In this document: piece after piece, positions 1 through 64,000 of the stretch
Position numbering within the stretch: position 1 is the stretch's first letter
Layout of the letters: every line of letters starts with the position of its first letter
From: Sphingomonadaceae bacterium
Lineage (GTDB): Bacteria; Pseudomonadota; Alphaproteobacteria; Sphingomonadales; Sphingomonadaceae
Reading direction: 5' to 3'
NCBI GenBank assembly: GCA_965284665.1
Contig: OZ260108.1
Span: 1,450,588 to 1,514,587, forward strand
Length of the DNA stretch: 64,000 nucleotides
Made by a program: the position numbers and the translations under genes
Notes under the pieces: model-generated
The model's input: only the letters and a program-made list of their open reading frames with translations
The model's database searches: none
What the model was told of the DNA's origin: nothing

Positions 1-2187
1 GTGGTTGACGGGATTCTCAAGACCAACACCGCCCAGCTGAACCAGGTCCAGGGCACGCTGCGCCAGGTCGAAATCCTGAAAGGTCCGCAGGGCGCGCTCT
101 ATGGCCGCAACGCTGCGGCCGGCGCGATCGTGCTGCAGACGCTGAAGCCCAAGGACGTGGTCGAGGGCGGCGCCAAGATCTCTTACGCCAACGAGAACAC
201 CTGGGATGCCTCGGCCTATATCTCGACCCCGCTGGGCGAAAGCGCCGGCCTGGTGGTGAGCGGCAGCTTCCAGCACACCGATGGCTTCTTCCGCAACATC
301 TTCCTCGGCAACAGCAAGACCGTGGATGACAAGGAATCGTTTAACGTCGACGGCCGCATGGTCGTCAAGGCGGGTGACAATACCGAGTTCGACGTGAAGG
401 TCCGTTATGCTGAATTCCACGGCGCCTCGCTGCCGTTCAACGCCGCGTTCCATCTGCCGAACTTCGCGGCGGTGAACCCGGCGTTCTACCAGGATGTCGA
501 CGCCCACGAGTTTCGCTTCTACAACAATATCCGCGCCACCAATGACCAGAAGAGCTTCGACGCCTCGATCAAGGTCGAGCACAACTTCGAGAGCATGAAG
601 CTGGTCGCCTGGGCGCTCTATTCGGACACCAATCAGGACCTGGTGGCCGATGGCACCTCGGCTGACTTTGCCCGTTACATCAGCGCGGCGCAGCCGGCGG
701 GAGCGGCAACGGTGGCATCGTGCTTCGCCACCACCGCAGCCAACACCGGATATCCGGTCAACCCGCCGGGCGGCATCGGCGCGATCCCGGTGCCGTTCAT
801 CTTCGCCCCGGCCAATGGCTCGACCTTCGGGCCATACAGCAACACCACTTGCGACGGCATCCAGTACCAGCTGCGCAACCAAAAGGACTTCAGTGCCGAA
901 GTGCGGCTGGTTTCGACCGGCGACGGTCCGGTCTCGTGGCAGCTGGGCGCCTATTACCTCAATATCGATCGCCAGACCGGCGTTAGCCTGAGCGGTGATA
1001 CGGGGGCAGGGGTGATCAAGAACCTCTACAATGGCCCGACCAGCGCGAACCCGACCTCGCTGCTGCTGGCTGACCAGTTCGACACCAATGTCTATGCCGC
1101 CTTCGGCTCGCTGGAATTCAAGCCGAACGACCAGTTCAAGGCCGGTCTGGCATTGCGCTATGATATCGAGGACCGTGCTTCCAGCTCGCTGGTGCCGACC
1201 GCGACCGATCCGTTCACCGGCGGCCCGATCAACCCCGGTCAGGCCTTTGGTCCGCTGACGCCGAAGTCCGCATCCTACAAGCAGCTCCAGCCGAAGATCA
1301 CGCTGAGCTACACCCCGTCGAGCGAGCTCAACATCTATGCCAACTGGGGTATCGGCTTCAAATCGGGCGGGTTCAACAACCAGGGTTCGTCGGCGATCAT
1401 CAACGGCAACTTCAACAACGGCGTCACCCCCGGCACGATCAACGCCAACGTCCGGATCAACGACGATTACCGCAAGGAAAAGTCGAGCGCGTTTGAAGCC
1501 GGGATTAAGGGCACGCTGCTCGACAATCGCATCACCTTCGATCTGGCAGGCTATTACACCCGCATCACCGACATGCAGTTCTTCGAATTCTTCGTCGGCA
1601 GCTTTGGCCTGCTGCGTGTGGTTTCGAACATCGACACGGTCGACGTGAAGGGTGCGGAAATCAACCTGACCGCCAAGGTGGTTGATGGGCTGAAGCTGTT
1701 CGGCTCGTTCAATGTGACCGACAGCGAGATCAAGAAGAACTCGTCGCGGCCCTACACCGTGGGCAACAAGTCGCCCTATACGGCTGACTGGACGCTCAAC
1801 GTCGGGGCGGACATCAAGGTGCCGGTCACCGACAGTCTGCGGATCACCGGCCGCGCCGATTACCGCCTGACCGGTCCGACCTGGTTCCACACCGTGCAGG
1901 ATCAGGAACGCCCGACCCTGTTCAGCGGCCTGCTGCCGATCTCGGCGCTGGCGCTGCCGCCCGTGGTCGGCAACGCCCGCTACGACGTGGCCCAGCGTGA
2001 CAAGTTCGGCGTGTTCAATGCCCGCCTGGGCCTTGAAACCGATCGCTACCACCTGGTCGCTTTTGCTGAGAACCTGTTCAACAAGAAGTACATCGCCGAA
2101 GCGATCCCCGCGATCGAGTTTGGCGGCTCGTTCATCTCGCCGGGCGGGCGCCGCCTGATCGGTGTCGAAGCGGGCATGAAGTTCTAA
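1..2187 (+). CDS. TonB-dependent receptor (5' end outside window)
   Basis: Plug motif VEILKGPQGALYGRNAAAGAI at the ORF start, beta-barrel-type repeats, C-terminal GMKF; the ORF begins mid-plug at base 1. Confidence 0.93.
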   Translation: MVDGILKTNTAQLNQVQGTLRQVEILKGPQGALYGRNAAAGAIVLQTLKPKDVVEGGAKISYANENTWDASAYISTPLGESAGLVVSGSFQHTDGFFRNIFLGNSKTVDDKESFNVDGRMVVKAGDNTEFDVKVRYAEFHGASLPFNAAFHLPNFAAVNPAFYQDVDAHEFRFYNNIRATNDQKSFDASIKVEHNFESMKLVAWALYSDTNQDLVADGTSADFARYISAAQPAGAATVASCFATTAANTGYPVNPPGGIGAIPVPFIFAPANGSTFGPYSNTTCDGIQYQLRNQKDFSAEVRLVSTGDGPVSWQLGAYYLNIDRQTGVSLSGDTGAGVIKNLYNGPTSANPTSLLLADQFDTNVYAAFGSLEFKPNDQFKAGLALRYDIEDRASSSLVPTATDPFTGGPINPGQAFGPLTPKSASYKQLQPKITLSYTPSSELNIYANWGIGFKSGGFNNQGSSAIINGNFNNGVTPGTINANVRINDDYRKEKSSAFEAGIKGTLLDNRITFDLAGYYTRITDMQFFEFFVGSFGLLRVVSNIDTVDVKGAEINLTAKVVDGLKLFGSFNVTDSEIKKNSSRPYTVGNKSPYTADWTLNVGADIKVPVTDSLRITGRADYRLTGPTWFHTVQDQERPTLFSGLLPISALALPPVVGNARYDVAQRDKFGVFNARLGLETDRYHLVAFAENLFNKKYIAEAIPAIEFGGSFISPGGRRLIGVEAGMKF

Positions 2188-2197
2188 GACCGCGATT

Positions 2198-2227
2198 GGC
2201 GGCCAGTGGCAGCAGCCATTGGCCGCC
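2198..2227 (+). terminator. Stem-loop after the TonB receptor (terminator-like, no U-tract)
   Basis: GGCGGCCAGTGG-cagcag-CCATTGGCCGCC, 12-bp stem with one G-U pair. Confidence 0.5.
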
Positions 2228-2252
2228 TGTCGATCATAAGGCGAAAGACCGG

Positions 2253-2267
2253 GTTGCATATTGCAAC
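2253..2267. promoter_or_regulatory. Palindromic operator candidate upstream of the RND operon
   Basis: GTTGCA-TAT-TGCAAC perfect inverted repeat ~10 bp before ATG 2278. Confidence 0.5.
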
Positions 2268-2277
2268 TCAATCAGCC

Positions 2278-3339
2278 ATGTCGCGGCAAATGCCTAACAA
2301 ATCGCGCCTTTTCATAGCTCCGCTGATTGCCCTGCTGGCGGCTTGCGGGGCTGAGCAAGTGCCAGAAAAGCCGGCGGATGTTGCCCTGCGGGTCAGTGTC
2401 GCCGTGGTTGGCCAGGAACTGGGCTCACCTTCGATCGAAGCTGCTGGTACCGCTGCGCTGCGCAAGGAAATCCCGCTGGGATTCACCACGCCCGGCCAAG
2501 TCGCGCGGATTTTGGTGCAGGAGGGGGACCGGGTCAGGCGCGGGCAACTGCTGGCCGTGCTCGATACCACCAGCGTTGGGGCCTCGCTTGAGGCGGCCGA
2601 TGCCGAACGCGATCGCGCCGCAGCTGAACTGGGGCGCCTCAAGCAACTCTATGCCCAGGGCTGGATCACCAAGGCGCGGCTTGAAGCGGCCGAGGCAGCC
2701 GCGCGCAGCGCCACCGCCAACCTTGCCGCGCGCCGGTTCTCGCTCGACACCGCGCGCGTTGTGGCCCCGGCCGATGGCATCATCCTGACCCGCGGCGCTG
2801 AGCCGGGGCAGATCGTCGATGCCGGTTCTCCGATTATCACGCTGGGCGATGCCGGCAGCGGTTTTGTCCTGCGCGTGCTGCTGGCAGATCGCGATGCCGT
2901 GCGCCTGCGGGCTGGGATCCCGGCCGAAGTACGCTTTGATGCCCTGCCGGGCGCTGTGCTGGCGGGGCAAGTGATCGAGGTTGGCGGGCGCTCCGATCGC
3001 GGCAGCGGTGCCTTTACCGCCGAAATCGCGCTAGCTCCCGACCAGCGGCTGCGTTCGGGCCTGGTCGGCCGTGCCAGAATCCTCGCCCCGGCAGCCGGTG
3101 GATCAACCCGTCTGGTCATCCCGCCGACCGCGATTTTTGCGGCCCGGGCCGATGAAGGCTTTGTCTTCGTCGTCGATGCCCAGCGCCGGGTGAAGGCCCG
3201 CAGCGTGACGCTTGGCCAGTTGTCCCCCGCGGGGGCGGAGATCCTCTCCGGCCTCAACCGGGGAGAGACCGTGGTCACTTCCGCGCTTGACCGGCTCCGC
3301 GACGGGGCGAAGGTCGACCCGGTTGGTACCCAGCCCTGA
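2278..3339 (+). CDS. RND efflux periplasmic adaptor (membrane fusion) lipoprotein
   Basis: Lipobox LAAC; lipoyl-like G-x-V-x-x-I-x-V-x-EGD-x-V-x-x-GQLLA; coiled coil; adjacent to the AcrB-family gene. Start 2278 or 2290. Confidence 0.92.
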   Translation: MSRQMPNKSRLFIAPLIALLAACGAEQVPEKPADVALRVSVAVVGQELGSPSIEAAGTAALRKEIPLGFTTPGQVARILVQEGDRVRRGQLLAVLDTTSVGASLEAADAERDRAAAELGRLKQLYAQGWITKARLEAAEAAARSATANLAARRFSLDTARVVAPADGIILTRGAEPGQIVDAGSPIITLGDAGSGFVLRVLLADRDAVRLRAGIPAEVRFDALPGAVLAGQVIEVGGRSDRGSGAFTAEIALAPDQRLRSGLVGRARILAPAAGGSTRLVIPPTAIFAARADEGFVFVVDAQRRVKARSVTLGQLSPAGAEILSGLNRGETVVTSALDRLRDGAKVDPVGTQP

Positions 3340-6300
3340 TGGGTTTGGTCTCGATCGCCGTCCGCCGCTGGCAGGTGACCTTTGTCACCTTCCTGTTGCT
3401 GGCGCTGCTCGGCTACAACGCGTTTCGTCAGATTCCCCGCGCGGTCGATCCCTATTTCCCGATCCCCGCAACGCTCGCCATTGTCACCCTGCCAGGGGCT
3501 GATGCGGCCGAGATCGAGGAGACAGTAGCCAAGCCGATCGAGCGCGCGTTGCAAGGGCTCGACAATGTGCGCGACATTCGCTCGACCTCCAGCGACGGTG
3601 TCGCCAACGTCCAGGTTTCGTTCGATTACGGCACCGATGCCGAACAGGCGCTCGACCGTACCGTGCGCGAGGTCAATGCACTGCGCCCGCAATTGCCCAG
3701 CGGCATAACGCGGTTCGACATCCGCCGGCCGCGCACCACCGAGGCGGCGATTTCCCAGATTGCGCTGGTGAGCGAGACCGCTTCATGGCGGCGGATGGAA
3801 AAGTATTCCGAGGATCTGCGCGACCGGCTCTCCGTATTGCGCGGGGTGCGCAACACACAGCTTTACGGGCTGGCTTCGCCCGAAGTGCGCGTGGCGCTTG
3901 ATCCGGCGCGACTGGCCGAGCGCAAACTGGCGCCAGCGGCGGTAGCCAATGCGATATCGCAGGGCGGGGCGGACGTGCCGGCCGGGGCGGTGGCATCGGG
4001 CAATCGCCGCTTCAATGTCCAGGCGGGCGGCGCTTTTCGCAGTCTGGAAGCGATCCGCGCGATCCCGCTGCGCGGCGGCGACGGGCAATTGCTGACCGTA
4101 GGCGACGTGGCCGCGGTCGATTGGGCGGAGGCTGAACGCCAGCACATCACCCGGCTGAACGGCCAGCGCGCGGTCTTCATCGGCGTGCGGCAAAAGGATG
4201 CGACCGATACCCTGGCACTGCGGGATTCGCTGCGCCAGGTGAAGGAGAAGTTTGCCGGCCAGTTGCCGCCCGACATCAAGCTGGTCACCGTCTTCGACCA
4301 GAGCAATGATATCGAGCGCAAACTCAATCAGCTCGCCAAGGATTTCATGATTGCCCTGGCGCTGGTGCTGATCACGCTTTTGCCGCTGGGACCGCGCGCT
4401 TCGCTGGTGGTGATGCTGTCGATCCCAACCTCATTGGCAATCGGCCTTACCGGGCTTGATATTCTGGGCTTCTCGCTCAACCAGCTGACCGTTTCGGGCT
4501 TCATCGTCGCGCTGGGTCTGCTGGTCGACGATTCGATCGTGGTGACCGAGAATATCGAACGCCACATCCGCATGGGTGAAGACCGGATCACGGCCGCGAT
4601 TCAGGGCACCAAGGAAATCACCATGGCGGTGATGGGCTCCACCGGGGTGCTGATCTTTGCCTTCCTGCCGCTGGCCAACCTGCCTGAGACCGCCGGCGAT
4701 TTTACCCGCAGCCTGCCGATGGCGGTGCTGTTAACGGTGGGTGCCTCATTGCTGGTCTCGCTGACGCTGGTCCCCTTTGCGGCGAGCCGGATCCTGCCGC
4801 CGCATGAAACCCACGGCGGCAACCGGTTCCTGCGCTGGGTGACCGAGCGGATCGAGCACTGGTACCGTCCCGCCTTGCATTGGAGCCTGGCCAACCCGCA
4901 CAAGACCGTATGGGGCGCGATGGCGGCCTGTGTGCTGATGTTCTTCACGATCCCGTGGATCGGCTTCAGCCTGTTCCCCAAGGCCGATGTGCCCTATTTC
5001 CTGGTCAGGATCGAAGCCCCGGAAGGTGCCAGCATCGTCGCCACTGACAAGGCGGTGCGCGATATTGCGGCGATCATGGCGAAGAAGCCCGAAGTGCTGG
5101 ACGTGATGGAGAACACCGGGCGTTCCAACCCGCAGATTTACTACAATGCGATCCCGCGTGAGTCCGATGCCCGGTTCGGGGAACTGTTCGTCACGCTGAA
5201 AACCTTTTCGCCCGAGGATACGCCCGCGCTGGTCGAGAAGCTGCGCCAGGAGCTGGAGAAGTATCCCGCAGCGCGCGTTACTGTTGAGCAGTTCGAGCAG
5301 GGGCCACCAGTCGATGCGCCAATCGCGATCCGGATCAGCGGGCCCGAGCTTGACGTGCTGAAGCGGCTTTCGGCCGAATTTGCCCAAACTGTCCGCAAGA
5401 CCGAGGGCACCCGCGACGTGGTCGATCCGCTGGCGATTGACCGGATCGATCTCGATCTGTCGGTCGATCCCGCCAAGGCAGGTCTGCTTAACGTGGCACC
5501 CGATGCTGTCCGCCGGACCCTGCGGCTGGCAATCTCGGGCGAACGAGCCAGCAACCTGCGCGATGCAGAGGGCGATTCCTATCCGGTGGTAGTGCGGATG
5601 CCATTCGAGCAGGAAGTGCCGATCACGGTGCTTGATCAGATCTATGTCAGCTCGCTGTCAGGTGCAGCGATTCCCTTGGCGCAATTGACTGTGCCAAAGC
5701 TGCAATCGGTCCCGTCTTCGATCAACCGATACAAGTTCGAACGTTCAGTGACGGTAACCTCATACGTTCAACAGGGCTTCCTCGCCTCAAAGGTCAACGA
5801 GGACGCCGTAGCGCGGGTTCGCAAGATACCGTTGCCGCCGGGCTATTCGATCAGTATCGGCGGCCAGGCCGAGATATCCGAGCGCAACCGCAGCGGGATC
5901 GGCGGGATCGCCCTGCTGGCGGTGTTCGGGATCCTGTCGGTGCTTGTGCTGGAATTCGGTCGCTTTCGCGAGGTCACCGTGGTGGCTGGCGTGGTTCCGC
6001 TGGGCCTGTTCGGCGGGCTGTGGGCGCTGATCCTGACCGGCAACTCGATGTCCTATCTGGCCACCATCGGGTTCATTGCGTTGATCGGAATCGAGATCAA
6101 GAATTCGATCCTGCTGGTCGATTTCACCACCCAGCTACGCCAGCAGGGGATGGAACTGATGGAGGCGATCGAGCGCGCAGGCGAAATCCGCTTTCTGCCG
6201 GTGCTGCTGACTTCGGTCACGGCGATCGGCGGGCTGCTTCCGCTGGCGCTGTCAGGCTCGCCGCTCTATGCGCCGCTGGCCTGGGTGATCATCGGCGGGC

Positions 6301-6386
6301 TGGTCTCTTCGACCCTGCTCAGCCGGATCGTCATTCCGGCGATGTACCTGCTACTGGTACGCGGCGCACCGCCACCGGAGAGCTGA
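3339..6386 (+). CDS. RND efflux permease, AcrB/AcrD/AcrF family
   Basis: 1015 aa; motifs GLLVDDSIVVTENI, KNSILLVDF, RFLPVLLTS; two TM bundles with large periplasmic loops. Confidence 0.95.
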   Translation: MGLVSIAVRRWQVTFVTFLLLALLGYNAFRQIPRAVDPYFPIPATLAIVTLPGADAAEIEETVAKPIERALQGLDNVRDIRSTSSDGVANVQVSFDYGTDAEQALDRTVREVNALRPQLPSGITRFDIRRPRTTEAAISQIALVSETASWRRMEKYSEDLRDRLSVLRGVRNTQLYGLASPEVRVALDPARLAERKLAPAAVANAISQGGADVPAGAVASGNRRFNVQAGGAFRSLEAIRAIPLRGGDGQLLTVGDVAAVDWAEAERQHITRLNGQRAVFIGVRQKDATDTLALRDSLRQVKEKFAGQLPPDIKLVTVFDQSNDIERKLNQLAKDFMIALALVLITLLPLGPRASLVVMLSIPTSLAIGLTGLDILGFSLNQLTVSGFIVALGLLVDDSIVVTENIERHIRMGEDRITAAIQGTKEITMAVMGSTGVLIFAFLPLANLPETAGDFTRSLPMAVLLTVGASLLVSLTLVPFAASRILPPHETHGGNRFLRWVTERIEHWYRPALHWSLANPHKTVWGAMAACVLMFFTIPWIGFSLFPKADVPYFLVRIEAPEGASIVATDKAVRDIAAIMAKKPEVLDVMENTGRSNPQIYYNAIPRESDARFGELFVTLKTFSPEDTPALVEKLRQELEKYPAARVTVEQFEQGPPVDAPIAIRISGPELDVLKRLSAEFAQTVRKTEGTRDVVDPLAIDRIDLDLSVDPAKAGLLNVAPDAVRRTLRLAISGERASNLRDAEGDSYPVVVRMPFEQEVPITVLDQIYVSSLSGAAIPLAQLTVPKLQSVPSSINRYKFERSVTVTSYVQQGFLASKVNEDAVARVRKIPLPPGYSISIGGQAEISERNRSGIGGIALLAVFGILSVLVLEFGRFREVTVVAGVVPLGLFGGLWALILTGNSMSYLATIGFIALIGIEIKNSILLVDFTTQLRQQGMELMEAIERAGEIRFLPVLLTSVTAIGGLLPLALSGSPLYAPLAWVIIGGLVSSTLLSRIVIPAMYLLLVRGAPPPES

Positions 6387-6429
6387 GCGGAGGCCTTACG
6401 GCAGTTTGTCCATCTGGCGGATGAATTGC

Positions 6430-6458
6430 TTGACTTTGAAGTTGTCCGGACAAATCAT
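6430..6458 (+). promoter_or_regulatory. sigma70-like promoter with palindromic GntR/HutC-type operator TTGTCCGGACAA (6442-6453)
   Basis: TTGACT at 6430-6435; perfect 12-bp palindrome between the -35 and the putative -10; same core recurs at 12167 and 24132. Confidence 0.65.
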
Positions 6459-6505
6459 CCGTGCCAAGGCGGTCGCCACAAGCCCGTCAGGAGCACTCCG
6501 TTCGC

Positions 6506-7318
6506 ATGTTTGCCGCCAATTCCTTCCTGTTCGTGCCTGGCTCGCGGCCTGACCGGTTCGCGAAGGCGCATGGCAGCGGGGCAGGGCTGACGGTGATCGA
6601 CCTGGAAGATGCGGTTCCCGCTGAAGAGAAGGCTGCCGCGCGCAACAACGCGCTCGCGCAGGTCGCCAGCGGCGAGGCGGGCTGGGCGATCCGCATCAAT
6701 GGCCTGGCGACTGCCGCCGGAATTGCCGATCTGGCCGCACTGATCGAGGCCGAACATCTGCCGCCGTTCCTGTTCGTGCCGATGGTCGAAAGCGCGGTGG
6801 AGATCGAGTTCATTGCCCGCGCGCTGGGTGAACCTTGCCCCGAGCTGATCCCGCTGATCGAAACGCCCAAGGGCCTGCGCCAGGCGGTTGCCATCGCTTC
6901 CGCGCCCATGGTCGGCGGCGTGATGTTCGGCGGCGGAGATTTTTCAGGCGAGCTGGGCGTGGCACTGGCCTGGGAGCCGCTGCTCGCCGCGCGCCAGGCA
7001 CTGGTCCTGGCCTGCGCCGAGGCGCGGGTGCCGGCGATCGACGTGCCGTGGATCAGTTTGGATGACGAAACCGGCCTTGCCGACGAGTGCGCCAAGGCCA
7101 AGGCACTGGGCTTTGCTGCCAAGGCTGCGATCCACCCCAGCCAGGTGGCGGCAATCGAAGCCGCCTTTACCCCGACCGCGGCAGAAGTTGCCGAGGCCGA
7201 GGCGGCGCTCGCTGCCTATGAGGCGGCCGGGGGCAAGGTAATCCGTTTCAAGGGCAAGATGCTGGAAGCACCGCTGGTCAAGCGTTACCAGGCCGTGCTC
7301 AGCCGGAAAGGGAACTGA
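6506..7318 (+). CDS. CitE/HpcH-family CoA-ester C-C lyase (citramalyl/malyl-CoA lyase-like, RipC-like)
   Basis: LFVPGSRPDRF, IDLEDAV, IRING, LIET, FGGGD, KAAIHPSQV motifs; RBS AGGAG before ATG 6506. Confidence 0.9.
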   Translation: MFAANSFLFVPGSRPDRFAKAHGSGAGLTVIDLEDAVPAEEKAAARNNALAQVASGEAGWAIRINGLATAAGIADLAALIEAEHLPPFLFVPMVESAVEIEFIARALGEPCPELIPLIETPKGLRQAVAIASAPMVGGVMFGGGDFSGELGVALAWEPLLAARQALVLACAEARVPAIDVPWISLDDETGLADECAKAKALGFAAKAAIHPSQVAAIEAAFTPTAAEVAEAEAALAAYEAAGGKVIRFKGKMLEAPLVKRYQAVLSRKGN

Positions 7319-7320
7319 CA

Positions 7321-7830
7321 ATGCGTGATGGGGCTATCGAAGTCGCACCGGGCCGCTACCGCGAGACCTTTGGTCGCTATTTCGAGGATTTCAACGTCGG
7401 CGACATCTATGAGCATCGCCCGGGCCGCACGATCAGCGAGACTGACAACACCTGGTTCAGCCTGCTGACGATGAACCAGCATCCGGCGCACTGCGATGCC
7501 GAATATGCCAGCAAGACCGAATTCGGAAAGTGCCTCGTCGCCTCGCCGCTGACCGTGGCGATCATGACCGGTCAGTCCGTGTCGGACGTCAGTCAGAAGG
7601 CGGTCGCCAACCTGGGCTGGAAGGAAATCCGGCTGCTGAAGCCGGTCTTTGCCGGGGATACGATCTATTCGGAAACCGAAGTGCTGGAAAAGCGCGAGTC
7701 CGACAAGCGCCCGCAGCAGGGCATCGTGACGATCAAGACCGTGGGCAAGAACCAGCACGGCGATGTCGTCTGCGATTTCGTGCGGATCATGCTGATCTGG
7801 AAGCGCGGCTTCGGGCCTGGTGACGACTAG
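7321..7830 (+). CDS. MaoC-family (R)-enoyl-CoA hydratase/dehydratase (RipB/Ich-like)
   Basis: YFEDFNVGDIYEHRPGRTISETDN, MNQHPAH, PVFAGDT hot-dog fold motifs. Confidence 0.88.
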   Translation: MRDGAIEVAPGRYRETFGRYFEDFNVGDIYEHRPGRTISETDNTWFSLLTMNQHPAHCDAEYASKTEFGKCLVASPLTVAIMTGQSVSDVSQKAVANLGWKEIRLLKPVFAGDTIYSETEVLEKRESDKRPQQGIVTIKTVGKNQHGDVVCDFVRIMLIWKRGFGPGDD

Positions 7831-7853
7831 GGCGACGACTAAGGAGAATACCG

Positions 7854-9041
7854 ATGGCAACCGCCGTGGACATGATGAGCGATCAGGGCCGCACGATCGA
7901 TCCGGCCGAGGAAGAAGCCTTCCTCGATGCGATCGACCGCTGGATCGAGCGTTCGGTCAAGCCGGTGATCCTGCATCACGACCATAACGATATCTGGCCC
8001 GAGCAACTGGTGCACGAGATGGTCGAAATGGGCCTGTTCGGCGCGACCATCGGCCAGGAATTCGGCGGCCTCGGCCTGCCGGCCACGACCTATGCCAAGA
8101 TCGTCATGCGGATCAGCTCCTACTGGATGGCGCTGACCGGCATCTTCAATTCGCACCTGATCATGGCGGCGGCGGTCGAACGCTTTGGCACAACGGCGCA
8201 GAAGGCCAAGTGGCTGCCCAAGTTCGCCAACGGCGAGATCCGCGGCGGCCTGGCCCTGACCGAACCCAATGCCGGGACCGATCTTCAGGCGATCCGCACC
8301 GTCGCCCGCCGCGATGGCGATCACTATGTCATCAACGGCACCAAGACCTGGATCTCCAACGCGCTCAACGGCTCCTGCTTTGCGCTTCTGGTCAAGACCG
8401 ATCCCGATGCCAATCCGCGCTACAAGGGGATGAGCCTGTTCATCGCCGACAAGCGCGAAGGCTTCACCACCGGCAAGAAGTTCGACAAGCTTGGCTACAA
8501 GTCGATCGACAGCGCCGAGCTGATCTTCGAGGACTATCGCATCCCGGCCGACCAGCTGATCGGCGGCGTCGAAGGGCAGGGCTTCTTCCAGGCCACCGGC
8601 GGGCTGGAACTGGGCCGGATCAACGTTGCGGCGCGCGGGGTCGGCCTGTCGGAAGGTTCGCTGCGGCTCGCCACCGAATATGCCCAGCAGCGCCAGACCA
8701 TGGGCAAGCCGATTTCGGAGCACCAGGCGATCCAGCTCAAGATCGGCGAAATGGTTACCCGCGCCCGCGCTGCCCGATTGCTCACGCTCGATGCTGCCGT
8801 GGCCTATGACAAGGGTGAGCGCTGCGACCTTGAAGCCGGCATGGCCAAGTACTTCGCCAGCGAGGCGGCCGTGGCCAACAGCCAGGAAGCCATGCGGATC
8901 TATGGCGGCTACTCCTATTCGAAGGAGTATGACATCGAACGCTTCTACCGCGATTCCATGCTGATGTGCATCGGTGAGGGCACCAACGAGATGCAGCGAA
9001 TGATCATCTCCAAGCAGTGGGTCAAACGGAACCCGGCGTGA
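7854..9041 (+). CDS. Acyl-CoA dehydrogenase
   Basis: ALTEPNAGTD, NGTKTWISN, KLGYK, IYGGYSY, IGEGTNEMQR (catalytic Glu). Confidence 0.95.
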   Translation: MATAVDMMSDQGRTIDPAEEEAFLDAIDRWIERSVKPVILHHDHNDIWPEQLVHEMVEMGLFGATIGQEFGGLGLPATTYAKIVMRISSYWMALTGIFNSHLIMAAAVERFGTTAQKAKWLPKFANGEIRGGLALTEPNAGTDLQAIRTVARRDGDHYVINGTKTWISNALNGSCFALLVKTDPDANPRYKGMSLFIADKREGFTTGKKFDKLGYKSIDSAELIFEDYRIPADQLIGGVEGQGFFQATGGLELGRINVAARGVGLSEGSLRLATEYAQQRQTMGKPISEHQAIQLKIGEMVTRARAARLLTLDAAVAYDKGERCDLEAGMAKYFASEAAVANSQEAMRIYGGYSYSKEYDIERFYRDSMLMCIGEGTNEMQRMIISKQWVKRNPA

Positions 9042-10249
9042 GCGAGCTGCACCTTCCCCTCTCGGGCTTCCGCGTCATCAGCGCCGAACAATACGGCGCG
9101 GGCCCCTATGGCACGATGTTCCTGGCCCAGCTGGGTGCCGAGGTGATCAAGATCGAGCCGCCGCAAAAGGACGGGAAGGGCGGCGGCGATACCGCGCGCG
9201 GCGTTGGGCCGCATTTCACGCGGCCGGGGGAAAGCGTCTATTTCCACGCCTTCAACCTCAACAAGCGCTCGCTCACCCTCGATCTCAATGCGCCCGAAGG
9301 ACAGGCAATCCTCCGCGATCTGGCCGCGACCAGCCATGCCGTCGTCAACAACCTGCGCGGCGATCTGCCGGCCAAGCTGGGCGTGACCTATAACGCCTTG
9401 AAGGACGTCAACCCGGCGATTGTCTGCGCGCACCTGTCGGCCTATGGGCGCGACAACGCGCGGGCCAAGTGGCCGGGTTATGACTACCTGATGCAGGCCG
9501 AGGCGGGCTTTTGCGCGCTGACCGGCGACCCCGACGGTGAGCCGCAGCGGATGGGGCTCTCGATGGTCGATTTCATGACCGGCACGATCATGGCGATTGG
9601 CCTGCTGGCGGCGCTGATCGATGCCCAGCGCAGCGGGCAGGGGCGCGATGTCGATACCGACCTGCTCTCCGCCGCCGTGCACCAGACCAGCTATCCGGCG
9701 TTGTGGTACATGAACAACGGCGACGTCACCGGCCGCACCCCGCGTTCGGCCCATCCCAGCGCCACCCCCAGCCAGATGGTCAAGGCGGCGGATGGCTGGA
9801 TGTTCGTGATGTGCCAGTTGCCCAAGTTCTGGGACATCATGGTCGAACGGATCGGCCACCCTGAACTGGGCCAGGATCCGCGCTTCAAGACCAACCCCGA
9901 TCGGCTGGCCAACCGCGCCGCGCTGACCGAAGTGCTCGATGGCATCTTCTCGCGCCAGCCGATGGCGCATTGGCAGGCGCTGCTGGAGGGCCACGTGCCG
10001 GTAGCGCCGGTCTACCAGCTGGATCAGGCGCTCGATAACCCGTGGCTGCGGACGATCGGCATGCGTGACAGCGTGGCCCATCCCGACAATCCCGATTTCC
10101 AGGTCCTTGCCAGCCCGATCAAGCTTGATGGCCAGCGCCTGCCCAACCGCGCCGGGCCGCTGCTGGGGGCAGACTCCGCCGCTATCCTGGCCGAGCTTGG
10201 CTATGGCGAGGATGACTTTGCCCGGCTACGCTCCGCCGGCGTGGTCTGA
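9038..10249 (+). CDS. CoA-transferase family III (CaiB/BaiF)
   Basis: AGPYGTMFLAQLGAEVIKIE, NLNKRSLTLDL, GYDYLMQAEAG, VDFMTG; GTGA overlap with the ACAD stop. Confidence 0.93.
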   Translation: MSELHLPLSGFRVISAEQYGAGPYGTMFLAQLGAEVIKIEPPQKDGKGGGDTARGVGPHFTRPGESVYFHAFNLNKRSLTLDLNAPEGQAILRDLAATSHAVVNNLRGDLPAKLGVTYNALKDVNPAIVCAHLSAYGRDNARAKWPGYDYLMQAEAGFCALTGDPDGEPQRMGLSMVDFMTGTIMAIGLLAALIDAQRSGQGRDVDTDLLSAAVHQTSYPALWYMNNGDVTGRTPRSAHPSATPSQMVKAADGWMFVMCQLPKFWDIMVERIGHPELGQDPRFKTNPDRLANRAALTEVLDGIFSRQPMAHWQALLEGHVPVAPVYQLDQALDNPWLRTIGMRDSVAHPDNPDFQVLASPIKLDGQRLPNRAGPLLGADSAAILAELGYGEDDFARLRSAGVV

Positions 10250-10260
10250 CCGAGGGGGCG

Positions 10261-11346
10261 ATGGGCAAGCTGAGCGGCATCACCGTTGTCGACCTGACGC
10301 AGTTCCTGCCGGGCCCGGCAATGACCGTAATGATGGCCGATCAGGGCGCGCGGGTGATCAAGATCGAGCCGCGCGGCGGTGAGCCGGTGCGGAGCCAGGC
10401 GCCGTTCGAGAATGGCCAGTCGGTCTGGTTTGCCAATCTCAACCGCGGCAAGGAAAGCCGGGTGCTTGACCTCAAGAGCGACGAGGGCAAGGCGGCGCTG
10501 CGGGCGCTGATCGCCGAGGCCGATGTCTTTGTCGAAGGCTTCCGACCCGGCGTGATGAAGCGGCTGGGGTTCGATTACCCGGCGGTCCGCGCGCTCAATC
10601 GGCGCATCGTTTACTGCTCGATCTCCGCCTTCGGACAAGAGGGTGAGCTGGCGCACCATCCGGCGCATGACATGGCGGTCCAGGCACTCGCCGGGTTCAT
10701 GAGTGTTAATGACGGGTCAGACGGCACGCCAGTGGTACCGGGCGCGCCCAGCGCCGATCTTGCGGCCGGGCTGACCGCGCTTTCGGCCGTGCTGATGGCG
10801 CTGATCGGGCGCGAGCAGACGGGCGAGGGTGACTATATCGATGTCGCCATGTTCGACAGCCTGCTGCCGTGGTGCGCGCATACCGCAGGCAGCGCTATCG
10901 CCGGCGGGCCATCGCCCAAGTCGAGCGAGCAGCGTTCGCTCGGCGGGGCGGGGTTCTACCAGGTCTACAAGACCAGCGACGGCCGCCACGTCGTGCTCGG
11001 CGGGCGCGAGATCAAGTTCGCCACCAACCTGCTGACGGCGCTGGGCCGACCGGATCTGATTGCCCTGGCCGAACAGGATGCGGGGCCCGTCCAGGCGCCG
11101 CTGATCGCCTTCCTGCGCGAAACCTTCCTCACCAGGACCCGCGACGAGTGGGTGGAGTGGTTCCACGACAAGGACGTGGCCTTTGCCCCGGTGCTCGATT
11201 TCCGCGAAGCGCTGGATGAGCCGCATGTCGCCCAGCGCGGCTTGCTGGTTGAGGCCGATGGCCGCCACCATATCGCCCCGCCGATCCGCTTTGCGGGTGA
11301 AGCGCCATGGCAACCTGGCCCGGTGCCCGAACTGGGCGAGGGTTAG
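10261..11346 (+). CDS. CoA-transferase family III (CaiB/BaiF), second paralog
   Basis: DLTQFLPGP, GARVIKIE, NRGKES, EGFRPGVM, HDMAVQALAG, ADLAAG. Confidence 0.93.
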   Translation: MGKLSGITVVDLTQFLPGPAMTVMMADQGARVIKIEPRGGEPVRSQAPFENGQSVWFANLNRGKESRVLDLKSDEGKAALRALIAEADVFVEGFRPGVMKRLGFDYPAVRALNRRIVYCSISAFGQEGELAHHPAHDMAVQALAGFMSVNDGSDGTPVVPGAPSADLAAGLTALSAVLMALIGREQTGEGDYIDVAMFDSLLPWCAHTAGSAIAGGPSPKSSEQRSLGGAGFYQVYKTSDGRHVVLGGREIKFATNLLTALGRPDLIALAEQDAGPVQAPLIAFLRETFLTRTRDEWVEWFHDKDVAFAPVLDFREALDEPHVAQRGLLVEADGRHHIAPPIRFAGEAPWQPGPVPELGEG

Positions 11347-11352
11347 GGGATG

Positions 11353-12096
11353 TCAGCCGTCGACGTCGATATGCATCGAGTAGGCGAAGCGGTCGCCGGG
11401 ATGGTGGCTGACCGAGATTTCGAAAACGCGGCCCTTGGGGTCGATATAGCAGCGCAGAATCCGCAGCACCGGGCTGCCGCGCTTCAGATCCAGCGCCTTG
11501 GCAATATCGGCGCTGGCGGCCACCGCCTGGATATCCTGGGTAACCTTGCCGACGCTGACGCCCGCGAGCTGCTCGATCTGGCTGAACAGCGTGCCCGCGC
11601 CCAGGTCCAGCTTGGCCACGGCGGCATCGACGCTTTCGTGGAAATAGGCATCGGTCGCGGCAATCGGCTGGCCGTCGAGCTGCGGACTGCGCACGCCGCG
11701 GAAGCAGGTCCAGGCGCCGCTGGTGTCCTCGGCAATCTGCTCGGAAATATCGCGCGGCAGATCGCCGCGGCCGCGCGGCTCGTAGGTCACGTGGGTATCA
11801 CGCGCGTACTGCAGGATTTCGCCCACGTTGGAGAGCGGCTGGTGCAGCGTGCCGCCGCGCGCCGAGGCCGGCTGGACCACCGTGCCCGAGCCGCGCTTGC
11901 GGGCAATCAGCCCTTCGTTCTGCAGCCGGCGCAGCGCCTCGCGAATGGTAAAGCGCGACACGCCATAGCGCTGGCACAGGTCGCTCTCGGTCGGAAACTG
12001 ATCGCGCGCGGAAAACTTGCCGGAGAGGATTTCGGCGCGCAGTTCCCCGGCAACTTGCAGATAGCGGGGGGCTTCACGCTCACGCGGAATGGTCAT
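11353..12096 (-). CDS. GntR family regulator, HutC subfamily (wHTH + UTRA)
   Basis: PRYLQVAGELRAEILSG...PTESDLCQRYGVSRFTIREALRRL plus C-terminal UTRA-like domain; likely start ATG 12096. Confidence 0.92.
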   Translation of the reverse strand: MTIPREREAPRYLQVAGELRAEILSGKFSARDQFPTESDLCQRYGVSRFTIREALRRLQNEGLIARKRGSGTVVQPASARGGTLHQPLSNVGEILQYARDTHVTYEPRGRGDLPRDISEQIAEDTSGAWTCFRGVRSPQLDGQPIAATDAYFHESVDAAVAKLDLGAGTLFSQIEQLAGVSVGKVTQDIQAVAASADIAKALDLKRGSPVLRILRCYIDPKGRVFEISVSHHPGDRFAYSMHIDVDG

Positions 12097-12140
12097 GCTG
12101 GCCTTCAATCCTTGCTCCCATCGGCTCCACGGGGGCGCCC

Positions 12141-13373
12141 ATGAGCGAGCCCCTGCTGGTCCAACTTGTCCGGACACTAGCGCGCCCGATCACGGAAAGC
12201 GATAGGGCGCGTGCGCGGCTCCACTTGCTGGACTGGCTCGCCTGTGTCGCGGGCGCGCGCCAGACGCAAGTGGCCAAGGTGCTGTATGAGGCCGACCTGG
12301 GCGGTGCGCGCCGGGCCGGTTGGCTGGGCGGCGTGCTGGAGATGGACGATGTCCACCGCGCCGCACTGCTCCATCCCGGGCCGGTTATCTGGGCTGCGGC
12401 GCTCGAGGCGGCGGGCGATGTCGATGCCGATCTGGACGCCGTGCTTGATGGCGCTGTGCGCGGCTATCAGGCGATGATCGCGATCGGCGCCAGCTTCGAT
12501 GCGCATCACTATGCCCACTATCATAACACCGCGACGGCGGGCTCGTTCGGTGCCGCTGCGGCAGCCGGATCGGTGCTGAGCCTGGACGAAGGGCAGATGG
12601 TTGCGGCGCTCAGCAATGCCGGGTCGACCACTGGCGGCCTCTGGCAGATGCGCCACGAGGCCGGGATGACCAAGCAATGGCACGTCGCCATGGCCGGGAA
12701 CAATGGCTACTTCGCCGCCTATATGGCCTCGCGAGGGCTCTCCGGTACGGCTTCGGTGCTGGACGGGCCGCAAGGCCTTTACGCGGCGACCTGCGATGCG
12801 CCGAAGCCGCTGGAGCTGGGTGAGGGCTGGCGCATTCACGAGGTCAGCTTCAAGCCTTGGGCGGCCTGTCGCCATGCCCACCCGGTGATCGACTGCGCGC
12901 TGGAATTGCGGGCGCAGGGCAAGCTTGTCGCGCCGTTCCGGGTCGAGACTTATGCCGATGCCATCGCCTTCTGCGACCGGCCCAACCCGGTAACCGAGGT
13001 CGATGCCAAGTTCAGCCTGCAGCATGCCGTGGCCGTGATCGCCAGTGGACGCGAGGCGAAGCCGGAAGACTTTACGCCTGAGGCGATTGCCGAGCTGGCC
13101 CCGCTGCGGGCACAGGTTTCGATTTCGGAAGACAAAGCAATTACAGCGCGTTACCCAGCACACTTCGGTGCACGTGTGAATGGACTGGAACTGATCGACA
13201 CTCGCGGCGATCCGGAGCGGCCGGTGGATGAGGCGGCCATTCGGCACAAGATGCATACCCTTGCTGCCTGGGGCGGGCTGCCCGCCGATGAAGCCGAACG
13301 CGCCTGCGCCTTGGCGCTGGATGGCGATGATGCAGCGGCGATCGCTGACCTGCTGGAGGACTGGCTGGGATGA
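12141..13373 (+). CDS. MmgE/PrpD family protein
   Basis: LLDWLAC, LEMDDVH...HPGPV, KPWAACRHAH, AKFSLQ motifs. Confidence 0.9.
   Translation: MSEPLLVQLVRTLARPITESDRARARLHLLDWLACVAGARQTQVAKVLYEADLGGARRAGWLGGVLEMDDVHRAALLHPGPVIWAAALEAAGDVDADLDAVLDGAVRGYQAMIAIGASFDAHHYAHYHNTATAGSFGAAAAAGSVLSLDEGQMVAALSNAGSTTGGLWQMRHEAGMTKQWHVAMAGNNGYFAAYMASRGLSGTASVLDGPQGLYAATCDAPKPLELGEGWRIHEVSFKPWAACRHAHPVIDCALELRAQGKLVAPFRVETYADAIAFCDRPNPVTEVDAKFSLQHAVAVIASGREAKPEDFTPEAIAELAPLRAQVSISEDKAITARYPAHFGARVNGLELIDTRGDPERPVDEAAIRHKMHTLAAWGGLPADEAERACALALDGDDAAAIADLLEDWLG
12166..12177. promoter_or_regulatory. Second copy of the operator (TTGTCCGGACAC), inside the 5' end of the mmgE/prpD CDS and ~70 bp upstream of gntR
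   Basis: 11/12 match to the 6442-6453 palindrome. Confidence 0.55.
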
Positions 13374-13396
13374 ACCTCTTCACCCACCAACTCCAT

Positions 13397-13484
13397 CGTC
13401 GGCCCGTGCTTGACACGGGCCTTGGCTGTTCTTCGCGCAGCGGCGCAGGAAGAAGCCCAGCCCCGTGTCAAGCACGGGGTGACG
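13397..13484. repeat. CGTC-type REP palindrome dimer
   Basis: CGTCGGCCCGTGCTTGACACGGGCC...GCCCCGTGTCAAGCACGGGGTGACG; inverted arms; same unit at 23521-23604. Confidence 0.85.
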
Positions 13485-13500
13485 GAAGGTGGGTAGGGCG

Positions 13501-14778
13501 GTGACTCCCACGCAAGCCATTCTGCAATTTGCTGCCAAGCCTCATGAGCTGCCCGGGACTGTCCGCGCCGATGCGGTGCGATTGCTGGGCGATACCCTGG
13601 CAGTCGGCGCAGCGGGGACGACCGCGCCGGGGGCCGAAGCCATCCTGGCGGCGGCGCGGGCGATGGGCAGCGGCGCCGATGCCCGCCTGATCGGCACGGC
13701 CGAACGCTTGCCCGCACCGGGGGCGGCCTTCGTCAACGGCTATCGGATCCACTGCCTGGAATGGGACGCGGTCCACGAACCGGCCGTGGTTCACGCCATG
13801 AGCGTCGTGACCGCAGCCCTTGGCGCAGCGATTGACCGCAAGGGCGGCTGCGATCCCGAACACGCGCTGGTGGCGCTCGCCATCGGCGTTGATGTCGCTT
13901 CGGGCCTCGGCATTGCCGCGGACTCGGCGCTCAGTTTCTTCCGTCCGGCCACGGCCGGGGTGATCGGGGCAGCGCTGGCCGTGGCGCGGATCGATGGTGC
14001 ACCGCTGGAGCATGCGCTGGGCCTGGCCTATTCGAGCGCAGCCGGGACGATGCAGGCGCACGTCGAAGGCTCGATCACCCTGCCATTCCAGATCGCCAAT
14101 GCCGCCCGCGCGGCGGTGACTGCCAGCGATCTGGCCAAGGCCGGCTTCACCGCGCCGCTCGATCCGCTGGAGGGGCCGTTCGGGTACTTCAAGCTGATCG
14201 ATCAGGGCGACCTGTCGCGCTATACCCGCGAGCTTGGTCAGGTCTGGCGGATTGCCGAGATCAGCACCAAGCCGTTCCCGTCGGGCCGGGCCAGCCATGC
14301 GGCGCTGGGGGCCTTGCAGGCCTTGGCAGGGCGGGGCGTCGAGCGGATCGAACTCGCCTGTCCCCCGCTGATCCACCGTCTGGTCGGGCGGCCTTACAAG
14401 TCTGACATGACGCCTGCTTATGCGAGGCTGTGCCTGCCGTTCCTGGCGGCGCTGATGCTCACCGACGGCCGGATCGACCCGCGCCGCTTCACGGCGGAAA
14501 ACTTCGCCGATCCGGCGCTCGCGGCGCTGGCCGGCAAGGTCGCGCTGGTGGCGGACGGCAATGCCGATCCCAACGCCCTTTTCCCGCAGGAACTGCGCGT
14601 CACGGTGGGCGGCGCCACGCAGACCATCGCCGTGCCGCACACGCTGGGCAGCCCCGATGCGCCGCTTTCGCCGGCCCAGACCCAGGCAAAGCTTGATTTC
14701 GCCCGTGAACTTGCGCCGGCCGGACACGACCCGCGCCTGTTCACCGATCCCCTGGCCTATTTCACGGACCCGACATGA
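13501..14778 (+). CDS. MmgE/PrpD family protein, second divergent paralog
   Basis: LLGDTLAVGAAG, LEWDAVHEPAVVH, KPFPSGRASH; likely GTG start 13501 (ORF opens at 13489). Confidence 0.9.
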   Translation: MTPTQAILQFAAKPHELPGTVRADAVRLLGDTLAVGAAGTTAPGAEAILAAARAMGSGADARLIGTAERLPAPGAAFVNGYRIHCLEWDAVHEPAVVHAMSVVTAALGAAIDRKGGCDPEHALVALAIGVDVASGLGIAADSALSFFRPATAGVIGAALAVARIDGAPLEHALGLAYSSAAGTMQAHVEGSITLPFQIANAARAAVTASDLAKAGFTAPLDPLEGPFGYFKLIDQGDLSRYTRELGQVWRIAEISTKPFPSGRASHAALGALQALAGRGVERIELACPPLIHRLVGRPYKSDMTPAYARLCLPFLAALMLTDGRIDPRRFTAENFADPALAALAGKVALVADGNADPNALFPQELRVTVGGATQTIAVPHTLGSPDAPLSPAQTQAKLDFARELAPAGHDPRLFTDPLAYFTDPT

Positions 14779-16133
14779 GTTTCCCGACTTACTTCGAAGC
14801 CTTCGACATCAAGCAGATGCTGGCCGATTACCCGGTCGGGAATGCCTTTACCGCGCGCTATCGCAATATCAGCCGGGATGAGATCTTCGCGATCCAGGAT
14901 GCCCAGTTCCGGCGGCTGATGCAGCGCGGCTGGCAGATCCCGTTCTACCAGCGCCTGTGGGGCGCGCAGGGGATCGAGCCAGGCGACATCATGGGCCTCG
15001 CCGACATCACCAAGCTGCCGGTCTATGACAAGTCGGACCTGATGGCCTCGGTCAACGAGCACCCGCCCTATGGCGATTTCGACGGGCGTGGCGATACGCC
15101 GGTGGTGTTCCACACCACCAGCGGCACCACTGGCCGACCACAACCGCTGATGTTCGGGCCCAAGGGGCGCGAGGTGACCAACCTGCTGGTCGGGCGGATG
15201 TACCGCTGGATGGGGCTGAAGCCGGAAGACGTGGTCCATTCGGTCTATGGCCACGGCATGATCAACGGCGGGCATTACATCCGCGAGGCGGTGACGCACT
15301 TCACCAATTCGCTGTTCCTGTCCGCCGGGACGGGGATCGAAACACGCTCGGTCAACCAGGTGAACCTGCTGGCGGACTTCGGGGTGACGGTGATGGTCGG
15401 CTTCGTCGATTACATCAGGAAGCTGGCCGAAGTTGCTGAAGCGGAGCAGCTTTTTGACCGGATCAAGCTGCGGATGATCATCGGCCACCTTGGCACCGAA
15501 GACCGCGCCGCGACCGAAGCGGCCTGGCACGGCGCCAAGGCCTATGACTGGTACGGGGTTGGCGATACCGGCTCGATCGCCGGCGAGGGGCCTGACCGCG
15601 ACGGGCTCTATGTCTGGGAAGATGCGCAGTACCTCGAGCTGCTCGATATCGAGAGCGGCACGCCGGTGGCCAGGGGAGAGACCGGGGACATGGTCGTAAC
15701 CTGCCTGTTCAAGGACGACATCGCCCCCTGCATCCGCTTCAACACCCACGACATCACCCATGAGCTCGATGGGCGGGGCGAGCTGGGCTTCAAGCGGATC
15801 GCCGGTTTCAAGGGCCGCAGCGACAACATGGTCAAGCTGCGCGGGATCAACCTGTTCCCCCACGCCATCGCCGCGCTGATCGAGAACCGGCCCGACCTGA
15901 CCGGTGAATATGTCTGCCACCTGCGCCGCGATGCCGCGACCCAGCGCGACGACATGGTGGTGACGATCGAAAGCCGCGGCGGCAGCAACGCGGGCGAACT
16001 GGCCGAAGTGCTGCGCCGGGGCCTGGGCGTGGAAGTGGCGGTTCAGCTCTGCGCGCCGGGCGAAACGGCCGCCGCAACCCAGATTGATACCCGCCAGAAG
16101 CCGATCCGCCTGATCGACGAGCGCGGTGTGTAA
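14775..16133 (+). CDS. Phenylacetate-CoA ligase (PaaK)-like acyl-CoA ligase
   Basis: P-loop HTTSGTTGRP, YGVGD, GRSDNMVKLRGINLFP. Confidence 0.88.
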   Translation: MSFPTYFEAFDIKQMLADYPVGNAFTARYRNISRDEIFAIQDAQFRRLMQRGWQIPFYQRLWGAQGIEPGDIMGLADITKLPVYDKSDLMASVNEHPPYGDFDGRGDTPVVFHTTSGTTGRPQPLMFGPKGREVTNLLVGRMYRWMGLKPEDVVHSVYGHGMINGGHYIREAVTHFTNSLFLSAGTGIETRSVNQVNLLADFGVTVMVGFVDYIRKLAEVAEAEQLFDRIKLRMIIGHLGTEDRAATEAAWHGAKAYDWYGVGDTGSIAGEGPDRDGLYVWEDAQYLELLDIESGTPVARGETGDMVVTCLFKDDIAPCIRFNTHDITHELDGRGELGFKRIAGFKGRSDNMVKLRGINLFPHAIAALIENRPDLTGEYVCHLRRDAATQRDDMVVTIESRGGSNAGELAEVLRRGLGVEVAVQLCAPGETAAATQIDTRQKPIRLIDERGV

Positions 16134-17290
16134 TGTCGGACCGCTGGGGCGCCTTCGTCGATCTCGATCCTGACGCCCGGGGCGGCGAGGGGCCGCTGGC
16201 GGGGCTGACCGTGGGGGTGAAGTCCAACATCATGGTCAAGGGCCTGCCCTGGACCGGCGGAATGGGCCTCTACCGTGACCGGATCGCCAGCCGCGATGCC
16301 GAAGTGGTCACCCGCCTGCGCACCGCCGGGGCGGCGATCCTGGGCACGGTCAACATGCACGAGGCGGCGCTGGGGGCCCATACCGACAATGCCTTCTACG
16401 GCCGCACGCACAATCCGCACCGGCATGACTATACCCCCGGGGGCTCGTCCGGCGGCAGCGGCGCGGCGGTCGCGGCGGGGCTGTGCGACCTGGCCTTGGG
16501 TACCGATACAATGGGTTCGGTTCGGATCCCGGCGGCCTATTGCGGGGTCTATGGTCTTAAGCCGACAAATGGCGCGATCAGCGAGGATGGCCTCGCCTTT
16601 TTGGAGCCCAGCCTCGACTGCATCGGACCGCTCGCCGTCAGCCTCGATGTGCTGGAACAAGCCTGGCCGATCCTGGCCACCGATCCGGGCCATGCGGTCA
16701 CGTTCACGCGCGCCTTCGTGCTGGGTCGCCAAGGCGAAGTTGAGGTTCAGCCTGCCGTCACGGCCGGCTTCGAAGCTGCGCTGCGCGCTCTACCGCTGAC
16801 GCCCACAACGCTCGACTTGCCCGACAGCCTGACCGATATCCGCATGGCCGGACTTGTTGCGGCAGGGCAGTGGTTGATCGCCGATCTCGGCCCCGAATAC
16901 CGCGAGGACAATCCCGGCCTGTCGGACGAGCTCAAGTTCATCCTCAAGATCACCGCCGGGATGGAGCAGCGACCCGCAGTGCTGGCCCGCACCCGCACCG
17001 CCTTGCGCGAGGCGCTGGGCAACGATGCCGTGGTGATCATGCCGACCGCGCCGCAAGTGGCCTTTCCCCATGGCACCCGCGCCCCGTCCAACCAGGCGGA
17101 CTTTACCTGCCTGGCCAACGTCGCCGGGCTGCCCGCGCTGGCGCTGCCGTCAGGGAGGAGCGAGGATGGCCTGCCGGTCAGCGTCCAGCTGGTCGGCCCG
17201 CCGGGCAGCGAGCCGGGGCTGATAGCGCTGGCCCGCCAGCTAGATAACCAGTTGCAAGCTTACCGCCGTCCGCCAAACATCGAGATCTGA
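16133..17290 (+). CDS. Amidase signature family enzyme
   Basis: GVKSN (Lys), PGGSSGGSGAAVAAG, GTDTMGSVRIPAA (Ser-cisSer-Lys triad). Confidence 0.93.
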   Translation: MSDRWGAFVDLDPDARGGEGPLAGLTVGVKSNIMVKGLPWTGGMGLYRDRIASRDAEVVTRLRTAGAAILGTVNMHEAALGAHTDNAFYGRTHNPHRHDYTPGGSSGGSGAAVAAGLCDLALGTDTMGSVRIPAAYCGVYGLKPTNGAISEDGLAFLEPSLDCIGPLAVSLDVLEQAWPILATDPGHAVTFTRAFVLGRQGEVEVQPAVTAGFEAALRALPLTPTTLDLPDSLTDIRMAGLVAAGQWLIADLGPEYREDNPGLSDELKFILKITAGMEQRPAVLARTRTALREALGNDAVVIMPTAPQVAFPHGTRAPSNQADFTCLANVAGLPALALPSGRSEDGLPVSVQLVGPPGSEPGLIALARQLDNQLQAYRRPPNIEI

Positions 17291-17303
17291 AGGGAGAGAA
17301 ACC

Positions 17304-17609
17304 ATGCGCATCGTCTGCCTGTTCAACCTGAAGGAAGGCGCCAGCCGCGAAGCCTATGAAGCCTGGGCGCGGGGGACCGACATTCCCGGCGTCAATGCGC
17401 TCGGCTCGGTCCGCGGCTTCACTGTCCACCGCGCCACCGGCCTGTTCGGTTCGGATGCCAAGCCGCCCTATGATTACATCGAGGTGATCGACATTCACGG
17501 CATGGATGCCTTCGTGGCCGATGTCTCCGATCCCGAATTCCAGAAGGTAGCCGCCGGGTTTGGCGAATTTACCGACAACCCGACCTTCATCCTGACCGAG
17601 GACCTCTGA
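17304..17609 (+). CDS. REDY-like protein HapK / EthD-like dimeric alpha-beta barrel
   Basis: LFNLK...YEAWARGTDIPGVNAL.SV, PPYDYIEVIDI pattern, 101 aa; family recognised from memory. Confidence 0.72.
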   Translation: MRIVCLFNLKEGASREAYEAWARGTDIPGVNALGSVRGFTVHRATGLFGSDAKPPYDYIEVIDIHGMDAFVADVSDPEFQKVAAGFGEFTDNPTFILTEDL

Positions 17610-17611
17610 AA

Positions 17612-18409
17612 ATGGGCCGGTTCGCGGGCAAGACCATCGTCGTTACCGGCTCGGGCAAGGAAAAGGGCCTGGGCCAGGGCATCTTGCGCCGCTTTGCGGA
17701 CGAGGGCGCGAACTGCGTCGTCTCGGACCTGCGGATCGATGCCGAGGCCGAGGGCGTTGCCGATGACCTGCGCGCGCGCGGCGTGAAGGTGGCGACGATT
17801 GCCTGCGACGTGTCCGATCCGGCCCAGTGCCAGGCCCTGGTCGATCAGGCGGTCGCGGCGCTGGGTTCGGTCGATGTCTTCGTCAACAATGCCGGGATCG
17901 GGTTCATGATGAAGCCGATGCTGGAGGTCGATCCGAAAGACTGGGCGACGGTCATCGCGGTGAACCTCTCAGGCGCGTTCTATTGCACCCAGGCGGCGGC
18001 CAAGGCGATGATTGCCGCTGGCAAGGGCGGGCGGATCATCAACATCGCCAGCCAGGCGGCCAAGACCGGCTTCCCGCACCTGCCGGCCTATGTGAGTTCG
18101 AAGCACGGCTTGGTCGGCCTGACCCGCGCGACGGCTGTGGAGCTGGGTGCGCACGGCATCACCGTCAATGCCGTCTGCCCGAACCACGTCACCACTGGCC
18201 TTGGCGCGCAGCAGAACGAGTATTTCTCCAAGCTGCTCGGGTTCGACACGGTCGAGGCCTACCTCAAGAATATGGCCGCCAAGAACCCGATGGGCCGCCC
18301 GGGCCTGCCGAGCGATACGGCCGCCGCTTGCGCCTGGCTCGCCAGCGATGACGCCTTTTACGTCACCGGCGAAGCGCTGAACGTGAGCGGCGGCGAGGAG
18401 ATGCATTGA
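17612..18409 (+). CDS. SDR family NAD(P)-dependent oxidoreductase
   Basis: TGSGKEKGLG, NNAG, NIAS, YVSSK (YxxxK). Confidence 0.94.
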   Translation: MGRFAGKTIVVTGSGKEKGLGQGILRRFADEGANCVVSDLRIDAEAEGVADDLRARGVKVATIACDVSDPAQCQALVDQAVAALGSVDVFVNNAGIGFMMKPMLEVDPKDWATVIAVNLSGAFYCTQAAAKAMIAAGKGGRIINIASQAAKTGFPHLPAYVSSKHGLVGLTRATAVELGAHGITVNAVCPNHVTTGLGAQQNEYFSKLLGFDTVEAYLKNMAAKNPMGRPGLPSDTAAACAWLASDDAFYVTGEALNVSGGEEMH

Positions 18410-19275
18410 TGCGAGAGGAACGGATGGACCTGCCCGGCGGCGCCAGGATGGCGCTGTCGGTCGTGGTCAATGTCGAGGAAGGCAGCGAACAGACCATCGC
18501 CCGCGGCGACAAGGGGATGGAGCCAGTCGACGAGCTGGGCATCTTCATCAAGGCCCCGATCCGCAACTATGCGAACGAGAGCAATTACCTCTACGGGATC
18601 AAGGCGGGCGCGCCGCGCGTGGTCAAGCTGCTGAAAGCTTTCGACATCATGGCGAGCTGGACGGTGGCGGCACTGTCGCTCGAGAACCATCCGGAGATTG
18701 CCGAGGCCATCGTCGAGCTGGGGCACGAGCCGGTCAGCCACGGCTGGCGCTGGGTCCATCAGTTCCGTCTGAACGAGGAGCAGGAGCGCGAGTTCATCCG
18801 CAAGGCCGTGGCGAGCATCGAAAAGACCTGTGGCGTGCGCCCCTATGGCTGGCTGTCGCGCTATATGCTGACCGACAACACCCGCCGCCTGCTGATCGAG
18901 GAGGGCTTCTCCTACCACATGGACGATTACAGCGGCGACGTGCCGTTCTGGGATCGCGAGACGGTAACCGGCAAGCCGATGGTGATTGTGCCCTACCAGC
19001 TCGACAACAATGACATGAAGATGTGGACCGATCCGGCCATGACGCCTGAGCAGTGGTTGGCCTATGCCAAGCGCAACTTCGACCAGGTCTATCGCGAAGG
19101 CGTGGAAGGCAATCCCAAGATGATGAGCCTGGGGCTACACCTGCGGATAATCGGCCGGCCGGGACGGATCTGGGCGCTGGAGGAGTTCTTCAAGCACGTC
19201 CGCCAGCACGACGGGGTCTGGGTGACGACGCGCAAGGCAATTGCCGATCACTATGCCCAGACGGTGCCGGCATGA
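18409..19275 (+). CDS. Polysaccharide deacetylase fold, PuuE/allantoinase-like amidohydrolase
   Basis: VVVNVEEG, HGWRW, GWLSR, GLHLRIIGRPGR match the PuuE-type pattern. Confidence 0.85.
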   Translation: MREERMDLPGGARMALSVVVNVEEGSEQTIARGDKGMEPVDELGIFIKAPIRNYANESNYLYGIKAGAPRVVKLLKAFDIMASWTVAALSLENHPEIAEAIVELGHEPVSHGWRWVHQFRLNEEQEREFIRKAVASIEKTCGVRPYGWLSRYMLTDNTRRLLIEEGFSYHMDDYSGDVPFWDRETVTGKPMVIVPYQLDNNDMKMWTDPAMTPEQWLAYAKRNFDQVYREGVEGNPKMMSLGLHLRIIGRPGRIWALEEFFKHVRQHDGVWVTTRKAIADHYAQTVPA

Positions 19276-20024
19276 CGCTGCGCCTCACCACTGGCCAACA
19301 CGTCGCCCGGCTGTTCATCGACCGGGCGGACAAGCGCAACGCCTTCAACCAGGCGATGTGGGAGCAGCTGCCCGAACTGGTGTTGCAGGCCATGGCCGAT
19401 CCGGCGGTGCGGGTGCTGACGATCGAATCTGCCCATCCCGGCGTGTTCTGCGCCGGGGCGGATATTGCCGAGCTGCTCGCCAACAAGGACGATGCCCAGT
19501 GGCGATCGGCCAATCAGGCCGCAATCAACCGCGCCCAGCACGTGCTGGCCCGCGCGGATAAGCCAGTGATCGCCTATATCGATGGCGATTGCGTCGGCGG
19601 TGGCTGTGGGATTGCCCTGGCGGCCGACATCCGCGTTGCGACGCCGCGCGCGCGGCTGGGGATCACCCCGGCCAAGCTGGGGCTGGTCTATCCGCTGCAT
19701 GACACCAAGCTGCTGGTCGATCTGGTCGGTCCGGGGCATGCCAAGCGCATGCTCTATACCGGGATGCTGCTGGATGCGCATGAAGCGCTGCGGATCGGGC
19801 TGGTCGATGAGATCGCCGATAGCCCCGGCCATCTCGAAGACGTGATCGCCGCCAATTCGCTCCATTCGACCAGCGGCATGAAGCGGTTCGTGCGCCGCGT
19901 GCTCGATGGCCAGGCCGATGACGATGCGGAGACGCTGGAAGTGTTCGCGCAGGCCTTCACCGGGCCGGATTTCCTCGAAGGGACCAGCGCCTTCGTTGCC
20001 AAGCGCAAGCCGGAGTTCAAGTGA
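19272..20024 (+). CDS. Crotonase (enoyl-CoA hydratase/isomerase) superfamily, lacking the canonical Glu pair
   Basis: KRNAF, FCAGADI, GGGCGIALAAD, TPAKLGLVY, FVAKRKPEFK. Confidence 0.9.
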   Translation: MTLRLTTGQHVARLFIDRADKRNAFNQAMWEQLPELVLQAMADPAVRVLTIESAHPGVFCAGADIAELLANKDDAQWRSANQAAINRAQHVLARADKPVIAYIDGDCVGGGCGIALAADIRVATPRARLGITPAKLGLVYPLHDTKLLVDLVGPGHAKRMLYTGMLLDAHEALRIGLVDEIADSPGHLEDVIAANSLHSTSGMKRFVRRVLDGQADDDAETLEVFAQAFTGPDFLEGTSAFVAKRKPEFK

Positions 20025-20920
20025 TGGCCATTCCCCATGGAACGATCATGGGCGGGCTCTCAGTGGTGCCGGACGTGTCCGCTGCGCTCGCCGATTACCA
20101 GGGCGTGTTGCAGCTCGATCTGGTGCACGAAGGCCCGCTGCCGGCTGACCTCGCGGCGAGCTGGGGCTGTCCGGCCAGCGCCGGCGCGCGCCATGCCGTG
20201 TTGCGGCCCAAAAGCGGCAACCCGTGCTGGTTCCGGCTGGTCGAACAGCCCGACCATCCCGAGTTCAAGCCGACCACCACCTTTGGCTGGGGCGCCTTCG
20301 AGTGCACGGTCGAGGACGTGTTCGGCTGGCCCGACCGGCTTCAGGGCAGTGGCTTCACCATCGTGGGTGAACCGCGCGAGCTTCCGGGGATGGATGCCTT
20401 CATCCCAATGCAGGTGCTCGGCACCGGGCGCGAGATGGTTTACCTGAACCAGGTCTTCAACGACATGGCGAACGTCGATCTGCCGCGCGCGCAGTCGATC
20501 ACCGACCGGATCTTCATCGTCATTCTCGGCACGCCGAGCCGGGCGGAATCTTGCCGCTGGTACCAGGAGCGGCTGGGGCTGGAGCCGGTCGATACCTTTG
20601 AACTGCCCTATGCCATGATCAATGACGCCTTCGGTCTGCCGGCGGACTATATCTCCGCGCTGACCATGGTTCAGGCCGGGCGGCTGCCGATTGTCGAGGT
20701 GGACGATTACCCTGAGCAGGCGCGGCCGCGTGCCCGCCATGCCGGGATGCTGCCGCCAGGCAATGCGCTGGTGACGCTGGCGATGCGCGATCTGGCTGCC
20801 TGCCAGGTGGACTGGATTGCGCCCCCGGTGGCCCGCGACGGCGCGCTTTATGAAGGCCGCCGTGCGGGCACCTGCCTGGGCTATGCCGGGGAACTGATCG
20901 AACTGGTTGAGGTGGGTTGA
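20021..20920 (+). CDS. VOC/glyoxalase-like two-domain protein
   Basis: Repeated beta-alpha-beta-beta-beta units, SCRWYQERLG, terminal ELIELVE; translationally coupled. Confidence 0.6.
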   Translation: MMAIPHGTIMGGLSVVPDVSAALADYQGVLQLDLVHEGPLPADLAASWGCPASAGARHAVLRPKSGNPCWFRLVEQPDHPEFKPTTTFGWGAFECTVEDVFGWPDRLQGSGFTIVGEPRELPGMDAFIPMQVLGTGREMVYLNQVFNDMANVDLPRAQSITDRIFIVILGTPSRAESCRWYQERLGLEPVDTFELPYAMINDAFGLPADYISALTMVQAGRLPIVEVDDYPEQARPRARHAGMLPPGNALVTLAMRDLAACQVDWIAPPVARDGALYEGRRAGTCLGYAGELIELVEVG

Positions 20921-21228
20921 TGGCGCTCTATTGCATTCACGCGATTGATGGACCGGATGGTGCGGAAATCCGCCTGCGGCTGATCGGGGCGCACCTTGCC
21001 CATGTCGAGGCGCATATTGATCGCTACTTCGTCGCCGGACCGCTCAAGAATGCAGAGGGGCAGACCATCGGTTCGATGCTGGTGGTCGAGGCGGCGGATG
21101 AGGCCGATGCCCGCGCATTCCTCGATGCGGACCCCTATGCCGGGGCGGGGTTGTGGAGCCAGATCCACGTCGCCGCCTTTGCCGCCGTGGCGGGCACCAG
21201 CGTGGGTGGGGCGGCCTGGAAGAAGTAG
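20920..21228 (+). CDS. YciI family protein
   Basis: R...HLAHV, AGPL, GSMLVVEA, DPY motif. Confidence 0.88.
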   Translation: MALYCIHAIDGPDGAEIRLRLIGAHLAHVEAHIDRYFVAGPLKNAEGQTIGSMLVVEAADEADARAFLDADPYAGAGLWSQIHVAAFAAVAGTSVGGAAWKK

Positions 21229-21232
21229 CCGC

Positions 21233-21249
21233 CCCGGTCCCTTACCGGG
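21233..21249. terminator. Small hairpin between convergent yciI and S46 peptidase genes
   Basis: CCCGGT-ccctt-ACCGGG. Confidence 0.4.
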
Positions 21250-23382
21250 TTACTTGACGCCCATTTCCTTGAGCAGCTCGGTCGCCCCGTCGACCTTTTC
21301 CATGACCCACAGCATGTAGCGGTGGTCGACATGGATGGTGCGGTTGATCGCCGGGTTGAAGCGCCAGTCGGAAATCACCCCGTCCAGCGTGCCGTCGAAG
21401 GCCAGGCCGACCAGCTCGCCCTTGGCGTTGAGCGTGGCCGAGCCGGAATTGCCGCCGGTGATGTCGACTGTGGTCAAGTAGTTGACCGGCAGTGTGCCGA
21501 GTTCGGGCGCGACGTAGCTGCCATAGTCCTTGGCCTTGACCAGTTCGATCGCCTTGTCCGGTGCGTCGAATTCACCCTTGCCGGTGTGCTTGGCGGCCAT
21601 GCCTTCGGCGGTGGTGAAGGCGCTCCAGGTCACGCCGTCCTGCTTGCGGCCGGTGACCTTGCCCCAGGTAATCCGCAGCGAGGAGTTGGCATCGGGATAG
21701 ACCGGCTTGCCCTGTTCGCGCGTGAAGGCCATCCGCCCAGCCATGACCGTGCGCTGGACTTCGTTCAGCTGACCGCCTTCGTCCTTGTCCTCGTCGAGTC
21801 GCTTCTGGCTGTAGGGATAGGCGGCGACCGCCAACTGGATGAACGGATCGCTAGAGGCTTCGAACTCGGCGGCCGGCTTGTCGAGCCAGGCGAGGCGCGT
21901 GGCGGTGTCGGCCAGCTTGGTTTCGGCATAGAGCTTGTCGAGGCCGATCGCGTCGAGCTTGGCCAGCAGGGCATCGTTGCGTTCACCGGCCGGGACGGCG
22001 CGGTAATGGGTCAGCGCCCATTCCATGATCTGGCGATCGACCCCCGCATCAAACCGGCGCTCGATCTGCTTAAGCCCTTCGCTGCGCGGCGTGCGGTCAC
22101 GATCCTGGAAGCCGGCTTCGCGCAGGGCGTCGGGCTTCTCGCGCTCCTTGGCCCAGCGGTAAAGCGCGGTCGCGGCTGAGAGCAGCTGCGCGCGGCCCAA
22201 CTGGCCCATGCGGATGTCGTTCACCGCGCGCTTGTCCTGCGCGGCGAGCAGGGCGTCGAGCTTGATGAGCGCTGGACCATAAGTCGCCTGGCGCTTGGCA
22301 TCGGCGGCGACCCAGGCACGGAAGGCCTTGTCTTCCTCGTCCTTCACCTCGATCAGCCGGATCGCATCGGCTCCGGCCATCTGGCCCAGCAGGTTCTTCT
22401 TGGTGTTGTCCGCACCCTTGACGCTGTTGGCATACTTGATTTCGGCGGCCGGGTTGCCCGCAGTCAGCTTGTTCACCAGGTCCGAATAGTCCGACAGCAG
22501 CTTTTGATTGAGCGGATAGCGATCGGCGAAGACCGACTTGGTCTCGCTCGCCATGCGCCAGCGGTTGGTGTTGCCGGGGAAGCCCGCGAGCATTACGAAA
22601 TCGCCGTCCTTCAGCCCGTCCTTGGCGATCGTCAGCCACGACTTGGGCTGGTAGGGAACATTGTCCTTCGCATAGCTGGCCGAGCTGCCGTCCGGGCCGA
22701 CATAGGCGCGGTAGAAGCCGAAGTCGCCGGTGTGGCGCGGCCACTGCCAGTTGTCGGTCTCCCCGCCGAAATTGCCGATCCCGCCGGCCGGGGCATAGAC
22801 CAGACGCACGTCCTTGATCTCCAGCTGCTGCTGCAGGAAATAGCGCTCGCCGCCGAAATAGCTGCGCACGTCGCAGCGGCGGTTGGGCTGCTTTTCGCAA
22901 GCGGCGATCAGCGCCTTGCGGTTGGCATCCATCCGGTCAAAGCGCTGGCGTCCGGTCATCTTGGGCTTCAGGCCCTTGAGCATGTCGGTGGTGACGTTGC
23001 GCAGGTCCTCGATCACGTAGATCCGGGTGCCGGGCGCGGCGGGCACTTCGGCGCTCTTGTCCTTGGCCAGGAAGCCATCGGTCAGGTAATCTTGCCCCGG
23101 CTTCGAATTGTACTGGATCGAACCATAGACGCAGTGGTGGTTCGAAACGACCAGCCCCTGCGGCGAAACGAACGAGGCCGAGCAACCGCCCAGCGAGACG
23201 ATTGCGTTCATCGGCGCCTTGGTCAGGTCGGTCAGCTGTTCGGGCGGCACCTGCGCGCCGGCTTCCTTCATCTTGGCGGCCACTTCGGCCATCTGGCTCG
23301 GCAACCACATGCCTTCGTCGGCAACGGCCGGAGCGGCCAGGGCAAGCAGTGATGCACCGGCGGCAAACAAGCGAAAGGTCAT
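21250..23382 (-). CDS. S46 family dipeptidyl peptidase (DPP7/DPP11/DAP BII-like)
   Basis: Signal peptide then DEGMW, GCSASFVS, SNHHC, NWQWPRHTGDF, TGGNSGS. Confidence 0.95.
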   Translation of the reverse strand: MTFRLFAAGASLLALAAPAVADEGMWLPSQMAEVAAKMKEAGAQVPPEQLTDLTKAPMNAIVSLGGCSASFVSPQGLVVSNHHCVYGSIQYNSKPGQDYLTDGFLAKDKSAEVPAAPGTRIYVIEDLRNVTTDMLKGLKPKMTGRQRFDRMDANRKALIAACEKQPNRRCDVRSYFGGERYFLQQQLEIKDVRLVYAPAGGIGNFGGETDNWQWPRHTGDFGFYRAYVGPDGSSASYAKDNVPYQPKSWLTIAKDGLKDGDFVMLAGFPGNTNRWRMASETKSVFADRYPLNQKLLSDYSDLVNKLTAGNPAAEIKYANSVKGADNTKKNLLGQMAGADAIRLIEVKDEEDKAFRAWVAADAKRQATYGPALIKLDALLAAQDKRAVNDIRMGQLGRAQLLSAATALYRWAKEREKPDALREAGFQDRDRTPRSEGLKQIERRFDAGVDRQIMEWALTHYRAVPAGERNDALLAKLDAIGLDKLYAETKLADTATRLAWLDKPAAEFEASSDPFIQLAVAAYPYSQKRLDEDKDEGGQLNEVQRTVMAGRMAFTREQGKPVYPDANSSLRITWGKVTGRKQDGVTWSAFTTAEGMAAKHTGKGEFDAPDKAIELVKAKDYGSYVAPELGTLPVNYLTTVDITGGNSGSATLNAKGELVGLAFDGTLDGVISDWRFNPAINRTIHVDHRYMLWVMEKVDGATELLKEMGVK

Positions 23383-23520
23383 TCAGGCACTCTCCGTTAT
23401 TGACTGGCGCACAACGGAATCGCCGGGCGCACCACTGCGGCTCGCCAAAGCGCAAGATCGCGCCGCGCACAAGCCGGATCGTGGGGCAGGGTGTGGTGTT
23501 GGGAGCGAACGAAAAGCCAA

Positions 23521-23604
23521 GCCCCGTGTCAAGCACGGGGCGACGGATTGGTGTTACAATAGCAGATATCAAAAAATTATCGTCGCCCCGTGCTTGACAC
23601 GGGG
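23521..23604. repeat. Two CGTC-type REP units flanking a 35-bp AT-rich spacer
   Basis: GCCCCGTGTCAAGCACGGGGCGACG (23521-23545) and CGTCGCCCCGTGCTTGACACGGGG (23581-23604). Confidence 0.85.
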
Positions 23605-23630
23605 TTGGGCTACCTTCCGTCGGCAGCGCC

Positions 23631-24089
23631 TTAAGGCGCCGGCTTAACATCCGGCGTGGTGTTGTCCATGTCGCGCCACAGCAGCCAGCCTTTGCCCTTG
23701 CGCTTGTAGATCAGCATCGAGCGGCCGGCGCTCTTGATGGCGGGTTTGCCGGGGAGCTGCGCGGTCATCCAGTACTTGGCAACAAGGATCCCCAGCTTGC
23801 CCTCAATCACGATGTGCTCGGGCTCGAAACGGAAGGCGATGGTTGCGCCCTGATCCTTGAAGCGGCGCAGGTAGGCGATGATCGCATCGGCGCCCTTCGC
23901 GGCCGGGGCCTTGTCGGTCATCAGCCAGGCGTCGTCGGTATAGAGCTTGCGCAGCGCCGCCCAGTCGCCGGCGGAATAGGCCGCGTTCCACAGGTCGCCC
24001 TGCGCGGCAATTTCGGCCTGCTGGTCGCGCGCCAGGGCGGCGGTTGGCAGCAGCGCCAGCGCGAGGGCGCATAACAGAGTTCGGATCAT
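23631..24089 (-). CDS. Secreted NTF2/SnoaL-like (DUF4440/YybH) protein
   Basis: Signal peptide; WNAAYSAGDWAAL..LYTDDA, GRSMLIYKR; RBS AGGAG before ATG 24089. Confidence 0.8.
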   Translation of the reverse strand: MIRTLLCALALALLPTAALARDQQAEIAAQGDLWNAAYSAGDWAALRKLYTDDAWLMTDKAPAAKGADAIIAYLRRFKDQGATIAFRFEPEHIVIEGKLGILVAKYWMTAQLPGKPAIKSAGRSMLIYKRKGKGWLLWRDMDNTTPDVKPAP

Positions 24090-24130
24090 CGCAGCGCTCC
24101 TCAGGGGATCAGACGCGCAGCATTGCAAAG

Positions 24131-24142
24131 ATGTCCGGACAA
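24131..24142. promoter_or_regulatory. Third copy of the operator (ATGTCCGGACAA) in the divergent 24089/24175 promoter
   Basis: 14-bp identity TGTCCGGACAAATC with 6443-6456; preceded by TTGCAA (-35-like). Confidence 0.65.
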
Positions 24143-24174
24143 ATCCATAGTCCTTGGCAGCTGAAGGACCTGTC

Positions 24175-24939
24175 ATGCGCTTTCTAGTGATTGCCGCCGC
24201 CTTGCTGGCAGCTATGCCCGTCGCGGCGGAAACACCGCTGCCCGACGCGCGGATGATTATTGCCGAAGCCGCTGAAGTGGCCGGGGGTGAGGCCTGGCTC
24301 AGCCCGGCCACCCTGCGGCTGGAAGGGCGGGCGGAGTTCTATGCGCCCAATCAGCCCGGCGTCATTCGCCGCGCCGAAAGCTATGTGATGTGGCGGGTGC
24401 TCGATCCGAACCGCACCGCGGCCCACGGGCCAGAAGGTAAGGTGCGGATTACGGCGCGCTCGGGCGGCAAGCTGCTGTTCGATGTCGGCTATGATGGAGA
24501 GACGACGTGGAACGAAAAGGGCGTGGTGCCCAAGGCCGAGGCCGATGCCTATTGGGCCGCCAACTTCGGCTTCGGGATCATCCGCATGGCGCTGAAGCAG
24601 GGCTTCAAGCTGGAGCGCGCGCCGGATCGGACGGTGGATGGCCACGCGCTCGACATGGTGCGGATCGTCGATCCCGGCGGGCAGGCCACGCTGTTCGGGA
24701 TCGACGTCAAGAGCCGCTATATCCGCTACATGGGTTTTGCCACGCCCCGCGGCTGGCACGAGCGGGTCTATGACGATTTCGTGTTCTTCCGCAGCCCGCG
24801 CTGGCTGCAGGCGCGCAGCGTCACGCTGTTCTACAACGGGGTACGGCAGAACACCGTCTATTGGGACAAGGCCGTGGTCGGCCAGCCGATCGATCCCGCC
24901 ACCTTCGCCATGCCCGCCAGCTATGGAGCAAAGCCATGA
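24175..24939 (+). CDS. Secreted hypothetical protein, possibly LolA/lipoprotein-sorting-like fold
   Basis: Signal peptide, AGGEAW motif, beta-rich; fold is an inference. Confidence 0.6.
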   Translation: MRFLVIAAALLAAMPVAAETPLPDARMIIAEAAEVAGGEAWLSPATLRLEGRAEFYAPNQPGVIRRAESYVMWRVLDPNRTAAHGPEGKVRITARSGGKLLFDVGYDGETTWNEKGVVPKAEADAYWAANFGFGIIRMALKQGFKLERAPDRTVDGHALDMVRIVDPGGQATLFGIDVKSRYIRYMGFATPRGWHERVYDDFVFFRSPRWLQARSVTLFYNGVRQNTVYWDKAVVGQPIDPATFAMPASYGAKP

Positions 24940-25232
24940 CCGCCTGGATGATCGTTACTGCAAGGATCCATGACCGCGAGAAGTTCATCACCGGCTATGG
25001 GCCAGCGGCGGCCAAGTTGATCGGCCAGTTCGGGGGCAAGTACATCGTCCGCGCGCCCGGCGCCGAAGTGCTGGAGGGCGAGGGTTGGCCGGGCGCCTCG
25101 GTTGTCATCTCCGAGTGGCCCGACAAGGCCGCGATCATGGCCTTCTGGAACTCGCCCGAATATGCCGAGGTGAAGAAGCTGCGCGAGGGGCTGGCCGATG
25201 TCTCGATCCAGGTGATCGAGCAGCCGGGCTAG
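24936..25232 (+). CDS. DUF1330 family protein
   Basis: FGGKYIVR, EVLEG, VISEWP, FWNSPEYAEVKKLR. Confidence 0.88.
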   Translation: MTAWMIVTARIHDREKFITGYGPAAAKLIGQFGGKYIVRAPGAEVLEGEGWPGASVVISEWPDKAAIMAFWNSPEYAEVKKLREGLADVSIQVIEQPG

Positions 25233-26323
25233 AGCAGCAGCACCGCAAAGCCGAGGGCAGTGAGGAAACTGGCGAGGGTGGCGGTCACCACCGGGATCGT
25301 CGCGCGCCAGCCCATTTCGAGCAGCAGGTCCATCCGGCTGCGCATCGCCGTGGCGGTGACCGCCAGCAGCAGCAGGCCCTTGGAGGTGATCAGGGCATAG
25401 TGGCTGACTACCTGCGGGACAGACACCACACTGTTGAGTACGACCGTCGCCAGGAAGGCGGTGATGAACCAGGGCAGGGCAAGGCGTTTCCACACTGGCT
25501 GGGCAACGCCGCCGGCGGTGCCGCCGCGCAGCATCAGGCTGACCAGCACGACAATTGGGGCGAGCAGGGCGACGCGGGCCAGCTTGACGATCGTGGCATA
25601 GGAACCCGCCGCATCGGAAAAGGCATAGCCGCCGCCGATCGCCTGGGCGACATCGTGGATCGAGGCGCCGATCAGAAAGCCGGCTTGCTGGTCAGTCAGG
25701 TTCAGTTCCGCCGCCAGCACCGGATAGACCGACATGGCAAAGGCGCTGGCGAGACTCACCCCGACCAGGGTCAGCGCGAACTGCGCCTGGCTGAGCCGCT
25801 CCTTGCCGATCACGCCGTAGAGCGCGAGTGCGGCGCTGGCCCCGCAGATTGCGGTCGATCCGCCGGCCAGCATCCCGGCGTACCTGGACTGTGTGGCAAA
25901 GCGCGCCCCGGCGATCCCGGCAAAGAAGGTCGCCGCCATGACCACTAGCAGCGCCAGGAACGGCGCGGCGCCCAGCGCGGTGATCTGTTCGATCGTCACC
26001 TGCAGCCCCAGCACCACGATCCCGACCCGCAGGCACGTGCGCGAAGCAAAGTCGAGCCCCGGGTGCGAGCGCGGCTCACGCGCGATGAAGTTGAGCGAGA
26101 GACCGATCAGCAGGCCCAGCAGGATAATCGGAAAGCCATAGTGCTCCGACAGCCAGGCCGCCGCTGCCGCCGCGACGCCGCAGATGGCGAGACCCGGGAA
26201 CAGGCTGGCCTTCTTGCTGTCGGCCTGGGCGGTCAGTTCCGCCAGGTGCAGCTCGCCGTAGAGGTCGCCGCCGTGGGGCAGGGCATCCCAGTCGATCGCG
26301 GGGCGGGGTGGCGGCTGGTTCAT
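25229..26323 (-). CDS. YeiH/UPF0324 putative sulfate/sulfite exporter (PSE family)
   Basis: LRVGIVVLG, GSTAICGASAALA, IGASIHDVAQA, VKLARV; start ATG 26323. Confidence 0.9.
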   Translation of the reverse strand: MNQPPPRPAIDWDALPHGGDLYGELHLAELTAQADSKKASLFPGLAICGVAAAAAAWLSEHYGFPIILLGLLIGLSLNFIAREPRSHPGLDFASRTCLRVGIVVLGLQVTIEQITALGAAPFLALLVVMAATFFAGIAGARFATQSRYAGMLAGGSTAICGASAALALYGVIGKERLSQAQFALTLVGVSLASAFAMSVYPVLAAELNLTDQQAGFLIGASIHDVAQAIGGGYAFSDAAGSYATIVKLARVALLAPIVVLVSLMLRGGTAGGVAQPVWKRLALPWFITAFLATVVLNSVVSVPQVVSHYALITSKGLLLLAVTATAMRSRMDLLLEMGWRATIPVVTATLASFLTALGFAVLLL

Positions 26324-26331
26324 GGGCGGGC

Positions 26332-27567
26332 TTAGCGGGCCTGTTCGGGACGACGGATGACCGGCATTAGCAAATGCAGCCAGCCCAGCGCCACCAGATA
26401 GGACACGGCGGCAAACAGGAACAGCGGGGTAAAGCCCAGCCCGGCGGTCAGCACCGCGCCGGTCACCAGCTGGATCAGCGCCCCGCCCATGTTGCCCATA
26501 AAGGCCCCGAAGGCGGTGACCCGGCCAACCTTGCTGCGCGGCACCACATCGGTGATCGTCGAGAAGATCGACAGCGAGAAGCCCTGGTGCCCGGCCATGA
26601 CCAGCCCCATCATTACCGCAACCGGCCAGAAGGAATTGAGCTGCAGCACCAGCGGCAGCGGCAGAACCACCAGCGCCGAACACAGCATCACGGTCTTGCG
26701 CACGCGGTTCGGGTTCCAACCCTGTTCGAGCAGGCGCGTGGAAATCCAGCCCGCAAACAGCGCCCCGCCGCCCGATCCCAGGAAGGCGATCGCCAGCGGC
26801 ACGGCCAGCTCTTCGGTCGTCAGGCCATAGGTCTTGCGGTAGAAATCGGGCAGCCAGAAGTTGATCAGCCACCAGGTTGCGTCCGACAGCGCCTTGGCGA
26901 TCACGATCGCCCAGGTGCGGCGGTCACGCAGGATCGGGCCATAGGGCGCGCCATCGTCGGAATAGTCGCGCTGCTCGTCCTCGGCGCTATCGTCAAAGGT
27001 GACGCGGCGGGCGAACCACAGCCACAGCGCAAGGGTGACAAAGCCGGCAATCCCGCCGGTGATCAGCGCCCCGCGCCAGCCGAACTGCGCGGCCAGGAGC
27101 GGAATGAAGAACGGCAGTGACAGCGTGCCCAGCCCGGCAATGGCCGTGCCGACGCCGAAGGCAAAGCTGCGTTTGTCAGGCGGGAACAGCGTCGCCACGG
27201 TCTTGATCGTCAGTGGCGTCTGGACCGCTTCGGTTGCGCCGAGGCCAATCCGCGCGGCCACCACGTGCCAGGCCGATACGGCCCAGCCATGGGCCATGGC
27301 CGCCAGGCTCCAGGTGGAGACCCCCGTCACCATCGAGCGCCAGACGCCCAGCTTGTCGACCAGCCAACCGGTGAACAGGAAAGAGAAGGCGGCCGCCATC
27401 TGCGTGACGAACGCCAGCCGCCCGAAATCGGCATCGGTCCAGCCGAAATCGGCGGACATGTCGGGCTTGAGGATGGCGATGATCGGCCGGTCCATCGCGT
27501 TGAACACGCCGGCAATGGCCAGCAGGATGAACAGCGTCCAGCTGAGCCGGCTATTGATCTTTTGCAC
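26332..27567 (-). CDS. MFS transporter, ExuT/anion:cation symporter-like
   Basis: NAMDRPII, GWLVDKLG, LSDATWWLINFWLPD, GGALFAGWIS; GTG start 27567 with RBS GGGGAGAG. Confidence 0.9.
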   Translation of the reverse strand: MQKINSRLSWTLFILLAIAGVFNAMDRPIIAILKPDMSADFGWTDADFGRLAFVTQMAAAFSFLFTGWLVDKLGVWRSMVTGVSTWSLAAMAHGWAVSAWHVVAARIGLGATEAVQTPLTIKTVATLFPPDKRSFAFGVGTAIAGLGTLSLPFFIPLLAAQFGWRGALITGGIAGFVTLALWLWFARRVTFDDSAEDEQRDYSDDGAPYGPILRDRRTWAIVIAKALSDATWWLINFWLPDFYRKTYGLTTEELAVPLAIAFLGSGGGALFAGWISTRLLEQGWNPNRVRKTVMLCSALVVLPLPLVLQLNSFWPVAVMMGLVMAGHQGFSLSIFSTITDVVPRSKVGRVTAFGAFMGNMGGALIQLVTGAVLTAGLGFTPLFLFAAVSYLVALGWLHLLMPVIRRPEQAR

Positions 27568-27597
27568 CCGGTCTCTCCCCACCCAAGCGAAAACAAA

Positions 27598-27630
27598 AGG
27601 GGCCTCCGCCACGCGGCGAAGGCCCCTCGA
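27598..27630 (-). terminator. Rho-independent terminator-like hairpin between the TonB receptor and the MFS gene
   Basis: AGGGGCCT...AGGCCCCT stem followed by TTTTGTTTT on the minus strand. Confidence 0.6.
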
Positions 27631-27653
27631 TTGTCAGGTCTATCCCATCCGGA

Positions 27654-30041
27654 TCAGAAGCTGAACCGGCCGGTCACACCCCAGTAGCGATCCGCATCGC
27701 GCGGGATCTGGTAGCGGTAGGAACCGCTGACGCCGCCGTTGATGATCGCCGCAGCATAGCCTTGGTCGAACAGGTTGCGAACCACGAAGGCCAGCTTCCA
27801 CTTGTCGTCCGGATCCACCAGCGCGATATTGGCGTTGACCAGCGCATAGGCCGGGATCGTGCCCAGGCGGCGCTGCACGGCGTCAGCCGCGAACAGCGAG
27901 AGCTGGCTCGACTGGAAGTTCATCGAAGCGCCCAGTGCGACATTGGCGAAGCCGCCGGTTTCGATGGTGTGATCCAGCGCCATCGAGCCCTTCCAGACCG
28001 GGGCATAGCCCAGCTTGGTACCGGCCGGGATCGAAGCCGCGCCCAGCGGAGCCTTGAAGTCCACGACGTGCGCGTCGTTGATCGACAGACCAGCGGTGAG
28101 GTTGGTGTTGCGGCCCAGGCGCCAGGCCAGGTCCATTTCGATGCCCTTGGTCGAGATCGTGCCCGCGTTGGTAAAGCGGGTCACCACCACGCCAGCCACC
28201 AGATCCGGGTTGTTGGCCTGGAAGTTCTTGTAGCGGGCATAATAGCCAGCGATGTTAAAGGTCAGCGCGCCGTCGAGCAGCGTGTTCTTCAGACCGATTT
28301 CGATCGAGTTCGAGGTTTCCGGCTCGATCACGTTGGTGCCGGTGCCGGTCAGGTTGAAGAAGACGTTATAAGCGGGCCCCTTGTAACCACGAGCATAGCT
28401 GACATAGGCCATGGTGTCTTCGTTCAGGTCGAACTGGAACGCGGCCTTGCCCGACAGGTTGTCGTTGCTGGTTTCAGACGTCCACGGAACCCCGTTCGAC
28501 AGTGCGGCAGCGGCAGTGGCGGCTGCGCCCGGCGCAGTGCCGAGGCCGACCAGACGGACGTATTCGTTATAGACGCCCTGGTCGAAGTTCGGCTGGATCC
28601 CCGGACCGGTCAGCGGCGAGCGGCGGCTGTGGAAGACCGACAGGTTGTCGTGCGTATAGCGCAGGCCAGCGATGAAGCGGGCTGTATCGGACAGCTTGTA
28701 GGTCGCCTGACCGAACAAGGCGATGTTCTTGAAGGTCGAACCGAAGGTGGCCGAACCCGACGGGGTGGTCGAAGGATTGGCGTTGGCGCTGCCGCAAGGA
28801 ATCAATACCCCGGTCGGTGCCGTAGCCGTGGCGGTGCACTGAATGACGTTGCGGGTGAAGGTCCGCTCGGATTCAGCACGCGAGTAAAACGCGCCAAGCA
28901 CATAGGACAGCGTCTGATCGGCGGGCGAGGTCAGGCGCAGTTCCTGCGTGAAGGTGTTCGAGGTCTGCGGGCCGCTGTCGTGCAGCTGGGCAAAGCCGAC
29001 ATAGGCGCGATCGAGCCAGTCACCGTCACGGATTTCCGTGTTGTCCCAGCCACGATAGGCGGTGATGCTGGTCACGGTGTGTTCGCCCAGTGCGAAGTCG
29101 CCCTGGAATGACACACCCCAGCCTTCTTCCTTGGTCGCAGTGACCAGGTTCTGCGCGACCGCGCGGGTGTTCTTGCCTGCGGGGGTAGGCAGAACGTTGA
29201 AGCCCAGGCTGGTGGTGTTGGCACCGGTCGCCGTCAGCGGGCCGCTGCCGATGATGTCAGCGCAGCAATCGTCGTCGTTCTTGTAGTAATCGGCGGCGAG
29301 GTAGAGGCGCAGATCGTCGCTCGGCTCGTACAGGAACTGGCCGCGAACGCCCCAGTGCTTGTAGCCGTTGACCCACTCGTTGGTGGTGGTGTTGCGGATG
29401 TTGCCATCATACTCGCCATAGAAGGCGGTCAGGCGGGCAGCGAGGTCCTGGCCCAGCGGCAGGTTGACCGCGCCCTTCAGGCGGAACTCGTTGCGATCAA
29501 AGTAGCTGGCTTCGAGATTGCCGCCGAATTCCATCTTCGGCATCTGGGTGGTGATGTTGATCACGCCGGCCGAGGCGTTCTTGCCGAACAGCGTGCCCTG
29601 GGGGCCGCGCAGCACTTCCATCTGGGCCACGTCGACCATGTCAGAGAAGGCTTCGCCCGAACGCGAATAGACCACGCCGTCAACCACGGTCGAGACCGAA
29701 GGCTCACCCGCAATCGAGAAGGTGGCGGTACCGACACCGCGCAGGAAGATCGTCTGGTTCAGCGTCGTGCCCGACTTCAGGAAGTTGAGCGAAGGCACCA
29801 TCTGGCTGGCGCTTTCGATCGAGGGGCGCGAGGCTTCAGCCAGGCGCTCGCCGCTGAGAACCGAGACCGCGACCGGCACGTCCTGCACGTTTTCCGAACG
29901 CTTCTGGGCGGTGACGACGATTTCGCCGGGGGCGTTCTCGTCTTCATTGGCCGTGTCCTGGGCATAGGCCGGACCAGCGAAAGCAACCAGGGCCAGCGCT
30001 GCCAGGGGCAGGGCCGACGAGGTGCGAAGCATCGACTTCAT
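27654..30041 (-). CDS. TonB-dependent receptor (candidate sulfoquinovose/sulfoquinovoside uptake)
   Basis: Signal peptide, EIVVTAQKR TonB-box region, EVLRGPQGTLFGKNASAG, terminal FSF. Confidence 0.95.
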   Translation of the reverse strand: MKSMLRTSSALPLAALALVAFAGPAYAQDTANEDENAPGEIVVTAQKRSENVQDVPVAVSVLSGERLAEASRPSIESASQMVPSLNFLKSGTTLNQTIFLRGVGTATFSIAGEPSVSTVVDGVVYSRSGEAFSDMVDVAQMEVLRGPQGTLFGKNASAGVINITTQMPKMEFGGNLEASYFDRNEFRLKGAVNLPLGQDLAARLTAFYGEYDGNIRNTTTNEWVNGYKHWGVRGQFLYEPSDDLRLYLAADYYKNDDDCCADIIGSGPLTATGANTTSLGFNVLPTPAGKNTRAVAQNLVTATKEEGWGVSFQGDFALGEHTVTSITAYRGWDNTEIRDGDWLDRAYVGFAQLHDSGPQTSNTFTQELRLTSPADQTLSYVLGAFYSRAESERTFTRNVIQCTATATAPTGVLIPCGSANANPSTTPSGSATFGSTFKNIALFGQATYKLSDTARFIAGLRYTHDNLSVFHSRRSPLTGPGIQPNFDQGVYNEYVRLVGLGTAPGAAATAAAALSNGVPWTSETSNDNLSGKAAFQFDLNEDTMAYVSYARGYKGPAYNVFFNLTGTGTNVIEPETSNSIEIGLKNTLLDGALTFNIAGYYARYKNFQANNPDLVAGVVVTRFTNAGTISTKGIEMDLAWRLGRNTNLTAGLSINDAHVVDFKAPLGAASIPAGTKLGYAPVWKGSMALDHTIETGGFANVALGASMNFQSSQLSLFAADAVQRRLGTIPAYALVNANIALVDPDDKWKLAFVVRNLFDQGYAAAIINGGVSGSYRYQIPRDADRYWGVTGRFSF

Positions 30042-30150
30042 GGATGTTCCTCCCTTGCACCGGGGGCATCCTGCCCCGCGGCGTAATTCTCCTCTGCCGG
30101 AGGGATTCCCCCTTCCGGTTGGTGCTTGAATTGCGGTGAGACGGTCGATA

Positions 30151-30210
30151 TGTCAAGCGGTGTCATACGGGACAGACGTGGATCGCAGGCCGCTTGTGAC
30201 ATTGTCGCAA
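30151..30210. promoter_or_regulatory. Divergent promoter with LacI-type operator candidates
   Basis: Minus-strand TGACACCGC-TTGACA (30151-30165); imperfect palindrome TTGTGACA-T-TGTCGCAA (30194-30210). Confidence 0.4.
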
Positions 30211-30234
30211 CAGCACGGACGAGAGGCTGGGGGA

Positions 30235-32232
30235 ATGGAGTTGGAAGCCGGGTTTTCGGCGGTTGACGGCGGTTTTGACCTGCACTTTGCAGGGCGGCTG
30301 GTGCTGCGCCACCGAGCCGAAACGCCGGTTCTCGACTCCGCCTGCGGCAATCCGACGGTCCTGATGTACCGGGGCAACTTCAAGATCGACGATGCGCCGG
30401 AAGGGCAGATCGCGCCGCGCGATTGTGCGGTTGAGGATGGCAGCGTCATGCTGTCGCATGATGGCACTCCCGTCGCCCGGCTGGAGCTGTCGGACAACCG
30501 CCTGACCGTCACCCTGCTGACCCCGGGGCATGACCGTATCCGCCTGCGCTGGCATGGCGAGTCGGGCGAGGCCGTGTGGGGCGGGGGTGAGCAGATGAGT
30601 TACCTTTCGCTCTGTGGCCGATCCTTCCCGATGTGGACCAGCGAGCCCGGCGTTGGCCGCGACAAGTCGACCGAGCTGACCCGGAAAATGGACCTCGATG
30701 GCATGGCCGGGGGCGATTACTATCACACCAATTACCCGCAGCCGACGATCCTGACCTCACGCTGGCTGGCGCTGCATCTCGATGCCGCCTGCTACAGCGT
30801 GATCGACTGCACCGATGCGGCCCATCACGCTTTTGAAGTGTGGAGCAGCACGGCCAGCTTCGAACTCTATGCCGCTGATGGCCCGCTTGATCTGGTCGGC
30901 CAGCTCTCCACCCGCTTTGGCCGCCAGCCGCCATTGCCCAACTGGGCGATCGGCGGGGCGATCGTTGGCCTGAAGGACGGGACCCGCAGCTTCGAGCGGC
31001 TCGAAGGCTTTATCAAGGCCGGCACCGCCGTCTCAGGCCTGTGGTGCGAGGACTGGGCCGGGATCCGCGAGACCAGCTTCGGCCGCCGCCTGTTCTGGGA
31101 CTGGCGGCGCGACAACCAGCGCTATGCCGACCTGCCGCAGCGGATTGCCGCGCTTCAGGCGCGCGGCATCCGCTTCCTGGCCTATGCCAACCCCTATCTG
31201 TGCAACGACGGCATCCTCTATGAAGAGGCGTTGGAAGGCGGGCATTTCTGCCTGAAGCCCGATAGCGACGAAGTCTATCTGGTCGACTTCGGTGAGTTCG
31301 ACTGCGGGGTGCTCGATTTCACCCGCAAGGCAACCCGTGACTGGTTCGCCGAAAAGGTGCTGGGCCGGGAAATGCTCGATATCGGTATCTCGGGCTGGAT
31401 GGCCGATTTCGGGGAATACCTGCCGACCGACGTGCGGCTGGCCGATGGCTCCGACCCGATGGAAGCGCACAACCGCTGGCCGGTGCTATGGGCCGAGGTC
31501 AATGCCCAGGCGGTCGCGAGCCGCGACAAGACCGGCGATGCCGTGTTTTTCATGCGCGCCGGTTTTTCGGGCGTGCAGGGCCATTGCCCACTGCTCTGGG
31601 CCGGGGACCAGTCGGTCGATTTCACCCGGCATGACGGGATCGGCACGGTCATCACCGCCGCCCTGTCAGCCGGGCTGGTCGGCAATGCCTACAGCCATTC
31701 GGACTGCGGCGGCTACACTTCGATCCTCGGCAATGTCCGCACGGTCGAGCTGATGGAGCGGTGGTGCGAGCTCTCCGCCTTCGCCCCGGTCATGCGCAGC
31801 CACGAGGGCAACCGGCCGGATGACAACCTGCAGTATGACTCGACGCCCGAACTGCTGGCCTGCTTTGCGCGCTGGAGCCGGGTCCACGCGCACCTGGCGC
31901 CCTATGTCCGCCACCTTTGCGACGAGGCGGCCGAACTTGGCCTGCCCGCGCAGCGCCCAATGTTCCTGCACAATGCCGACGATGCCAGCCTCTACGCGGT
32001 GCAGGACCAGTATCTCTACGGCGCCGACCTGGTTGTCGCCCCGGTGATCGAAGACGGCGCGCGCGAGCGCGAGGTGATCCTGCCGGGGGCAGGCGAGTGG
32101 GTCCACGCCTTCACTGGTGAGGCCTTTGCGGCCGGCACCCATATGGTCGCCGCGCCGATCGGCAGCCCGCCGGTTTTCTATTCTGCGCAAAGCAGTTACG
32201 CTGAACTCTTTGCAGGATTGCGTAGCTTATGA
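30235..32232 (+). CDS. yihQ: GH31 sulfoquinovosidase
   Basis: GWMADFGEY nucleophile; sulfonate-binding KERWY pattern (GLKDG, WCEDW, GRRLFW, DCGGY); MRSHEGNRP. Confidence 0.9.
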   Translation: MELEAGFSAVDGGFDLHFAGRLVLRHRAETPVLDSACGNPTVLMYRGNFKIDDAPEGQIAPRDCAVEDGSVMLSHDGTPVARLELSDNRLTVTLLTPGHDRIRLRWHGESGEAVWGGGEQMSYLSLCGRSFPMWTSEPGVGRDKSTELTRKMDLDGMAGGDYYHTNYPQPTILTSRWLALHLDAACYSVIDCTDAAHHAFEVWSSTASFELYAADGPLDLVGQLSTRFGRQPPLPNWAIGGAIVGLKDGTRSFERLEGFIKAGTAVSGLWCEDWAGIRETSFGRRLFWDWRRDNQRYADLPQRIAALQARGIRFLAYANPYLCNDGILYEEALEGGHFCLKPDSDEVYLVDFGEFDCGVLDFTRKATRDWFAEKVLGREMLDIGISGWMADFGEYLPTDVRLADGSDPMEAHNRWPVLWAEVNAQAVASRDKTGDAVFFMRAGFSGVQGHCPLLWAGDQSVDFTRHDGIGTVITAALSAGLVGNAYSHSDCGGYTSILGNVRTVELMERWCELSAFAPVMRSHEGNRPDDNLQYDSTPELLACFARWSRVHAHLAPYVRHLCDEAAELGLPAQRPMFLHNADDASLYAVQDQYLYGADLVVAPVIEDGAREREVILPGAGEWVHAFTGEAFAAGTHMVAAPIGSPPVFYSAQSSYAELFAGLRSL

Positions 32233-33242
32233 GCGAGCGTTCCAATATCCGCGATGTCGCCGCGCGGGCCGGGGTTGCGGTGAAGACCGTCAGCCGCGTG
32301 CTCAACGGCCATCCCTATGTCTCGGCCGATACCAAGGCGCGGGTCGAAGAGGCGATGAAGGCGCTCGACTTCCGTCCTTCCGTTGCGGCGCGGATCCTCT
32401 CGGGCGCGAAGAGCAACCAGGTCGCGCTGATCTATGACAATCACAGCCCCTATTACATGTTCCAGATCCAGACCGGCTGCTGGGACGTCTGCCGCGCCAA
32501 GGGCATTCGTCTGCTGGCCCAGCCGGTCGATGTCGCGGATCCCGATGTTGGCGATCAGGTGCGCGGCCTCGTTACCGAAACCCAGGTCGACGGGATCATC
32601 CTGTCATCGCCGGTGACCGATTGCGAGCCGGTGCTGCGCGCGCTGGAGGCGATGGACATTCCCTTTGTGCGCATCTCGCCCGGCACCAATCACGCGCTGA
32701 CCAGTTCGGTCTTCATGGACGACGCCCAGGCGGCCGATGACATGACGACCCACCTGATCAACGCCGGCCACCGCCGGATCGGGTTCATCAAGGGCCACCC
32801 CAACCACAAGGGATCGGAAGACCGTCTGGCCGGCTATCGCCGCGCGCTTGACCGGGCCGGGATCGCCTTCGATTCCGCGCTGGTCTGCGATGGCGAGTTC
32901 GATTTCGATTCCGGCGTGCGCGGCGCGGGCCACCTGCTCGACCTGCCTGAGCCGCCGACCGCGATCTTCGCCTCGAACGACGATATGGCCGCCGGGGTCC
33001 TCGCCGTCGCGCACGATCGCAACATCGATCTGCCGGGTGAACTGTCGGTCGCCGGGTTCGACGATACCACGCTGGCCCGCACCGTCTGGCCGCCGCTAAC
33101 CACGATCCACCAGCCGATGGCCGAACTGGCCCAGACGGCCGCCGAAATCCTCATCGAAGGGGGCGACATCACCCATCGCCGCCTGCCGCACCAACTCATC
33201 GAGCGCGCATCGGTCGCGCCGCCATACAGGAAGATATCATGA
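32229..33242 (+). CDS. LacI family transcriptional regulator
   Basis: IRDVAARAGVAVKTVSRVLN, IFASNDDMAAG, SVAGFDD, PLTTIHQP. Confidence 0.95.
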   Translation: MSERSNIRDVAARAGVAVKTVSRVLNGHPYVSADTKARVEEAMKALDFRPSVAARILSGAKSNQVALIYDNHSPYYMFQIQTGCWDVCRAKGIRLLAQPVDVADPDVGDQVRGLVTETQVDGIILSSPVTDCEPVLRALEAMDIPFVRISPGTNHALTSSVFMDDAQAADDMTTHLINAGHRRIGFIKGHPNHKGSEDRLAGYRRALDRAGIAFDSALVCDGEFDFDSGVRGAGHLLDLPEPPTAIFASNDDMAAGVLAVAHDRNIDLPGELSVAGFDDTTLARTVWPPLTTIHQPMAELAQTAAEILIEGGDITHRRLPHQLIERASVAPPYRKIS

Positions 33243-34153
33243 GCGAATTGCCTCTCCCGCCCGCCGCCCGCCAGCTTGGCACCAGCGGGATCGAAGTCTC
33301 CCCGATCGCCTGGGGCATGTGGCGCCTGGCCGAGAATGGGCGTAGCGCTGCCGATGCCGCCAAGCTGGTCCATGCCGCGCTCGATGCCGGGATCACCTTT
33401 CTCGACACGGCTGACATCTATGGCTTCAACGGCAGCGGCGGGTTCGGCGATGCCGAGGCGCTGCTGGGCGAAGTTCTGGCCGCCGAACCGGGCCTGCGCG
33501 GCCGCATGGTGCTGGCCACCAAGGGCGGGATCATGCCGCCGCTGCCCTATGACCAGAGCGCGGACTACCTGCGCGCGGCGATCGATGCTTCGCTGGCCCG
33601 GCTTAAGACCGACAGCGTCGAGCTGTGGCAGGTCCATCGGCCGGATATCCTCGCTCACCCGCAGGAAGTCGCCCGCGTGCTGGATGATGCCGTGGCGGCC
33701 GGCAAGATCCGCACCCTCGGCGTCTCCAACTTCACCCAGGCCCAGACTGCCGCGCTCAACCACTTCCTCGGCCACAAGCTGGTTTCGACCCAGCCCGAGA
33801 TCAGCCCGCTGCGGATCGACTGTTTCGAGAATGGCGAGCTGGATCAGGCGATGATGCTGGGCCTGACCCCGCTGGCCTGGTCGCCGCTCGGCGGCGGACG
33901 CCTCGCCAAGCCGGAAAGCGCGCGCGATCACGCGATCTGCGCCGCGCTCGACAAGGTGGCGGGCGAGGCCGGCGTCTCGCGCTCGGTCGCGGCCTATTCG
34001 TGGCTGATGGCGCACCCGGCCGGGATTATCCCGATCATCGGCTCGCAGCAGGCAGAGCGGATTGCCGAAGGCGCCGCCGCGCTGACGGTACACTGGACCC
34101 GGACCGACTGGTACGCCGTACTGGTCGCCGCGCGCGGCGTGCCGCTGCCTTGA
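33239..34153 (+). CDS. smoB: Aldo-keto reductase, probable 6-oxo(dehydro)-glucose reductase
   Basis: DTADIYG, LATKGG, QVHRPD, GVSNF, WSPLGGG; sits between the SQase and the SQ monooxygenase. Confidence 0.78.
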   Translation: MSELPLPPAARQLGTSGIEVSPIAWGMWRLAENGRSAADAAKLVHAALDAGITFLDTADIYGFNGSGGFGDAEALLGEVLAAEPGLRGRMVLATKGGIMPPLPYDQSADYLRAAIDASLARLKTDSVELWQVHRPDILAHPQEVARVLDDAVAAGKIRTLGVSNFTQAQTAALNHFLGHKLVSTQPEISPLRIDCFENGELDQAMMLGLTPLAWSPLGGGRLAKPESARDHAICAALDKVAGEAGVSRSVAAYSWLMAHPAGIIPIIGSQQAERIAEGAAALTVHWTRTDWYAVLVAARGVPLP

Positions 34154-34225
34154 GCTGAATCAAGGCGGGCCGGGGCGCAATCGTCCAGAGGCCCGCCTCA
34201 AGACTGACCTGACGGAGAGACTGCC

Positions 34226-35317
34226 ATGACCGCCCACAACCCGCCCGAAATCGCCTGGTTCTCGGCCCTGTGCGATGACGATTACGAGTTCCTCGGCGTC
34301 CCCGATCAGTACCTCAAATCGAGCTGGGAGCATTGCCGCAACATCGTGCTGCGCGCCGAAGAGGGCGGGTTTGACAATATCCTGCTGCCCTCGGGCTATG
34401 AGCTGGGGGTCGATGCCACAGCCTTCGCCGCCGCCGTCGCCACCCAGGTCAAGCGGATCAAGCTGCTCTGGGCGACCCGCATGGGTGAGGACTGGCCGCC
34501 GCAGCTGGCCCGCCGCATCGCCACGATCGATCGCATCCTGGGCCCCAACGCCGCCGGTACGGGCGGGCGCCTTAACGTCAACATCATCTCCTCGCCCATG
34601 CCGGGCGAGACGATGGACAGCGCCCCGCGCTACCGCCGCGGGACCGAGGTGATGAAGATCATCCGCACGCTGCTCAATGGCGAGCACCTCGATTTCCAGG
34701 GCGAGTTCTACCAGCTCAAGCTCGATCCGGCGCGGATCAGCACGATCTCGGGCAAGTGCCCCAATCTCTACTTCGGCGGCCTCAGCCACGAAGCGCGCGA
34801 ATGCGCCGCCGAAGCGGCCGACGTCTACCTGATGTGGCCCGACAAGATGGAGAACGTCCGCGAGGTCGTCACCGACATGAAGGCCCGCGCCGCCGCAAAG
34901 GGCCGCACCCTCAAGTTCGGCTACCGCGCCCACGTGATCGTGCGCGAGACCGAGGACGAGGCCCGCCAATATGCCGACCGGCTGCTGTCCAAGCTGGATG
35001 ATGAAATGGGCCGCGCGATCCGCGAAAAGAGCCTCGATGCCAACAACTACGGCGTCCAGCGCCAGCAGGAACTGCGCAGCGCCGCCGATGGCGACGGCTT
35101 TGTCGAGGAGAACCTGTGGACCGGCATCGGCCGCGCCCGCTCCGGCTGCGGCGCGGCGATCGTCGGCAACCCGGACCAGGTAATCGCCAAGCTGCGCGCC
35201 TACCAGGACGCAGGGATGGAAGCCTTCATCCTCTCCGGCTACCCGCACATGCAGGAATGCGACATGTTCGCGCGCTATGTGCTGCCGCAGATCCAACACG
35301 CGCCGATCGCGGGGTAG
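34226..35317 (+). CDS. smoC: LLM-class flavin-dependent sulfoquinovose monooxygenase (SsuD-like)
   Basis: WFSALCDDDY.FLGVPD, SSWEHC, NIISS, YFGGLS, AFILSGYPH; recalled resemblance to Agrobacterium SmoC plus context. Confidence 0.82.
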   Translation: MTAHNPPEIAWFSALCDDDYEFLGVPDQYLKSSWEHCRNIVLRAEEGGFDNILLPSGYELGVDATAFAAAVATQVKRIKLLWATRMGEDWPPQLARRIATIDRILGPNAAGTGGRLNVNIISSPMPGETMDSAPRYRRGTEVMKIIRTLLNGEHLDFQGEFYQLKLDPARISTISGKCPNLYFGGLSHEARECAAEAADVYLMWPDKMENVREVVTDMKARAAAKGRTLKFGYRAHVIVRETEDEARQYADRLLSKLDDEMGRAIREKSLDANNYGVQRQQELRSAADGDGFVEENLWTGIGRARSGCGAAIVGNPDQVIAKLRAYQDAGMEAFILSGYPHMQECDMFARYVLPQIQHAPIAG

Positions 35318-35348
35318 GGGGAGCAAGAAACCTTCGCAAAACCCTCAA

Positions 35349-35668
35349 TGTCACCCCGGACCTGTTCCGGGGCGATGCTGCCTTTCTGCGATCTGGAAGA
35401 AGCAAAGCCTTGGCCCGGAACAGGTCCGGGCTGACAGCATGAGGTGGCTTGTCACCCCGGACTCCGTCAGCCCTGAAACTATCACCGCCACCCAGAACCC
35501 AATACCGTCACCCCGGACTTGATCCGGGGTCCCAACAGCGAGCAGGCCCGGCAGCAGCAGGCCGAGCGCCGCTTCGCAGTCCTCGCGCCGGTCTGGTCAG
35601 CGCCGAGTGGGTGGCAGACTGGACCCTGGAACGATAGTCACCACGGGTGAAACAAGTTCAGGGTGACG
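35349..35668. repeat. Cluster of CGTC/TGTC-type REP palindromes, including truncated and interrupted copies
   Basis: TGTCACCCCGGACCTGTTCCGGGG / GCCCGGAACAGGTCCGGGCTGACA (35349-35436); partial copy 35450-35463; CGTCACCCCGGACTTGATCCGGGGTCC (35506-35532) paired with GGACCCT[21-nt insert]GAAACAAGTTCAGGGTGACG (35621-35668). Confidence 0.85.
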
Positions 35669-35932
35669 AGGCGCGAGGGGGGAAGGGGCGCGCATTTTCC
35701 TACATCGCCGCCATCCGCTACATTCGCGGCGGCTCTTTCTTATCGTCGGGTGCAGCAGGCGTCGTTGGTGCGGGCGGAATTTTTTTCGTCCCAGCGCGCG
35801 CATAGGCCTGTTTTACGGATAACCAGCTGAAACCAAACGGAAAAGCAATGTTGGAAGAAGCGGACTCGGTGTCAACTGTGTCAACCTGAGCGTAACGCTG
35901 CCCGGTCGGCGGGGTCTGGCCCCTGATCTGGC

Positions 35933-37336
35933 CTAGCCCCTGATCTGGTATGCCACCTCGAAATCGCCCCAGCGGCGGCCCTGGACCACGACGGGGGAGT
36001 AGACGTTGCGGACGGTGATGTAGTTGGTGCCGTCGCCTTCCTGGCGGTAGACCGACATGAAGAACGGGGCCTGGCTGGCCTTGGCGGCCTTGTCGACGTC
36101 ATCGAGCAGGATGCGGCCGTTGCGGCAGTACTTGGTGTCGTGGGCCAGCTCGCCGATCGGGGCGCGCGAGTGTTCGGTGACATGGGTCGGCAGGAAGCCG
36201 TTCATGTCGGCGGCGCTGCACATGATGACGCTGGCGTGGGTCACGCGCAGGCGATCGAACAGCGGGCGCCAGTTGGCATCGGCCCAGTCGCTGAGGCCGG
36301 TGCGGTACAGCTCCGGGTTGGTGCCGGGGACGAGGCGGTAATTGGTGTCGAACAGCTGGTCGATCCGCAGTTCGCCGCTGGCCAGCGCCGCTTCGGTCAC
36401 GGCGACGAGCTCGTCGCGGAAGGAGGCTGCAAGCTCGACGATCTCGGTATCGCGGGGCGAAACGCCGGCGCTGATGACGGCGTTGAACAGGCTGTTGGAG
36501 GTGGTCTCCATGGTCAGGATGTTGCCGCGAGTGGCATCGAGCAGCACGGCATTGTCGCGGACCGAGCCGATGACAGTGTCGAGCGCCTCGCGTACGGCGA
36601 CGCCCTTGGCGTGGACTTCGGCGGAGTGGCGGGCAACCCGCTCGCCGGTCTCGTCCAGCTGGGAGACCAGCCGGGTGGTTTCGGCGAGGACGTCGGTGAC
36701 GGTTTCGAGCCGTTCCTCGGCCTTGCTTGACTGGTCGACGCCGGACTGGATCTCGGTGACGAGGCCGGCGGCTTCATCGACCAGCTTGCCGACGGCCTGG
36801 CGGATCTCCTCGGCCGCGGCGGAGGTGTTCTGGGCGAGCTTCTTCACCTCGCTCGCCACCACGGCGAAGGTCTTGCCGGCCTCACCGGCGCGGGCGGCCT
36901 CGATCGTGGCGTTGAGCGCGAGCATGTTGGTGGTGCGGGCGATGGTCTCGATCCCCTTCGAGACCTGCTGGACCTGCTCCATCACGGTCGCGAAATTGGT
37001 GACGTGGAGGCCGAGCCGCGAGATCAGGTTGATGATCGAGCGGAACTCGACCACGGCGGCGCCGACCCGCTCGGTGCCCTTGCCCAGCCGGTCATAGGCC
37101 TGGGCCGAGAGCAGCTTCGCCTCGTCGGCGGATTCGGCGATGTGGCGCTGGTCGAGTTCGAGCGCGCCGGCAATCTCGTCGAGCTCGGCGAGGTCGGAGA
37201 TCTGGCGCTGCATCTGGTCGGTGGCGCGCTCAATCTGGCCGGCAGCTTCGGTGCAGCCAACGGCGAGCTCACCGCAATGGGTGGCGGCGGACTGGTCAAG
37301 GAGGGGAAGTCCGGCGGGAATGGGTTCGACGTACAT
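35933..37336 (-). CDS. Cytoplasmic methyl-accepting chemotaxis protein with C-terminal sensor-like domain
   Basis: [37 protein letters not shown] hairpin; no TM segments; C-terminal GFLPTH...RNGRI...WGDFEVAY domain. Confidence 0.92.
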
Positions 37337-37377
37337 GCAAGAAGCCCCGGTTGGTCGCCCGGACTGGCTAACTTGCA

Positions 37378-37450
37378 ATGGTTAACAGGTGGTCAACCGG
37401 CGGGAACCCGGCTGGTCGCAGCGAGGAGGCAGGAATAACCCGCAATTAAC
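37378..37450. promoter_or_regulatory. CtrA-like boxes in the divergent mcp/cheA promoter
   Basis: TTAACCAT on the minus strand (37378-37385) and ATAA-N7-TTAAC (37435-37450). Confidence 0.6.
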
Positions 37451-37488
37451 TATCTTGCGCCATAGCCAGCGCCGGAGACTTGCGGCCC

Positions 37489-39756
37489 ATGGATGACCTG
37501 ATCACCGAATTCATCGCCGAAACGCGCGAGATGCTGCAGGCCCTCGAACGCGGGCTGGTGGCGTGGGAGCGCGATCCGGGCGACCGTGAGCAGCTGTCCG
37601 AGATCTTCCGCTTCGTCCACACGGTGAAGGGAAACTGCGGCTTTTTCGATCTGCCGCGGCTTGAGGCCCTGGCTCATGCGGCCGAAGATGCCCTGGGCGA
37701 TGTGCGGGCCGGCAAGCGCGCGATCGATAGCGGTCTGGTCAATGCGGTGCTCGCCGTGCTCGACCGGATCGGCGAGATGGTCGAAGCCATCGCGGCGGGA
37801 GAGGACATCTCTGGCTGCGATGACAGCGAGCTGATCGCGCGTCTCTCCGTGGTCGAACGCGAGGTTGTCGCGGCCCAGCCGGCGGCAACCCTGGCCAAGG
37901 CTGCACCGGCGCGCGAACCGTTCCGTTCGGTCCGCCTGCCGACCAGCCTGGTCGACCGGGTGATGAGCGGTGTGTCGGATATGATCCTGGTGCGCAACGA
38001 GCTGGAACGGCAATTGCGCCACAGCGATGGCGACGCGGCGCTGATCGCCAACTTCGGGCGGCTGTCCGCGCTGCTGTCGGAAATGCAGGCGGCGATGGCG
38101 CGGGTGCGGATGCAGCCGATCGGCACGCTGTTCGATGGCTATCAGCGGATGATCCGCGACCTGTCGGCCGAACTGGGCAAGGCGGTCGAGGTCGAGATCG
38201 AGAGCGGTCAGGTCGAGCTTGACCGCGAGATGATCGAGCTGCTGCGCGACCCACTGTTGCACGTGATCCGTAATGCGATCGATCACGGGATCGAGAGCCC
38301 GGCCGAGCGCCGGGACACCGGCAAGCGCAGCGCAGGTCGGCTGATGCTCTCGGCCCGGCAGACCGGCAACGAGATCCGCATTGCCATCCTCGATGACGGT
38401 CGCGGGATCGATGCCGACAAGGTTGTCGCGTGGGCCATCGAACGCGGGATTGTGGCGGCCGAGCAGGCCGCGCGGATGGACGCGGCCCAGAAGCTGATGC
38501 TGATCTGCGAGCCGGGTCTGTCAACTGCACGCGAGGTTACGGCAATCTCCGGCCGCGGCGTCGGCATGGACGTGGTTCGCGCCAGTATCGAGCGGATCGG
38601 AGGCAAGCTGCGGATTGTCAGCACGCCGGGTGAAGGCACGCGCTTCCTGCTTTACGTGCCGCTGACGCTCAGCATCGTCCCCTCGATCACGGTCGAGACG
38701 GGCGGACAGGTCTTTGCCCTGCCGCGGTCCTATGTCCGCGAGATCGTCCGCAATGGCCGCGACGTGGAAGTCGATCCGATCGGCAGCATGCGCCATGTCC
38801 GGGTGCGCGGCGAACTCTATCCGTGCCTGGGGCTGGGTGATCTGTTCGGCTTGCCATGCCAGACCGATCCAGAGCGGCAAGTGCTGGTGATGGTAACGAT
38901 GATCGATGGCTCGGTCTTCGCGCTTTGCGTCGATGACATCGCCGATCACTGCGATCTGGTGATCCGTCCCGTCGCTCCGCAGGTGATCGCCACCGGCCTC
39001 TATGTCGGCGTCGCTCAGCTCAACGATGGCAAACCCGCCCTGATGCTGGACCTGGTTGGACTGGCGCAGCTCGGGGGCATGGAGCTGGGGGGCATCGGCG
39101 CAGACAAGCAGCTCCGCATTGCCAACCAGCCGCAGGTCGCGGCGGAGGAGCGCGAGCTGACGCAGATGATTATCTTCCTGGGCCTCGACGGCATTCGCCG
39201 CGCCTTGCCGCTTGGTCAGGTTGAACGGCTGATCGAGGTTGCGGCTAGCGAGATCGGACAGGGCGGCGGGCAGGCCCATATCGTTTTCGAAGAGGCGATC
39301 GTGCCGCTGTATGGCCTTGAGGGCGCGCAGTCGCTCGAATCCTTCGATGTTCTGGTCCTGTCGGACGGCGGTGGTCGGCTGGCCTATGTCACTGCCGGGG
39401 CGGTCGACACCGCCGATATCGATCTGGCGACGGTCAGCCTGGCAACCGGCCGGAGCCTGGCATTGCTGGATGGGCAGTCGATCGAGCTGCTCGATCTGGC
39501 CAGCCTGGGCAGCGGCGCGCCGACCTGCCGACTGCCCGGAGACGATGCCTGGACTCGTGAGTTCCTGCGGCCGCTGGTCGAAAGTGCGGGCTACCGCGTC
39601 GTCGATGGCCCCGGCGCTGCCGACCTTGAGATCACCCGCGAAGCCGACGGGAGCGAGTGCCGGTTGATCGGGCCGAGCGGCGAAGTGGTCGCCAGCACCG
39701 ACGCGGCGGCTTTGCGCGCTGCGCTCCGGACCGCCGCCTTGCGGAGGGCATCATGA
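37489..39756 (+). CDS. cheA: Chemotaxis histidine kinase CheA
   Basis: Hpt HTVKG, HVIRNAIDHG, DDGRG, SGRGVGMDVV, CheW-like domains. Confidence 0.93.
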   Translation: MDDLITEFIAETREMLQALERGLVAWERDPGDREQLSEIFRFVHTVKGNCGFFDLPRLEALAHAAEDALGDVRAGKRAIDSGLVNAVLAVLDRIGEMVEAIAAGEDISGCDDSELIARLSVVEREVVAAQPAATLAKAAPAREPFRSVRLPTSLVDRVMSGVSDMILVRNELERQLRHSDGDAALIANFGRLSALLSEMQAAMARVRMQPIGTLFDGYQRMIRDLSAELGKAVEVEIESGQVELDREMIELLRDPLLHVIRNAIDHGIESPAERRDTGKRSAGRLMLSARQTGNEIRIAILDDGRGIDADKVVAWAIERGIVAAEQAARMDAAQKLMLICEPGLSTAREVTAISGRGVGMDVVRASIERIGGKLRIVSTPGEGTRFLLYVPLTLSIVPSITVETGGQVFALPRSYVREIVRNGRDVEVDPIGSMRHVRVRGELYPCLGLGDLFGLPCQTDPERQVLVMVTMIDGSVFALCVDDIADHCDLVIRPVAPQVIATGLYVGVAQLNDGKPALMLDLVGLAQLGGMELGGIGADKQLRIANQPQVAAEERELTQMIIFLGLDGIRRALPLGQVERLIEVAASEIGQGGGQAHIVFEEAIVPLYGLEGAQSLESFDVLVLSDGGGRLAYVTAGAVDTADIDLATVSLATGRSLALLDGQSIELLDLASLGSGAPTCRLPGDDAWTREFLRPLVESAGYRVVDGPGAADLEITREADGSECRLIGPSGEVVASTDAAALRAALRTAALRRAS

Positions 39757-40187
39757 ACAATGACCTGTTGATTGCCCGGGTTGCCGGGGAACGCATCGCC
39801 ATGGCCGCGACCGAGGTCCAGTCGGTGATCGAACTGGGCGAGATCGTGCCGGTGCCATTGGCGCCGCAACTGGTTGCAGGCCTCGCCACGCAGCGCAGCC
39901 GCACGCTGACGGTGATAGACGTAGCCAAGGCGCTTGAGCTTCCGGTGTGCGGCGGCAATGCCCGCTTCGCCGTGGTAGTCGAGATCGAAGGGGTAGGTTA
40001 CGCCCTGGCCGTGGAAGCGGTCGAAAATGTCATTTCGGCGCAGGGCGAGGTCCAGCCGGTCAAGGTAAAGTTGGCACCTGGCTGGGCTCGCAGCGCGGTC
40101 GGCATGGTCGATACCGTCATCGGCACAGTCCTGCTGGTCGATCTGACCCGGCTGGTCGGTGGCGAAGTCCAGCAGAAGGCAGCTTGA
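39753..40187 (+). CDS. cheW: Chemotaxis protein CheW
   Basis: VQSVIE..IVPVPLAP..VAGL..QRS..LTVID. Confidence 0.88.
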   Translation: MNNDLLIARVAGERIAMAATEVQSVIELGEIVPVPLAPQLVAGLATQRSRTLTVIDVAKALELPVCGGNARFAVVVEIEGVGYALAVEAVENVISAQGEVQPVKVKLAPGWARSAVGMVDTVIGTVLLVDLTRLVGGEVQQKAA

Positions 40188-40237
40188 CGATGAACGCAGT
40201 AACCGGTCCCTTGTCGGGCCAACCCGTGGAGAGTGGC

Positions 40238-40612
40238 ATGACCGGTCTGACTTGTCTGATCGTAGAGGATTCGCGCGTCATTCGGCGCGTCTCGCGTCAT
40301 ATCGTTGAGAGCCTGGGCATGACCGCGCTGGAGGCCGAGGACGGTGTCCAGGCGCTGGCAGCCTGCGATCAGGCGATGCCTGACCTGATCCTGCTCGACT
40401 GGAACATGCCGGTGATGGATGGCCTGGAATTCTTGCGCGCCTTGCGTGCTCGGCCTGATGGCGCCGGGCCGAAGGTGGTGTTCTGCACCACCGAATATGA
40501 GGCAGGCCATATCCGCGAGGCTATCGCCGCTGGCGCTGACGAATATGTCATGAAGCCGTTCGATCACGAGACCCTGCTGCTTAAGCTGCAACTGATCGGG
40601 ATCCTGCCGTGA
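40238..40612 (+). CDS. cheY: CheY-like response regulator
   Basis: LIVEDS, LLDWNMP, FCTT, MKPF; RBS GGAGAG before ATG 40238 (alternative start 40190). Confidence 0.88.
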   Translation: MTGLTCLIVEDSRVIRRVSRHIVESLGMTALEAEDGVQALAACDQAMPDLILLDWNMPVMDGLEFLRALRARPDGAGPKVVFCTTEYEAGHIREAIAAGADEYVMKPFDHETLLLKLQLIGILP

Positions 40613-41709
40613 ACATGATTGCCCCGCGGCATGACCCCGGTGGCAGCACTCAATCCGGCCCGGCGTCCGGCGTGATCCGGGTCTTCGTTATCGATGATTC
40701 GAGTGTCGTCCGCGCGATCCTGACACGGCTGGTGGAAGATGCGCCCGGGTTGGCACTGGCCGGCACGGCTGCCTCGGCCGAGGCAGCGCTGGAGCAACTT
40801 GCGACTCTCCCAGTCGATGTTGTCCTGCTGGATCTGGAAATGCCGGGCATGGGCGGGATGCGGGCCCTGCCGGAGATCATCCGGCGGTCGGCCCAGGCCC
40901 GGGTCATGGTGGTTTCCAGCCTTACCAGTGAAGGGGCGGAGCATACTGTTCAGGCCCTGGCCCTGGGCGCGGCCGACGCCCTGCTCAAGCCGGGTGCCGG
41001 CGGCTTTGACCAGGCCTATCGCGAGCGACTGATCGACCGGATCATGAGTCTGGGCGGGCACCGCGCTGTTACTACGGGGCCAAGGCTTCGTGCTGCGGCC
41101 GTAACGCCGGCGCGCCGCGCGCAGTGTGCGACGCGGCCGCAGGTGCTGGCCATCGGCGCCTCGACCGGGGGGATCCACGCGACGGGTCAGTTGCTGGGCG
41201 CGCTGCCAGCCTCGCTTGGCATACCGATCATCATTACACAGCATCTGCCGACCGAGTTCAGCCAGCCTTATGCCCGCCAGCTGCGCGAGCTTTCGGGGCG
41301 CGAGGTTGTGCTCGCACAGGATGGCGACGCGCTACGTGCTGACTGCATTCATCTTGCCCCCGGCGATGCCCATCTGACCGTGGTTCGCCGCGGCGAGGCC
41401 GTGATCATTCGCCTTGACCGTCAGGCGGCATCAAGCGGGTGCATGCCGTCGGTCGATCCGATGTTTTCTGCTTTGGCTAAGGTTTATGGTGCCGGCGTGT
41501 TGGGCATCGTGCTGACCGGCATGGGGCGCGACGGCACCGAAGGGGCGCGGCGCCTGGTCGATGCCGGCGGCAATGTCCTGGTTCAGGATGAGGCGAGTTC
41601 CGCCGTCTGGGGTATGCCCGGATCAATTGCGCGCGCCGGGCTGGCCGCTGCGGCACTGCCGCCGCGCGATCTGGCGCTGCGCATCGCTGCTTCGCTGGGC
41701 CGGGGCTGA
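40609..41709 (+). CDS. cheB: Chemotaxis methylesterase CheB
   Basis: Receiver (IDDS, LDLEMP) plus GASTGG, TQH, PSVD, LTGMGRDG. Confidence 0.94.
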   Translation: MNMIAPRHDPGGSTQSGPASGVIRVFVIDDSSVVRAILTRLVEDAPGLALAGTAASAEAALEQLATLPVDVVLLDLEMPGMGGMRALPEIIRRSAQARVMVVSSLTSEGAEHTVQALALGAADALLKPGAGGFDQAYRERLIDRIMSLGGHRAVTTGPRLRAAAVTPARRAQCATRPQVLAIGASTGGIHATGQLLGALPASLGIPIIITQHLPTEFSQPYARQLRELSGREVVLAQDGDALRADCIHLAPGDAHLTVVRRGEAVIIRLDRQAASSGCMPSVDPMFSALAKVYGAGVLGIVLTGMGRDGTEGARRLVDAGGNVLVQDEASSAVWGMPGSIARAGLAAAALPPRDLALRIAASLGRG

Positions 41710-41716
41710 ACAAGGG

Positions 41717-42559
41717 GTGGAACAGGCGATCCATCAACACGCGATCGGCATCATCGCCAGATTGCTGCGCGACCGGACTGGCCAGGTGATCAGCGATGAT
41801 CGTCGTTGGCGGATCGATCGCGCGATCGAAATGGTGCTGCGTCAGCGCGGCGTCAATGGCAGCACGGATATCCTGACCCTCCTCACGCAGCCTGATGCGG
41901 CGGCGGTCGAGCGCGATCTGATCGAGGCCATGCTCAACAACGAGACCTACTTCTTCCGTGACCGGCAGGTCTTCACGCAGATCGCCGGAGCGGTTCTGCC
42001 CGCGCTGTGCCGCGCCCGTGGAGGCGAGCGCACCCTGCGAATCTGGTCAGCCGGCTGCTCGACCGGGCAGGAGCCACTGTCGCTGGCGATCATGCTGATC
42101 GAGCAGGGACTGACGCCCGGAAACGGCTGGGCGGTGGATCTGGTCGCGACCGATGTGTCCGCTGCGGCAATCGAGACGGCCCGGGCGGGATGCTACTCAC
42201 GCTTCGAGATCCAGCGCGGTCTGGGAGTGGGGCAGATGCTGCGCCATTTCGAGGAAACGCCCGATGGCTGGCAGGCTTCGCGCCAGCTGCTGGGCATGGT
42301 CCGTTATCAAGTGTCGAACCTGCTGGATGGGCCGCCGCCCGGCCCGCCATTCGACCTGATCCTGTGCCGCAACCTGATGATCTACTTCGACGATCAGGCC
42401 AAACGTCTGGCCTGCACGCAACTGCGTCAGGCGCTGGCGCCACATGGCCGGCTGCTGCTCGGCCGGGGCGAGGGGACGCTTGATCCGGGGAGCGGGCTGG
42501 TGGCGGCCGCGCATAATTGTGCGCTTTACCGCCCAGCCAGTGGGGCGATTGCCGCCTGA
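41717..42559 (+). CDS. cheR: Chemotaxis methyltransferase CheR
   Basis: NNETYFFRD, RIWSAGCSTGQEP, FDLILCRN; GTG start 41717. Confidence 0.93.
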   Translation: MEQAIHQHAIGIIARLLRDRTGQVISDDRRWRIDRAIEMVLRQRGVNGSTDILTLLTQPDAAAVERDLIEAMLNNETYFFRDRQVFTQIAGAVLPALCRARGGERTLRIWSAGCSTGQEPLSLAIMLIEQGLTPGNGWAVDLVATDVSAAAIETARAGCYSRFEIQRGLGVGQMLRHFEETPDGWQASRQLLGMVRYQVSNLLDGPPPGPPFDLILCRNLMIYFDDQAKRLACTQLRQALAPHGRLLLGRGEGTLDPGSGLVAAAHNCALYRPASGAIAA

Positions 42560-42572
42560 CGCGGGCGTCTGG

Positions 42573-42588
42573 TTAGCCCGATCTTAAC
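42573..42588 (+). promoter_or_regulatory. CtrA-like box upstream of the GGDEF-EAL gene
   Basis: TTAG-cccgatc-TTAAC (TTAA-N7-TTAA with one mismatch). Confidence 0.55.
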
Positions 42589-42631
42589 GCTAAACACCTA
42601 AGGTGCTCCGGAACGATCCGGGGACCAAGCC

Positions 42632-44170
42632 TTGCGCAGGATTACCGAAATTGCAGTTTCGACGCGTCTGGCGCTGCTATTTGGTGCGCCGGTTGCGATC
42701 TTGCTGGCAATGCTGCTGGCGGACCGAAGCGGCATTTTGACCGTGGCCGGGCGCGATGCGATCCTGCTGGGCGGGATTGTACTGTATGCTGTGGCCGCGG
42801 CTGCCTTTGTCTGGCACGAGTGGCGCAGCCGCCTTCAGCTTGAGCGGCTTGCGCTGAGTGATGCCTTGTGCGGCTTGCCCAATCGCCGCGCGCTTCATGC
42901 TGACAGCCAAGGTGCAGTGGCCCCAGGCAGCGAGCTGGCGGTGGCCCTGCTCGACCTAGATGGGTTCAAGCTGATCAACGATTTCTATGGCCATTCGGTC
43001 GGCGATCGGACCATCAAGGCTTTCGCTGCGCTGCTTACCGAGCTGTGCGGCGACAGTGCCCGCCCCTATCGCCTGGGTGGCGATGAATTCGCGATTGTTG
43101 CCTCCGGACCGCTTGCGGGCAACATCCTTGAGGGCGTCTGCCGGCGGCTGCTGGCGCGGCTTGAGAGTCCTCTGATGGTCGAGGACCGGGCTATCGGGCT
43201 GGGTGCCAGCGTCGGTCTGGCCCGGGCCCAGGCCGGCGAAGGGGCGACCTCGTCCATGCTCTTGCGCCAGGCCGACGTGGCAACTGGCGTGGCCAAGCTG
43301 CGCGGCAAGGGGCGACTTACCTGGTTCAACGACGAGTTCGACCGCGATCGCGCCGCGCTGCAGGCCATCGATCTCGATCTGCGCGCCGCGCTGGCCCGCG
43401 AAGAATTGCAGGTCCACTACCAGCCGCTGATCGACAGCGCCACCGGGCGGGTCTGCGCGGTCGAGGCGCTGCTGCGCTGGGAGCGACCGGATGGCCAGAA
43501 AGTCGGCCCGGACAAGTTCATTCCGGTGGCCGAGGAGACCGGTCTGATTGAGGCGATCGGCTTGTGGGTCCTGCGCCGGGCTTGCCGTGATGCGCGCGAA
43601 TGGGACGGGATCAAGGTTTCGGTCAATGTCTCGGTCGCCCAACTGCGCAACACCCAGTTTCCGCTGCAATTGGGCCAGATCCTGGAAGAGACCGGTTTTC
43701 CGCCCGAGCGGCTGGAGCTGGAATTGACCGAGACTTTCCTGGTCGGCGATCCGCAGATTGCGGGCCGCAACCTTGAAATGCTCCGCGATTTCGGCGTGGG
43801 CATCGTTCTGGACGATTACGGCACCGGCTATGCCTCGATCGGCTTCCTACGCCGCTTCCGCTTTGAAAAGCTCAAGCTCGACCGCTCGCTGATTGTCGAT
43901 GCTGCCGATGATGCAGCGACGCGGACCGTCATGTCATCGAGCGTAACCATGGCCAAGGCCCTGGGCATGCAGGTCACTGCCGAGGGGATCGAAACCGAGA
44001 TCCAGGCCAACATGGCCCGCTCTGCCGGCTGCGACCAGATGCAGGGCTGGCTCTATTCGAAGGCCGTGCCTGCTGCCGAGCTGGAGCGGCAACTGGCTGC
44101 TCAGAACGAACAACTTGCCAAGATTGAACATCTTCCCCTGCGGCCGGATGCCGCGAAGAAGCTAGGATGA
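42632..44170 (+). CDS. Membrane-anchored diguanylate cyclase/phosphodiesterase (GGDEF-EAL)
   Basis: Two N-terminal TMs, LDLDGFK, RLGGDEF, EALLRW, DDYGTGY, KLDRS, AEGIE. Confidence 0.94.
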
Positions 44171-45444
44171 GTGACATGTCTGCCAATTCCAGTGCCATGA
44201 GCTGGTTTGTCAATCTCACTGTAGCGGCAAAGCTGCGGGTCCTGATCATCGCCTCGAACATTGTGACGGTGATCGTCGGCGGTGTTTGCGCCGGCACCTT
44301 GGTGGCGATGGGAGCGCACTGGGGCGTGATCGCGCTGCCGCTGACCGTTGCTGGCTTGAGCGTGATCTATGGCTTCAGCATGGGCAAGTATGTTGCACAG
44401 AACGTCATCAAGCCGTTTGAGGACCTTACCGACGGGATGAACAAGATCGCCGACGGCATCTATGACCTCGAGGTGCGTCATACCGAGCGCGAGGACGAGA
44501 TCGGCCAGATGTGCCGATCGCTGGAAAAGGCCAAGAAGGCATCATTCCTGCTCAAGGAATTGCGTGAGGATGGGCAGCGCCAGAAGGAACTGCATGATCG
44601 CCAGCTGGCCGAATTGGCGGCCCGCTTCGAGCGCCAGATCAGCGATATCGTCAACGGTGTCGCCGCTGCGTCCTCGCAGCTCGAATCGACGGCGACAGCC
44701 ATGGCCGAGACGGCCGAAGTATCGGCCAGCCAGTCCGGCACCGTGGCCGAGGCCATGGACAGCGCCGCCGCCGGTGTGACTGCTGCGGCTGCCGCCACAG
44801 ACGAGTTCTCGCTGTCGATCAATGAAATCAGCCGCCAGGCCTCCGGCTCGGCCGAACTGGCGCGCAAGGCAGCCGAATCAACCCGCCATGCCGATGCCAC
44901 GATTGGCGCGTTGGCCGATTCCGCTGCCGAAGTTGGGCAGATCGTCGAGCTGATCTCGTCGATCGCGCAGCGCACCAACCTGCTGGCGCTCAATGCCTCG
45001 ATCGAGGCGGCGCGCGGTGGTGAGGCCGGGCGCGGCTTTGCGGTGGTTGCGGCCGAAGTGAAGGAACTGGCCGCCCAGACCGCCAAGGCGACCGAACGCG
45101 TCGCGGTCCAGATCCAGAAGATCCAGGAAGATACCGGCAGCAGCGTCACCTCGCTCAAGGCGATCGCCCGCCAGATCAGCGATCTTGAAGTGACTTCGGT
45201 CTCGATCGCCGCAGCGGTTGATCAACAGTCTGCTGCTGGCAAGGATCTGGCGCGCAGCATCGATCTGGCCGCGCGCAGCACTGAACGGGTCTCGACATCG
45301 ATTAGCCAGGTCCGGACCGGTTCGATTGCGACCGGCGCGGCAGCGGCCCAGGTGCTCACCTCGTCCAGCGAGCTCAAGCACCAGTCGGCCGCTCTGCGCA
45401 GCCAGGTTGATGATTTCCTCAATCACGTGCGCAAGGCAGCCTGA
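44167..45444 (+). CDS. Methyl-accepting chemotaxis protein (2 TM + HAMP, no periplasmic domain)
   Basis: TM hairpin, [48 protein letters not shown]. Confidence 0.93.
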
Positions 45445-45481
45445 GGCCATCTCCCGATCGTGATCCAGCGGTTTGGGGGAG

Positions 45482-45557
45482 TGGTGCCCGGAGGCGGATT
45501 CGAACCACCGACACGCGGATTTTCAATCCGCTGCTCTACCAACTGAGCTATCCGGGC
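45482..45557 (-). tRNA. tRNA-Phe (GAA)
   Basis: Reverse complement GCCCGGATAGCTCAGTTGGTAGAGCAGCGGATTGAAAATCCGCGTGTCGGTGGTTCGAATCCGCCTCCGGGCACCA; cloverleaf, anticodon GAA, encoded CCA. Confidence 0.97.
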
Positions 45558-45605
45558 AACGCATCCTGAAGTGACCATGGTGGCCGCTTCGCGTCAGGAA
45601 GCGCG

Positions 45606-45634
45606 CCTATGGCGAAGCGAAGGCTGCTTGGCAA
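45606..45634 (-). promoter_or_regulatory. sigma70-type promoter for tRNA-Phe
   Basis: TTGCCA-N17-CATAGG followed by a GC-rich discriminator GCGCGC. Confidence 0.5.
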
Positions 45635-45641
45635 GAGCCTT

Positions 45642-45812
45642 TCAGGCCTTTCCTTCTTCCTCGTCGAGCGCGGGCGGGCCGGGCAGGGCATAGCCATCCT
45701 GCAGCCATTGCAGCAGATCCCGGTCCTTGCAGCGGGTCGAGCAGAACGGCGCGTGTTCAGCGCTGCGGGGCTTGCCACAAACAGGACACTTGCGGACGGT
45801 CGAGTTGGTCAT
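45642..45812 (-). CDS. yacG: DNA gyrase inhibitor YacG
   Basis: CPVCGK...[16 protein letters not shown] zinc-finger motif; start ATG 45812. Confidence 0.92.
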
Positions 45813-46759
45813 GCTTGCAGCGCCTGGGCGAAACCACCGTCCAGTGCAAGAGCGGCATCTTCGTGCCAGCGGACCCGGCGCCCGGTCCGGCGTGCCAGTT
45901 CGGCCTCCCAATCGGCAGTCACGGCAGCGCGCACCGCCGGGTGGGCTGTTACCAGCAGTTCAGAGCCAGGTTCGGCCACGCGCTCAGCCCGGCGCAGCAG
46001 CATCCGTGCCGCTGCGCTCGACCGGTTGAAGGTAAGCCGGTGCAAAAGGGAAGGACGCTCAAGCCGGGCAACCAGCTGGACCAGGCCAAAGCCGTTCATC
46101 GCCGTGCGCTCATGCGGCCAGCCGGATAGCGCAGCACCGAGCGCGGCATCGACAGCCTGACGATCGGCCTTGTCCGACAGGGTGGGAAAATCGATCGTGA
46201 TCGATCCGGCCAGGTCCATGCGGCGAATGGCGCTGGCGAGCGCTGGCACAGCGGCAAGGGCCAGCGCTCGGGCCGGCAGGTCACCATCGATGTCGATCAC
46301 GGTCATGGCCGGAGTGGGGGTGACCGTAAGGCTGCCGCCGGCAAAGGCCACTGCGCCATGCCAGGCTTCATCCCAGACCTCTTGCCAGAGCCCATCCGGA
46401 AAACCTGGGACCGTCCTGCCGTCCGGCCCGAGCGCGGGGCAGGGGACATCCTTGGTTGGCCGGGCCTGGGCGCGCTTCAGCCGCCCGGCCTCGGCCATGG
46501 CGGCACGCAGCACCTTGAGGCGGATCGGGGCACCTTCGCGCGCATCCTGCGGCAGCTGATCAACCAAGGCTTCCTCTCCGCTCGCAAAGCGGGCGGTGCC
46601 GCGTCGCGATCCCGTAGCGCGAGCGATCAGCACGGCATCCTCTACCTGGCCAGACGCCAGCGATCCGGGCCAGTCGAGCCGCGCGGCCAGCACGTGATCG
46701 GCCTCGACCAGGATTGCACGGGTCTCGCCAATCCCGCGCTCGATCAGCCATTCAGCCAA
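45809..46759 (-). CDS. Short ribonuclease E/G family protein
   Basis: [31 protein letters not shown]; between maf and yacG. Confidence 0.8.
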
Positions 46760-47330
46760 GGGGATAGCCCGCCGAGCGCAGCAAGGCGCGGGTTTCGAAC
46801 AGTGGCAGACCGATAACGCCGGAGTGGCTACCCGAAACGAACCGGATCAGTGCTTCGGCCCGGCCCTGGATCGCATAGCCGCCGGCCTTGCCGAGCCCTT
46901 CGCCGCTGGCGACGTAGGCGTCGATCTCGTCAGCCGACAATCGCTTGAAGGCGACGACGGTTTCGACGGTGCGGGTCCGCTGCACGCCAGCCCGGTCGAT
47001 CACGCAGATTGCGGAGATGCACTGGTGGCGGCGGCCAGAGAGGAGGGCCAGCAACTCGCGCTGCACCGTCTCGTCATCGGCAGGTGGAAGGATGCGGCGG
47101 CCGAGCGCGACCGTGGTGTCGCCCGCCAGGACAATCTCGTCTGTTCCCCGCACAACGGCCGCAGCCTTGGCCTGGGCCAGGCGCAGCGCATATGCACGCG
47201 GCAATTCGCCCTTCAGCGGTGTTTCATCGATGTCTGGGCTGGCAATCCGGCTGGGGACAGCGCCGATCCGGGCGAGCAGGTCGCGCCGACGCGGCGATGA
47301 TGAGGCCAGGACCAGTTGCGGAGCGGTCAC
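46752..47330 (-). CDS. maf: Maf family nucleoside triphosphate pyrophosphatase
   Basis: [35 protein letters not shown]. Confidence 0.94.
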
Positions 47331-47339
47331 CCGCAGGGC

Positions 47340-47588
47340 TTAGCCAAACTGGCCAGGGCCGCCGCGGCCGGGCATGAAGCGGTAGGTAATGCGACCCTTG
47401 GTCAGGTCATAAGGCGTCAGTTCGACCAGTACCTCATCGCCCACCAGCACACGGATGCGGTTCTTGCGCATCTTGCCGGCGGTGTGGCCGAGAATCTCGT
47501 GATCATTTTCCAGGCGGACGCGGAACATCGCGTTCGGCAGTAGTTCCACTACCGTCCCGCGCATTTCGAGGAGTTCTTCTTTCGCCAT
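47340..47588 (-). CDS. infA: Translation initiation factor IF-1
   Basis: [24 protein letters not shown]...[14 protein letters not shown]...[10 protein letters not shown]. Confidence 0.98.
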
Positions 47589-47809
47589 CCGGGCCTAGAT
47601 TCCGTTGTTGTTCGCCGACAATGCGGCGCGCCATAGCGACGGAAGGTTAAAAAGGAAAGCCTTCGGCGCTGGTCCCGTCGTGATGGCAGTTCGTCGACTT
47701 GCGACATTATGTTACCTTAGAACGTCTTGCCATCGCCGTGACGACAGACCATTTGCGCAGCCGGGTAGGGGATACCAGATCGTAATTGTTGAGCGATCAC
47801 GGAGTATTA

Positions 47810-50332
47810 ATGCGCAATTTCTCTCTCCTCCCGCTTCCGTTGATCATGCTGGCTGCTCCGGCGCTCGCCGTCGGTGAGAGCGAAATGCAGGCAACACCGC
47901 CGGCCACGCAAGATGCGGAACCTGGCGATACCGAGCGCCATGGCAACGAGATCCTGGTGGTCGCTGAGCGGATTCGCGGGCAGGTGGAAAGTCCGGCCCC
48001 GCCGATCGCCGTGCTGGACGAGAAGGACATCCAGGCGCTGGGCGCGACGACCCTGGCCGATGTGCTGACCCAGCTGGCACCGCAGACCGGCTCAGGGCGT
48101 GGGCGCGTCAGCGGCCCGCCGGTTGTGCTGATCAACGGGCAGCGGATCGGCAACTTCCGCGAAATGCGCAATTTCCCGCAGGAAGCCATCCGCCGGGTTG
48201 AGATTCTGCCCGAGGAAGTGGCGCTGCGGTTCGGCTTTCCGGCCAACACCCGCGTCGTCAACATGATCCTAAAGGACAACTTCTCCTCGAAGACCGTCGA
48301 GGCGGAGACCGCCTTTCCAACGCGCGGCGGCTTCCAGACCTACGAGGTGGAAGCGACTGCACTGCGCATCAACGGACCGCAGCGCTTCAGCGTGACTGCA
48401 AGGATCGACGACACGTCCGAGCTGACCGAGGCTGAGCGCGGGGTGATCCAAACCCCGGGCTCGGTTCCGACCGTATCGACGGATCCCAATCCGGCCGAGT
48501 TTCGCTCGTTGATCGCCGATAGCCGCGAACTTAGCCTCAACGCTTCTTTCGCCCGCGGCCTGGGCAAGGATGGGTTGGGCGGCAACTTCAGCCTGAACGG
48601 CAATCTGACGCGGACCGACAGCCGCCGCAATTCGGGGCTCGACGTAGTCGTGCTGACCGCTCCTGGTGGCGCGACGGCAGTCCGCGCTCTTGGGGACCCG
48701 CTTGAACGGACCAGCCGCACCACCTCGGCGCAGGGCGGCGCGGCGCTCAATACCCGGCTCGGCGATTGGCAGCTCAATGCCACCCTGGATGGCAACCATA
48801 CCGAAAGCCGGACATTGATCGACCGCCGCGCCAACACCTCGGCGCTGGTTGCGGCGGCAGCGGCAGGCACCTTGGCGATCAATGGCGCTTTGCCGGCTGT
48901 GGCCAGTGCCGGGCAGGACCTGGCGCTATCCAATTCCGACCGGCTTGACGGCCTTGCCACGTTGATCGGCCGACCTACTCGTCTGCCGGGCGGCGAAGTA
49001 ACCGCGACGCTGCGCATGGGCTTTACCTTCCTGTCGTTCGATACGGAAGACACGCGCAGCGCTGTCGGCAAGGTAAACCTCAATCGCAATCGCTTCACGG
49101 CCGGTGGCAATGTGGGCGTGCCGATCACGAGCCGGCGTGAAAACTTCGGGGCTGGCCTCGGCGACCTCTCGGCCAACTTCAGCCTTGGCTATGATCACCT
49201 TTCCGATTTTGGTTCGGTAATGGACTGGAGCGCCGGCCTGACCTGGTCGCCTTTCAAGTTCGAGAAGCTGAGCCTCAGCGCCAGTTACTTGGTCAACGAA
49301 CAGGCACCCGGACTTTCGGAGCTTGGCAATCCGATCGCCACTACGCTCAACGTGCCGATCTTCGATCTGGTGCGGGGGGAAACGGTGCTCGCGACCGTCA
49401 TTAGTGGCGGCAATCCGGCGCTGCGCAAGGAGCAACAGCGCGACCTGAAGTTCGGGGCGAACTGGCAGTTGCCGTTCCTGCAGAATTCCAGCCTGGTGAT
49501 CGAATACTTCCGCAACCGTTCGGACGATGTGACTGCCAGTTTCCCGCTGCTGACGCCTGAGATAGAGGCAGCTTTTCCGGGCCGCGTGACGCGCGATGCC
49601 AGTGGACGCCTGGTTTCGGTCGATCAGCGCCCCGTCACCTTCGCCGAGCAGCGCGCGGCGCGCCTGCGCTGGGGGCTCAATCTGTCAGGCCAGCTTGGCA
49701 AAGCTCCGGCTGGCGGCGGGTTCATGGGGATGATGGGCGGCGGCGCGCCGCAGCGTCCGGCCGGTGCTGGAACGCCGCCCGCTGGTCCGCGTCCGCAGGG
49801 TGGCGGCGCTGGCCGCGGCGGCGGTGGCGGCGGGATGATGGCGATGATGGGCGGCGGGCGTGGTCCCGGCCGCTGGAGCCTGGGTGTGTTCCACACCGCG
49901 CAGTTCGACAGCACGGTACAGATCGCACCGGGCGGGCCCGTGCTTGATCTGCTGGACGGGGATTCGCTTTCGTCGACCGGGTCACCGCGCCACTCGATCG
50001 AGTTCAATGGCGGCCTGTTCAAGAATGGCTTCGGCACCTTCTTCAACGGTACCTGGACCGGTCCGTCGCGGCTGACCGGCGCTACCAACCTGCGCTTTGG
50101 CAGCGTGACGCGGATGAACATCAACTTCTTCGCGGCGCTCGGCCAGCAGCAGAAGCTTGTGAAGAAGGTACCCTTCTTCAAGGGCTCGCAGGTCTCACTG
50201 CGGTTCGAGAACCTGTTCGACAGCCGCCAGAAGGTGACTGACGGGACGGGTGCCGTGCCGATCGGCTACCAGGCCGACCTGATCGACCCGCGCGGACGCC
50301 TGATCGAGGTCGAGTTCCGCAAGATGTTCTGA
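47810..50332 (+). CDS. TonB-dependent receptor-like outer membrane protein with Gly/Met-rich insertion
   Basis: Signal peptide, EILVVAER, plug VVLINGQR...RVEILPEEVALRFG, terminal RKMF. Confidence 0.85.
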   Translation: MRNFSLLPLPLIMLAAPALAVGESEMQATPPATQDAEPGDTERHGNEILVVAERIRGQVESPAPPIAVLDEKDIQALGATTLADVLTQLAPQTGSGRGRVSGPPVVLINGQRIGNFREMRNFPQEAIRRVEILPEEVALRFGFPANTRVVNMILKDNFSSKTVEAETAFPTRGGFQTYEVEATALRINGPQRFSVTARIDDTSELTEAERGVIQTPGSVPTVSTDPNPAEFRSLIADSRELSLNASFARGLGKDGLGGNFSLNGNLTRTDSRRNSGLDVVVLTAPGGATAVRALGDPLERTSRTTSAQGGAALNTRLGDWQLNATLDGNHTESRTLIDRRANTSALVAAAAAGTLAINGALPAVASAGQDLALSNSDRLDGLATLIGRPTRLPGGEVTATLRMGFTFLSFDTEDTRSAVGKVNLNRNRFTAGGNVGVPITSRRENFGAGLGDLSANFSLGYDHLSDFGSVMDWSAGLTWSPFKFEKLSLSASYLVNEQAPGLSELGNPIATTLNVPIFDLVRGETVLATVISGGNPALRKEQQRDLKFGANWQLPFLQNSSLVIEYFRNRSDDVTASFPLLTPEIEAAFPGRVTRDASGRLVSVDQRPVTFAEQRAARLRWGLNLSGQLGKAPAGGGFMGMMGGGAPQRPAGAGTPPAGPRPQGGGAGRGGGGGGMMAMMGGGRGPGRWSLGVFHTAQFDSTVQIAPGGPVLDLLDGDSLSSTGSPRHSIEFNGGLFKNGFGTFFNGTWTGPSRLTGATNLRFGSVTRMNINFFAALGQQQKLVKKVPFFKGSQVSLRFENLFDSRQKVTDGTGAVPIGYQADLIDPRGRLIEVEFRKMF

Positions 50333-50377
50333 TTAAGGCTGCCCCGGCCGGTGCACGACCAGCCGGGGCGCTTGGCA

Positions 50378-50815
50378 TCAGGCGGAGTGGAACACCGCCA
50401 GGATCAGGTGCAGCGTTAGCGCCATCAGCGCGAAGCTCGACAGGGCGAACAGCAGGAAGCGGACCATGACCCGGTTCCACACTGCCTGCACGATTGAGTG
50501 CGAAATACGCAGGCTGACATAGGCCCAAGCAATCTGGCCGTTCAGCCCATCGCCCTGGCCAATCAGCGCCAGCGCCAGCGCCACGGCATAGAACACGGTC
50601 GGCGCTTCGTGCAGGTGGTTGTAGTTGTGCGCGATCCACTGAACGTTGGAGGGCAGGACCTGATCAAGCGATTGCCCGGTCCCACCGACCAGGTTCTTGG
50701 TGTCAATCTTGGCCTTGCCCATTGCCGGGATGCGCGTGACGTACATCCACAGCCACATGATCATGGTCCAGCCGGCCAAAACGGCGACCGGTTTCAGAAT
50801 TTCCATACCAATCAT
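50378..50815 (-). CDS. MAPEG family membrane protein
   Basis: HNYNHLHEAPTVFY, AWAYVSLRISHS. Confidence 0.88.
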   Translation of the reverse strand: MIGMEILKPVAVLAGWTMIMWLWMYVTRIPAMGKAKIDTKNLVGGTGQSLDQVLPSNVQWIAHNYNHLHEAPTVFYAVALALALIGQGDGLNGQIAWAYVSLRISHSIVQAVWNRVMVRFLLFALSSFALMALTLHLILAVFHSA

Positions 50816-50831
50816 TGTATTCTCTCCCCGG

Positions 50832-51263
50832 TTATGCAGGCATCAAGGTCAGCTTGGCGGCATGCAGTGCCAGCATCAATAGGCACAACGTCGAAAGCAG
50901 GAACAGCGTGAAACGCACTGGTACCTTGTTGACCGTCGCCTGCCAGATCGAGTGGACGATCCGCAGCACGACATAGGCCCAGGCGAACAATACGTCGTGC
51001 TCCACAGGCCCTATGATCGCCAGGATCGCCACCGTGGCATAAAACAGCGTCGGCTGCTCCATCAGATGGGTGTAGTTGTGGGCCTTCCAGTTGATCTGGT
51101 CTGGGATCACCCCTTCCAGGTCCTGACCGCGCCCGCCGGGCTTGGCTGCCCCCAGGCCGCCGCCTTTGGCCATCGCCGGCAGCCGCGTGCCCGCCATCCA
51201 GAACAACATGACAATTGACCACAGTACCAGCACAGCCGCTGGAGCAAGAATCTGAGCCTGCAT
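50832..51263 (-). CDS. MAPEG family membrane protein (tandem paralog)
   Basis: HNYTHLMEQPTLFY, AWAYVVLRIVHS; start ATG 51263. Confidence 0.88.
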   Translation of the reverse strand: MQAQILAPAAVLVLWSIVMLFWMAGTRLPAMAKGGGLGAAKPGGRGQDLEGVIPDQINWKAHNYTHLMEQPTLFYATVAILAIIGPVEHDVLFAWAYVVLRIVHSIWQATVNKVPVRFTLFLLSTLCLLMLALHAAKLTLMPA

Positions 51264-51334
51264 TTTCTCCCCCTTCGTTCCGTTGAACGCGAGGGCGGCA
51301 GGTTGTTCCGGCGGAAACCGATTGTCAAATGCAA

Positions 51335-52312
51335 CTAATCGTTGCTGCTGAGCACCTTGGCAAAGCTGGCGGGATCGGTGTTGCTGCCGGTCAGCATGAT
51401 CACCGTGCGTCCGTCGAGCGGCACCTTGCCGGCCAGCGCCGCCGCCAGCGCCGCCGCGCCGCCGGGCTCCAGCACCAGATGCAGCCTGGAAAAGGCAAAG
51501 CGCTGCGCCGCGCGCACCTCGGCCGGGGTGACGACCAGGCCATAGGCACAACGCTCCTTCAGGATCGCGAAGTTGATTGGCCATGTTGCGGGAGTCTGTA
51601 GCGCATCGCATTCCGTCGGCGGCGCATCCTTGGCGACGCGCTGGATTTCGCCCGTCGCCAGACTGCGCGCCACGTCATCCCAGCCTTCGGGCTCGACCGG
51701 CACGATCTCGGCCTCCGGGCAGGCGAGGGCGAGGCCAGCGGTCAGCCCCCCGCCGCCGCAGCAGGCGACGATCCGGGTTGAACCATCCAGCCCGCGCGCG
51801 CGCAACTGAGCAATAATCTCGATCCCGGCCGAACCCTGGCCCTCGATCACCCAGGGATCGCCATAGGCATGGACCAGCGTAGCGCCGGTCTGGTCGATCA
51901 GCCGCTGGGCCACGGCATCGCGGTCCTCGCCGCCGGGACGGTCATAGAGCACGACATCGGCGCCCATTGCCCGGGTGGCATCAAGCTTCACCTGCGGCGC
52001 ATCGACCGGCATGACGATCGTGGCCGGAATGCCCAGCCGCGCTGCTGCCCAGGCGACGCCCTGCGCATGGTTGCCGCTCGAAACACCGACCACGCCGCGC
52101 TGGCGCTCGTCTTCCGACAGGTCCGAGAGCCGGTGCCAGGCACCGCGGATCTTGAAGGCGCCGATCGGCTGGAGGCTATCTGCCTTGCACCACACTTTTG
52201 CCCCGTTGACCTCGGTCTCGAGGAGTGGTGTCTGCACCAGCAGTTCGGCGATCTTGGCGGCGGCGCGGGCCACGCCTTCGCTGGTCGGAGCGCGCATCGG
52301 TTGTGTCGTCAT
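51335..52312 (-). CDS. PLP-dependent threonine/serine dehydratase (racemase-like) family
   Basis: SLQPIGAFKIRGA, SSGNHAQG, CGGGGL, EPGGA. Confidence 0.92.
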   Translation of the reverse strand: MTTQPMRAPTSEGVARAAAKIAELLVQTPLLETEVNGAKVWCKADSLQPIGAFKIRGAWHRLSDLSEDERQRGVVGVSSGNHAQGVAWAAARLGIPATIVMPVDAPQVKLDATRAMGADVVLYDRPGGEDRDAVAQRLIDQTGATLVHAYGDPWVIEGQGSAGIEIIAQLRARGLDGSTRIVACCGGGGLTAGLALACPEAEIVPVEPEGWDDVARSLATGEIQRVAKDAPPTECDALQTPATWPINFAILKERCAYGLVVTPAEVRAAQRFAFSRLHLVLEPGGAAALAAALAGKVPLDGRTVIMLTGSNTDPASFAKVLSSND

Positions 52313-52361
52313 AAAACCAGCCTATATGCGCGCCTTCGCCGCGGTCAAAGGAGAGATAGAG

Positions 52362-53573
52362 GTGAGCAAGGTTCTGGTGATCGGTGCGGGCGGCGTCAGC
52401 TCGGTCTGCGTCCACAAGATGGCGATGAACGCCGGGATTTTCAGCGAAATCCATCTCGCCAGCCGGACCAAGGCAAAGTGCGATGCGATCGCCGCTTCGG
52501 TGAAGGAGCGCACCGGCGTTACCGTTTCGACCTATGAGATCGATGCAGAGGAAGTGCCCGCGCTGACCCGCCTGATCCAGCAGATCGGCCCCAAGCTGGT
52601 AGTCAATCTGGCGCTGCCGTACCAGGACCTGCCAATCATGGATGCCTGCCTTGCCGCCGGCGTCGATTACCTCGACACCGCGAACTATGAGCCGAAGGAC
52701 GAGGCCAAGTTCGAATACAAGTGGCAGTGGGCCTATCAGGACCGCTTCAAGGAAAAGGGCCTGATGGCGCTGCTCGGTTCGGGTTTCGATCCGGGCGTCA
52801 CTTCGGTCTTCGCGATGTGGCTCAAGAAGCACAAGCTCAAGACCATCCGCACGCTCGACATCCTCGATTGCAACGGCGGCGATCACGGCCAGGCCTTTGC
52901 CACCAACTTCAACCCGGAAATCAACATCCGCGAAGTGACAGCGTCGGCGCGCCACTGGAACCAGGGCGTGTGGGTCGAGACCCCGGCGATGACGATCCGG
53001 CAGAACTTCGATTTCGAAGCCGTTGGCCCCAAGAACATGTACCTGATGTATCATGAGGAGCTGGAAAGCCTGGCCAAGTTCCTGCCCGAGCTGGAGCGCG
53101 GCCGCTTCTGGATGACCTTTGGCGATGCCTACATCAACCACCTGACCGTGCTGCAGAATGTCGGCATGACCGGGATCGAGCCGATCGTGTACCAGGGCAA
53201 GGAAATCGTCCCGCTGCAGTTCCTCGCCGCCGTACTGCCCAAGCCCGAAACGCTGGGTCCGACCACCACCGGCAAGACCAATATCGGCGATATCGCGACC
53301 GGCATGGCGCTCGATGGCTCGGGCGAAAAGACCTATTACATCTACAACATCTGCGACCATGAAGAGGCGTTCCACGAAACCGGGAACCAGGCGATCAGCT
53401 ATACCACCGGCGTTCCGGCGATGATCGGCGCGGCGATGATGCTGACCGGCGCCTGGCGGGGTGAGGGCGTGTTCAACATGGAGCAGCTGGATCCCGATCC
53501 CTACATGGACATGCTCAACACGCAGGGTCTGCCGTGGCAGGTCAAGGAACTGGCCGGGCCGCTTGAGTTTTGA
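52362..53573 (+). CDS. Carboxy(nor)spermidine dehydrogenase (saccharopine dehydrogenase family)
   Basis: IGAGGV, NLALPYQDL, YLDTANYEP, GFDPGV, DCNGGDHG..FATNFNPEINIRE; upstream of nspC; GTG start 52362. Confidence 0.92.
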   Translation: MSKVLVIGAGGVSSVCVHKMAMNAGIFSEIHLASRTKAKCDAIAASVKERTGVTVSTYEIDAEEVPALTRLIQQIGPKLVVNLALPYQDLPIMDACLAAGVDYLDTANYEPKDEAKFEYKWQWAYQDRFKEKGLMALLGSGFDPGVTSVFAMWLKKHKLKTIRTLDILDCNGGDHGQAFATNFNPEINIREVTASARHWNQGVWVETPAMTIRQNFDFEAVGPKNMYLMYHEELESLAKFLPELERGRFWMTFGDAYINHLTVLQNVGMTGIEPIVYQGKEIVPLQFLAAVLPKPETLGPTTTGKTNIGDIATGMALDGSGEKTYYIYNICDHEEAFHETGNQAISYTTGVPAMIGAAMMLTGAWRGEGVFNMEQLDPDPYMDMLNTQGLPWQVKELAGPLEF

Positions 53574-53947
53574 GGCCGGCTTGCTCCGTACTGGCGGGCG
53601 CTGCGGCACTTGTCTTGCTGGGCGCTACCGCTCCGCGCGCGGCGGTGGTCCCCCCTGAGTTTCGCGGGGAATGGACCAACGAGCCGCGCTATTGCGGGGT
53701 TGAGGGGGACGGTCTTGATTCCGTACTGACGGTGACGGACGGCTCGGTCGGCTATTTCGAAAACCAATGGCGTGTGAAGTCGGTGCGGCGGACCGGTAAG
53801 GGGATCGCGATCCGCTATCACCTGCGCGCCGATTTCGATATGTATGCGCCTAATTACCTGCGCCTGTCGGCCGACCGGCAGCGCATCTATACCAGCGATG
53901 ACCGGCGCGACACCGGCTACAAGCGCTGCCCGAGGAAAACGCGATAA
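53570..53947 (+). CDS. Small secreted hypothetical protein
   Basis: Signal peptide, FRGEW...C...YKRCP; overlaps both neighbours' stop/start codons. Confidence 0.65.
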   Translation: MRPACSVLAGAAALVLLGATAPRAAVVPPEFRGEWTNEPRYCGVEGDGLDSVLTVTDGSVGYFENQWRVKSVRRTGKGIAIRYHLRADFDMYAPNYLRLSADRQRIYTSDDRRDTGYKRCPRKTR

Positions 53948-55146
53948 TGGAAACCAGAGCCGGCGATCCGGGCGCGTTCGCCCAATTCGATCTCTCCCGC
54001 GTCGACAGTCCCGCCTTCGTGGTCGATGCCGCGAAGCTGCGCGCGAACCTCGCCGTGCTGGCAGACGTACGCGACCGCGCCGGGATCAAGGTGCTGGCGG
54101 CTCTCAAGGCCTTCTCGATGTGGTCTGTCGCGCCGATCGTGGGTGAGTATCTCGACGGCGTCTGTACGTCAGGCCTGTGGGAAGCGCGGCTTGCCTCCGA
54201 GTTCTACGACGGCGAGATCGCGACCTATTGCGCCGCCTACAAGCCGGAAGACCTCGACGATATCCTGCGCCTGTCGGACCATGTGATCTTCAATTCGCCG
54301 CAGCAGATCGTCCGCTGCTCGGCCATCATCGAGGCGGCGCGGGCGAGGGGGGAAAGCTTTGACATCGGCCTGCGGATCAACCCGCTGCATCCCGAAGGCG
54401 AGGTGCCGCGCTATGATCCTTGCGCGCCGCACTCGCGGCTCGGCTTCCCGATTGACCAGCTGACGGCAGAGCACATGGCCCTGGTCGACGGGATCCACAT
54501 GCACACCCTGTGCGAGCAGGATCTGGAGCCGTTGAAGCGCACCTGGGACGTGGCTTTCGATTGCCTCGAGCCCTATTTTGGCGAGATCAAGTGGATCAAC
54601 CTGGGCGGCGGGCATCACATTACCCGGGCCGATTACCAGCGCGACGAACTGGTCGAATTCCTGCAGGACCTGAAGGACGATACCGGGGCCGAGGTCTATC
54701 TTGAGCCGGGTGAAGCCGTAGCGCTCGATGCCGGGATCCTGGTTGGCACCGTGCTCGACCTGGGCGAGAACGGCATGCCGGTGGCGATCGTTGACATTTC
54801 CGCGACCTGCCACATGCCGGACGTGATTGAGGCGCCCTATCGTCCGGCGATGCTGGGTGAGCTGCCGCAGGTGGGCACTGATGTGGACGAGGGCGCGGGC
54901 GGCGCCGTGCGGCTCGGCGGGCCGTCGTGCCTCGCCGGCGACGTGATCGGCGACTATCGCTTTGCCGAAGGCCCGCGCGTCGGCCAGCGTTTCGCTTTCC
55001 TCGACCAGGCGCATTACTCGATGGTCAAGACGACGACCTTCAACGGCGTGCCGTTGCCTTCGATCTGGCTGTGGGACAGCGAGACCGACCAGCTCGAATG
55101 CGTGAAGCGGTTCGGTTACGAGGACTTCCGCGACCGGCTTTCCTGA
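53947..55146 (+). CDS. nspC: Carboxy(nor)spermidine decarboxylase
   Basis: ALKAFS, SGLWEA, GLRINP, HMHTLCEQ, GGGHHIT, EPGEA, YSMVKTTTFNG. Confidence 0.93.
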   Translation: METRAGDPGAFAQFDLSRVDSPAFVVDAAKLRANLAVLADVRDRAGIKVLAALKAFSMWSVAPIVGEYLDGVCTSGLWEARLASEFYDGEIATYCAAYKPEDLDDILRLSDHVIFNSPQQIVRCSAIIEAARARGESFDIGLRINPLHPEGEVPRYDPCAPHSRLGFPIDQLTAEHMALVDGIHMHTLCEQDLEPLKRTWDVAFDCLEPYFGEIKWINLGGGHHITRADYQRDELVEFLQDLKDDTGAEVYLEPGEAVALDAGILVGTVLDLGENGMPVAIVDISATCHMPDVIEAPYRPAMLGELPQVGTDVDEGAGGAVRLGGPSCLAGDVIGDYRFAEGPRVGQRFAFLDQAHYSMVKTTTFNGVPLPSIWLWDSETDQLECVKRFGYEDFRDRLS

Positions 55147-55182
55147 GGCACAGTCCCCGGCATAACAAAGCCGGAGAGCGCA

Positions 55183-56427
55183 GTGCCTGACAAGATCCTT
55201 GATGCCCATTCGTCGGACCCCGTCACCATGGGCTGGATGGAGGGACTTCCGCCCGCGCCGGACAAGCGGCTGGCCTGGGAGCGGGCGGATCACATGCGTT
55301 TTCCGACCCACCGCTATGCCTATTCGCACATGCGCGAGTTCCTGCCGACTGCGCGCGTCTCGCGCGGAACGGGGCCAGTCTGGAACCTGCCGGTGGCACT
55401 GCGCGACGATATCGACGCGATCACCTTCAAGGCGATGGATGATGGCCGCGAGCTGACCTGGGCGGAATCGCTCGCGGTAAACTTTACCGATGCCGTGCTG
55501 GTGCTGCACCGGGGCACGATCGTTTACGAGCGCTACCTGGGCGTCACGCGACCGGATACACCCCATATCGCCTTCTCGGTGACCAAGAGTTTCGTCGGCA
55601 CCTTGGCCGAGATGCTGGTGCGCGAAGGCCGGCTTGATCCGCAGGCACCGATTGCGGACCTGCTGCCCGAAATGGCCGGGAGCGGCTTTGCCGATGCCAC
55701 GCTGGCGCAAGTCATGGACATGACCACTGCGCTCGATTTCTCGGAAGAGTACACCGATCCCTCGTCGGGTATCGGGGCGATGAGCAATGCCCTGGGGCTG
55801 ACCCCGCGCGCGCCGGGCTACACGGGGCCGGGTGATGTCTATGCCTTCCTCCCCTCGATCCGCAAAAACGGTGAGCATGGCGAGCGATTCACCTATCGCA
55901 CCTGCAACACCGAAGTGCTCGGCTGGATCTTCGCCCGGACCGAAGGCAAGCGAATCGATCAGGTATTGTCAGAGCGAATCTGGGCGCCGCTGGGGATGGA
56001 GCAGGATGCCGATTTCCTGATCGATTCGACCGGAATGCCCTTCGCTGGCGGGGGACTTAATCCCGTACTGCGCGACATGGCCCGATTCGGCGAAACCATG
56101 CGCTGCGATGGGTACGGCAATGGCGGACAGAACATTGCCCGCGAAGTGGTCGCCGCAGTCAAGGCGGGAGGCAGCAAGGCGGCCTTCGCGCCGGCCGGGT
56201 ACCAGTGGCTGAAGGACGGTTCCTACACCCGCCAATGGTGGATAATGCCCGGAAATCACGGCGCTTTTTCCGCGCGCGGGATTCACGGCCAGGCGATCTA
56301 TATTGATCCGGTGGCAGAGGTGGTGATCGCCCGGTTTGGCTCCCATCCCATCGCTGCGAACACCGCCTTCGACCCCACCTCGCTGCCCGCGTTCCGGGCA
56401 GTCGCGGAGCACCTCGCCAGGGGGTGA
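55183..56427 (+). CDS. Serine hydrolase, beta-lactamase class C / 6-aminohexanoate-dimer hydrolase (NylB)-like
   Basis: FSVTKS (SxxK), FTYRTCNT, ARGIHGQ. Confidence 0.88.
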   Translation: MPDKILDAHSSDPVTMGWMEGLPPAPDKRLAWERADHMRFPTHRYAYSHMREFLPTARVSRGTGPVWNLPVALRDDIDAITFKAMDDGRELTWAESLAVNFTDAVLVLHRGTIVYERYLGVTRPDTPHIAFSVTKSFVGTLAEMLVREGRLDPQAPIADLLPEMAGSGFADATLAQVMDMTTALDFSEEYTDPSSGIGAMSNALGLTPRAPGYTGPGDVYAFLPSIRKNGEHGERFTYRTCNTEVLGWIFARTEGKRIDQVLSERIWAPLGMEQDADFLIDSTGMPFAGGGLNPVLRDMARFGETMRCDGYGNGGQNIAREVVAAVKAGGSKAAFAPAGYQWLKDGSYTRQWWIMPGNHGAFSARGIHGQAIYIDPVAEVVIARFGSHPIAANTAFDPTSLPAFRAVAEHLARG

Positions 56428-56470
56428 TTTTCACTTGCGATTAAGGCGCGAATCTTTATAGCCCGCCCCC

Positions 56471-56555
56471 GCTGCCCCAAGGGGACTTCCAATAACCGCA
56501 AGGCAGCCTCGTCTTCGTGTTACCTGGCCGGAAGGCCTATTGGGGGTCCCTTGAG
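56471..56555 (+). ncRNA. Structured 5' leader (candidate cis-regulatory RNA) of the ornithine decarboxylase
   Basis: ~16-bp helix 56478-56494/56538-56553 covering the SD; alternative GCUGCC/GGCAGC helix; GGCC-GGAA-GGCC hairpin; promoter-like TTGCGA-N16-TATAGC at 56435-56462. Confidence 0.55.
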
Positions 56556-57746
56556 TTGCACCAGTATCCTGACGCTCTGTCCGTAGTTCGCGCGCTCGCG
56601 CCCGACGAACCGGTCATCCTGAACCGCCCGCACGCCGCCACGCGCGCCGCCCGCTTCTTCGTTGAGAAGTTTCCGGGCAAGTCGCTCTATGCGGTGAAGG
56701 CCAATCCCTCGCCGGACCTGCTCAAGGTCCTGTGGGACGCCGGCGTGACGCATTTCGACGTCGCCTCGATTGCCGAAGTGCGGCTGGTCCGGGCTACCCT
56801 GCCCGAGGCCGTGCTGTGCTTCATGCACCCGGTTAAGACCCCCGGCGCGATTGCCGAGGCCTATCACCAGCATGGCGTACGCGTGTTCAGCCTCGATTCG
56901 ACCGAAGAGCTCGAAAAGATCGTCGCGGCAACGGATGGCGCCGAGGACCTGTCGCTCTGCGTGCGTCTGCGCGTTTCGTCGGACTATTCGGAGCTGAGCC
57001 TCGCTTCGAAGTTCGGGGTCGACCTGGCCGATGCCGCTCCGCTGCTCCAGGCCGCCCGCCAGGTCGCGGACAGCCTTGGCATCTGCTTCCACGTCGGCAG
57101 CCAGGCGATGACGCCTTTTGCCTATGTCCAGGCGATGGAACGCGTCCGCGCCGCGATTGTCGATGCCTCGGTCACGATCGACATCATCGATGTCGGTGGC
57201 GGCTTCCCGTCGATCTACCCGGGCATGGAACCGCCGCCGCTGGAAGACTACTTCGGCGTAATCCACCGCGCGGCCGAATCGCTGCCGGTGTCCTATTCGT
57301 CGGAACTGTGGTGCGAACCCGGCCGGGCGCTCTGCGCTGAATACAACTCGCTGATCGTCCGCGTCGAAAAGCGCCGCGGGAACGAGCTGTACATCAACGA
57401 CGGGGCCTATGGTGCGCTCTACGATGCCGCGCATGTCGGCTGGCGCTTCCCCGTGCAGTGCCTGACTGAAGGCGGCAGCGAAGGTGGAGAGGGCTTTGCC
57501 TTCTATGGCCCGACCTGTGATGATGCCGACTATATGGAAGGTCCCTTCCAGCTGCCGGCTGACATCAAGGCCGGTGACTATATCGAGATCGGCATGCTGG
57601 GCGCTTATGGTGCGGCGATGAAGACGGCCTTCAACGGCTTCGGCCAGGCCCAGGCGATCGGTGCGATGGACGAGCCGATGGCCAGCCTTTATCGCGGCGA
57701 TCGTGCCGATCCGCGCCAGAGCGACAACGTCGTCAGCCTGCGCTGA
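56556..57746 (+). CDS. Type III PLP ornithine/lysine decarboxylase
   Basis: YAVKANP, FDVAS, FHVGSQ, DVGGGFP, EPGRAL, GPTCD, GAYG; TTG start 56556. Confidence 0.93.
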   Translation: MHQYPDALSVVRALAPDEPVILNRPHAATRAARFFVEKFPGKSLYAVKANPSPDLLKVLWDAGVTHFDVASIAEVRLVRATLPEAVLCFMHPVKTPGAIAEAYHQHGVRVFSLDSTEELEKIVAATDGAEDLSLCVRLRVSSDYSELSLASKFGVDLADAAPLLQAARQVADSLGICFHVGSQAMTPFAYVQAMERVRAAIVDASVTIDIIDVGGGFPSIYPGMEPPPLEDYFGVIHRAAESLPVSYSSELWCEPGRALCAEYNSLIVRVEKRRGNELYINDGAYGALYDAAHVGWRFPVQCLTEGGSEGGEGFAFYGPTCDDADYMEGPFQLPADIKAGDYIEIGMLGAYGAAMKTAFNGFGQAQAIGAMDEPMASLYRGDRADPRQSDNVVSLR

Positions 57747-57767
57747 GCGTCTGAGAACCGGAAAAGC

Positions 57768-57803
57768 GAAAGGGCGGCCTCACCTGGGTGAGGCCGCCCT
57801 TTC
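57768..57803. terminator. Bidirectional terminator between odc and hemA
   Basis: Perfect 16-bp stem GAAAGGGCGGCCTCAC-ctgg-GTGAGGCCGCCCTTTC. Confidence 0.85.
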
Positions 57804-57831
57804 CGCACTCTGAGGCGCCAGCTAGCTAGTC

Positions 57832-59046
57832 TCAGGCGGCCAGCTTCAGTTCCAGACGTTCCCAGATCTCGACCAGCGCTGCGGTCAGTTCGCGCATCAT
57901 CGCTTCGGTATGGGCCGGGCCAGGAGTGAAGCGCAGCCGCTCGGTTCCGCGCGGCACGGTCGGGAAGTTGATCGGCTGCACGTAGACGCCATATTCGGCC
58001 AGCAGGATGTCGCTGATCTGCTTGGCGCGGACCGGATCGCCAACCATCAGCGGAACGATATGGGTAGTGCTGGGCATGACGGGCAGGCCAGCCTCGGCCA
58101 AGGACTGCTTGAGGAAGGCGGCTGCGGCCTGCTGGCCTTCGCGCTCAATGCTCGACTGCTTGAGGTGGCGGACCGAGGCGAGCACCCCAGCAACCAGTAC
58201 CGGCGAGAGCGAGGTCGTGAAGATGAAGCCGGGGGCGTATGAGCGGATCACGTCGATGATCTTCGAATCGGCCGCGATATAGCCGCCCATCACCCCAAAT
58301 GCCTTGCCCAGCGTGCCCTCGATGATGGTGATGCGGCTGGCCGCTTCGTCACGCTCGGAAATGCCGCCACCGCGTGCACCGTACATGCCGACCGCGTGGA
58401 CTTCGTCGATATAGGTCAGCGCATTGTACTTGTCGGCCAGGTCGCAGATCGCGTGGATCGGGGCGACATCGCCGTCCATCGAATAGACGCTTTCGAAGGC
58501 GATCAGCTTGGGGAGCGCCGGATCGGTTTCGGCCAGCAGCTCTTCCAGGTGCGCGATATCGTTGTGTCGGAACACCTTCTTTTCCGCGCCGGAATTGCGG
58601 ATCCCCGCGATCATGCTGGCGTGGTTGAGCTCGTCCGAAAAGATCACGCAGCCTGGCAGGATCTTGGCCAGGGTCGATAGCGTGGCATCGTTCGAGACAT
58701 AGCCCGAAGTGAACAGCAGCGCCCCGTCCTTGCCGTGCAGGTCGGCCAGTTCGCGCTCCAGATCGACGTGGTAATGGGTGTTGCCGCCGATGTTGCGGGT
58801 GCCGCCCGATCCGGCGCCGACGTCGTGCAGCGCCTCTTCCATCGCGGTGATGACCTTGGGGTGCTGACCCATCGCCAGGTAGTCGTTGGAACACCAGACA
58901 GTGATCGGCTTGGGGCCGTTGTGCCCGGCAAAACAGCGGGCGTTGGGGTATGCGCCCTTGTTGCGCAGGATGTCGATGAACACCCGATAGCGGCCTTCCG
59001 AATGCAGCCGGTCGATCGCCTGGTCGAAAATCTGTTCGTAGTTCAC
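57832..59046 (-). CDS. hemA: 5-aminolevulinate synthase
   Basis: [47 protein letters not shown]. Confidence 0.97.
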
Positions 59047-59110
59047 TAGCGGGTTCCGCTTCCTGCTTTCCCGGCGCCTCTAGCCCAAGCGCCTTTCCGG
59101 CGCCAGCAAC

Positions 59111-60025
59111 TTATTGCCGGAAGCCGGTCTGGACCAGAGTCCGGGCGGCCTTGTCGTTTATGATCCATTCGTAGTCATGGCCGGGAAGGACCACCAGGCC
59201 CGGAGCCTGCGCTTTGAGCGCGCGGATCGTGCGCAGCCAGGCGAAGACCTCGCGGCGGTCCTCGGGCGCGAAATGGTTGCCAATCAATCGTGAGCGGGCG
59301 CGCAGCTCCTGCCAGCTGGCAGCCAGCGTGGCGATATCCCCGGCAAACAGGACTTCGCGGCCATCGGCCAGGCGGACGTAGATCATTTGCGAGCCAGGCG
59401 TGTGGCTGGGCGCCGGGATCACCACAACGCCCGGGGCAACGGCTTGAGGTCCGCCATCGCTCAGGCTGGCGGCGGGCGGCGATCCGTTCCAGGCGAGCGC
59501 GGCGGCGTAAGTAGAGGGCGGCAGTTGCCCGCGATTGAGTCGGGCCACAGCGGTCAATGGCGCCCCGCCATTGCGGGCCAGGGCGCCAAGGTGGTCGGGA
59601 TGCTCGTGAGTCGCCAGGATCAGGCCAGCGACCGCCATGGCGCGATCGACCTTGGCCTGCCCTTCGGGCCAATACTGGTCCATCCCCATCGCGGCGGCAT
59701 CGATCCGGTGCAGGCCGGTGTCGATGATGATGGGCTTGCCCCCCGATACCGGCAGGCGCCAGGCCATTACCCCGATCAGCGCGCGCTTCATGCCTTGGCC
59801 AGCGGCGAAGAAATTGCGGGGGAGGTGCCGCTGCGCGACGAGTTCGAGCTCGACCGCGCCGGGGGCCGCGCCGGGGATTGATCCGGCCAGGCCGCGGAGT
59901 TGTTCGATCGTGATCGGCTTCGGTTCCGCTTTGCCCGGCCGGTTGTCCAGCAGCAGCCAGTAGTAAGGCAGGCCGATCAGCAGGATCAGCACCAGCAACG
60001 TCAGGTTGATCTTGCGACGCATCAC
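59111..60025 (-). CDS. Metallo-beta-lactamase fold hydrolase, N-terminally anchored
   Basis: THEHPDH, HTPGS, FAGD, PGHD; N-terminal TM. Confidence 0.88.
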   Translation of the reverse strand: MMRRKINLTLLVLILLIGLPYYWLLLDNRPGKAEPKPITIEQLRGLAGSIPGAAPGAVELELVAQRHLPRNFFAAGQGMKRALIGVMAWRLPVSGGKPIIIDTGLHRIDAAAMGMDQYWPEGQAKVDRAMAVAGLILATHEHPDHLGALARNGGAPLTAVARLNRGQLPPSTYAAALAWNGSPPAASLSDGGPQAVAPGVVVIPAPSHTPGSQMIYVRLADGREVLFAGDIATLAASWQELRARSRLIGNHFAPEDRREVFAWLRTIRALKAQAPGLVVLPGHDYEWIINDKAARTLVQTGFRQ

Positions 60026-60825
60026 AGCACCTCCATCCGGGTCAGGCCATAGCGCACCAGGGCCGGAGCCAGAGCGGCCAAATCGGCGTCCGCGCGGGTA
60101 AACAAGGCCAAGTCTGGCGCCGGACGGATCATGGCCTGACTTTCGGTCAGCCGGGCAATCCGCCGGGCAATGCCGGCTGCGCCGTGGACGAAAGCCACGC
60201 CAGGCCCAAAGGCCTCGGCCAGCTCTGCTTCCACCAGCGGGAAGTGGGTGCAGGCAAGCACGACCGTATCGATCTGCGCACCGCCGGGCTGATCGCGCAA
60301 GGCCGCCGCGGCGCGGCGATAGACCGCGGGATCGACCGGATCGCCGCGCAGCTTGGCCTCGGCCGCACCGACCAGTTCGGGGGCAGCGGCCCTCAGCAGG
60401 GTCTTGCCTTGCGCAAACTCGGCCTCAAGCCGGTCAACATAGGGTTGGCGGATCGTCGCGGCTGTCCCCAGCAGGCCGATCGTACCGCTGCGGGTCTGCT
60501 CGGCGGCCAGCTTGATCGCGGGAACGGTGCCGACAATCGGAATCTCGAGTACGTCGCGCACCATGCCGAGCGCGATGGTCGAGGCGGTGTTGCAGGCGAT
60601 GCAGATCAGGCGAGGGCGGTAACGCTCGGCCATGCGGCCCAGCAGCCCGCAGACCCGCGCCGCCACTTCGGCTTCGGTCTTCGGGCCATAGGGCAGGCCG
60701 CCGTTGTCGGCCGCGTAGATCACCGGCGCATCGGGCAGGAGCGCACGCACTTCGGCCAGCACCGACAGGCCGCCGACCCCGGAATCGAACAGGAGCAAGG
60801 GTGCAGCAGGATCGATTTCGGACAT
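60022..60825 (-). CDS. murI: Glutamate racemase
   Basis: FDSGVGGLSV, IACNTAS, VVLACTHFP; start ATG 60825. Confidence 0.96.
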   Translation of the reverse strand: MSEIDPAAPLLLFDSGVGGLSVLAEVRALLPDAPVIYAADNGGLPYGPKTEAEVAARVCGLLGRMAERYRPRLICIACNTASTIALGMVRDVLEIPIVGTVPAIKLAAEQTRSGTIGLLGTAATIRQPYVDRLEAEFAQGKTLLRAAAPELVGAAEAKLRGDPVDPAVYRRAAAALRDQPGGAQIDTVVLACTHFPLVEAELAEAFGPGVAFVHGAAGIARRIARLTESQAMIRPAPDLALFTRADADLAALAPALVRYGLTRMEVL

Positions 60826-60900
60826 ATTCCCCCGGGCCGGTCTTGCCGGTGAGCCGTCCTTGTAGCTACGATCAGGGCGCAAAGGGAAGGGATCGTTCGG

Positions 60901-61482
60901 ATGGAAAACCTGATCGCACTCGCGCTGGGCTATGCGCTGGGGTCGATCCCCTTTGGCCTGATCCTGACGAGCCTGTCGGGCGCCGGGGACCTGCGGAACA
61001 TTGGCTCGGGCAATATCGGCGCCACCAATGTGCTGCGGACCGGGCGCAAGGGCATTGCGGCGGCAACCCTGCTGCTCGATCTGCTCAAGGCACTGGCGGC
61101 CGTGCTGCTGGTCCGGGCATACTGGCCGGGGCATGAAGCGCTGGCCGCGCTCGGCGCGATCCTGGGGCACTGCTTCCCGGTCTGGCTGCGGTTCAAGGGC
61201 GGCAAGGGCGTCGCTTCGATGATGGGCGCCTCGCTGGCGCTCGCCTGGCCGATCGGCCTTGCCTATGCGGTCACCTGGCTGGGCTTGCTGGCGGTCACCC
61301 GGATTTCCTCGCTGGCGGGAATGGTCGCGGCGATAGTCGCCCCGATTGCCGCCTGGTGGCTGGGCCTGACGGACTATGCTCTGGTGCTGGCCGTCATCGC
61401 CGTGCTGGTGCTGATCCTCCATCGCGGCAACATCCAGCGGCTGCTGGCCGGTACCGAACCGCGCGTCGGCAGCAAGGCCTGA
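60901..61482 (+). CDS. plsY: Glycerol-3-phosphate acyltransferase PlsY
   Basis: GSIPFG, GSGNIGATNVLR, GHCFP, FKGGKGVA, HRGNIQRL. Confidence 0.97.
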   Translation: MENLIALALGYALGSIPFGLILTSLSGAGDLRNIGSGNIGATNVLRTGRKGIAAATLLLDLLKALAAVLLVRAYWPGHEALAALGAILGHCFPVWLRFKGGKGVASMMGASLALAWPIGLAYAVTWLGLLAVTRISSLAGMVAAIVAPIAAWWLGLTDYALVLAVIAVLVLILHRGNIQRLLAGTEPRVGSKA

Positions 61483-62567
61483 TGGAAGCGCTCAGCCAGG
61501 CGGAGGCCTTCGCGCGCATCCGCCTGCTGCGCTCGCCCAATGTCGGTCCGGTTTCCTATCGCCAGCTGCTGCATCGCTTCGGCTCGGCGGAGGCTGCGCT
61601 GGCGGCCTTGCCCGACCTCGTCCAGCGTGGCGGCGGTGGCTATCAGCCCGCCAGTGAAGAGCGGGTGTCAGCGGAAGTGCAGGCAGTCCGATCGGCCGGG
61701 GCGCGTTACCTGTTCCACGATTCGCCGGACTATCCGCCTTTGCTGGCCGAACTGGAAGGTGCACCGCCAATCCTGACCTGCCGAGGCGACACTGCGCTGG
61801 GTCAGCGACCTGCCGTGGCAATCGTCGGCGCGCGCAATGCCTCGGCCGCTGCGGTCAAGCTGGCGCGGATGTTTGCGGGCGAACTTGCCGAGGCGGGTTT
61901 CGTGGTGGTTTCGGGCCTGGCCCGCGGGATCGACGGGGCGGCGCATCAGGCCAGCCTCTCCGGCGGCACGATCGGGGTGATCGCCAGCGGGATCGAGATC
62001 GCCTATCCACCCGAACATGCCGAACTACAGGAAGCGGTGGCGACGCAGGGCCTGTTGCTGGCCGAACAGCCGCCGGGGACCGAGCCGCTGGCGCGTCACT
62101 TCCCGTCGCGCAACCGGATCATCGCCGGGATCGCGGCGGGCACCCTGATTGTTGAGGCGGCGCCCAAGTCCGGCTCGCTGATCACCGCGCGGCTGGCGGG
62201 GGAGGCGGGGCGTGAGGTGATGGCCGTGCCTGGCTCACCGCTCGATAGCCGCTCGCAGGGCTGCAATCAGCTGATCCGCGACGGAGCAACGCTGGTCCAG
62301 CGGACCGAGGACGTGATCGAGCTGCTGACCAGCTTTCAGGGCCAGCCGCGCTCGGTCCTGCGCGAAAGTGCGGCAGACTGGGACTACCCGGAACCGGTCG
62401 GTGATCCAGCCGATATCGCCAGCCTGCTGACTACTGCCCCGGTGGCAGTCGATGAACTGGTCCGGCAAAGCGGATCGAGTGCCGGGGCGGTACAACTGGC
62501 GCTGCTGGAGATGGAGCTGGCTGGCAGCCTGGTCCGTCACGCCGGCGGCCGGGTCAGCCGCACCTGA
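61482..62567 (+). CDS. dprA: DNA-processing protein DprA
   Basis: VAIVGAR, SGLARGID, FPSRNRII, SGSLITA, VPGSP; start ATG 61482. Confidence 0.96.
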   Translation: MEALSQAEAFARIRLLRSPNVGPVSYRQLLHRFGSAEAALAALPDLVQRGGGGYQPASEERVSAEVQAVRSAGARYLFHDSPDYPPLLAELEGAPPILTCRGDTALGQRPAVAIVGARNASAAAVKLARMFAGELAEAGFVVVSGLARGIDGAAHQASLSGGTIGVIASGIEIAYPPEHAELQEAVATQGLLLAEQPPGTEPLARHFPSRNRIIAGIAAGTLIVEAAPKSGSLITARLAGEAGREVMAVPGSPLDSRSQGCNQLIRDGATLVQRTEDVIELLTSFQGQPRSVLRESAADWDYPEPVGDPADIASLLTTAPVAVDELVRQSGSSAGAVQLALLEMELAGSLVRHAGGRVSRT

Positions 62568-62587
62568 CCGTGGATGGAGGAGCACGC

Positions 62588-62950
62588 ATGACCGATCTCG
62601 TCTTCCCGCGCCGGATGTTCCGCTGGGCCGCGATTTATGGCGTGATTGTGCTCGCTCCGCTCTACTTCACGCCGCTGCCGCCGGTCTTGGCTGAGACGTT
62701 CCTGGGCTTCGTCGGCCTGGCTCTGGTGTTCCAGGCCGTATTCTGGATCATCGGCGGCGATCCGGTGAAGTACCGGGCGTTGATGCTGCCAGCCGTGGCT
62801 GAGAAGCTGGTGTTCGGCCTGCCTGCCCTGGCATTGTTCGCTCAGGGCTATCCCGTGCCTCCGCCAGTTGCTGGCTTTGCGGCGATCGACGTGGCTTTGG
62901 GGCTGGGCTTCTGGTTGGCCTGGCGCCAGACCCGCTCATCCCCCGGCTAG
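62588..62950 (+). CDS. Small membrane protein of unknown function
   Basis: Four hydrophobic segments; RBS GGAGGAG before ATG 62588. Confidence 0.7.
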   Translation: MTDLVFPRRMFRWAAIYGVIVLAPLYFTPLPPVLAETFLGFVGLALVFQAVFWIIGGDPVKYRALMLPAVAEKLVFGLPALALFAQGYPVPPPVAGFAAIDVALGLGFWLAWRQTRSSPG

Positions 62951-63504
62951 TCGTTCCGGTCGCAGGGCGGATCCATATCGCCGCCGCGGCAGATCACCGA
63001 GCCGCTGAGCACGGCCTCGGCCCATTGCACGTCATCCTCGGTCGGCACGCTGCGGATGGCCACCTGGCGCGCCATCAGGTCCTGCTCGCCAGTCACCAGT
63101 AGCAGGAAGAAGGTTTCCGGCTTGCCAGTGGCAGGAAGCGCCGCACAATCGATCCGGACCTGCACCGCCGGCCGGCCGGAAACGGTCAGCTCATTTGGCG
63201 TGGTGCTGGTAGCCCCGGGGCAGGATTGAGCGACGCCCCGGATCATCAATCGCGCGAAGTCGGCCGGGGCGATCCGCGCGGCCAGCCCGGCGAAGCGCTG
63301 CGTCGTGATCATCCGCGACCAGCGCTGGACCGTCTCGCCCTGCGGCACCTCCTCGCGGATCGAGCGCTGCTGATCGCCCGCCTTGTAGCCCACGACATAG
63401 CCCGGCAGCAGCGCGCCCTCCAGCCGTTCCGGCCCGGTGGTCTGTGCCGAGAGACTGGACGAAGCCATTGCCAGCACCAGTCCCAGCTTGCCCCAAAACC
63501 GCAC
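62947..63504 (-). CDS. Secreted hypothetical protein with four Cys
   Basis: Signal peptide after GTG 63504 (RBS AAGGGGGA); ETVQRWSRMITTQRF. Confidence 0.65.
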   Translation of the reverse strand: MRFWGKLGLVLAMASSSLSAQTTGPERLEGALLPGYVVGYKAGDQQRSIREEVPQGETVQRWSRMITTQRFAGLAARIAPADFARLMIRGVAQSCPGATSTTPNELTVSGRPAVQVRIDCAALPATGKPETFFLLLVTGEQDLMARQVAIRSVPTEDDVQWAEAVLSGSVICRGGDMDPPCDRND

Positions 63505-63585
63505 CCTTGATCCCCCTTGACGGCGGGCCAGCCGCGCCGCCACCCTCGCGTGTACGTATACGCGTAAGGATTGCAATCACCCGTC

Positions 63586-64000
63586 ATGCAACTTGTCATC
63601 GTTGAATCCCCGGCCAAGGCCAAGACCATCGAGAAGTATCTGGGCAAGGATTTCACCGTCCTCGCCTCCTATGGTCACATCCGCGATCTGCCGCCCAAGG
63701 ACGGCTCGGTCCGCCCGGATGAAGACTTCGCGATGGATTGGGAACTCTATGGCGACAAGGCCAGCCGGGTGAAGGCGATCACCGATGCGGCCAAGTCGGC
63801 CGACCGCCTGATTCTCGCGACCGACCCTGACCGTGAGGGTGAGGCGATCTCGTGGCACGTCCAGGAACTGCTGGCCAAGCGCAAGGCCCTGCCCAAGGAT
63901 GTTCAGCGCGTCACCTTCAACGCGATCACCAAGGATGCCGTGACCACGGCGATGACCCAGCCGCGTGCGCTGGATCATGACCTGATCGATGCCTACCTCG
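63586..64000 (+). CDS. topA: DNA topoisomerase I (partial, runs off the window; absent from the ORF track)
   Basis: ATG 63586 reads MQLVIVESPAKAKTIEKYLG...ASYGHIRDLP...LATDPDREGEAISWH (TOPRIM). Confidence 0.97.
   Translation, partial: MQLVIVESPAKAKTIEKYLGKDFTVLASYGHIRDLPPKDGSVRPDEDFAMDWELYGDKASRVKAITDAAKSADRLILATDPDREGEAISWHVQELLAKRKALPKDVQRVTFNAITKDAVTTAMTQPRALDHDLIDAYL

Follow-up and report, generated by a model that had tools for sequence, protein, structure and literature searches.

Gene content of the locus

Five intact plus-strand genes fill positions 14775-19275 of the window (the whole 64,000-nucleotide stretch analysed), and these coordinates coincide exactly with gene boundaries. 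They encode a PaaK-like ligase, an amidase-signature enzyme, a HapK/EthD-like barrel protein, an SDR and a PuuE-like hydrolase, and form part of a ten-gene operon (12141-21228) that adds PrpD1 and PrpD2 upstream and crotonase, VOC and YciI-like genes downstream. The features are as follows.

11353..12177, minus strand: GntR/HutC-type repressor, antisense, between two plus-strand operons (Pfam GntR 74.7 bits, UTRA 69.2 bits)
12167..12176, no strand assigned: putative operator palindrome TGTCCGGACA heading the PrpD1-to-YciI operon (exact-copy count in the genome)
12141..13373, plus strand: MmgE/PrpD family protein 1, PrpD1 (Pfam MmgE_PrpD_N and _C)
13489..14778, plus strand: MmgE/PrpD family protein 2, PrpD2 (Pfam)
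14775..16133, plus strand: PaaK-like adenylating (acyl-CoA) ligase (AMP-binding and AMP-binding_C_2; TIGR02155)
16133..17290, plus strand: compact 385 aa amidase-signature amidase (PF01425 261 bits)
17304..17609, plus strand: HapK/EthD-like dimeric alpha+beta-barrel protein (PF11639 45.4 bits)
17612..18409, plus strand: classical SDR oxidoreductase (adh_short_C2 205 bits)
18406/18409-19275, plus strand: PuuE-subfamily ('GWLSRY') metal-independent ring amidohydrolase (TIGR03212 248 bits; PF01522 42 bits)
19272..20024, plus strand: crotonase-family protein (ECH_1 129.7 bits; PRK06127 186 bits against a cut-off of 291)
20021..20920, plus strand: two-module VOC/glyoxalase-fold protein (PF00903 30.5 bits)
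20920..21228, plus strand: YciI-like small protein, the final gene of the operon (PF03795 49 bits)

Junctions between genes are either overlaps of 1-4 nt or gaps of 2-13 nt. The amidase gene shares 1 nt with the PaaK stop codon, as the YciI-like gene does with that of the VOC protein; the crotonase start, read directly from the sequence, and the PuuE-like stop codon overlap in an ATGA. The five genes are translationally coupled, bearing out the initial annotation, which had placed them in one operon.

Copies of a putative operator lie in a 107-kb island

The repressor combines a GntR helix-turn-helix with a UTRA effector domain, and its orthologues adjoin PrpD genes in two other genomes, G266 and G135. 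The operon sits behind a putative GntR/HutC-type operator, TGTCCGGACA, of which the 3.1-Mb genome holds 11 exact copies against 3.4 expected genome-wide, all 11 confined to a single 107-kb island. In four further genomes the same 10-mer precedes PrpD1, RipC or HapK. Because the operator falls within the annotated 5' end of PrpD1, the true start of this gene may lie farther downstream.

Ring hydrolases and amidases abound in the island, as do enzymes that handle substituted maleates and succinates. The island also encodes a LeuC-like alkylmaleate/alkylmalate hydratase subunit, a PrpB-like lyase, an HMG-CoA-lyase-like enzyme, an isochorismatase-type amidase, a nitrilase-type amidase and three more PuuE-superfamily hydrolases. 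We consider it fairly probable that, within a much larger catabolic regulon under the predicted GntR/HutC-type repressor, the five genes are the arm that removes nitrogen. The label 'upper pathway' originally given to them may be wrong, as they would be one arm of a far larger regulon. The island and its regulon are conserved among bacteria and have no studied counterpart.

The PuuE-like protein is distinct from canonical allantoinase

The protein has the fold and length of the Pseudomonas fluorescens PuuE allantoinase (3cl6; Ramazzina et al. 2008, cited in PMC11424739), which it matches almost from end to end (residues 9-288) at E 3e-67. The two share the metal-free Glu-His-Trp set and the His and Arg of the HxR motif; Glu24, His112, Trp116, His245 and Arg247 are kept, and an alignment of the subfamily shows Asn, Glu, His, Trp, His and Arg conserved. 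With this full catalytic set, and with relatives named 'allantoinase' in some databases, the protein could be taken for a divergent genuine allantoinase found in the operon by chance, a reading that we regard as scarcely credible.

Its TIGR03212 score falls far below the 424.6-bit cut-off, which no protein in the whole genome reached in a profile search, and in a phylogenetic tree the subfamily forms its own clade apart from canonical PuuE (support 99/95). Six of 17 published pocket residues (list from PMC11424739) are altered, and these changes are invariant across the 12 subfamily members examined, from two classes. SE(A/Q)FLSE becomes EPV--DEL, PLT(V/I)F becomes (S/T)(W/Y)T and GWYTGR becomes GWLSRY; relative to the P. 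fluorescens enzyme, the FL pair is lost with a two-residue deletion, Phe is replaced by Thr and WYTGR by WLSRY.

The genomic context differs as well. Uricase, HIU hydrolase and OHCU decarboxylase gave no match in this 100% complete single-contig genome, in searches to which control genomes responded. Allantoicase searches drew no response from any control genome and are hence uninformative. In canonical PuuE genomes the OHCU decarboxylase gene (uraD) lies 50-130 bp from PuuE in four of four cases tested; the PuuE-like gene has no such neighbour, and the same search found no OHCU decarboxylase in G135, another carrier of the subfamily, which was never seen adjoining purine genes. The ten-gene operon holds no purine-catabolism genes, as the initial annotation had stated, and its partner genes, conserved in five lineages, are unrelated to ureides. 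Canonical allantoinase was therefore rejected on score, clade, pocket and missing purine genes, and the non-purine role first suggested for the protein is well supported.

A second identity, that of a metal-dependent polysaccharide deacetylase, was likewise rejected, since the Asp-His-His triad is replaced by the PuuE-type Glu-His-Trp. A related possibility is a deformylase or deacetylase in the manner of CE4 enzymes or NicD, cutting a linear N-formyl or N-acyl amide rather than a ring. The protein does carry a CE4/polysaccharide-deacetylase domain, and VOC proteins of the island could be ring-cleaving dioxygenases that yield N-formyl amic acids. However, the replaced triad is the one that defines CE4 enzymes (PMC11424739) and every characterised enzyme with the Glu-His-Trp triad opens rings, which makes a linear substrate improbable. 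By sequence, the PuuE-like protein is thus assigned to a distinct subfamily within the metal-independent PuuE ring amidohydrolases, one whose substrate pocket has been remodelled.

As its candidate role we propose cyclic imide hydrolysis. The PuuE-type imidases BpIH and AfIH (EC 3.5.2.16) have been used to hydrolyse 3-isobutylglutarimide (PMC11424739), demonstrating that PuuE-type catalytic machinery acts on carbocyclic imides, and of the 17 residues that lie within 5 Å of the docked imide the PuuE-like protein shares 11. BpIH has canonical PuuE pocket residues and 61% identity to P. fluorescens PuuE, which places it among the canonical PuuE-type proteins; imide hydrolysis may be a side activity of this enzyme. 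In contrast, the genomic context of the PuuE-like subfamily suggests an imide-like native substrate.

Two separable blocks

Gene order is conserved in 39-41 of 41 Sphingomonadales loci, and PaaK-like (at least 57% identity) and PuuE-like orthologues occur in the identical 5 of 401 sampled genomes. Together with the shared operator, this lends good support to the functional tie that the initial annotation drew between the PuuE-like enzyme, the amidase and the PaaK-like ligase. The tie stands, but the single three-enzyme module does not: it comprises two evolutionarily separable blocks, PrpD-PrpD-PaaK-amidase and HapK-SDR-PuuE, which in G135 lie on different contigs, each behind TGTCCGGACA.

In the first block the order PrpD1-PrpD2-PaaK-amidase is invariant across five lineages, the ligase and amidase always being accompanied by two MmgE/PrpD genes. 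In the second, the SDR stands between HapK and the PuuE-like gene in all five lineages. The PuuE-like gene always occurs with HapK and SDR, adjoining a RipC-RipB-ACAD-CaiB block; in four distant genomes HapK-SDR-PuuE is joined to RipC-RipB-ACAD-CaiB-CaiB. The subfamily thus has its operator and genomes in common with both the PrpD-PrpD-PaaK-amidase block and an itaconate/methylsuccinate-type CoA block.

Partner enzymes

The ligase scored 160.8 bits against TIGR02155 (cut-off 646.3), and the identity of phenylacetate-CoA ligase itself was rejected on this basis. It has the P-loop TSGTTGRPQP and matches solved PaaK structures (E 1e-44 to 1e-38) as well as 2-hydroxyisobutyryl-CoA synthetase. The amidase reached 219 bits against PRK08310 (cut-off 391) and contains the Lys, cis-Ser and Ser motifs (VGVKSN, GGSSGGS and TDTMGSVR); it is a candidate amic-acid ('half') amidase. 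The AlphaFold model of the HapK-like protein (pLDDT 95) has HapK (2jdj, 30% identity) as its best fold match, and 4-methylmuconolactone methylisomerase, OAC cyclase and SnoaB come next; from this fold our guess is a cofactor-free isomerase or oxygenase with the ring as its substrate. For the SDR we propose, on the analogy of HxnW (PMC9304392), oxidation of a hydroxylactam to the imide. The solved structures nearest to PrpD1 are the Bacillus subtilis IRG1-like protein and IDS epimerase, and those nearest to PrpD2 are IDS epimerase and cis-aconitate decarboxylase.

Proposed pathway

Judging from its genes, the island most likely opens small non-purine nitrogen-containing rings, strips the nitrogen and burns the leftover branched diacid. 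For the operon we lean towards a route from a lactam or hydroxylactam via a C3/C4-substituted succinimide or maleimide to an amic acid; CoA activation and deamidation would follow, and the product would join a CoA pathway of the methylsuccinate type. Conversion of the lactam or hydroxylactam ring to the cyclic imide would fall to the HapK-like barrel and the SDR, and the PuuE-like enzyme would hydrolyse one C-N bond of the imide. This ring would most likely be five-membered, because MmgE/PrpD enzymes and the CitE/RipC-type lyase use C4 1,4-dicarboxylate skeletons; a 1,4-dicarboxylate C4 backbone is common to all known MmgE/PrpD substrates (PMC12290011). The PaaK-like ligase would thioesterify the sole free carboxylate, the remaining amide perhaps serving as a regiochemical handle that fixes the CoA-receiving end, and the amidase would release ammonia. 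The two MmgE/PrpD proteins would epimerise the substituted C2 and C3 centres, and the product would feed the RipC-RipB-ACAD-CaiB module. The succession from ring to amic acid, deamidation and CoA ester can be inferred solely from family membership and context; gene order and the regiochemical argument suggest that the ligase could act before deamidation.

Several observations weigh against the succinimide/maleimide route. Unless the amide-handle idea holds, an ATP-dependent ligase looks redundant beside two family III CoA-transferases. Median conservation of the amidase is 50%, versus 81-85% for PuuE, SDR and PaaK, which is odd for an obligatory pathway step, and in G135 an isochorismatase-type amidase lies nearer to the HapK-SDR-PuuE block than the amidase-signature enzyme. 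The regulon includes several TonB-dependent receptors, suggesting a primary substrate larger than a simple imide.

As the native substrate of PuuE is a hydantoin, the ring might also be a non-purine 5-substituted hydantoin, opened to an N-carbamoyl acid as by allantoinase, with the amidase or the nitrilase-type hydrolase of the island removing the carbamoyl group. Matches of the amidase include AtzE and allophanate-hydrolase models, among others, and the island encodes a CN_hydrolase along with an Amdase-like protein of the Asp/Glu/hydantoin-racemase superfamily. However, the CN_hydrolase matched no NCBIfam carbamoylase model at E 1e-15, the downstream enzymes all serve di- or tricarboxylates and CoA esters rather than amino acids, and the altered pocket positions are those invariant in canonical PuuE. 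We therefore hold a hydantoin to be rather unlikely.

The succession of SDR, imidase and amidase in the succinimide/maleimide route has a precedent in Aspergillus nidulans, where the SDR HxnW converts a hydroxylactam to an imide, the polysaccharide-deacetylase-fold cyclic imidase HxnM forms the amic acid and the amidase-signature HxnN releases ammonia (PMC9304392). The three-enzyme logic matches our proposal. HxnM differs in that its closest structural homologue is HpPgdA, with PuuE more distant, and it acts on a six-membered ring, leading to 2-hydroxyglutarate; the operon here adds a ligase, two MmgE/PrpD proteins, a HapK-like protein and a CoA-dependent downstream route.

The likeness raises the alternative that the operon is a bacterial counterpart of this fungal nicotinate end, taking a pyridine-derived glutarimide or hydroxypiperidinedione to a glutarate-type diacid. 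Besides the matching trio, BpIH accepts glutarimides, CaiB1 has its best NCBIfam match in succinate-glutarate CoA-transferase, and the top ACAD matches include glutaryl-CoA dehydrogenase. The island also encodes two FAD aromatic-type hydroxylases and an isochorismatase-family hydrolase, the family to which we take the maleamate amidase NicF to belong. Yet both HxnM and CIH are reported to be structurally closest to HpPgdA and more distant from PuuE, RipC-type lyases, RipB/Ich hydratases and MmgE/PrpD proteins act on C4-backbone malyl-, citramalyl- and methylsuccinyl-type substrates, and neither a molybdenum hydroxylase nor a NicX-type dioxygenase was found among the annotated subset of island genes. 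A six-membered ring is accordingly judged unlikely.

Relation to known pathways

The chemistry of the succinimide/maleimide route equals that of the cyclic-imide pathway of Blastobacter sp. A17p-4, in which, from the work of Ogawa, Soong and Shimizu (1996-2000), imidase and half-amidase reportedly convert imide to half-amide and dicarboxylate. That imidase is said to be a metal enzyme. To our knowledge the gene cluster was never defined, and we know of no CoA ligase, MmgE/PrpD proteins or branched-diacid module there.

The downstream module resembles the itaconate/methylsuccinate cluster of Pseudomonas aeruginosa (PA0878-PA0883) and Cupriavidus necator (PMC12290011), with which it shares a CitE/RipC-type lyase, MaoC/Ich hydratase, ACAD, family III CoA-transferase, MmgE/PrpD protein and VOC protein. 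In that cluster, MmgE/PrpD is a methylsuccinate isomerase and the ACAD a methylsuccinyl-CoA dehydrogenase (PMC12290011). Here, model scores remain below cut-off (RipC 227 versus 375; RipB/Ich 225 versus 340), the transferases come as a pair, as do the deeply divergent MmgE/PrpD paralogues, and the module, unlike the known cluster, is coupled with ring hydrolases, amidases and a ligase. Orthologues of the VOC protein with 37-39% identity occur in the island of family f15.

Organization of the operon

The PuuE-like hydrolase is encoded in a ten-gene operon (12141-21228), with an antisense repressor gene at its 5' end:

11353-12177, minus strand: GntR/HutC-type regulator with a UTRA effector domain
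12141-14778, plus strand: two MmgE/PrpD genes (PrpD1, PrpD2), 5' of the five genes that follow
14775-16133, plus strand: PaaK-like adenylating ligase, with P-loop TSGTTGRPQP and an AMP-binding_C_2 domain
16133-17290, plus strand: compact amidase-signature (AS) enzyme (PF01425, 261 bits versus 27), with motifs VGVKSN, GGSSGGS and TDTMGSVR
17304-17609, plus strand: HapK/EthD-like protein of 101 aa (PF11639, 45.4 bits versus 25)
17612-18409, plus strand: classical SDR
18409 (ATG) to 19275, plus strand: PuuE-like hydrolase, matching PF01522 and TIGR03212
19272-20024, plus strand: crotonase, in ATGA overlap with the PuuE-like gene
20021-20920, plus strand: two-module VOC protein
20920-21228, plus strand: YciI-like protein, after the VOC gene

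The initial annotation had placed the PuuE-like hydrolase, the amidase and the PaaK-like ligase in one nitrogen-removal module at 14775-19275. These coordinates agreed exactly with gene boundaries and the five genes within them were recovered, but the operon is longer than claimed, with the PrpD pair before them and the crotonase, VOC and YciI-like genes after. Adjacent genes overlap by 1-4 nt or are separated by 2-13 nt, and a scan for promoters and terminators within the operon gave nothing above chance. Judged from their sequences, all five proteins carry the motifs expected for active enzymes; in the amidase the Lys, cis-Ser and Ser motifs of the Ser-cisSer-Lys triad were found. The ligase is PaaK-like only: identity with the phenylacetate-CoA ligase PaaK was rejected, given a score of 160.8 bits against a TIGR02155 cut-off of 646.3 and a neighbourhood in which no paa genes were found.

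A plus-strand ORF of 264 aa (11350-12144) opens 4 nt past the CaiB2 stop codon, and its end overlaps the PrpD1 start codon as ATGA, so that it connects the two plus-strand operons over the stretch taken up by the antisense repressor gene. Lying opposite the GntR gene and matching nothing in Pfam or NCBIfam, it was rejected as an enzyme gene and treated as a shadow. Of 41 Sphingomonadales loci (each at least 20 kb), 35 gave a tblastn match to it, which may reflect mere conservation of the opposite-strand GntR gene.

The PuuE-like hydrolase defines a distinct subfamily

The databases consulted label the protein as allantoinase, chitooligosaccharide deacetylase or polysaccharide deacetylase, and its relatives clustered at 60% identity carry generic names only. 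Against the allantoinase model TIGR03212 it scored 248.1 bits with a cut-off of 424.6, and a search of the whole genome with this model returned no match at or above the cut-off. Residues Glu24, His112, Trp116, His245 and Arg247 align with Glu38, His127, Trp131, His263 and Arg265 of the PuuE-type imidase BpIH. As in PuuE, Glu-His-Trp stands where CE4 enzymes have an Asp-His-His metal triad, and the His and Arg of the HxR motif are retained.

The substrate pocket was compared in an alignment of 37 sequences at the 17 residues that lie within 5 Å of the docked substrate in BpIH and are highly conserved among 35 allantoinases (PMC11424739). Eleven of the 17, including every catalytic residue, are identical in the PuuE-like hydrolase. 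The six that differ are, in BpIH numbering, Phe55, Leu56, Phe101, Tyr165, Gly167 and the residue after Arg168. From canonical sequences to the subfamily, SE(A/Q)FLSE shifts to EPV--DEL, PLT(V/I)F to (S/T)(W/Y)T and GWYTGR to GWLSRY; the experimentally characterised PuuE of P. fluorescens (3cl6) has the canonical motifs. The pocket changes are identical in all 12 subfamily members examined, which come from Sphingomonadales, the alphaproteobacterial family f15 and G135, a genome of another class.

Relatives among 400 sampled Pseudomonadota genomes fell into two bands: orthologues of 54-59% identity in four genomes, and the remaining matches, with at most 47%. In a maximum-likelihood tree a long branch (support 99/95) sets the subfamily apart; because the groups were defined partly by pocket motifs, the tree speaks for their separation and is not an independent discovery of them. 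Gene adjacency provided a check, independent of motifs, on the meaning of 'canonical': uraD (OHCU decarboxylase) lay 50-130 bp from the PuuE gene in all four canonical PuuE genomes tested, and no OHCU decarboxylase was found in the subfamily carrier G135. In the source genome (a single 3.10-Mb contig, 100% complete) uricase, HIU hydrolase and OHCU decarboxylase gave no match while control genomes responded. No control genome responded to the allantoicase searches (TIGR02961, PF03561).

The initial annotation had named a true allantoinase and a polysaccharide deacetylase as the identities that would undo its reading, and neither fits. Although the catalytic residues are kept, the score below the TIGR03212 cut-off, the changed pocket and the lack of ureide genes make a true allantoinase very unlikely. 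The PF01522 match exceeds its gathering score (42.1 versus 23.1 bits), but the metal triad of the deacetylases is replaced. The evidence thus says that the protein is neither allantoinase, chitooligosaccharide deacetylase nor polysaccharide deacetylase. On sequence grounds it defines a PuuE subfamily with its own predicted pocket signature (EPV-DEL, (S/T)(W/Y)T and GWLSRY), which is usable for correcting annotation.

A third group of PuuE relatives (L011, L021, L026 and L034, from genomes G395, G290, G220 and G224) differs in its first pocket loop and reads GWYCRY where canonical sequences read GWYTGR. It joins neither canonical PuuE nor the GWLSRY subfamily and forms no single clade in the tree.

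Conserved blocks link the enzymes across genomes

When the window proteins were compared by tblastn with the 100-kb neighbourhoods of four distant carriers, three blocks emerged: A, HapK-SDR-PuuE; B, RipC-RipB-ACAD-CaiB-CaiB; and C, PrpD1-PrpD2-PaaK-amidase. Block A is followed by block B in all four carriers. Block C lies 2-6 kb further downstream of A-B in family f15 and on a separate contig, with its own GntR gene, in G135, where the 10-bp palindrome TGTCCGGACA precedes both unlinked loci. The PuuE-like subfamily and a PaaK-like orthologue (at least 57% identity) have an identical distribution: each occurs in 5 of 401 genomes, and the five are the same. Within Sphingomonadales, the order CaiB1-CaiB2-(GntR)-PrpD1-PrpD2-PaaK-amidase-HapK-SDR-PuuE-ECH-VOC is retained in 39-41 of the 41 loci. 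The AS amidase shares the operon with the PuuE-like gene in 39 of these, and falls within the same island or regulon in f15 and G135; in G135 an isochorismatase-type amidase adjoins block A.

The identical distribution, the shared operator in G135 and the kept gene order therefore link the hydrolase, amidase and ligase functionally, as had been suggested; they do not form a single unit, since the block survey separates them into two modules. The RipC- and RipB-like proteins scored below the itaconate-degradation models (NF038242, 227 versus a cut-off of 375; NF038241, 225 versus 340), and are relatives whose substrates probably bear a different alkyl substituent.

Median identities over the 41 loci (L062-L141) were 85% for the PuuE-like protein, 83% for the SDR, 81% for the PaaK-like ligase and 50% for the amidase (16133-17290), which evolves much faster than its operon neighbours.

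A 107-kb island with a single operator

The operator TGTCCGGACA occurs in 11 exact copies in the 3.1-Mb genome, compared with 3.4 predicted genome-wide from composition, and all lie within 107 kb (C1:1367883-1474719 of the source contig). Three copies are in the window (6443, 12167 and 24132) and eight more upstream of it. Almost all stand immediately 5' of operon starts, and the same 10-mer precedes equivalent operons in four distant genomes. The operator-linked operons encode:

Three TonB-dependent receptors and MFS transporters
Two further PuuE-superfamily hydrolases, encoded after an isochorismatase-type hydrolase; a fourth member of that superfamily adjoins a PrpB-like lyase
A nitrilase-type hydrolase, a VAO-type oxidase, an SSADH-like aldehyde dehydrogenase and two FAD hydroxylases
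An HMG-CoA-lyase-like enzyme, a LeuC-like dehydratase subunit and another CaiB
Methyltransferases, along with several proteins that have no known family
24154-24939, plus strand: LolA-like protein of 261 aa with its own operator at 24132 and no Pfam family
G000:C1:1376929-1379395 and 1405317-1406291 (L057, L059), outside the window: the tandem PuuE-superfamily hydrolases, directly 3' of the isochorismatase-type gene, and the third extra one, beside the PrpB-like lyase gene

Orthologues of most operator-linked island genes are present in the f15 and G135 islands. The large single-operator island recurs in two classes of Pseudomonadota, and it is common among freshwater and marine Sphingomonadales. 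The three further PuuE-superfamily hydrolases keep the Glu and first His and have lost the Trp; one also lacks the second His. Each of the four distant carriers has orthologues of the tandem pair and of the isochorismatase gene (36-73% identity); for the third extra hydrolase, the matches in these genomes are only weak (31%) and of paralogue level. Neither the isochorismatase-type nor the nitrilase-type hydrolase of the island received a specific NCBIfam name. ESM Atlas groups the ORF at 24154-24939 with clusters of LolA-like, Tat-signal periplasmic carriers, and its orthologues (41-43% identity) stand beside the VOC gene in f15.

A candidate SnoaL/DUF4440-like ORF (23631-24311, minus strand) separates an S46 peptidase gene from the operator at 24132, partly overlapping the start of the opposite-strand LolA-like ORF. 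The island also holds three paralogous methyltransferases of about 400 aa (C1:1367942-1369141, 1380368-1381555 and 1424575-1425792), whose N-terminal halves have no family assignment; such genes are unusual in a catabolic regulon.

Proposed cyclic imide chemistry

PuuE-type machinery hydrolyses carbocyclic imides in BpIH and AfIH (PMC11424739). In the HxnW/HxnM/HxnN system of A. nidulans an SDR turns a hydroxylactam into an imide and an amidase-signature enzyme then hydrolyses the amic acid (PMC9304392); 2-pyrrolidinone metabolism follows the same route from lactam to succinimide to succinamate (PMC6517487). By analogy with BpIH, AfIH and HxnM, and from genomic context, we propose that the PuuE-like enzyme is a cyclic imide hydrolase (EC 3.5.2.16) that would open succinimide-, maleimide- or glutarimide-type rings to half-amides. 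A candidate for the partner half-amidase expected of such an enzyme is co-encoded, in the form of the AS amidase. A linear N-acyl amide is quite unlikely as the substrate.

To our knowledge, all substrates of RipB- and RipC-type enzymes have a C4 1,4-dicarboxylate backbone. The same is true of all known MmgE/PrpD substrates (PMC12290011). This common backbone argues for a five-membered ring, which would be a C3/C4-substituted succinimide or maleimide; alkylmaleate-hydratase-like and methylisocitrate-lyase-like enzymes in the island were also counted toward it. A six-membered ring, glutarimide or pyridine-derived, is unlikely given that backbone. A non-purine hydantoin is doubtful as well.

The diacid end of the regulon resembles the itaconate/methylsuccinate cluster. 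There, an MmgE/PrpD protein works on free methylsuccinate as an (S)-(R) isomerase and the ACAD is a methylsuccinyl-C4-CoA dehydrogenase, with CoA-ester regiochemistry being important (PMC12290011). Two divergent MmgE/PrpD paralogues would suit two stereocentres. The ligase may act on the amic acid, in which case the amide would fix which carboxylate takes CoA; the 1-nt overlap of the PaaK-like and amidase genes fits this order, and is no proof of it. The model of the HapK-like protein (pLDDT 95) is a dimeric alpha+beta barrel whose best PDB match is HapK (2jdj; 30% identity, TM-score 0.77), and it also resembles 4-methylmuconolactone methylisomerase and cofactor-free oxygenases. Our guess from this model is that the protein could be an isomerase or oxygenase preparing the ring.

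A possible link to tetrapyrrole fragments

Tetrapyrroles give monopyrrole fragments in the form of 3,4-dialkyl and carboxyethyl maleimides, succinimides and hydroxylactams; methyl-ethyl-maleimide and hematinic acid imide are examples. An attractive, weakly supported and on balance improbable idea is that the regulon is a missing bacterial route mineralising such fragments of chlorophylls, bilins and haem. The four PuuE-superfamily hydrolases would then open different rings and three kinds of amidase would strip the nitrogen. The true substrates of the MmgE/PrpD, LeuC-like, PrpB-like and RipBC enzymes would be dialkyl-maleates, dialkyl-succinates and methyl-homoaconitate-like triacids. If real, the route would be an environmental source of methylsuccinate-type acids, whose origin has been left open (PMC12290011). 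Recycling of the cell's own bacteriochlorophyll is unlikely and was set aside, as the genome lacks the reaction-centre L/M genes.

There are hints only for this idea. Outside the present cluster, proteins of the HapK family are known from clusters for tripyrroles (prodiginines); the HapK-like gene here is not in a prodiginine-cluster context. The three operator-linked TonB-dependent receptors and the LolA-like carrier suggest that the parent compound is bulky and hydrophobic. The carriers known so far are Sphingomonadales of surface waters, and several come from lake, river or bloom metagenomes or cyanobacterial aggregates; cultured ones include Sphingorhabdus contaminans KCTC 32445, Erythrobacter tepidarius DSM 10594, Qipengyuania sp. 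DGS5-3 and Sandarakinorhabdus cyanobacteriorum TH057. We found no gene-level literature on bacterial catabolism of maleimides, hematinic acid or cyclic imides, only papers on chemistry, geochemistry and biocatalysis. Knowledge of the substrate would bring to light a new pathway that draws nitrogen and carbon from cyclic imides or lactams. It could explain the source of environmental branched C5-C7 diacids, and would supply biocatalysis with new stereoselective enzymes, namely imidases, amidases and epimerases.

A tblastn search of the source genome gave no CpeT/CpcT-like gene, and none of the 41 Sphingomonadales loci has one in the 10 kb around the operon. In G266, another carrier of the cluster, a gene of the CpeT/CpcT family (bilin-lyase family, DUF1001; L038:10798-11415, plus strand) lies directly 3' of the PuuE-like gene, a weak hint only toward bilins. 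Genes for a small VOC protein and a CMD-family protein follow it.

Follow-up and report, generated by a model that had tools for sequence, protein, structure and literature searches.

The cluster of seven genes at positions 25229–35317 of the analyzed DNA very probably represents the standard sphingomonad sulfo-SMO (sulfo-ASMO) locus, which would support growth on sulfoquinovose (SQ), a sugar from plants and algae, and SQ-glycerol as carbon source, with candidate roles for three of its proteins in transport. It also appears rather probable that the TonB-dependent receptor and the MFS transporter of the anion:cation symporter (ACS) type constitute the main SQ/SQ-glycerol uptake route of freshwater sphingomonads, in which a sulfosugar TonB family and an ACS symporter reading sulfonate in place of carboxylate would share regulation by a single LacI protein, acting through the site TGTC-N3-CG(G/T)TGTCA, with a PSE sulfite exporter. 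The analyzed DNA, hereafter the window, is the 64,000-nt stretch from 1,450,588 to 1,514,587 on the forward strand of contig OZ260108.1 (assembly GCA_965284665.1, Sphingomonadaceae bacterium).

Profile and sequence comparison of this Novosphingobium-type bacterium showed that all seven cluster genes are present and intact, with the receptor, MFS, and PSE genes on the minus strand and the GH31, LacI, aldo-keto reductase, and monooxygenase genes on the plus strand. The arrangement proposed in the earlier note, a KERWY-type sulfoquinovosidase (SQase) with SmoB-like and SmoC-like genes, LacI, and a divergent TonB receptor/MFS/PSE set, was thus borne out in full. This gene set was found again across 80 loci of Sphingomonadales, indicating that the grouping is not due to chance, and the monooxygenase gene was carried by approximately half of the 201 genus genomes (95 positive, 106 negative), although related genomes in these counts are not independent samples. 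The SmoC/SquD and SmoB/SquF genes, for which a separation of no more than 10 genes serves as the sulfo-SMO criterion (PMC13372026), are adjacent here. The flanking DUF1330 and chemotaxis genes on either side lie outside the system.

The GH31 SQase (YihQ/SmoI type, 665 aa; 30235–32232, plus strand) scored 851 bits against NF007746 (cut-off 553) and matched the Agrobacterium tumefaciens SQase 5OHY with an E value of 2e-245. Its KERWY residues (K247, E272, R285, W288, and Y494) aligned to K245, E270, R283, W286, and Y491 of the A. tumefaciens enzyme and, together with the catalytic D391 and D458, were invariant in 71 of 71 aligned rows. A signal peptide was not evident, and the SQase is predicted to be cytoplasmic, with its activity assigned by homology and motif. 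In five loci, a GH188-like protein takes the place of GH31; the receptor and MFS are retained in all five and PSE in four.

The aldo-keto reductase (304 aa; 33239–34153, plus strand), a 6-oxoglucose (6-dehydroglucose) reductase of the SquF/SmoB type, was 83% identical to Q2G5J3, which is named 6-dehydroglucose reductase, and its top PDB match was 7BBZ. The SmoB reference set comprises the tetrad D71/Y76/K104/H151, R152, W232, the NADPH-phosphate residues, and the glucose contact K120. In the alignment with 7BBZ, the AKR tetrad with the catalytic Y61, K95, and H133 was conserved, as were R134, W214, S269, and R274; the loop carrying Lys120 in Agrobacterium SmoB was missing, yet the protein closely resembles SquF. 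The luciferase-like, FMNH2-dependent SQ monooxygenase (SquD/SmoC, 363 aa; 34226–35317, plus strand) was 85% identical to Q2G5J4, named sulfoquinovose monooxygenase, and its top PDB matches were 7OH2/7OLF (E 5e-109 vs. 5e-55 for SsuD). The SmoC constellation (W206, R236, H238, Y341, and H343, with the FMN-phosphate residues Y136 and S189) corresponds here to W204, R234, H236, Y339, H341, Y136, and S187, the first five of which were invariant in 80 rows. Because MsuD and SsuD have the same sulfonate residues, this set is a necessary feature, but no proof of SQ specificity. The orthology to the Novosphingobium aromaticivorans proteins and the active-site residues uphold the enzyme assignments made previously.

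No flavin reductase (SmoA/SsuE) was found inside the cluster, a point that the earlier note does not raise; this optional gene is also absent from the N. aromaticivorans cluster. Candidates elsewhere in the genome are two PF01613 genes and one weak PF03358 gene, and a homolog of the SsuE-like partner known in 22 relatives was not found in this genome. A genome-wide search through the operator-like site also found no flavin reductase, with the next-best site scoring among unrelated genes.

The squ cluster of N. aromaticivorans DSM 12444 contains the same seven gene types, with the order SQase-lacI-squF-squD and a divergent receptor, and shares the operator-like site. In addition to the values given for SquF and SquD, the identities were 73% for SQase, 88% for LacI (Q2G5J2), 42% for the receptor (Q2G5J0), 41% for the MFS, and 69% for PSE (Q2G5I8). 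Its SquD and SquF have been characterized as recombinant enzymes (Liu et al. 2021, as given in PMC9594981). Therefore, the pathway and gene set are already known from this cluster, a specialist would find the present one unsurprising, and the TonB/MFS/PSE module was rejected as a new variant because N. aromaticivorans itself carries the receptor, MFS, and PSE. The present analysis adds the putative operator, the co-occurrence of receptor and monooxygenase, the DgoT residues of the MFS, and the adjacency of glpD. The smo cluster of A. tumefaciens C58 (Atu3277–3285; PMC8795539) has the same SQase, monooxygenase, and reductase chemistry and residues. It differs in relying on an ABC transporter, with SmoF as binding protein, and in encoding its own flavin reductase, SmoA, whereas the present locus has a TonB receptor and MFS, LacI, and PSE without a reductase. 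The Agrobacterium smo regulator is presumably of the GntR type.

The PSE/YeiH-family (SuyZ/TauZ-like) membrane protein (364 aa; 25229–26323, minus strand) starts at ATG 26323, 8 nt past the MFS stop codon. It matched PF03601 over essentially its full length (model positions 1–300 of 304, E 2e-48, 165 bits), scored below the TIGR00698 cut-off, and has the PF03601 match in common with Paracoccus SuyZ/TauZ. Sulfite extrusion has been argued for PSE proteins, the substrates of which are putative (PMC11582611), and we consider this protein a candidate exporter of the sulfite released by the pathway. Alternatively, it may be a general exporter of sulfur waste, moving sulfate formed by oxidation or different sulfur anions, that has joined the cluster loosely and is dispensable for growth on SQ. 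Sulfate export was the original proposal for the family, and TauZ was described accordingly; close PSE orthologs (71–81%) are often encoded at other places, next to a 100-aa protein and a regulator of the Lrp type, including in monooxygenase-negative genomes; and sulfite could be handled by the six TauE-family genes of this genome. A close PSE was missing in 18 of the 95 monooxygenase-positive genomes and present in 10 monooxygenase-negative ones. However, in approximately 40 loci PSE is directly preceded by its own operator-like site, which is retained after relocation; sulfite, not sulfate, is released by Agrobacterium during SQ use (PMC8795539); and the PSE gene is single copy genome-wide. 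Scanning four neighbors behind the second site revealed only unrelated genes and no TauE in place of PSE. A Rhizobium smo cluster with TRAP uptake and GntR also includes a PSE gene. Taken together, general waste export is the less likely reading, though one with some weight, and sulfite (or sulfate) export linked to the pathway is preferred. As the TauE genes might compensate for loss of the exporter, normal growth of a PSE mutant on SQ would be too strict a refutation of this role.

The TonB-dependent receptor (795 aa; 27654–30041, minus strand) contains both the N-terminal plug and the large beta-barrel (PF07715 and PF00593). Its predicted model (pLDDT 92.8) matched plug-and-barrel TonB receptors with TM up to 0.75 (FyuA and others), and no close solved structure was found, the best being 20% identical. 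Receptor and monooxygenase occurred together in 91 of the 95 monooxygenase-positive genomes, and neither occurred in 102 of the 201. The residues K89, E336, R338, H354, and D355 were kept in 97–100% of the receptors from SQ loci but seldom found in distant homologs, and are candidate binding residues. The contexts of seven distant homologs (36–43%) were mixed: one homolog lies in an SQ locus, a second next to a GH188-like gene, a third next to sulfatases, and the remaining four have no relation to SQ. From about 40% identity downward, homologs thus also neighbor sulfatases or unrelated genes; the SQ context therefore cannot be extended to the whole receptor family. A comparable case is the sulfo-SDO cluster of Alteromonas macleodii, in which the TonB receptor MASE_18030, induced on SQ, has been proposed for uptake, a predicted sulfate transporter is also encoded, and a TonB receptor was 107-fold more abundant on SQ (PMC12780224). 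That cluster differs in using a dioxygenase rather than a monooxygenase, another SQase, and sulfite dehydrogenase genes.

From its context, the receptor is a candidate importer of SQ or SQ-glycosides such as SQ-glycerol. TonB receptors generally transport substrates that are rare or large, and this one might instead mainly import bigger, still acylated pieces of sulfolipid (lyso-SQDG), whose acyl groups would be removed on either side of the inner membrane, with the enzymes acting as described. This would fit the variant locus of L049 and L081, where a long-chain acyl-CoA ligase is flanked by the SQase and by a receptor of 42% identity. However, neither this cluster nor that of N. aromaticivorans contains a lipase, esterase, or acyl-CoA ligase, and the extra genes that recur among related loci are glpD, FMN reductase, and ribB, which makes lyso-SQDG an improbable main cargo. 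The adjacency of glpD in 45 of the 80 loci points to SQ-glycerol as cargo; glpD-glpK follow squD in N. aromaticivorans, whereas in this genome they are located elsewhere, outside the cluster. Porins may suffice at millimolar SQ, so normal growth of a receptor mutant on SQ would likewise not refute receptor-mediated import of SQ or SQ-glycerol.

The LacI-family repressor (337 aa, PF00356 and PF13377; 32229–33242, plus strand) is predicted to act at the conserved 15-bp site TGTCAAGCGGTGTCA (30151–30165) in the divergent promoter region, a probable operator overlapping both promoters. LacI operators are typically palindromes with a central CG, located 30–140 bp before the start codon; the present site has the CG core, at distances of 70 and 110 bp to the flanking start codons, and its 15-bp asymmetric form is of the rarer odd type. 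The pattern was found in 68 of 70 intergenic regions, with 121 matches in the 1.48 Mb of the 80 loci and none in 4.4 Mb of shuffled sequence; each of the 121 lay in the receptor/SQase promoter, upstream of smoB, or at the position of PSE/MFS. The site itself has one exact match in the 3.1-Mb genome. In relatives, a second copy lies upstream of the PSE gene, and the site accompanies PSE and MFS where these two have moved across smoC (L052, L055) or to another genomic location (L094, L096, L098, L110). All 79 genomes encoding a close ortholog of this LacI contained the site, and a relaxed form also occurred in 34 of the 106 monooxygenase-negative genomes. A sigma-70 scan of the region found no site, and the promoters are read from conservation. 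The portion of the LacI survey's supplement that was covered lists no regulon for this LacI, and literature searches on KERWY, on SQ with TauZ, and on SQ with a LacI operator returned nothing relevant.

Conservation of the site merely as overlapping promoter elements was also considered. The site includes TTGACA on the minus strand, and the flanking conservation fits two overlapping promoters; odd-length motifs make up only 4% of LacI sites (PMC4052901); and a copy lies before smoB in L049 and L081, where the adjacent regulator is of the LysR type. However, the second copies before PSE have lost TTGACA and kept the remainder, and are immediately preceded by a separate pair of promoter-like elements; 14-bp versions sharing the half-site TGACA(A/C)CG occur in loci whose LacI proteins are more distant (L075, L077); and two genomes with the LysR-type arrangement (G048, G025) encode a 52% LacI homolog elsewhere. 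We thus regard the promoter explanation as having little probability, and the site as a probable LacI operator.

Between the receptor and MFS genes, folding revealed a 14-pair GC-rich hairpin with a T-tail (27597–27628, minus strand), and a comparable hairpin was present at the same position in those clade-A MFS loci that were folded. It is predicted to be a step-down terminator or an mRNA-stabilizing stem, probably one of the two. Because this terminator-like hairpin intervenes and the genome has no second operator, MFS and PSE would rely on read-through or on an unseen promoter.

The MFS (411 aa, PF07690, clade A; 26332–27567, minus strand) most likely starts at GTG 27567, preceded by a ribosome-binding site, as the longest-ORF start at 27612 sits within the hairpin. 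Its best model, TIGR00893, scored 121, below the cut-off of 395, indicating that it is not a DgoT ortholog; the top PDB match was nevertheless DgoT (E 2e-21). The TM1 Asp-Arg pair and the TM4 Arg/Glu proton-coupling set of ACS symporters of the DgoT/ExuT type are present, with D41, R42, R121, and E128 (numbered from 27612) aligning to D46, R47, R126, and E133 of E. coli DgoT and kept in 66–67 of 67 rows. As these proton and anion residues are retained, the MFS is likely an importer, a candidate for H+-coupled uptake of SQ or SQ-glycerol. A quick tree separated two clades, A and B, which are approximately 40% identical and swapped even between near relatives; here, receptor, clade-A MFS, and PSE are arranged in tandem under a single site, whereas in N. 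aromaticivorans a clade-B MFS and PSE are divergently oriented and a second site is present. It is very unlikely that the MFS serves to export a by-product or to take up a sugar acid: its closest characterized relatives do carry carboxylate sugar acids and the two clades are divergent and exchanged, but the SMO route yields no organic sulfonate needing export, the MFS is the sole candidate inner-membrane importer in a cluster whose SQase lacks an evident signal peptide, and both clades retain the coupling and anion-binding residues under the same operator-like site.

In the proposed pathway, the receptor would move SQ-glycerol or SQ across the outer membrane, and the MFS would bring it into the cytoplasm by proton symport, as its DgoT residues suggest. 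By homology and motif, the SQase would then free SQ and glycerol, the latter passing to GlpK/GlpD. With FMNH2, presumably supplied by an unlinked flavin reductase, and O2, the monooxygenase would convert SQ to 6-oxoglucose and sulfite, as demonstrated with the enzymes of N. aromaticivorans and Agrobacterium, and the aldo-keto reductase would yield glucose, as shown for its homologs. Sulfite would be exported by the PSE protein, and LacI bound at its site may repress both divergent operons until it binds SQ or an SQ derivative.

For aquatic bacteria, and freshwater ones in particular, the uptake of SQ was described as largely unknown in a 2026 review (PMC13436972), and in a mangrove isotope-probing incubation the uptake of SQ-carbon was dominated by Novosphingobium (PMC13372026). 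Since this locus type occurs in approximately half of the sampled genus genomes, the receptor and MFS are obvious candidates for SQ uptake. In addition to a predicted operator, the locus offers a clean test of the export substrate of the PSE family.

All seven genes of the sulfoquinovose (SQ) cluster were present and intact in the window, arranged in two units. The leftward unit consists of a TonB-dependent receptor (30041-27654), an MFS transporter (27567-26332) and a PSE/YeiH protein (26323-25229), and the rightward unit consists of GH31 (30235-32232), followed by LacI, an aldo-keto reductase and a luciferase-like monooxygenase, ending at 35317. The earlier note had described SQase, SmoB-like and SmoC-like genes with LacI and a divergent receptor, MFS and PSE; this observation is real and its reading correct. 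The G+C content of the cluster equals that of its surroundings in the host genome, a complete chromosome of 3.1 Mb. Downstream of smoC, a short REP-like repeat starting GTCACCCCGGAC occurs three times (35350, 35451 and 35507), out of 23 copies genome-wide.

The enzyme assignments were supported by comparison with known proteins. GH31 matched the Agrobacterium tumefaciens sulfoquinovosidase (E 2e-245) and retained both catalytic aspartates and the KERWY residues, in agreement with the proposed KERWY-type SQase. The monooxygenase was closest to SmoC structures (E 5e-109, vs. 5e-55 for SsuD) and retained the published sulfonate constellation. The closest structure to the aldo-keto reductase was 7BBZ, whose residue numbering agrees with published SmoB, although the window protein lacks the Lys120 loop of 7BBZ. 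Moreover, these two proteins were 85% and 83% identical to the Novosphingobium aromaticivorans DSM 12444 proteins named sulfoquinovose monooxygenase and 6-dehydroglucose reductase, supporting the SmoC-like and SmoB-like designations. The locus thus almost certainly encodes the SQ monooxygenase pathway. No flavin reductase was found within the cluster, as in N. aromaticivorans; candidates are present elsewhere in the host genome.

The closest named locus came from Novosphingobium sp. APW14. In N. aromaticivorans, whose cluster enzymes have been characterised (PMC9594981), the SQase (73%) and LacI (88%) are accompanied by a receptor (42%), MFS (41%) and PSE (69%), and glpD and glpK homologs come next. 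Therefore, the TonB/MFS/PSE module is part of a cluster with characterised enzymes and not a new variant.

Among 201 sampled genomes of the genus, the monooxygenase was found in 95. The receptor distribution follows it (both in 91 genomes, neither in 102), and the link of PSE is looser (both in 77, monooxygenase without close PSE in 18, PSE only in 10); because related genomes are not independent, these counts are descriptions rather than statistics. In 80 Sphingomonadales loci, some incomplete, we found the reductase in 80, LacI in 77, the receptor in 75, SQase in 72, MFS in 69 and PSE in 50. Two sphingomonad-type clusters labelled Synechococcus (L008) and Cypionkella (L047) are probably mis-binned metagenome contigs.

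The receptor model showed an ordinary plug-and-barrel fold. K89, E336, R338, H354 and D355 were retained in SQ-locus receptors and rare in distant homologs, and homologs at about 40% identity and lower occurred in mixed gene contexts. The receptor is a strong candidate for uptake of SQ compounds; a TonB receptor for SQ has already been proposed in Alteromonas (PMC12780224). A 38% identical homolog (L114:3961-16380) has LacI, an FGE-family gene and a pair each of sulfatase and MFS genes as neighbours, and this sister family likely takes up sulfated sugars.

No signal peptide was seen in the SQase, which implies a need for an inner-membrane importer; the MFS protein, as the sole candidate within the cluster, probably fills this role. 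It is closest to the Escherichia coli symporter DgoT and retains the equivalents of D46, R47, R126 and E133; in DgoT itself, proton-coupled symport of anions depends on D46, R47 and E133. Two MFS clades, about 40% identical to each other, are swapped between loci, even in a genome with a 98% identical monooxygenase. The cluster adjoins glpD in 45/80 loci, which agrees with SQ-glycerol as cargo, and FMN reductase (22/80) and ribB (20/80), which agree with a demand for flavin. The ribB gene lies directly downstream of smoC (e.g. L064:11228-11824), mostly with FMN reductase, suggesting a connection between flavin supply and the monooxygenase.

Sulfite extrusion has been argued for the PSE family (PMC11582611), and Agrobacterium releases sulfite on SQ (PMC8795539). 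In addition, a Rhizobium smo cluster with TRAP/GntR also has a PSE gene. PSE is thus a reasonable, somewhat favoured candidate exporter of SQ-derived sulfite, and six TauE genes of the host could serve as back-up. In L096-L099, L103-L107 and L109, close PSE orthologs adjoin an unnamed protein of roughly 100 aa and an Lrp/AsnC regulator, a setting also found in genomes without SQ monooxygenase and possibly a separate sulfur-detoxification unit.

A 15-bp pattern between receptor and SQase occurred in 68/70 intergenic regions and once in the host genome (30151-30165). Its relaxed form, TGTC-N3-CG(G/T)TGTCA, gave 121 matches across 1.48 Mb of locus sequence and no match in 4.4 Mb of shuffled sequence. 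The matches lay in the receptor/SQase promoter, directly before PSE or at the PSE/MFS position, and before smoB. In two rearranged loci, PSE and MFS had been relocated and the second copy with them; the site was also retained before four PSE genes away from the SQ cluster. It was found in 79/79 genomes with a LacI ortholog of at least 73% and in 44/122 others; therefore, the relaxed pattern has a real genome-wide background. Where the LacI protein was more distant, the loci carried 14-bp versions with an unchanged half-site. The position and CG core agree with LacI sites, among which odd length is the rarer type (PMC4052901). Judged from sequence, the site is probably the LacI operator, and would overlap two divergent promoters. 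In the host genome, PSE starts 8 nt after MFS and no second copy precedes PSE. The hairpin at 27597-27628, which separates the receptor and MFS genes and is conserved, suggests stepped expression of the leftward unit, with the receptor predicted to be highest.

Several loci varied in composition. In five (L023, L035, L037, L057 and L061), GH31 was replaced by a Gfo/Idh/MocA protein, GH188-like by context and 46% identical to that of the Rhizobium smo cluster; receptor and MFS were kept in all and PSE in four, LacI was more distant and the site was the 14-bp variant. In L081:2804-13071 (Novosphingobium sp. EMRT-2 plasmid) and L049, SQase, a long-chain acyl-CoA ligase and a TonB receptor form one unit, and LysR and a PhyH-family dioxygenase precede smoB-smoC, with an operator-like site before smoB. 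Acylated SQ may be a substrate of this variant; its dioxygenase differs from SqoD, which is TauD-type. The Rhizobium sp. WSM4643 plasmid locus L082:1-11044 has a monooxygenase with 67% identity to the window's SmoC, next to SDR, lactonase, aldolase and dehydratase genes and an ABC set that resemble a sulfo-ED cluster; no SmoB was found within that locus.

The pathway, its enzymes and the gene set are already known. Our literature search, which did not cover the primary N. aromaticivorans report, yielded neither an experimental study of these transporters nor an account of the operator. SQ uptake in aquatic bacteria is named as a gap in a review from 2026 (PMC13436972). The interest of the locus lies in its candidate transporters and predicted regulon.

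Follow-up and report, generated by a model that had tools for sequence, protein, structure and literature searches.

The described RNA that bears most closely on the locus presented here is the odc1 motif (Brewer et al. 2021, RNA Biol 18:2417; PMC8632094). Its reported traits are a stem, P1, that carries the RBS in its 3' shoulder, a large loop, and a pseudoknot between the 5' end of the RNA and this loop, which was modelled as forming together with P1. The main start codon is UUG, a second UUG lies 2 nt upstream, and there is a uORF of 11 codons that is invariant in length. In lacZ fusions of the Sphingomonas echinoides leader, expressed in E. coli from a foreign promoter, both UUGs were found to initiate, and use of the uORF exceeded that of the main ORF about 3-fold. 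The mutants M4-M6 abolished expression of the main-ORF reporter and M4 and M5 barely altered that of the uORF, where the M5 and M6 templates, as printed in Table S2, also bear the mutation of the uORF start, which complicates their reading (PMC8632094).

An orphan structured leader that likewise precedes ornithine decarboxylase (ODC) genes in Alphaproteobacteria is the speF RNA (RF00518; Corbino et al. 2005, PMC1273637). A preliminary description of the DNA analyzed here proposed that the ODC leader of this genome was either a divergent speF RNA or a new motif. A comparison with both published leaders led to a different assignment.

The ODC locus and the class of its leader

The gene at 56556-57746 of the forward strand encodes an ornithine decarboxylase-type PLP decarboxylase of 396 aa, which matches Pfam Orn_Arg_deC_N at 8e-36 and also Orn_DAP_Arg_deC. 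It begins with UUG, 2 nt past the start codon of an overlapping uORF, and the ODC orthologues in 149 of 151 family genomes align with it from this codon, as residue 1, onward. The weak start that had been attributed to the gene is the UUG at 56556. Within the window (the whole stretch of DNA that was analyzed, 64,000 nucleotides) ODC is a lone gene, towards which an aminolevulinate-synthase-like gene runs in convergent orientation, and the flanking genes vary from genome to genome. The polyamine context that had been put forward is real: carboxyspermidine dehydrogenase (CASDH)-like and nspC-like genes are located just upstream of the ODC locus.

A promoter-like region can be read from the sequence at 56435-56462 of the forward strand, with a -35 hexamer TTGCGA (56435-40), a 16-nt spacer and a -10 hexamer TATAGC (56457-62). 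A simple sigma-70 scan of the sequence made no call on this pair; relatives have equivalent CTTGCA/TTTACA and TATA(G/T)C boxes at an equal distance. The transcription start is predicted near 56469. The promoter hexamers, and likewise the helices, the hairpins, the SD and the UUG, had all been placed correctly in the preliminary description.

Positions 56469-56586 very probably constitute a standard member of odc1 (uORF-25-1), that is, a cis-acting leader that controls the ribosome start site on the ODC mRNA. The element precedes ODC in an alphaproteobacterium and has P1 with the RBS, a pseudoknot with the loop, the twin UUG and the 11-codon uORF. Moreover, a pairwise alignment with the wild-type S. 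echinoides odc1 insert of Table S2 (PMC8632094) matched block for block, the common blocks being GCUGCCCCAUGGG(G)ACUUCC...ACCGCAAGGCAGC...GG(G/A)GGUCCCUUGAGUUGCAC. They include the CCGCAA stretch that was altered in M4-M6; with the Table S2 sequences aligned to the window, the mutated positions correspond to C56497 (M4), C56499 (M5) and A56500 (M6). The differences from published odc1 are that the SD reads GGGGG instead of GGAGG, that P1 is longer by 4 bp at its inner end (AAUA/UAUU), that the spacer is longer and contains a GGCC-GGAA-GGCC hairpin, and that A takes the place of U between CCCCA and GGGG. On this sequence comparison the leader is already known as the odc1 motif of Brewer et al. 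(PMC8632094), and the proposal of a new motif gives way to that assignment; there is no new class.

A search of Rfam 15 returned no family for the leader, even at E<=10, and none in the window at the gathering score. The notion that the leader is a divergent member of RF00518 is exceedingly improbable, the gene association being the only thing that the two have in common. Besides yielding nothing in the leader, RF00518 (gathering score 37 bits) was not found in the whole genome, nor in one other genome of the family that was searched. The same search recovered matches in 6 of 151 class genomes, 5 of them above the cut-off, so that the positive control worked. The speF loci involved (L100-L105) have no blocks in common with the leader and lie 60-160 nt from an ODC start that is a single AUG. 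In fact, speF RNAs, of about 115-155 nt, look unrelated in both sequence and fold, and they are without the twin starts and the overlapping uORF that the leader here possesses.

Fold and conservation of the leader RNA

The comparative set consisted of 93 fetched Sphingomonadaceae ODC leaders; pairing and the uORF stop were scored over 92 leaders. The odc1 motif was present in all 93. A pattern scan matched at least 120 species, and the names of nearly all of them belong to Sphingomonadaceae; relatives with the same leader bear names such as Sphingomonas, Novosphingobium and Erythrobacter. In this genome the motif occurs in a single copy. The leader blocks are nearly invariant over about 90 genera, although the ODC proteins are only 66-88% identical. 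More specifically, GG(G/A)GGUCCCUUG, the 3' strand of P1, is invariant or nearly so in the 92 leaders, and the loop bases CCGCAA (56496-56501, forward strand) are at least 90% conserved (set A1). By this comparative evidence the structured, strongly conserved leader is real, and the earlier claim of a leader RNA acting in cis ahead of ODC holds. Two coding explanations of the conserved 5' block were considered and rejected. An in-frame GTG at 56517 would require that the spacer keeps the frame, and its length varies without doing so. An ATG inside CCCCAUGGGG, common in relatives, is replaced by AAG in the window, and there too the spacer is not frame-preserving.

P1 is formed by CAAGGGGACUUCCAAUA (56478-56494), which has its conserved core at 56481-56490 and with its ACUUCC mimics the 16S anti-SD, and by UAUUGGGGGUCCCUUG (56538-56553), which contains the SD GGGGGU (56542-47) and the start of the uORF (both strands on the forward strand). 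Together they make 16 pairs with G56484 bulged, and they cover the GGGGG of the SD (56542-46). The long helix is present in the MFE fold. In the predicted ensemble the SD bases are at least 99% paired and the 5' strand of the P1 core at least 93%, and the ODC start UUG at 56556, placed 2 nt beyond P1, is mostly unpaired. Burial of the SD by the main helix, as proposed earlier, is thus what the folding predicts. The duplex amounts to -22.7 kcal/mol, and in a nested model the release of the RBS would cost about 17 kcal/mol. The MFE z-score of the leader (-0.62) and the shuffle control, in which a duplex of the strength of P1 was equalled in 91 of 400 dinucleotide shuffles, are not significant; such single-sequence measures are uninformative for GC-rich RNA of this kind.

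Over the 92 leaders the P1 core was 98% paired. Covariation was sought in this core in the same leaders and none was found, because both strands are nearly invariant; what speaks for the pairing is therefore that the strands are complementary and that the published model contains it. The pair A56480-U56551 and the innermost four (AAUA/UAUU) are local features, so that the long helix is not conserved over its whole length. At the inner end, the extension averages 1.76 bp versus 1.47 bp with shuffled partners, which indicates weak covariation, and it is absent in 26 of 83 leaders. Both GNRA-capped hairpins that had been pointed out are present. The hairpin CC-GCAA-GG (56496-503) includes the conserved loop bases. 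The hairpin GGCC-GGAA-GGCC (56526-56537, forward strand) lies in the variable spacer and is optional: it occurs in about half of the genus and is missing from most of the family sampled, and S. echinoides has GGC-GCAA-GCC at its place.

The second helix pairs GCUGCC (56471-56476) with GGCAGC (56502-56507), the latter directly 3' of CCGCAA and within the loop of P1 (both on the forward strand), and it matches the published odc1 pseudoknot. It is 98% paired over the 92 leaders and its third pair shows compensatory change (U-A in 78, A-U in 9 and C-G in 2). Since it covaries, this crossing helix is real as judged from the alignment. It had been presented as competing with P1; the helix itself stands, but in the published model it is a pseudoknot that coexists with P1 (PMC8632094). 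With the 16 bp that P1 has here, a linker of 7 nt between P1 and the pseudoknot hardly seems long enough for the two helices to form completely at the same time. On geometric grounds only, the inner A-U pairs of P1 may need to open. As to this linker, expanded hairpins in three species (L035, L040 and L041) suggested a P2 hairpin CCC/GGG; a simpler reading is that in these species the linker from the pseudoknot to P1 carries insertions.

The arrangement of the two helices bears on the reading of the leader as a two-state riboswitch, in which putrescine, spermidine or ornithine would toggle between the RBS-sequestering helix and a mutually exclusive GCUGCC/GGCAGC helix, such that ODC is switched on or off and the uORF is inessential. 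We consider this unlikely. The helices come in pseudoknot order (a-b-a'-b') and were modelled as coexisting, and the CCGCAA mutations hit the main ORF with M4 and M5 barely affecting the uORF, unlike what would be expected of a simple RBS occluder (PMC8632094). In addition, the strongly selected second start and the fixed stop of the uORF are left unexplained. The sequestration of the SD in a stable predicted helix, the highly conserved non-helical core (CCGCAA and ACUUCC), and the linkage of the element to ODC only, within a polyamine gene context, would all suit a riboswitch, which the authors of the motif also raised as one possibility (PMC8632094). The literature that could be searched, including the motif paper, names no ligand.

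Over long stretches of the leader the sequence itself is invariant, and not just the pairing. Invariance of this kind is typical of RNA that contacts a protein or the ribosome as well as of ligand pockets, and it would fit a protein acting in trans, be it ODC itself, a ribosomal protein or an antizyme-like factor, that reads the invariant loop and the pseudoknot and gates both starts. Such a protein is nevertheless quite improbable. No candidate regulator gene is conserved beside the locus, where the neighbours vary and ODC is alone in the window, and the start-site behaviour was retained in E. coli, without any sphingomonad-specific factor (PMC8632094).

Twin UUG starts and the 11-codon uORF

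The second UUG at 56551 and the conserved overlapping uORF were overlooked in the preliminary description. The uORF spans 56551-56586 of the forward strand, out of frame with ODC, and runs from UUG 56551 through 11 sense codons (MSCTSILTLCP) to TAG at 56584-86. The start pair consists of UUG (56551-53, below UUG1), AG, and UUG (56556-58, below UUG2), with a gap of 2 nt. This arrangement is found in all family leaders but two, one with GUG/UUG (L096) and one with a 1-nt gap (L062).

The stop of the uORF is at codon 12 in 90 of the 92 leaders (84 TAG, 5 TAA and 1 TGA), and an independent leader set had the 11-codon uORF in 112 of 116 cases. The stop is created by codon 10 of ODC, which is GTA, CTA or TTA in 91 of the 92. 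Elsewhere in the same ODC genes GTA makes up 4.5% of the Val codons and CTA plus TTA 1.5% of the Leu codons, and the background stop density in the uORF frame is 2.2% per codon. These codon counts indicate that the position of the stop is under strong purifying selection and is held against codon bias, and that any of the three stops serves. Together, the second UUG and the conserved 11-codon uORF characterize the element as a device for start-site choice, rather than as a plain on/off occluder of the RBS.

The uORF peptide falls into two main classes and is not conserved beyond the constraint imposed by the overlapping ODC frame. The codon-position entropy over nt +11 to +32, by which the constraining frame was sought, gave no clear periodicity. 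As the peptide is not independently conserved, it is unlikely to cause ribosome arrest in the way of SpeFL or TnaC.

The mechanism that we consider most likely is that the fold partitions initiating ribosomes between a decoy uORF and ODC. When the SD is open, its 4-nt spacing would favour UUG1; the ribosomes on the uORF would then occlude UUG2, and productive use of UUG2 would require the pseudoknotted fold. The balance would be shifted by a signal, for which the polyamine or ornithine status is a plausible source.

Considerably less probable is a sensor centred on the uORF itself, in which translation of its 11 codons would be the sensing step and the fold would set the basal ratio only. The step could, for example, be a polyamine effect on UUG initiation, the preference for SD spacing, termination at UAG, or backward re-initiation onto UUG2. 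The polyamine modulon of Igarashi and Kashiwagi speaks for such a sensor: in E. coli, polyamines modulate initiation at UUG and from a distant SD, read-through of UAG, and +1 frameshifting. So do the length and the stop of the uORF, which are kept more strictly than most of the leader, and the starts, which change as a pair: UUG/UUG in the family, AUG/AUG in sister families with a different 5' strand. Against it, the near-invariant upstream RNA domain is left unexplained, and the peptide has its two main classes and shows no clear entropy periodicity.

The AUG/AUG versions deserve a closer description. In four genomes from outside the family, AUG-AG-AUG stands where the family has UUG-AG-UUG, two from one sister family (L024 and L106), one from another (L025) and one from elsewhere in the class (L120). 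All four keep a uORF of 11-12 codons that ends in a ...GUAG or ...UUAG context, and they lack ACUUCC as well as CCGCAA. In L024, L025 and L106 the first AUG is still buried in a hairpin; the MFE fold of L120 leaves this AUG unpaired. Among 40 other ODC leaders surveyed across the class, twin starts were enriched, with 7 of 40 at the ODC start, but the lengths of the uORFs were mixed (2, 12, 18, 21 and >28 codons). Statements on variants are restricted here to the close AUG/AUG versions.

Tentatively, the module of twin starts and an overlapping 11-codon uORF may predate the RNA fold of odc1 and be separable from it, a possibility to which we give well under even odds. If this were so, the strengths of the two starts would be kept matched, both weak or both strong, and the regulatory principle would be that two overlapping initiation sites compete ratiometrically. 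Termination at the conserved point, which lies 28 nt downstream, would then belong to the mechanism, e.g. via occlusion or backward re-initiation.

The proposed start-site choice in comparison with other controls of polyamine synthesis

Bacterial leaders whose conserved fold seems to select one of two overlapping starts are few, and the odc1 RNA is among them; the gene that it precedes encodes the committed enzyme of polyamine synthesis. The present analysis adds three refinements: the stop of the uORF is selected against codon bias, its peptide is not independently conserved, and sister families have AUG/AUG variants. Taken together, these argue, at the level of sequence, that it is the act and the end-point of uORF translation that matter, and not the peptide. 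Read in this way, the refinements narrow the experiments needed to solve the odc1 motif.

Control in cis of polyamine synthesis by a short ORF ahead of an ODC gene is also known from SpeFL of the enterobacterial speF-potE operon. SpeFL is a separate upstream ORF of 34 codons with a conserved peptide, which senses ornithine in the exit tunnel of the ribosome and acts via Rho and mRNA structure (bioRxiv 10.1101/604074). In contrast, the uORF described here has 11 codons, runs across the main start in a different frame, and encodes a peptide without independent conservation.

Among eukaryotes, polyamine-responsive uORFs include the MAGDIS uORF of AMD1 and the uCC of AZIN1/ODC1, which has a near-cognate start. 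With these the odc1 leader shares, by analogy only, the competition of a weak or non-AUG upstream start with the main ORF, in a gene of the polyamine pathway. The eukaryotic systems work through scanning and ribosome queuing and have conserved peptide motifs, whereas the SD-sequestering pseudoknot belongs to the leader described here.

Identity of the leader as odc1

The leader in front of the gene for an ornithine-decarboxylase-type PLP enzyme (ODC; 56556..57746) is the known odc1 (uORF-25-1) motif, and neither a speF RNA nor a new class. For odc1, 272 alphaproteobacterial examples have been described, with an extended P1 hairpin, a large loop, the RBS in P1's right shoulder and a pseudoknot that joins the 5' end to the P1 loop (Brewer et al. 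2021, RNA Biol 18:2417, PMC8632094). The main start is a UUG, preceded two nucleotides upstream by another UUG that opens a uORF of 11 amino acids, the length of which never varies (PMC8632094). In lacZ fusions in E. coli both starts were used, the uORF about 3-fold over the main ORF, and three point mutations just 5' of the pseudoknot strand abolished main-ORF expression; no ligand was identified (PMC8632094). Those reporters show two functional starts, and a dependence of main-ORF expression on the loop that adjoins the pseudoknot.

All corresponding elements are found on the forward strand of the window. The upstream gene ends with a stop codon at 56425-27, and 3' of it a -35-like TTGCGA (56435-40) and, after a 16-nt spacer, a -10-like TATAGC (56457-62) can be read from the sequence; the transcription start of the leader is a prediction. 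The 5' strand of P1, CAAGGGGACUUCCAAUA (56478-94), pairs with the 3' strand UAUUGGGGGUCCCUUG (56538-53) in 16 pairs that leave G56484 bulged and enclose the GGGGG SD. Sequence complementarity further defines a crossing helix between GCUGCC (56471-76) and GGCAGC (56502-07), and CC-GCAA-GG (56496-503) and a GGCC-GGAA-GGCC hairpin (56526-37) lie between the P1 strands. The preliminary description had placed the promoter-like boxes, both helices and both hairpins in exact agreement with the sequence, and had proposed a divergent speF motif or a new one. The window leader aligns block for block with the published S. echinoides insert (Table S2, PMC8632094), which contradicts the reading as a new motif. 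By this alignment P1 is what had been described as the long helix, the helix described as competing with it is the published pseudoknot, and the 'CC-GCAA-GG hairpin' matches the conserved loop targeted by the mutations in the paper. In the window, the positions changed in the published mutants M4, M5 and M6 are C56497, C56499 and A56500, respectively. The twin-start uORF, the defining feature of odc1, had been overlooked.

As printed in Table S2 (PMC8632094), the M5 and M6 reporter templates contain CCCUUCAGUUG, which means that they also carry the M2 change (UUG1 to UUC); the M4 template does not. If this is no typographical error, it affects the interpretation of the M5 and M6 results. Later papers that mention odc1 were not found in the literature searched.

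Membership of speF was considered and rejected. A scan against Rfam gave no match in the leader, even at E<=10, and RF00518 (speF) is absent from the source genome. Applied to 151 genomes of the class, the same search detected speF in 6 (5 over the cut-off); these RNAs have nothing in common with the window leader and are located 60-160 nt ahead of a single AUG.

Folding and conservation

P1 is present in the MFE fold, with a duplex energy of -22.7 kcal/mol. It hides the SD (>=99% paired in the ensemble) and the upstream start UUG1, and release of the RBS would cost ~17 kcal/mol, whereas the ODC start UUG2, just beyond the end of P1, is mostly unpaired. Taken alone, the single-sequence fold is not beyond chance for a GC-rich RNA (z-score of the MFE -0.62), and neither is the duplex, as one equally strong occurred in 91 of 400 dinucleotide shuffles.

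ODC orthologues occur in 149 of the 151 sampled genomes of Sphingomonadaceae. Our comparison covered 93 leaders of the family, drawn from about 90 genera, plus a few from sister families. While the ODC proteins of these relatives are only 66-88% identical, the leader blocks, CGCUGCCCCA(A/U)GGG(G)ACUUCC..ACCGCAAGGCAGC on the 5' side and GG(G/A)GGUCCCUUGA(G/A)UUGCAC on the 3' side, are almost invariant. A coding role of the blocks is ruled out by the spacer between them, which differs in length and sequence among the leaders without preserving a reading frame. The GGCC-GGAA-GGCC hairpin represents an optional insert. In an alignment of 92 leaders, covariation was found in GCUGCC/GGCAGC, which is 98% paired and contains a compensating pair (U-A 78, A-U 9, C-G 2), and this shows that the pseudoknot is real. 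In the P1 core, 98% paired yet without variation in sequence, none was found. Only one third of these sequences keep the A56480-U56551 pair, and pairing of the inner AAUA/UAUU is not preserved among them. The earlier interpretation is partly supported, in that the leader is a real, conserved, RBS-sequestering element linked to ODC.

The source genome has a single copy of the motif. A pattern scan of species-representative genomes gave at least 120 matches, and nearly all of those listed bear Sphingomonadaceae names. One match (L218), in a MAG that carries the name of the betaproteobacterium Hydrogenophaga intermedia, probably reflects a sphingomonad contig placed in the wrong bin, not a true occurrence outside the Alphaproteobacteria.

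The uORF, its proposed role and the gene context

UUG1 (56551-53) lies within the 3' strand of P1, 2 nt 5' of UUG2 (56556-58), and opens an out-of-frame uORF that, read from the sequence, runs for 11 codons on the forward strand to a TAG at 56584-86. The stop occupies the identical codon in 90 of the 92 aligned leaders (84 TAG, 5 TAA, 1 TGA). A second, independent set, collected by a pattern without a stop codon, has the 11-codon uORF in 112 of 116 genuine leaders; the remainder show an additional stop before it, an insertion of 5 codons or, in one case, a true loss. The stop is made out of ODC codon 10, and this codon is GTA, CTA or TTA in 91 of the 92 aligned leaders. Elsewhere in the same genes GTA makes up 4.5% of the Val codons and CTA plus TTA 1.5% of the Leu codons, and the background stop density in the uORF frame is 2.2% per codon. 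A fixed stop position, built of codons that are rare in the ODC frame, shows that translation from UUG1 is under selection. The uORF peptides fall into few classes that follow the ODC N-terminus, and no frame periodicity was seen in the per-site entropy of the uORF region. Two loci with rare natural variants of the uORF constitute test cases for the importance of its length: L223 (Sphingorhabdus sp. MAG), where GAA replaces GTA, the stop is lost and the uORF has 48 codons, and L174 (Erythrobacteraceae bacterium Alg239-R51), where a 5-codon insertion yields a 16-codon uORF that still ends in GUAG.

We propose that the fold sets how ribosomes are shared out between ODC and the uORF, which would act as a decoy. 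Compared with the 16S anti-SD, the 5'-strand ACUUCC would be the poorer partner of the SD by one wobble, so that ribosomes could compete with it. Once the SD is open, the 4-nt spacing would favour UUG1, ribosomes on the uORF would cover UUG2, and some signal would tip the balance. Judged by geometry, the 7-nt linker ACCGCAA can hardly bridge the 16 bp that P1 has in this window, and formation of the pseudoknot is probably accompanied by opening of the four inner pairs that are not conserved.

Polyamine genes neighbour the leader on its upstream side (51975-56427). Within 51975-53573 lies a gene of the saccharopine dehydrogenase family that is a candidate for carboxyspermidine dehydrogenase. 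It is followed at 53947-55146 by an nspC-like gene, of carboxynorspermidine decarboxylase type, that scores 392.7 bits, slightly below the TIGR01047 cut-off of 409. These genes make polyamine feedback on ODC plausible. Between them and odc lies a beta-lactamase-family serine hydrolase (55183-56427) to which no role is assigned. A terminator-like hairpin, CACCTCGCCAGGGGGTG then ATTTTCAC (56410-56434), overlaps its 3' end. The stretch ATTTTCACTTGC is conserved in many genera, even with a different upstream gene, and may belong to the odc promoter (an UP-like element plus the -35 box) and not to a terminator tail.

Twin starts beyond the family

Within the family, one member (L096) has the start pair GUG/UUG. 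A survey of 40 ODC leaders from more distant genomes showed some enrichment of twin starts; the uORFs there are heterogeneous, so the idea that the twin-start module is older than the odc1 fold is only a lead. In four genomes outside Sphingomonadaceae, AUG-AG-AUG replaces UUG-AG-UUG before ODC: L024 (1372-1503) and L106 (1369-1500) of one sister family, L025 of another sister family of the same order, and L120 of an alphaproteobacterial family elsewhere in the class. All have an out-of-frame uORF, 11-12 codons long, with the same GUAG or UUAG context at its end. A hairpin buries AUG1 in L024, L025 and L106, but not in the MFE fold of L120. The ACUUCC and CCGCAA blocks of odc1 are missing from all four; possibly, these AUG/AUG leaders are an odc1 variant with strong start codons.
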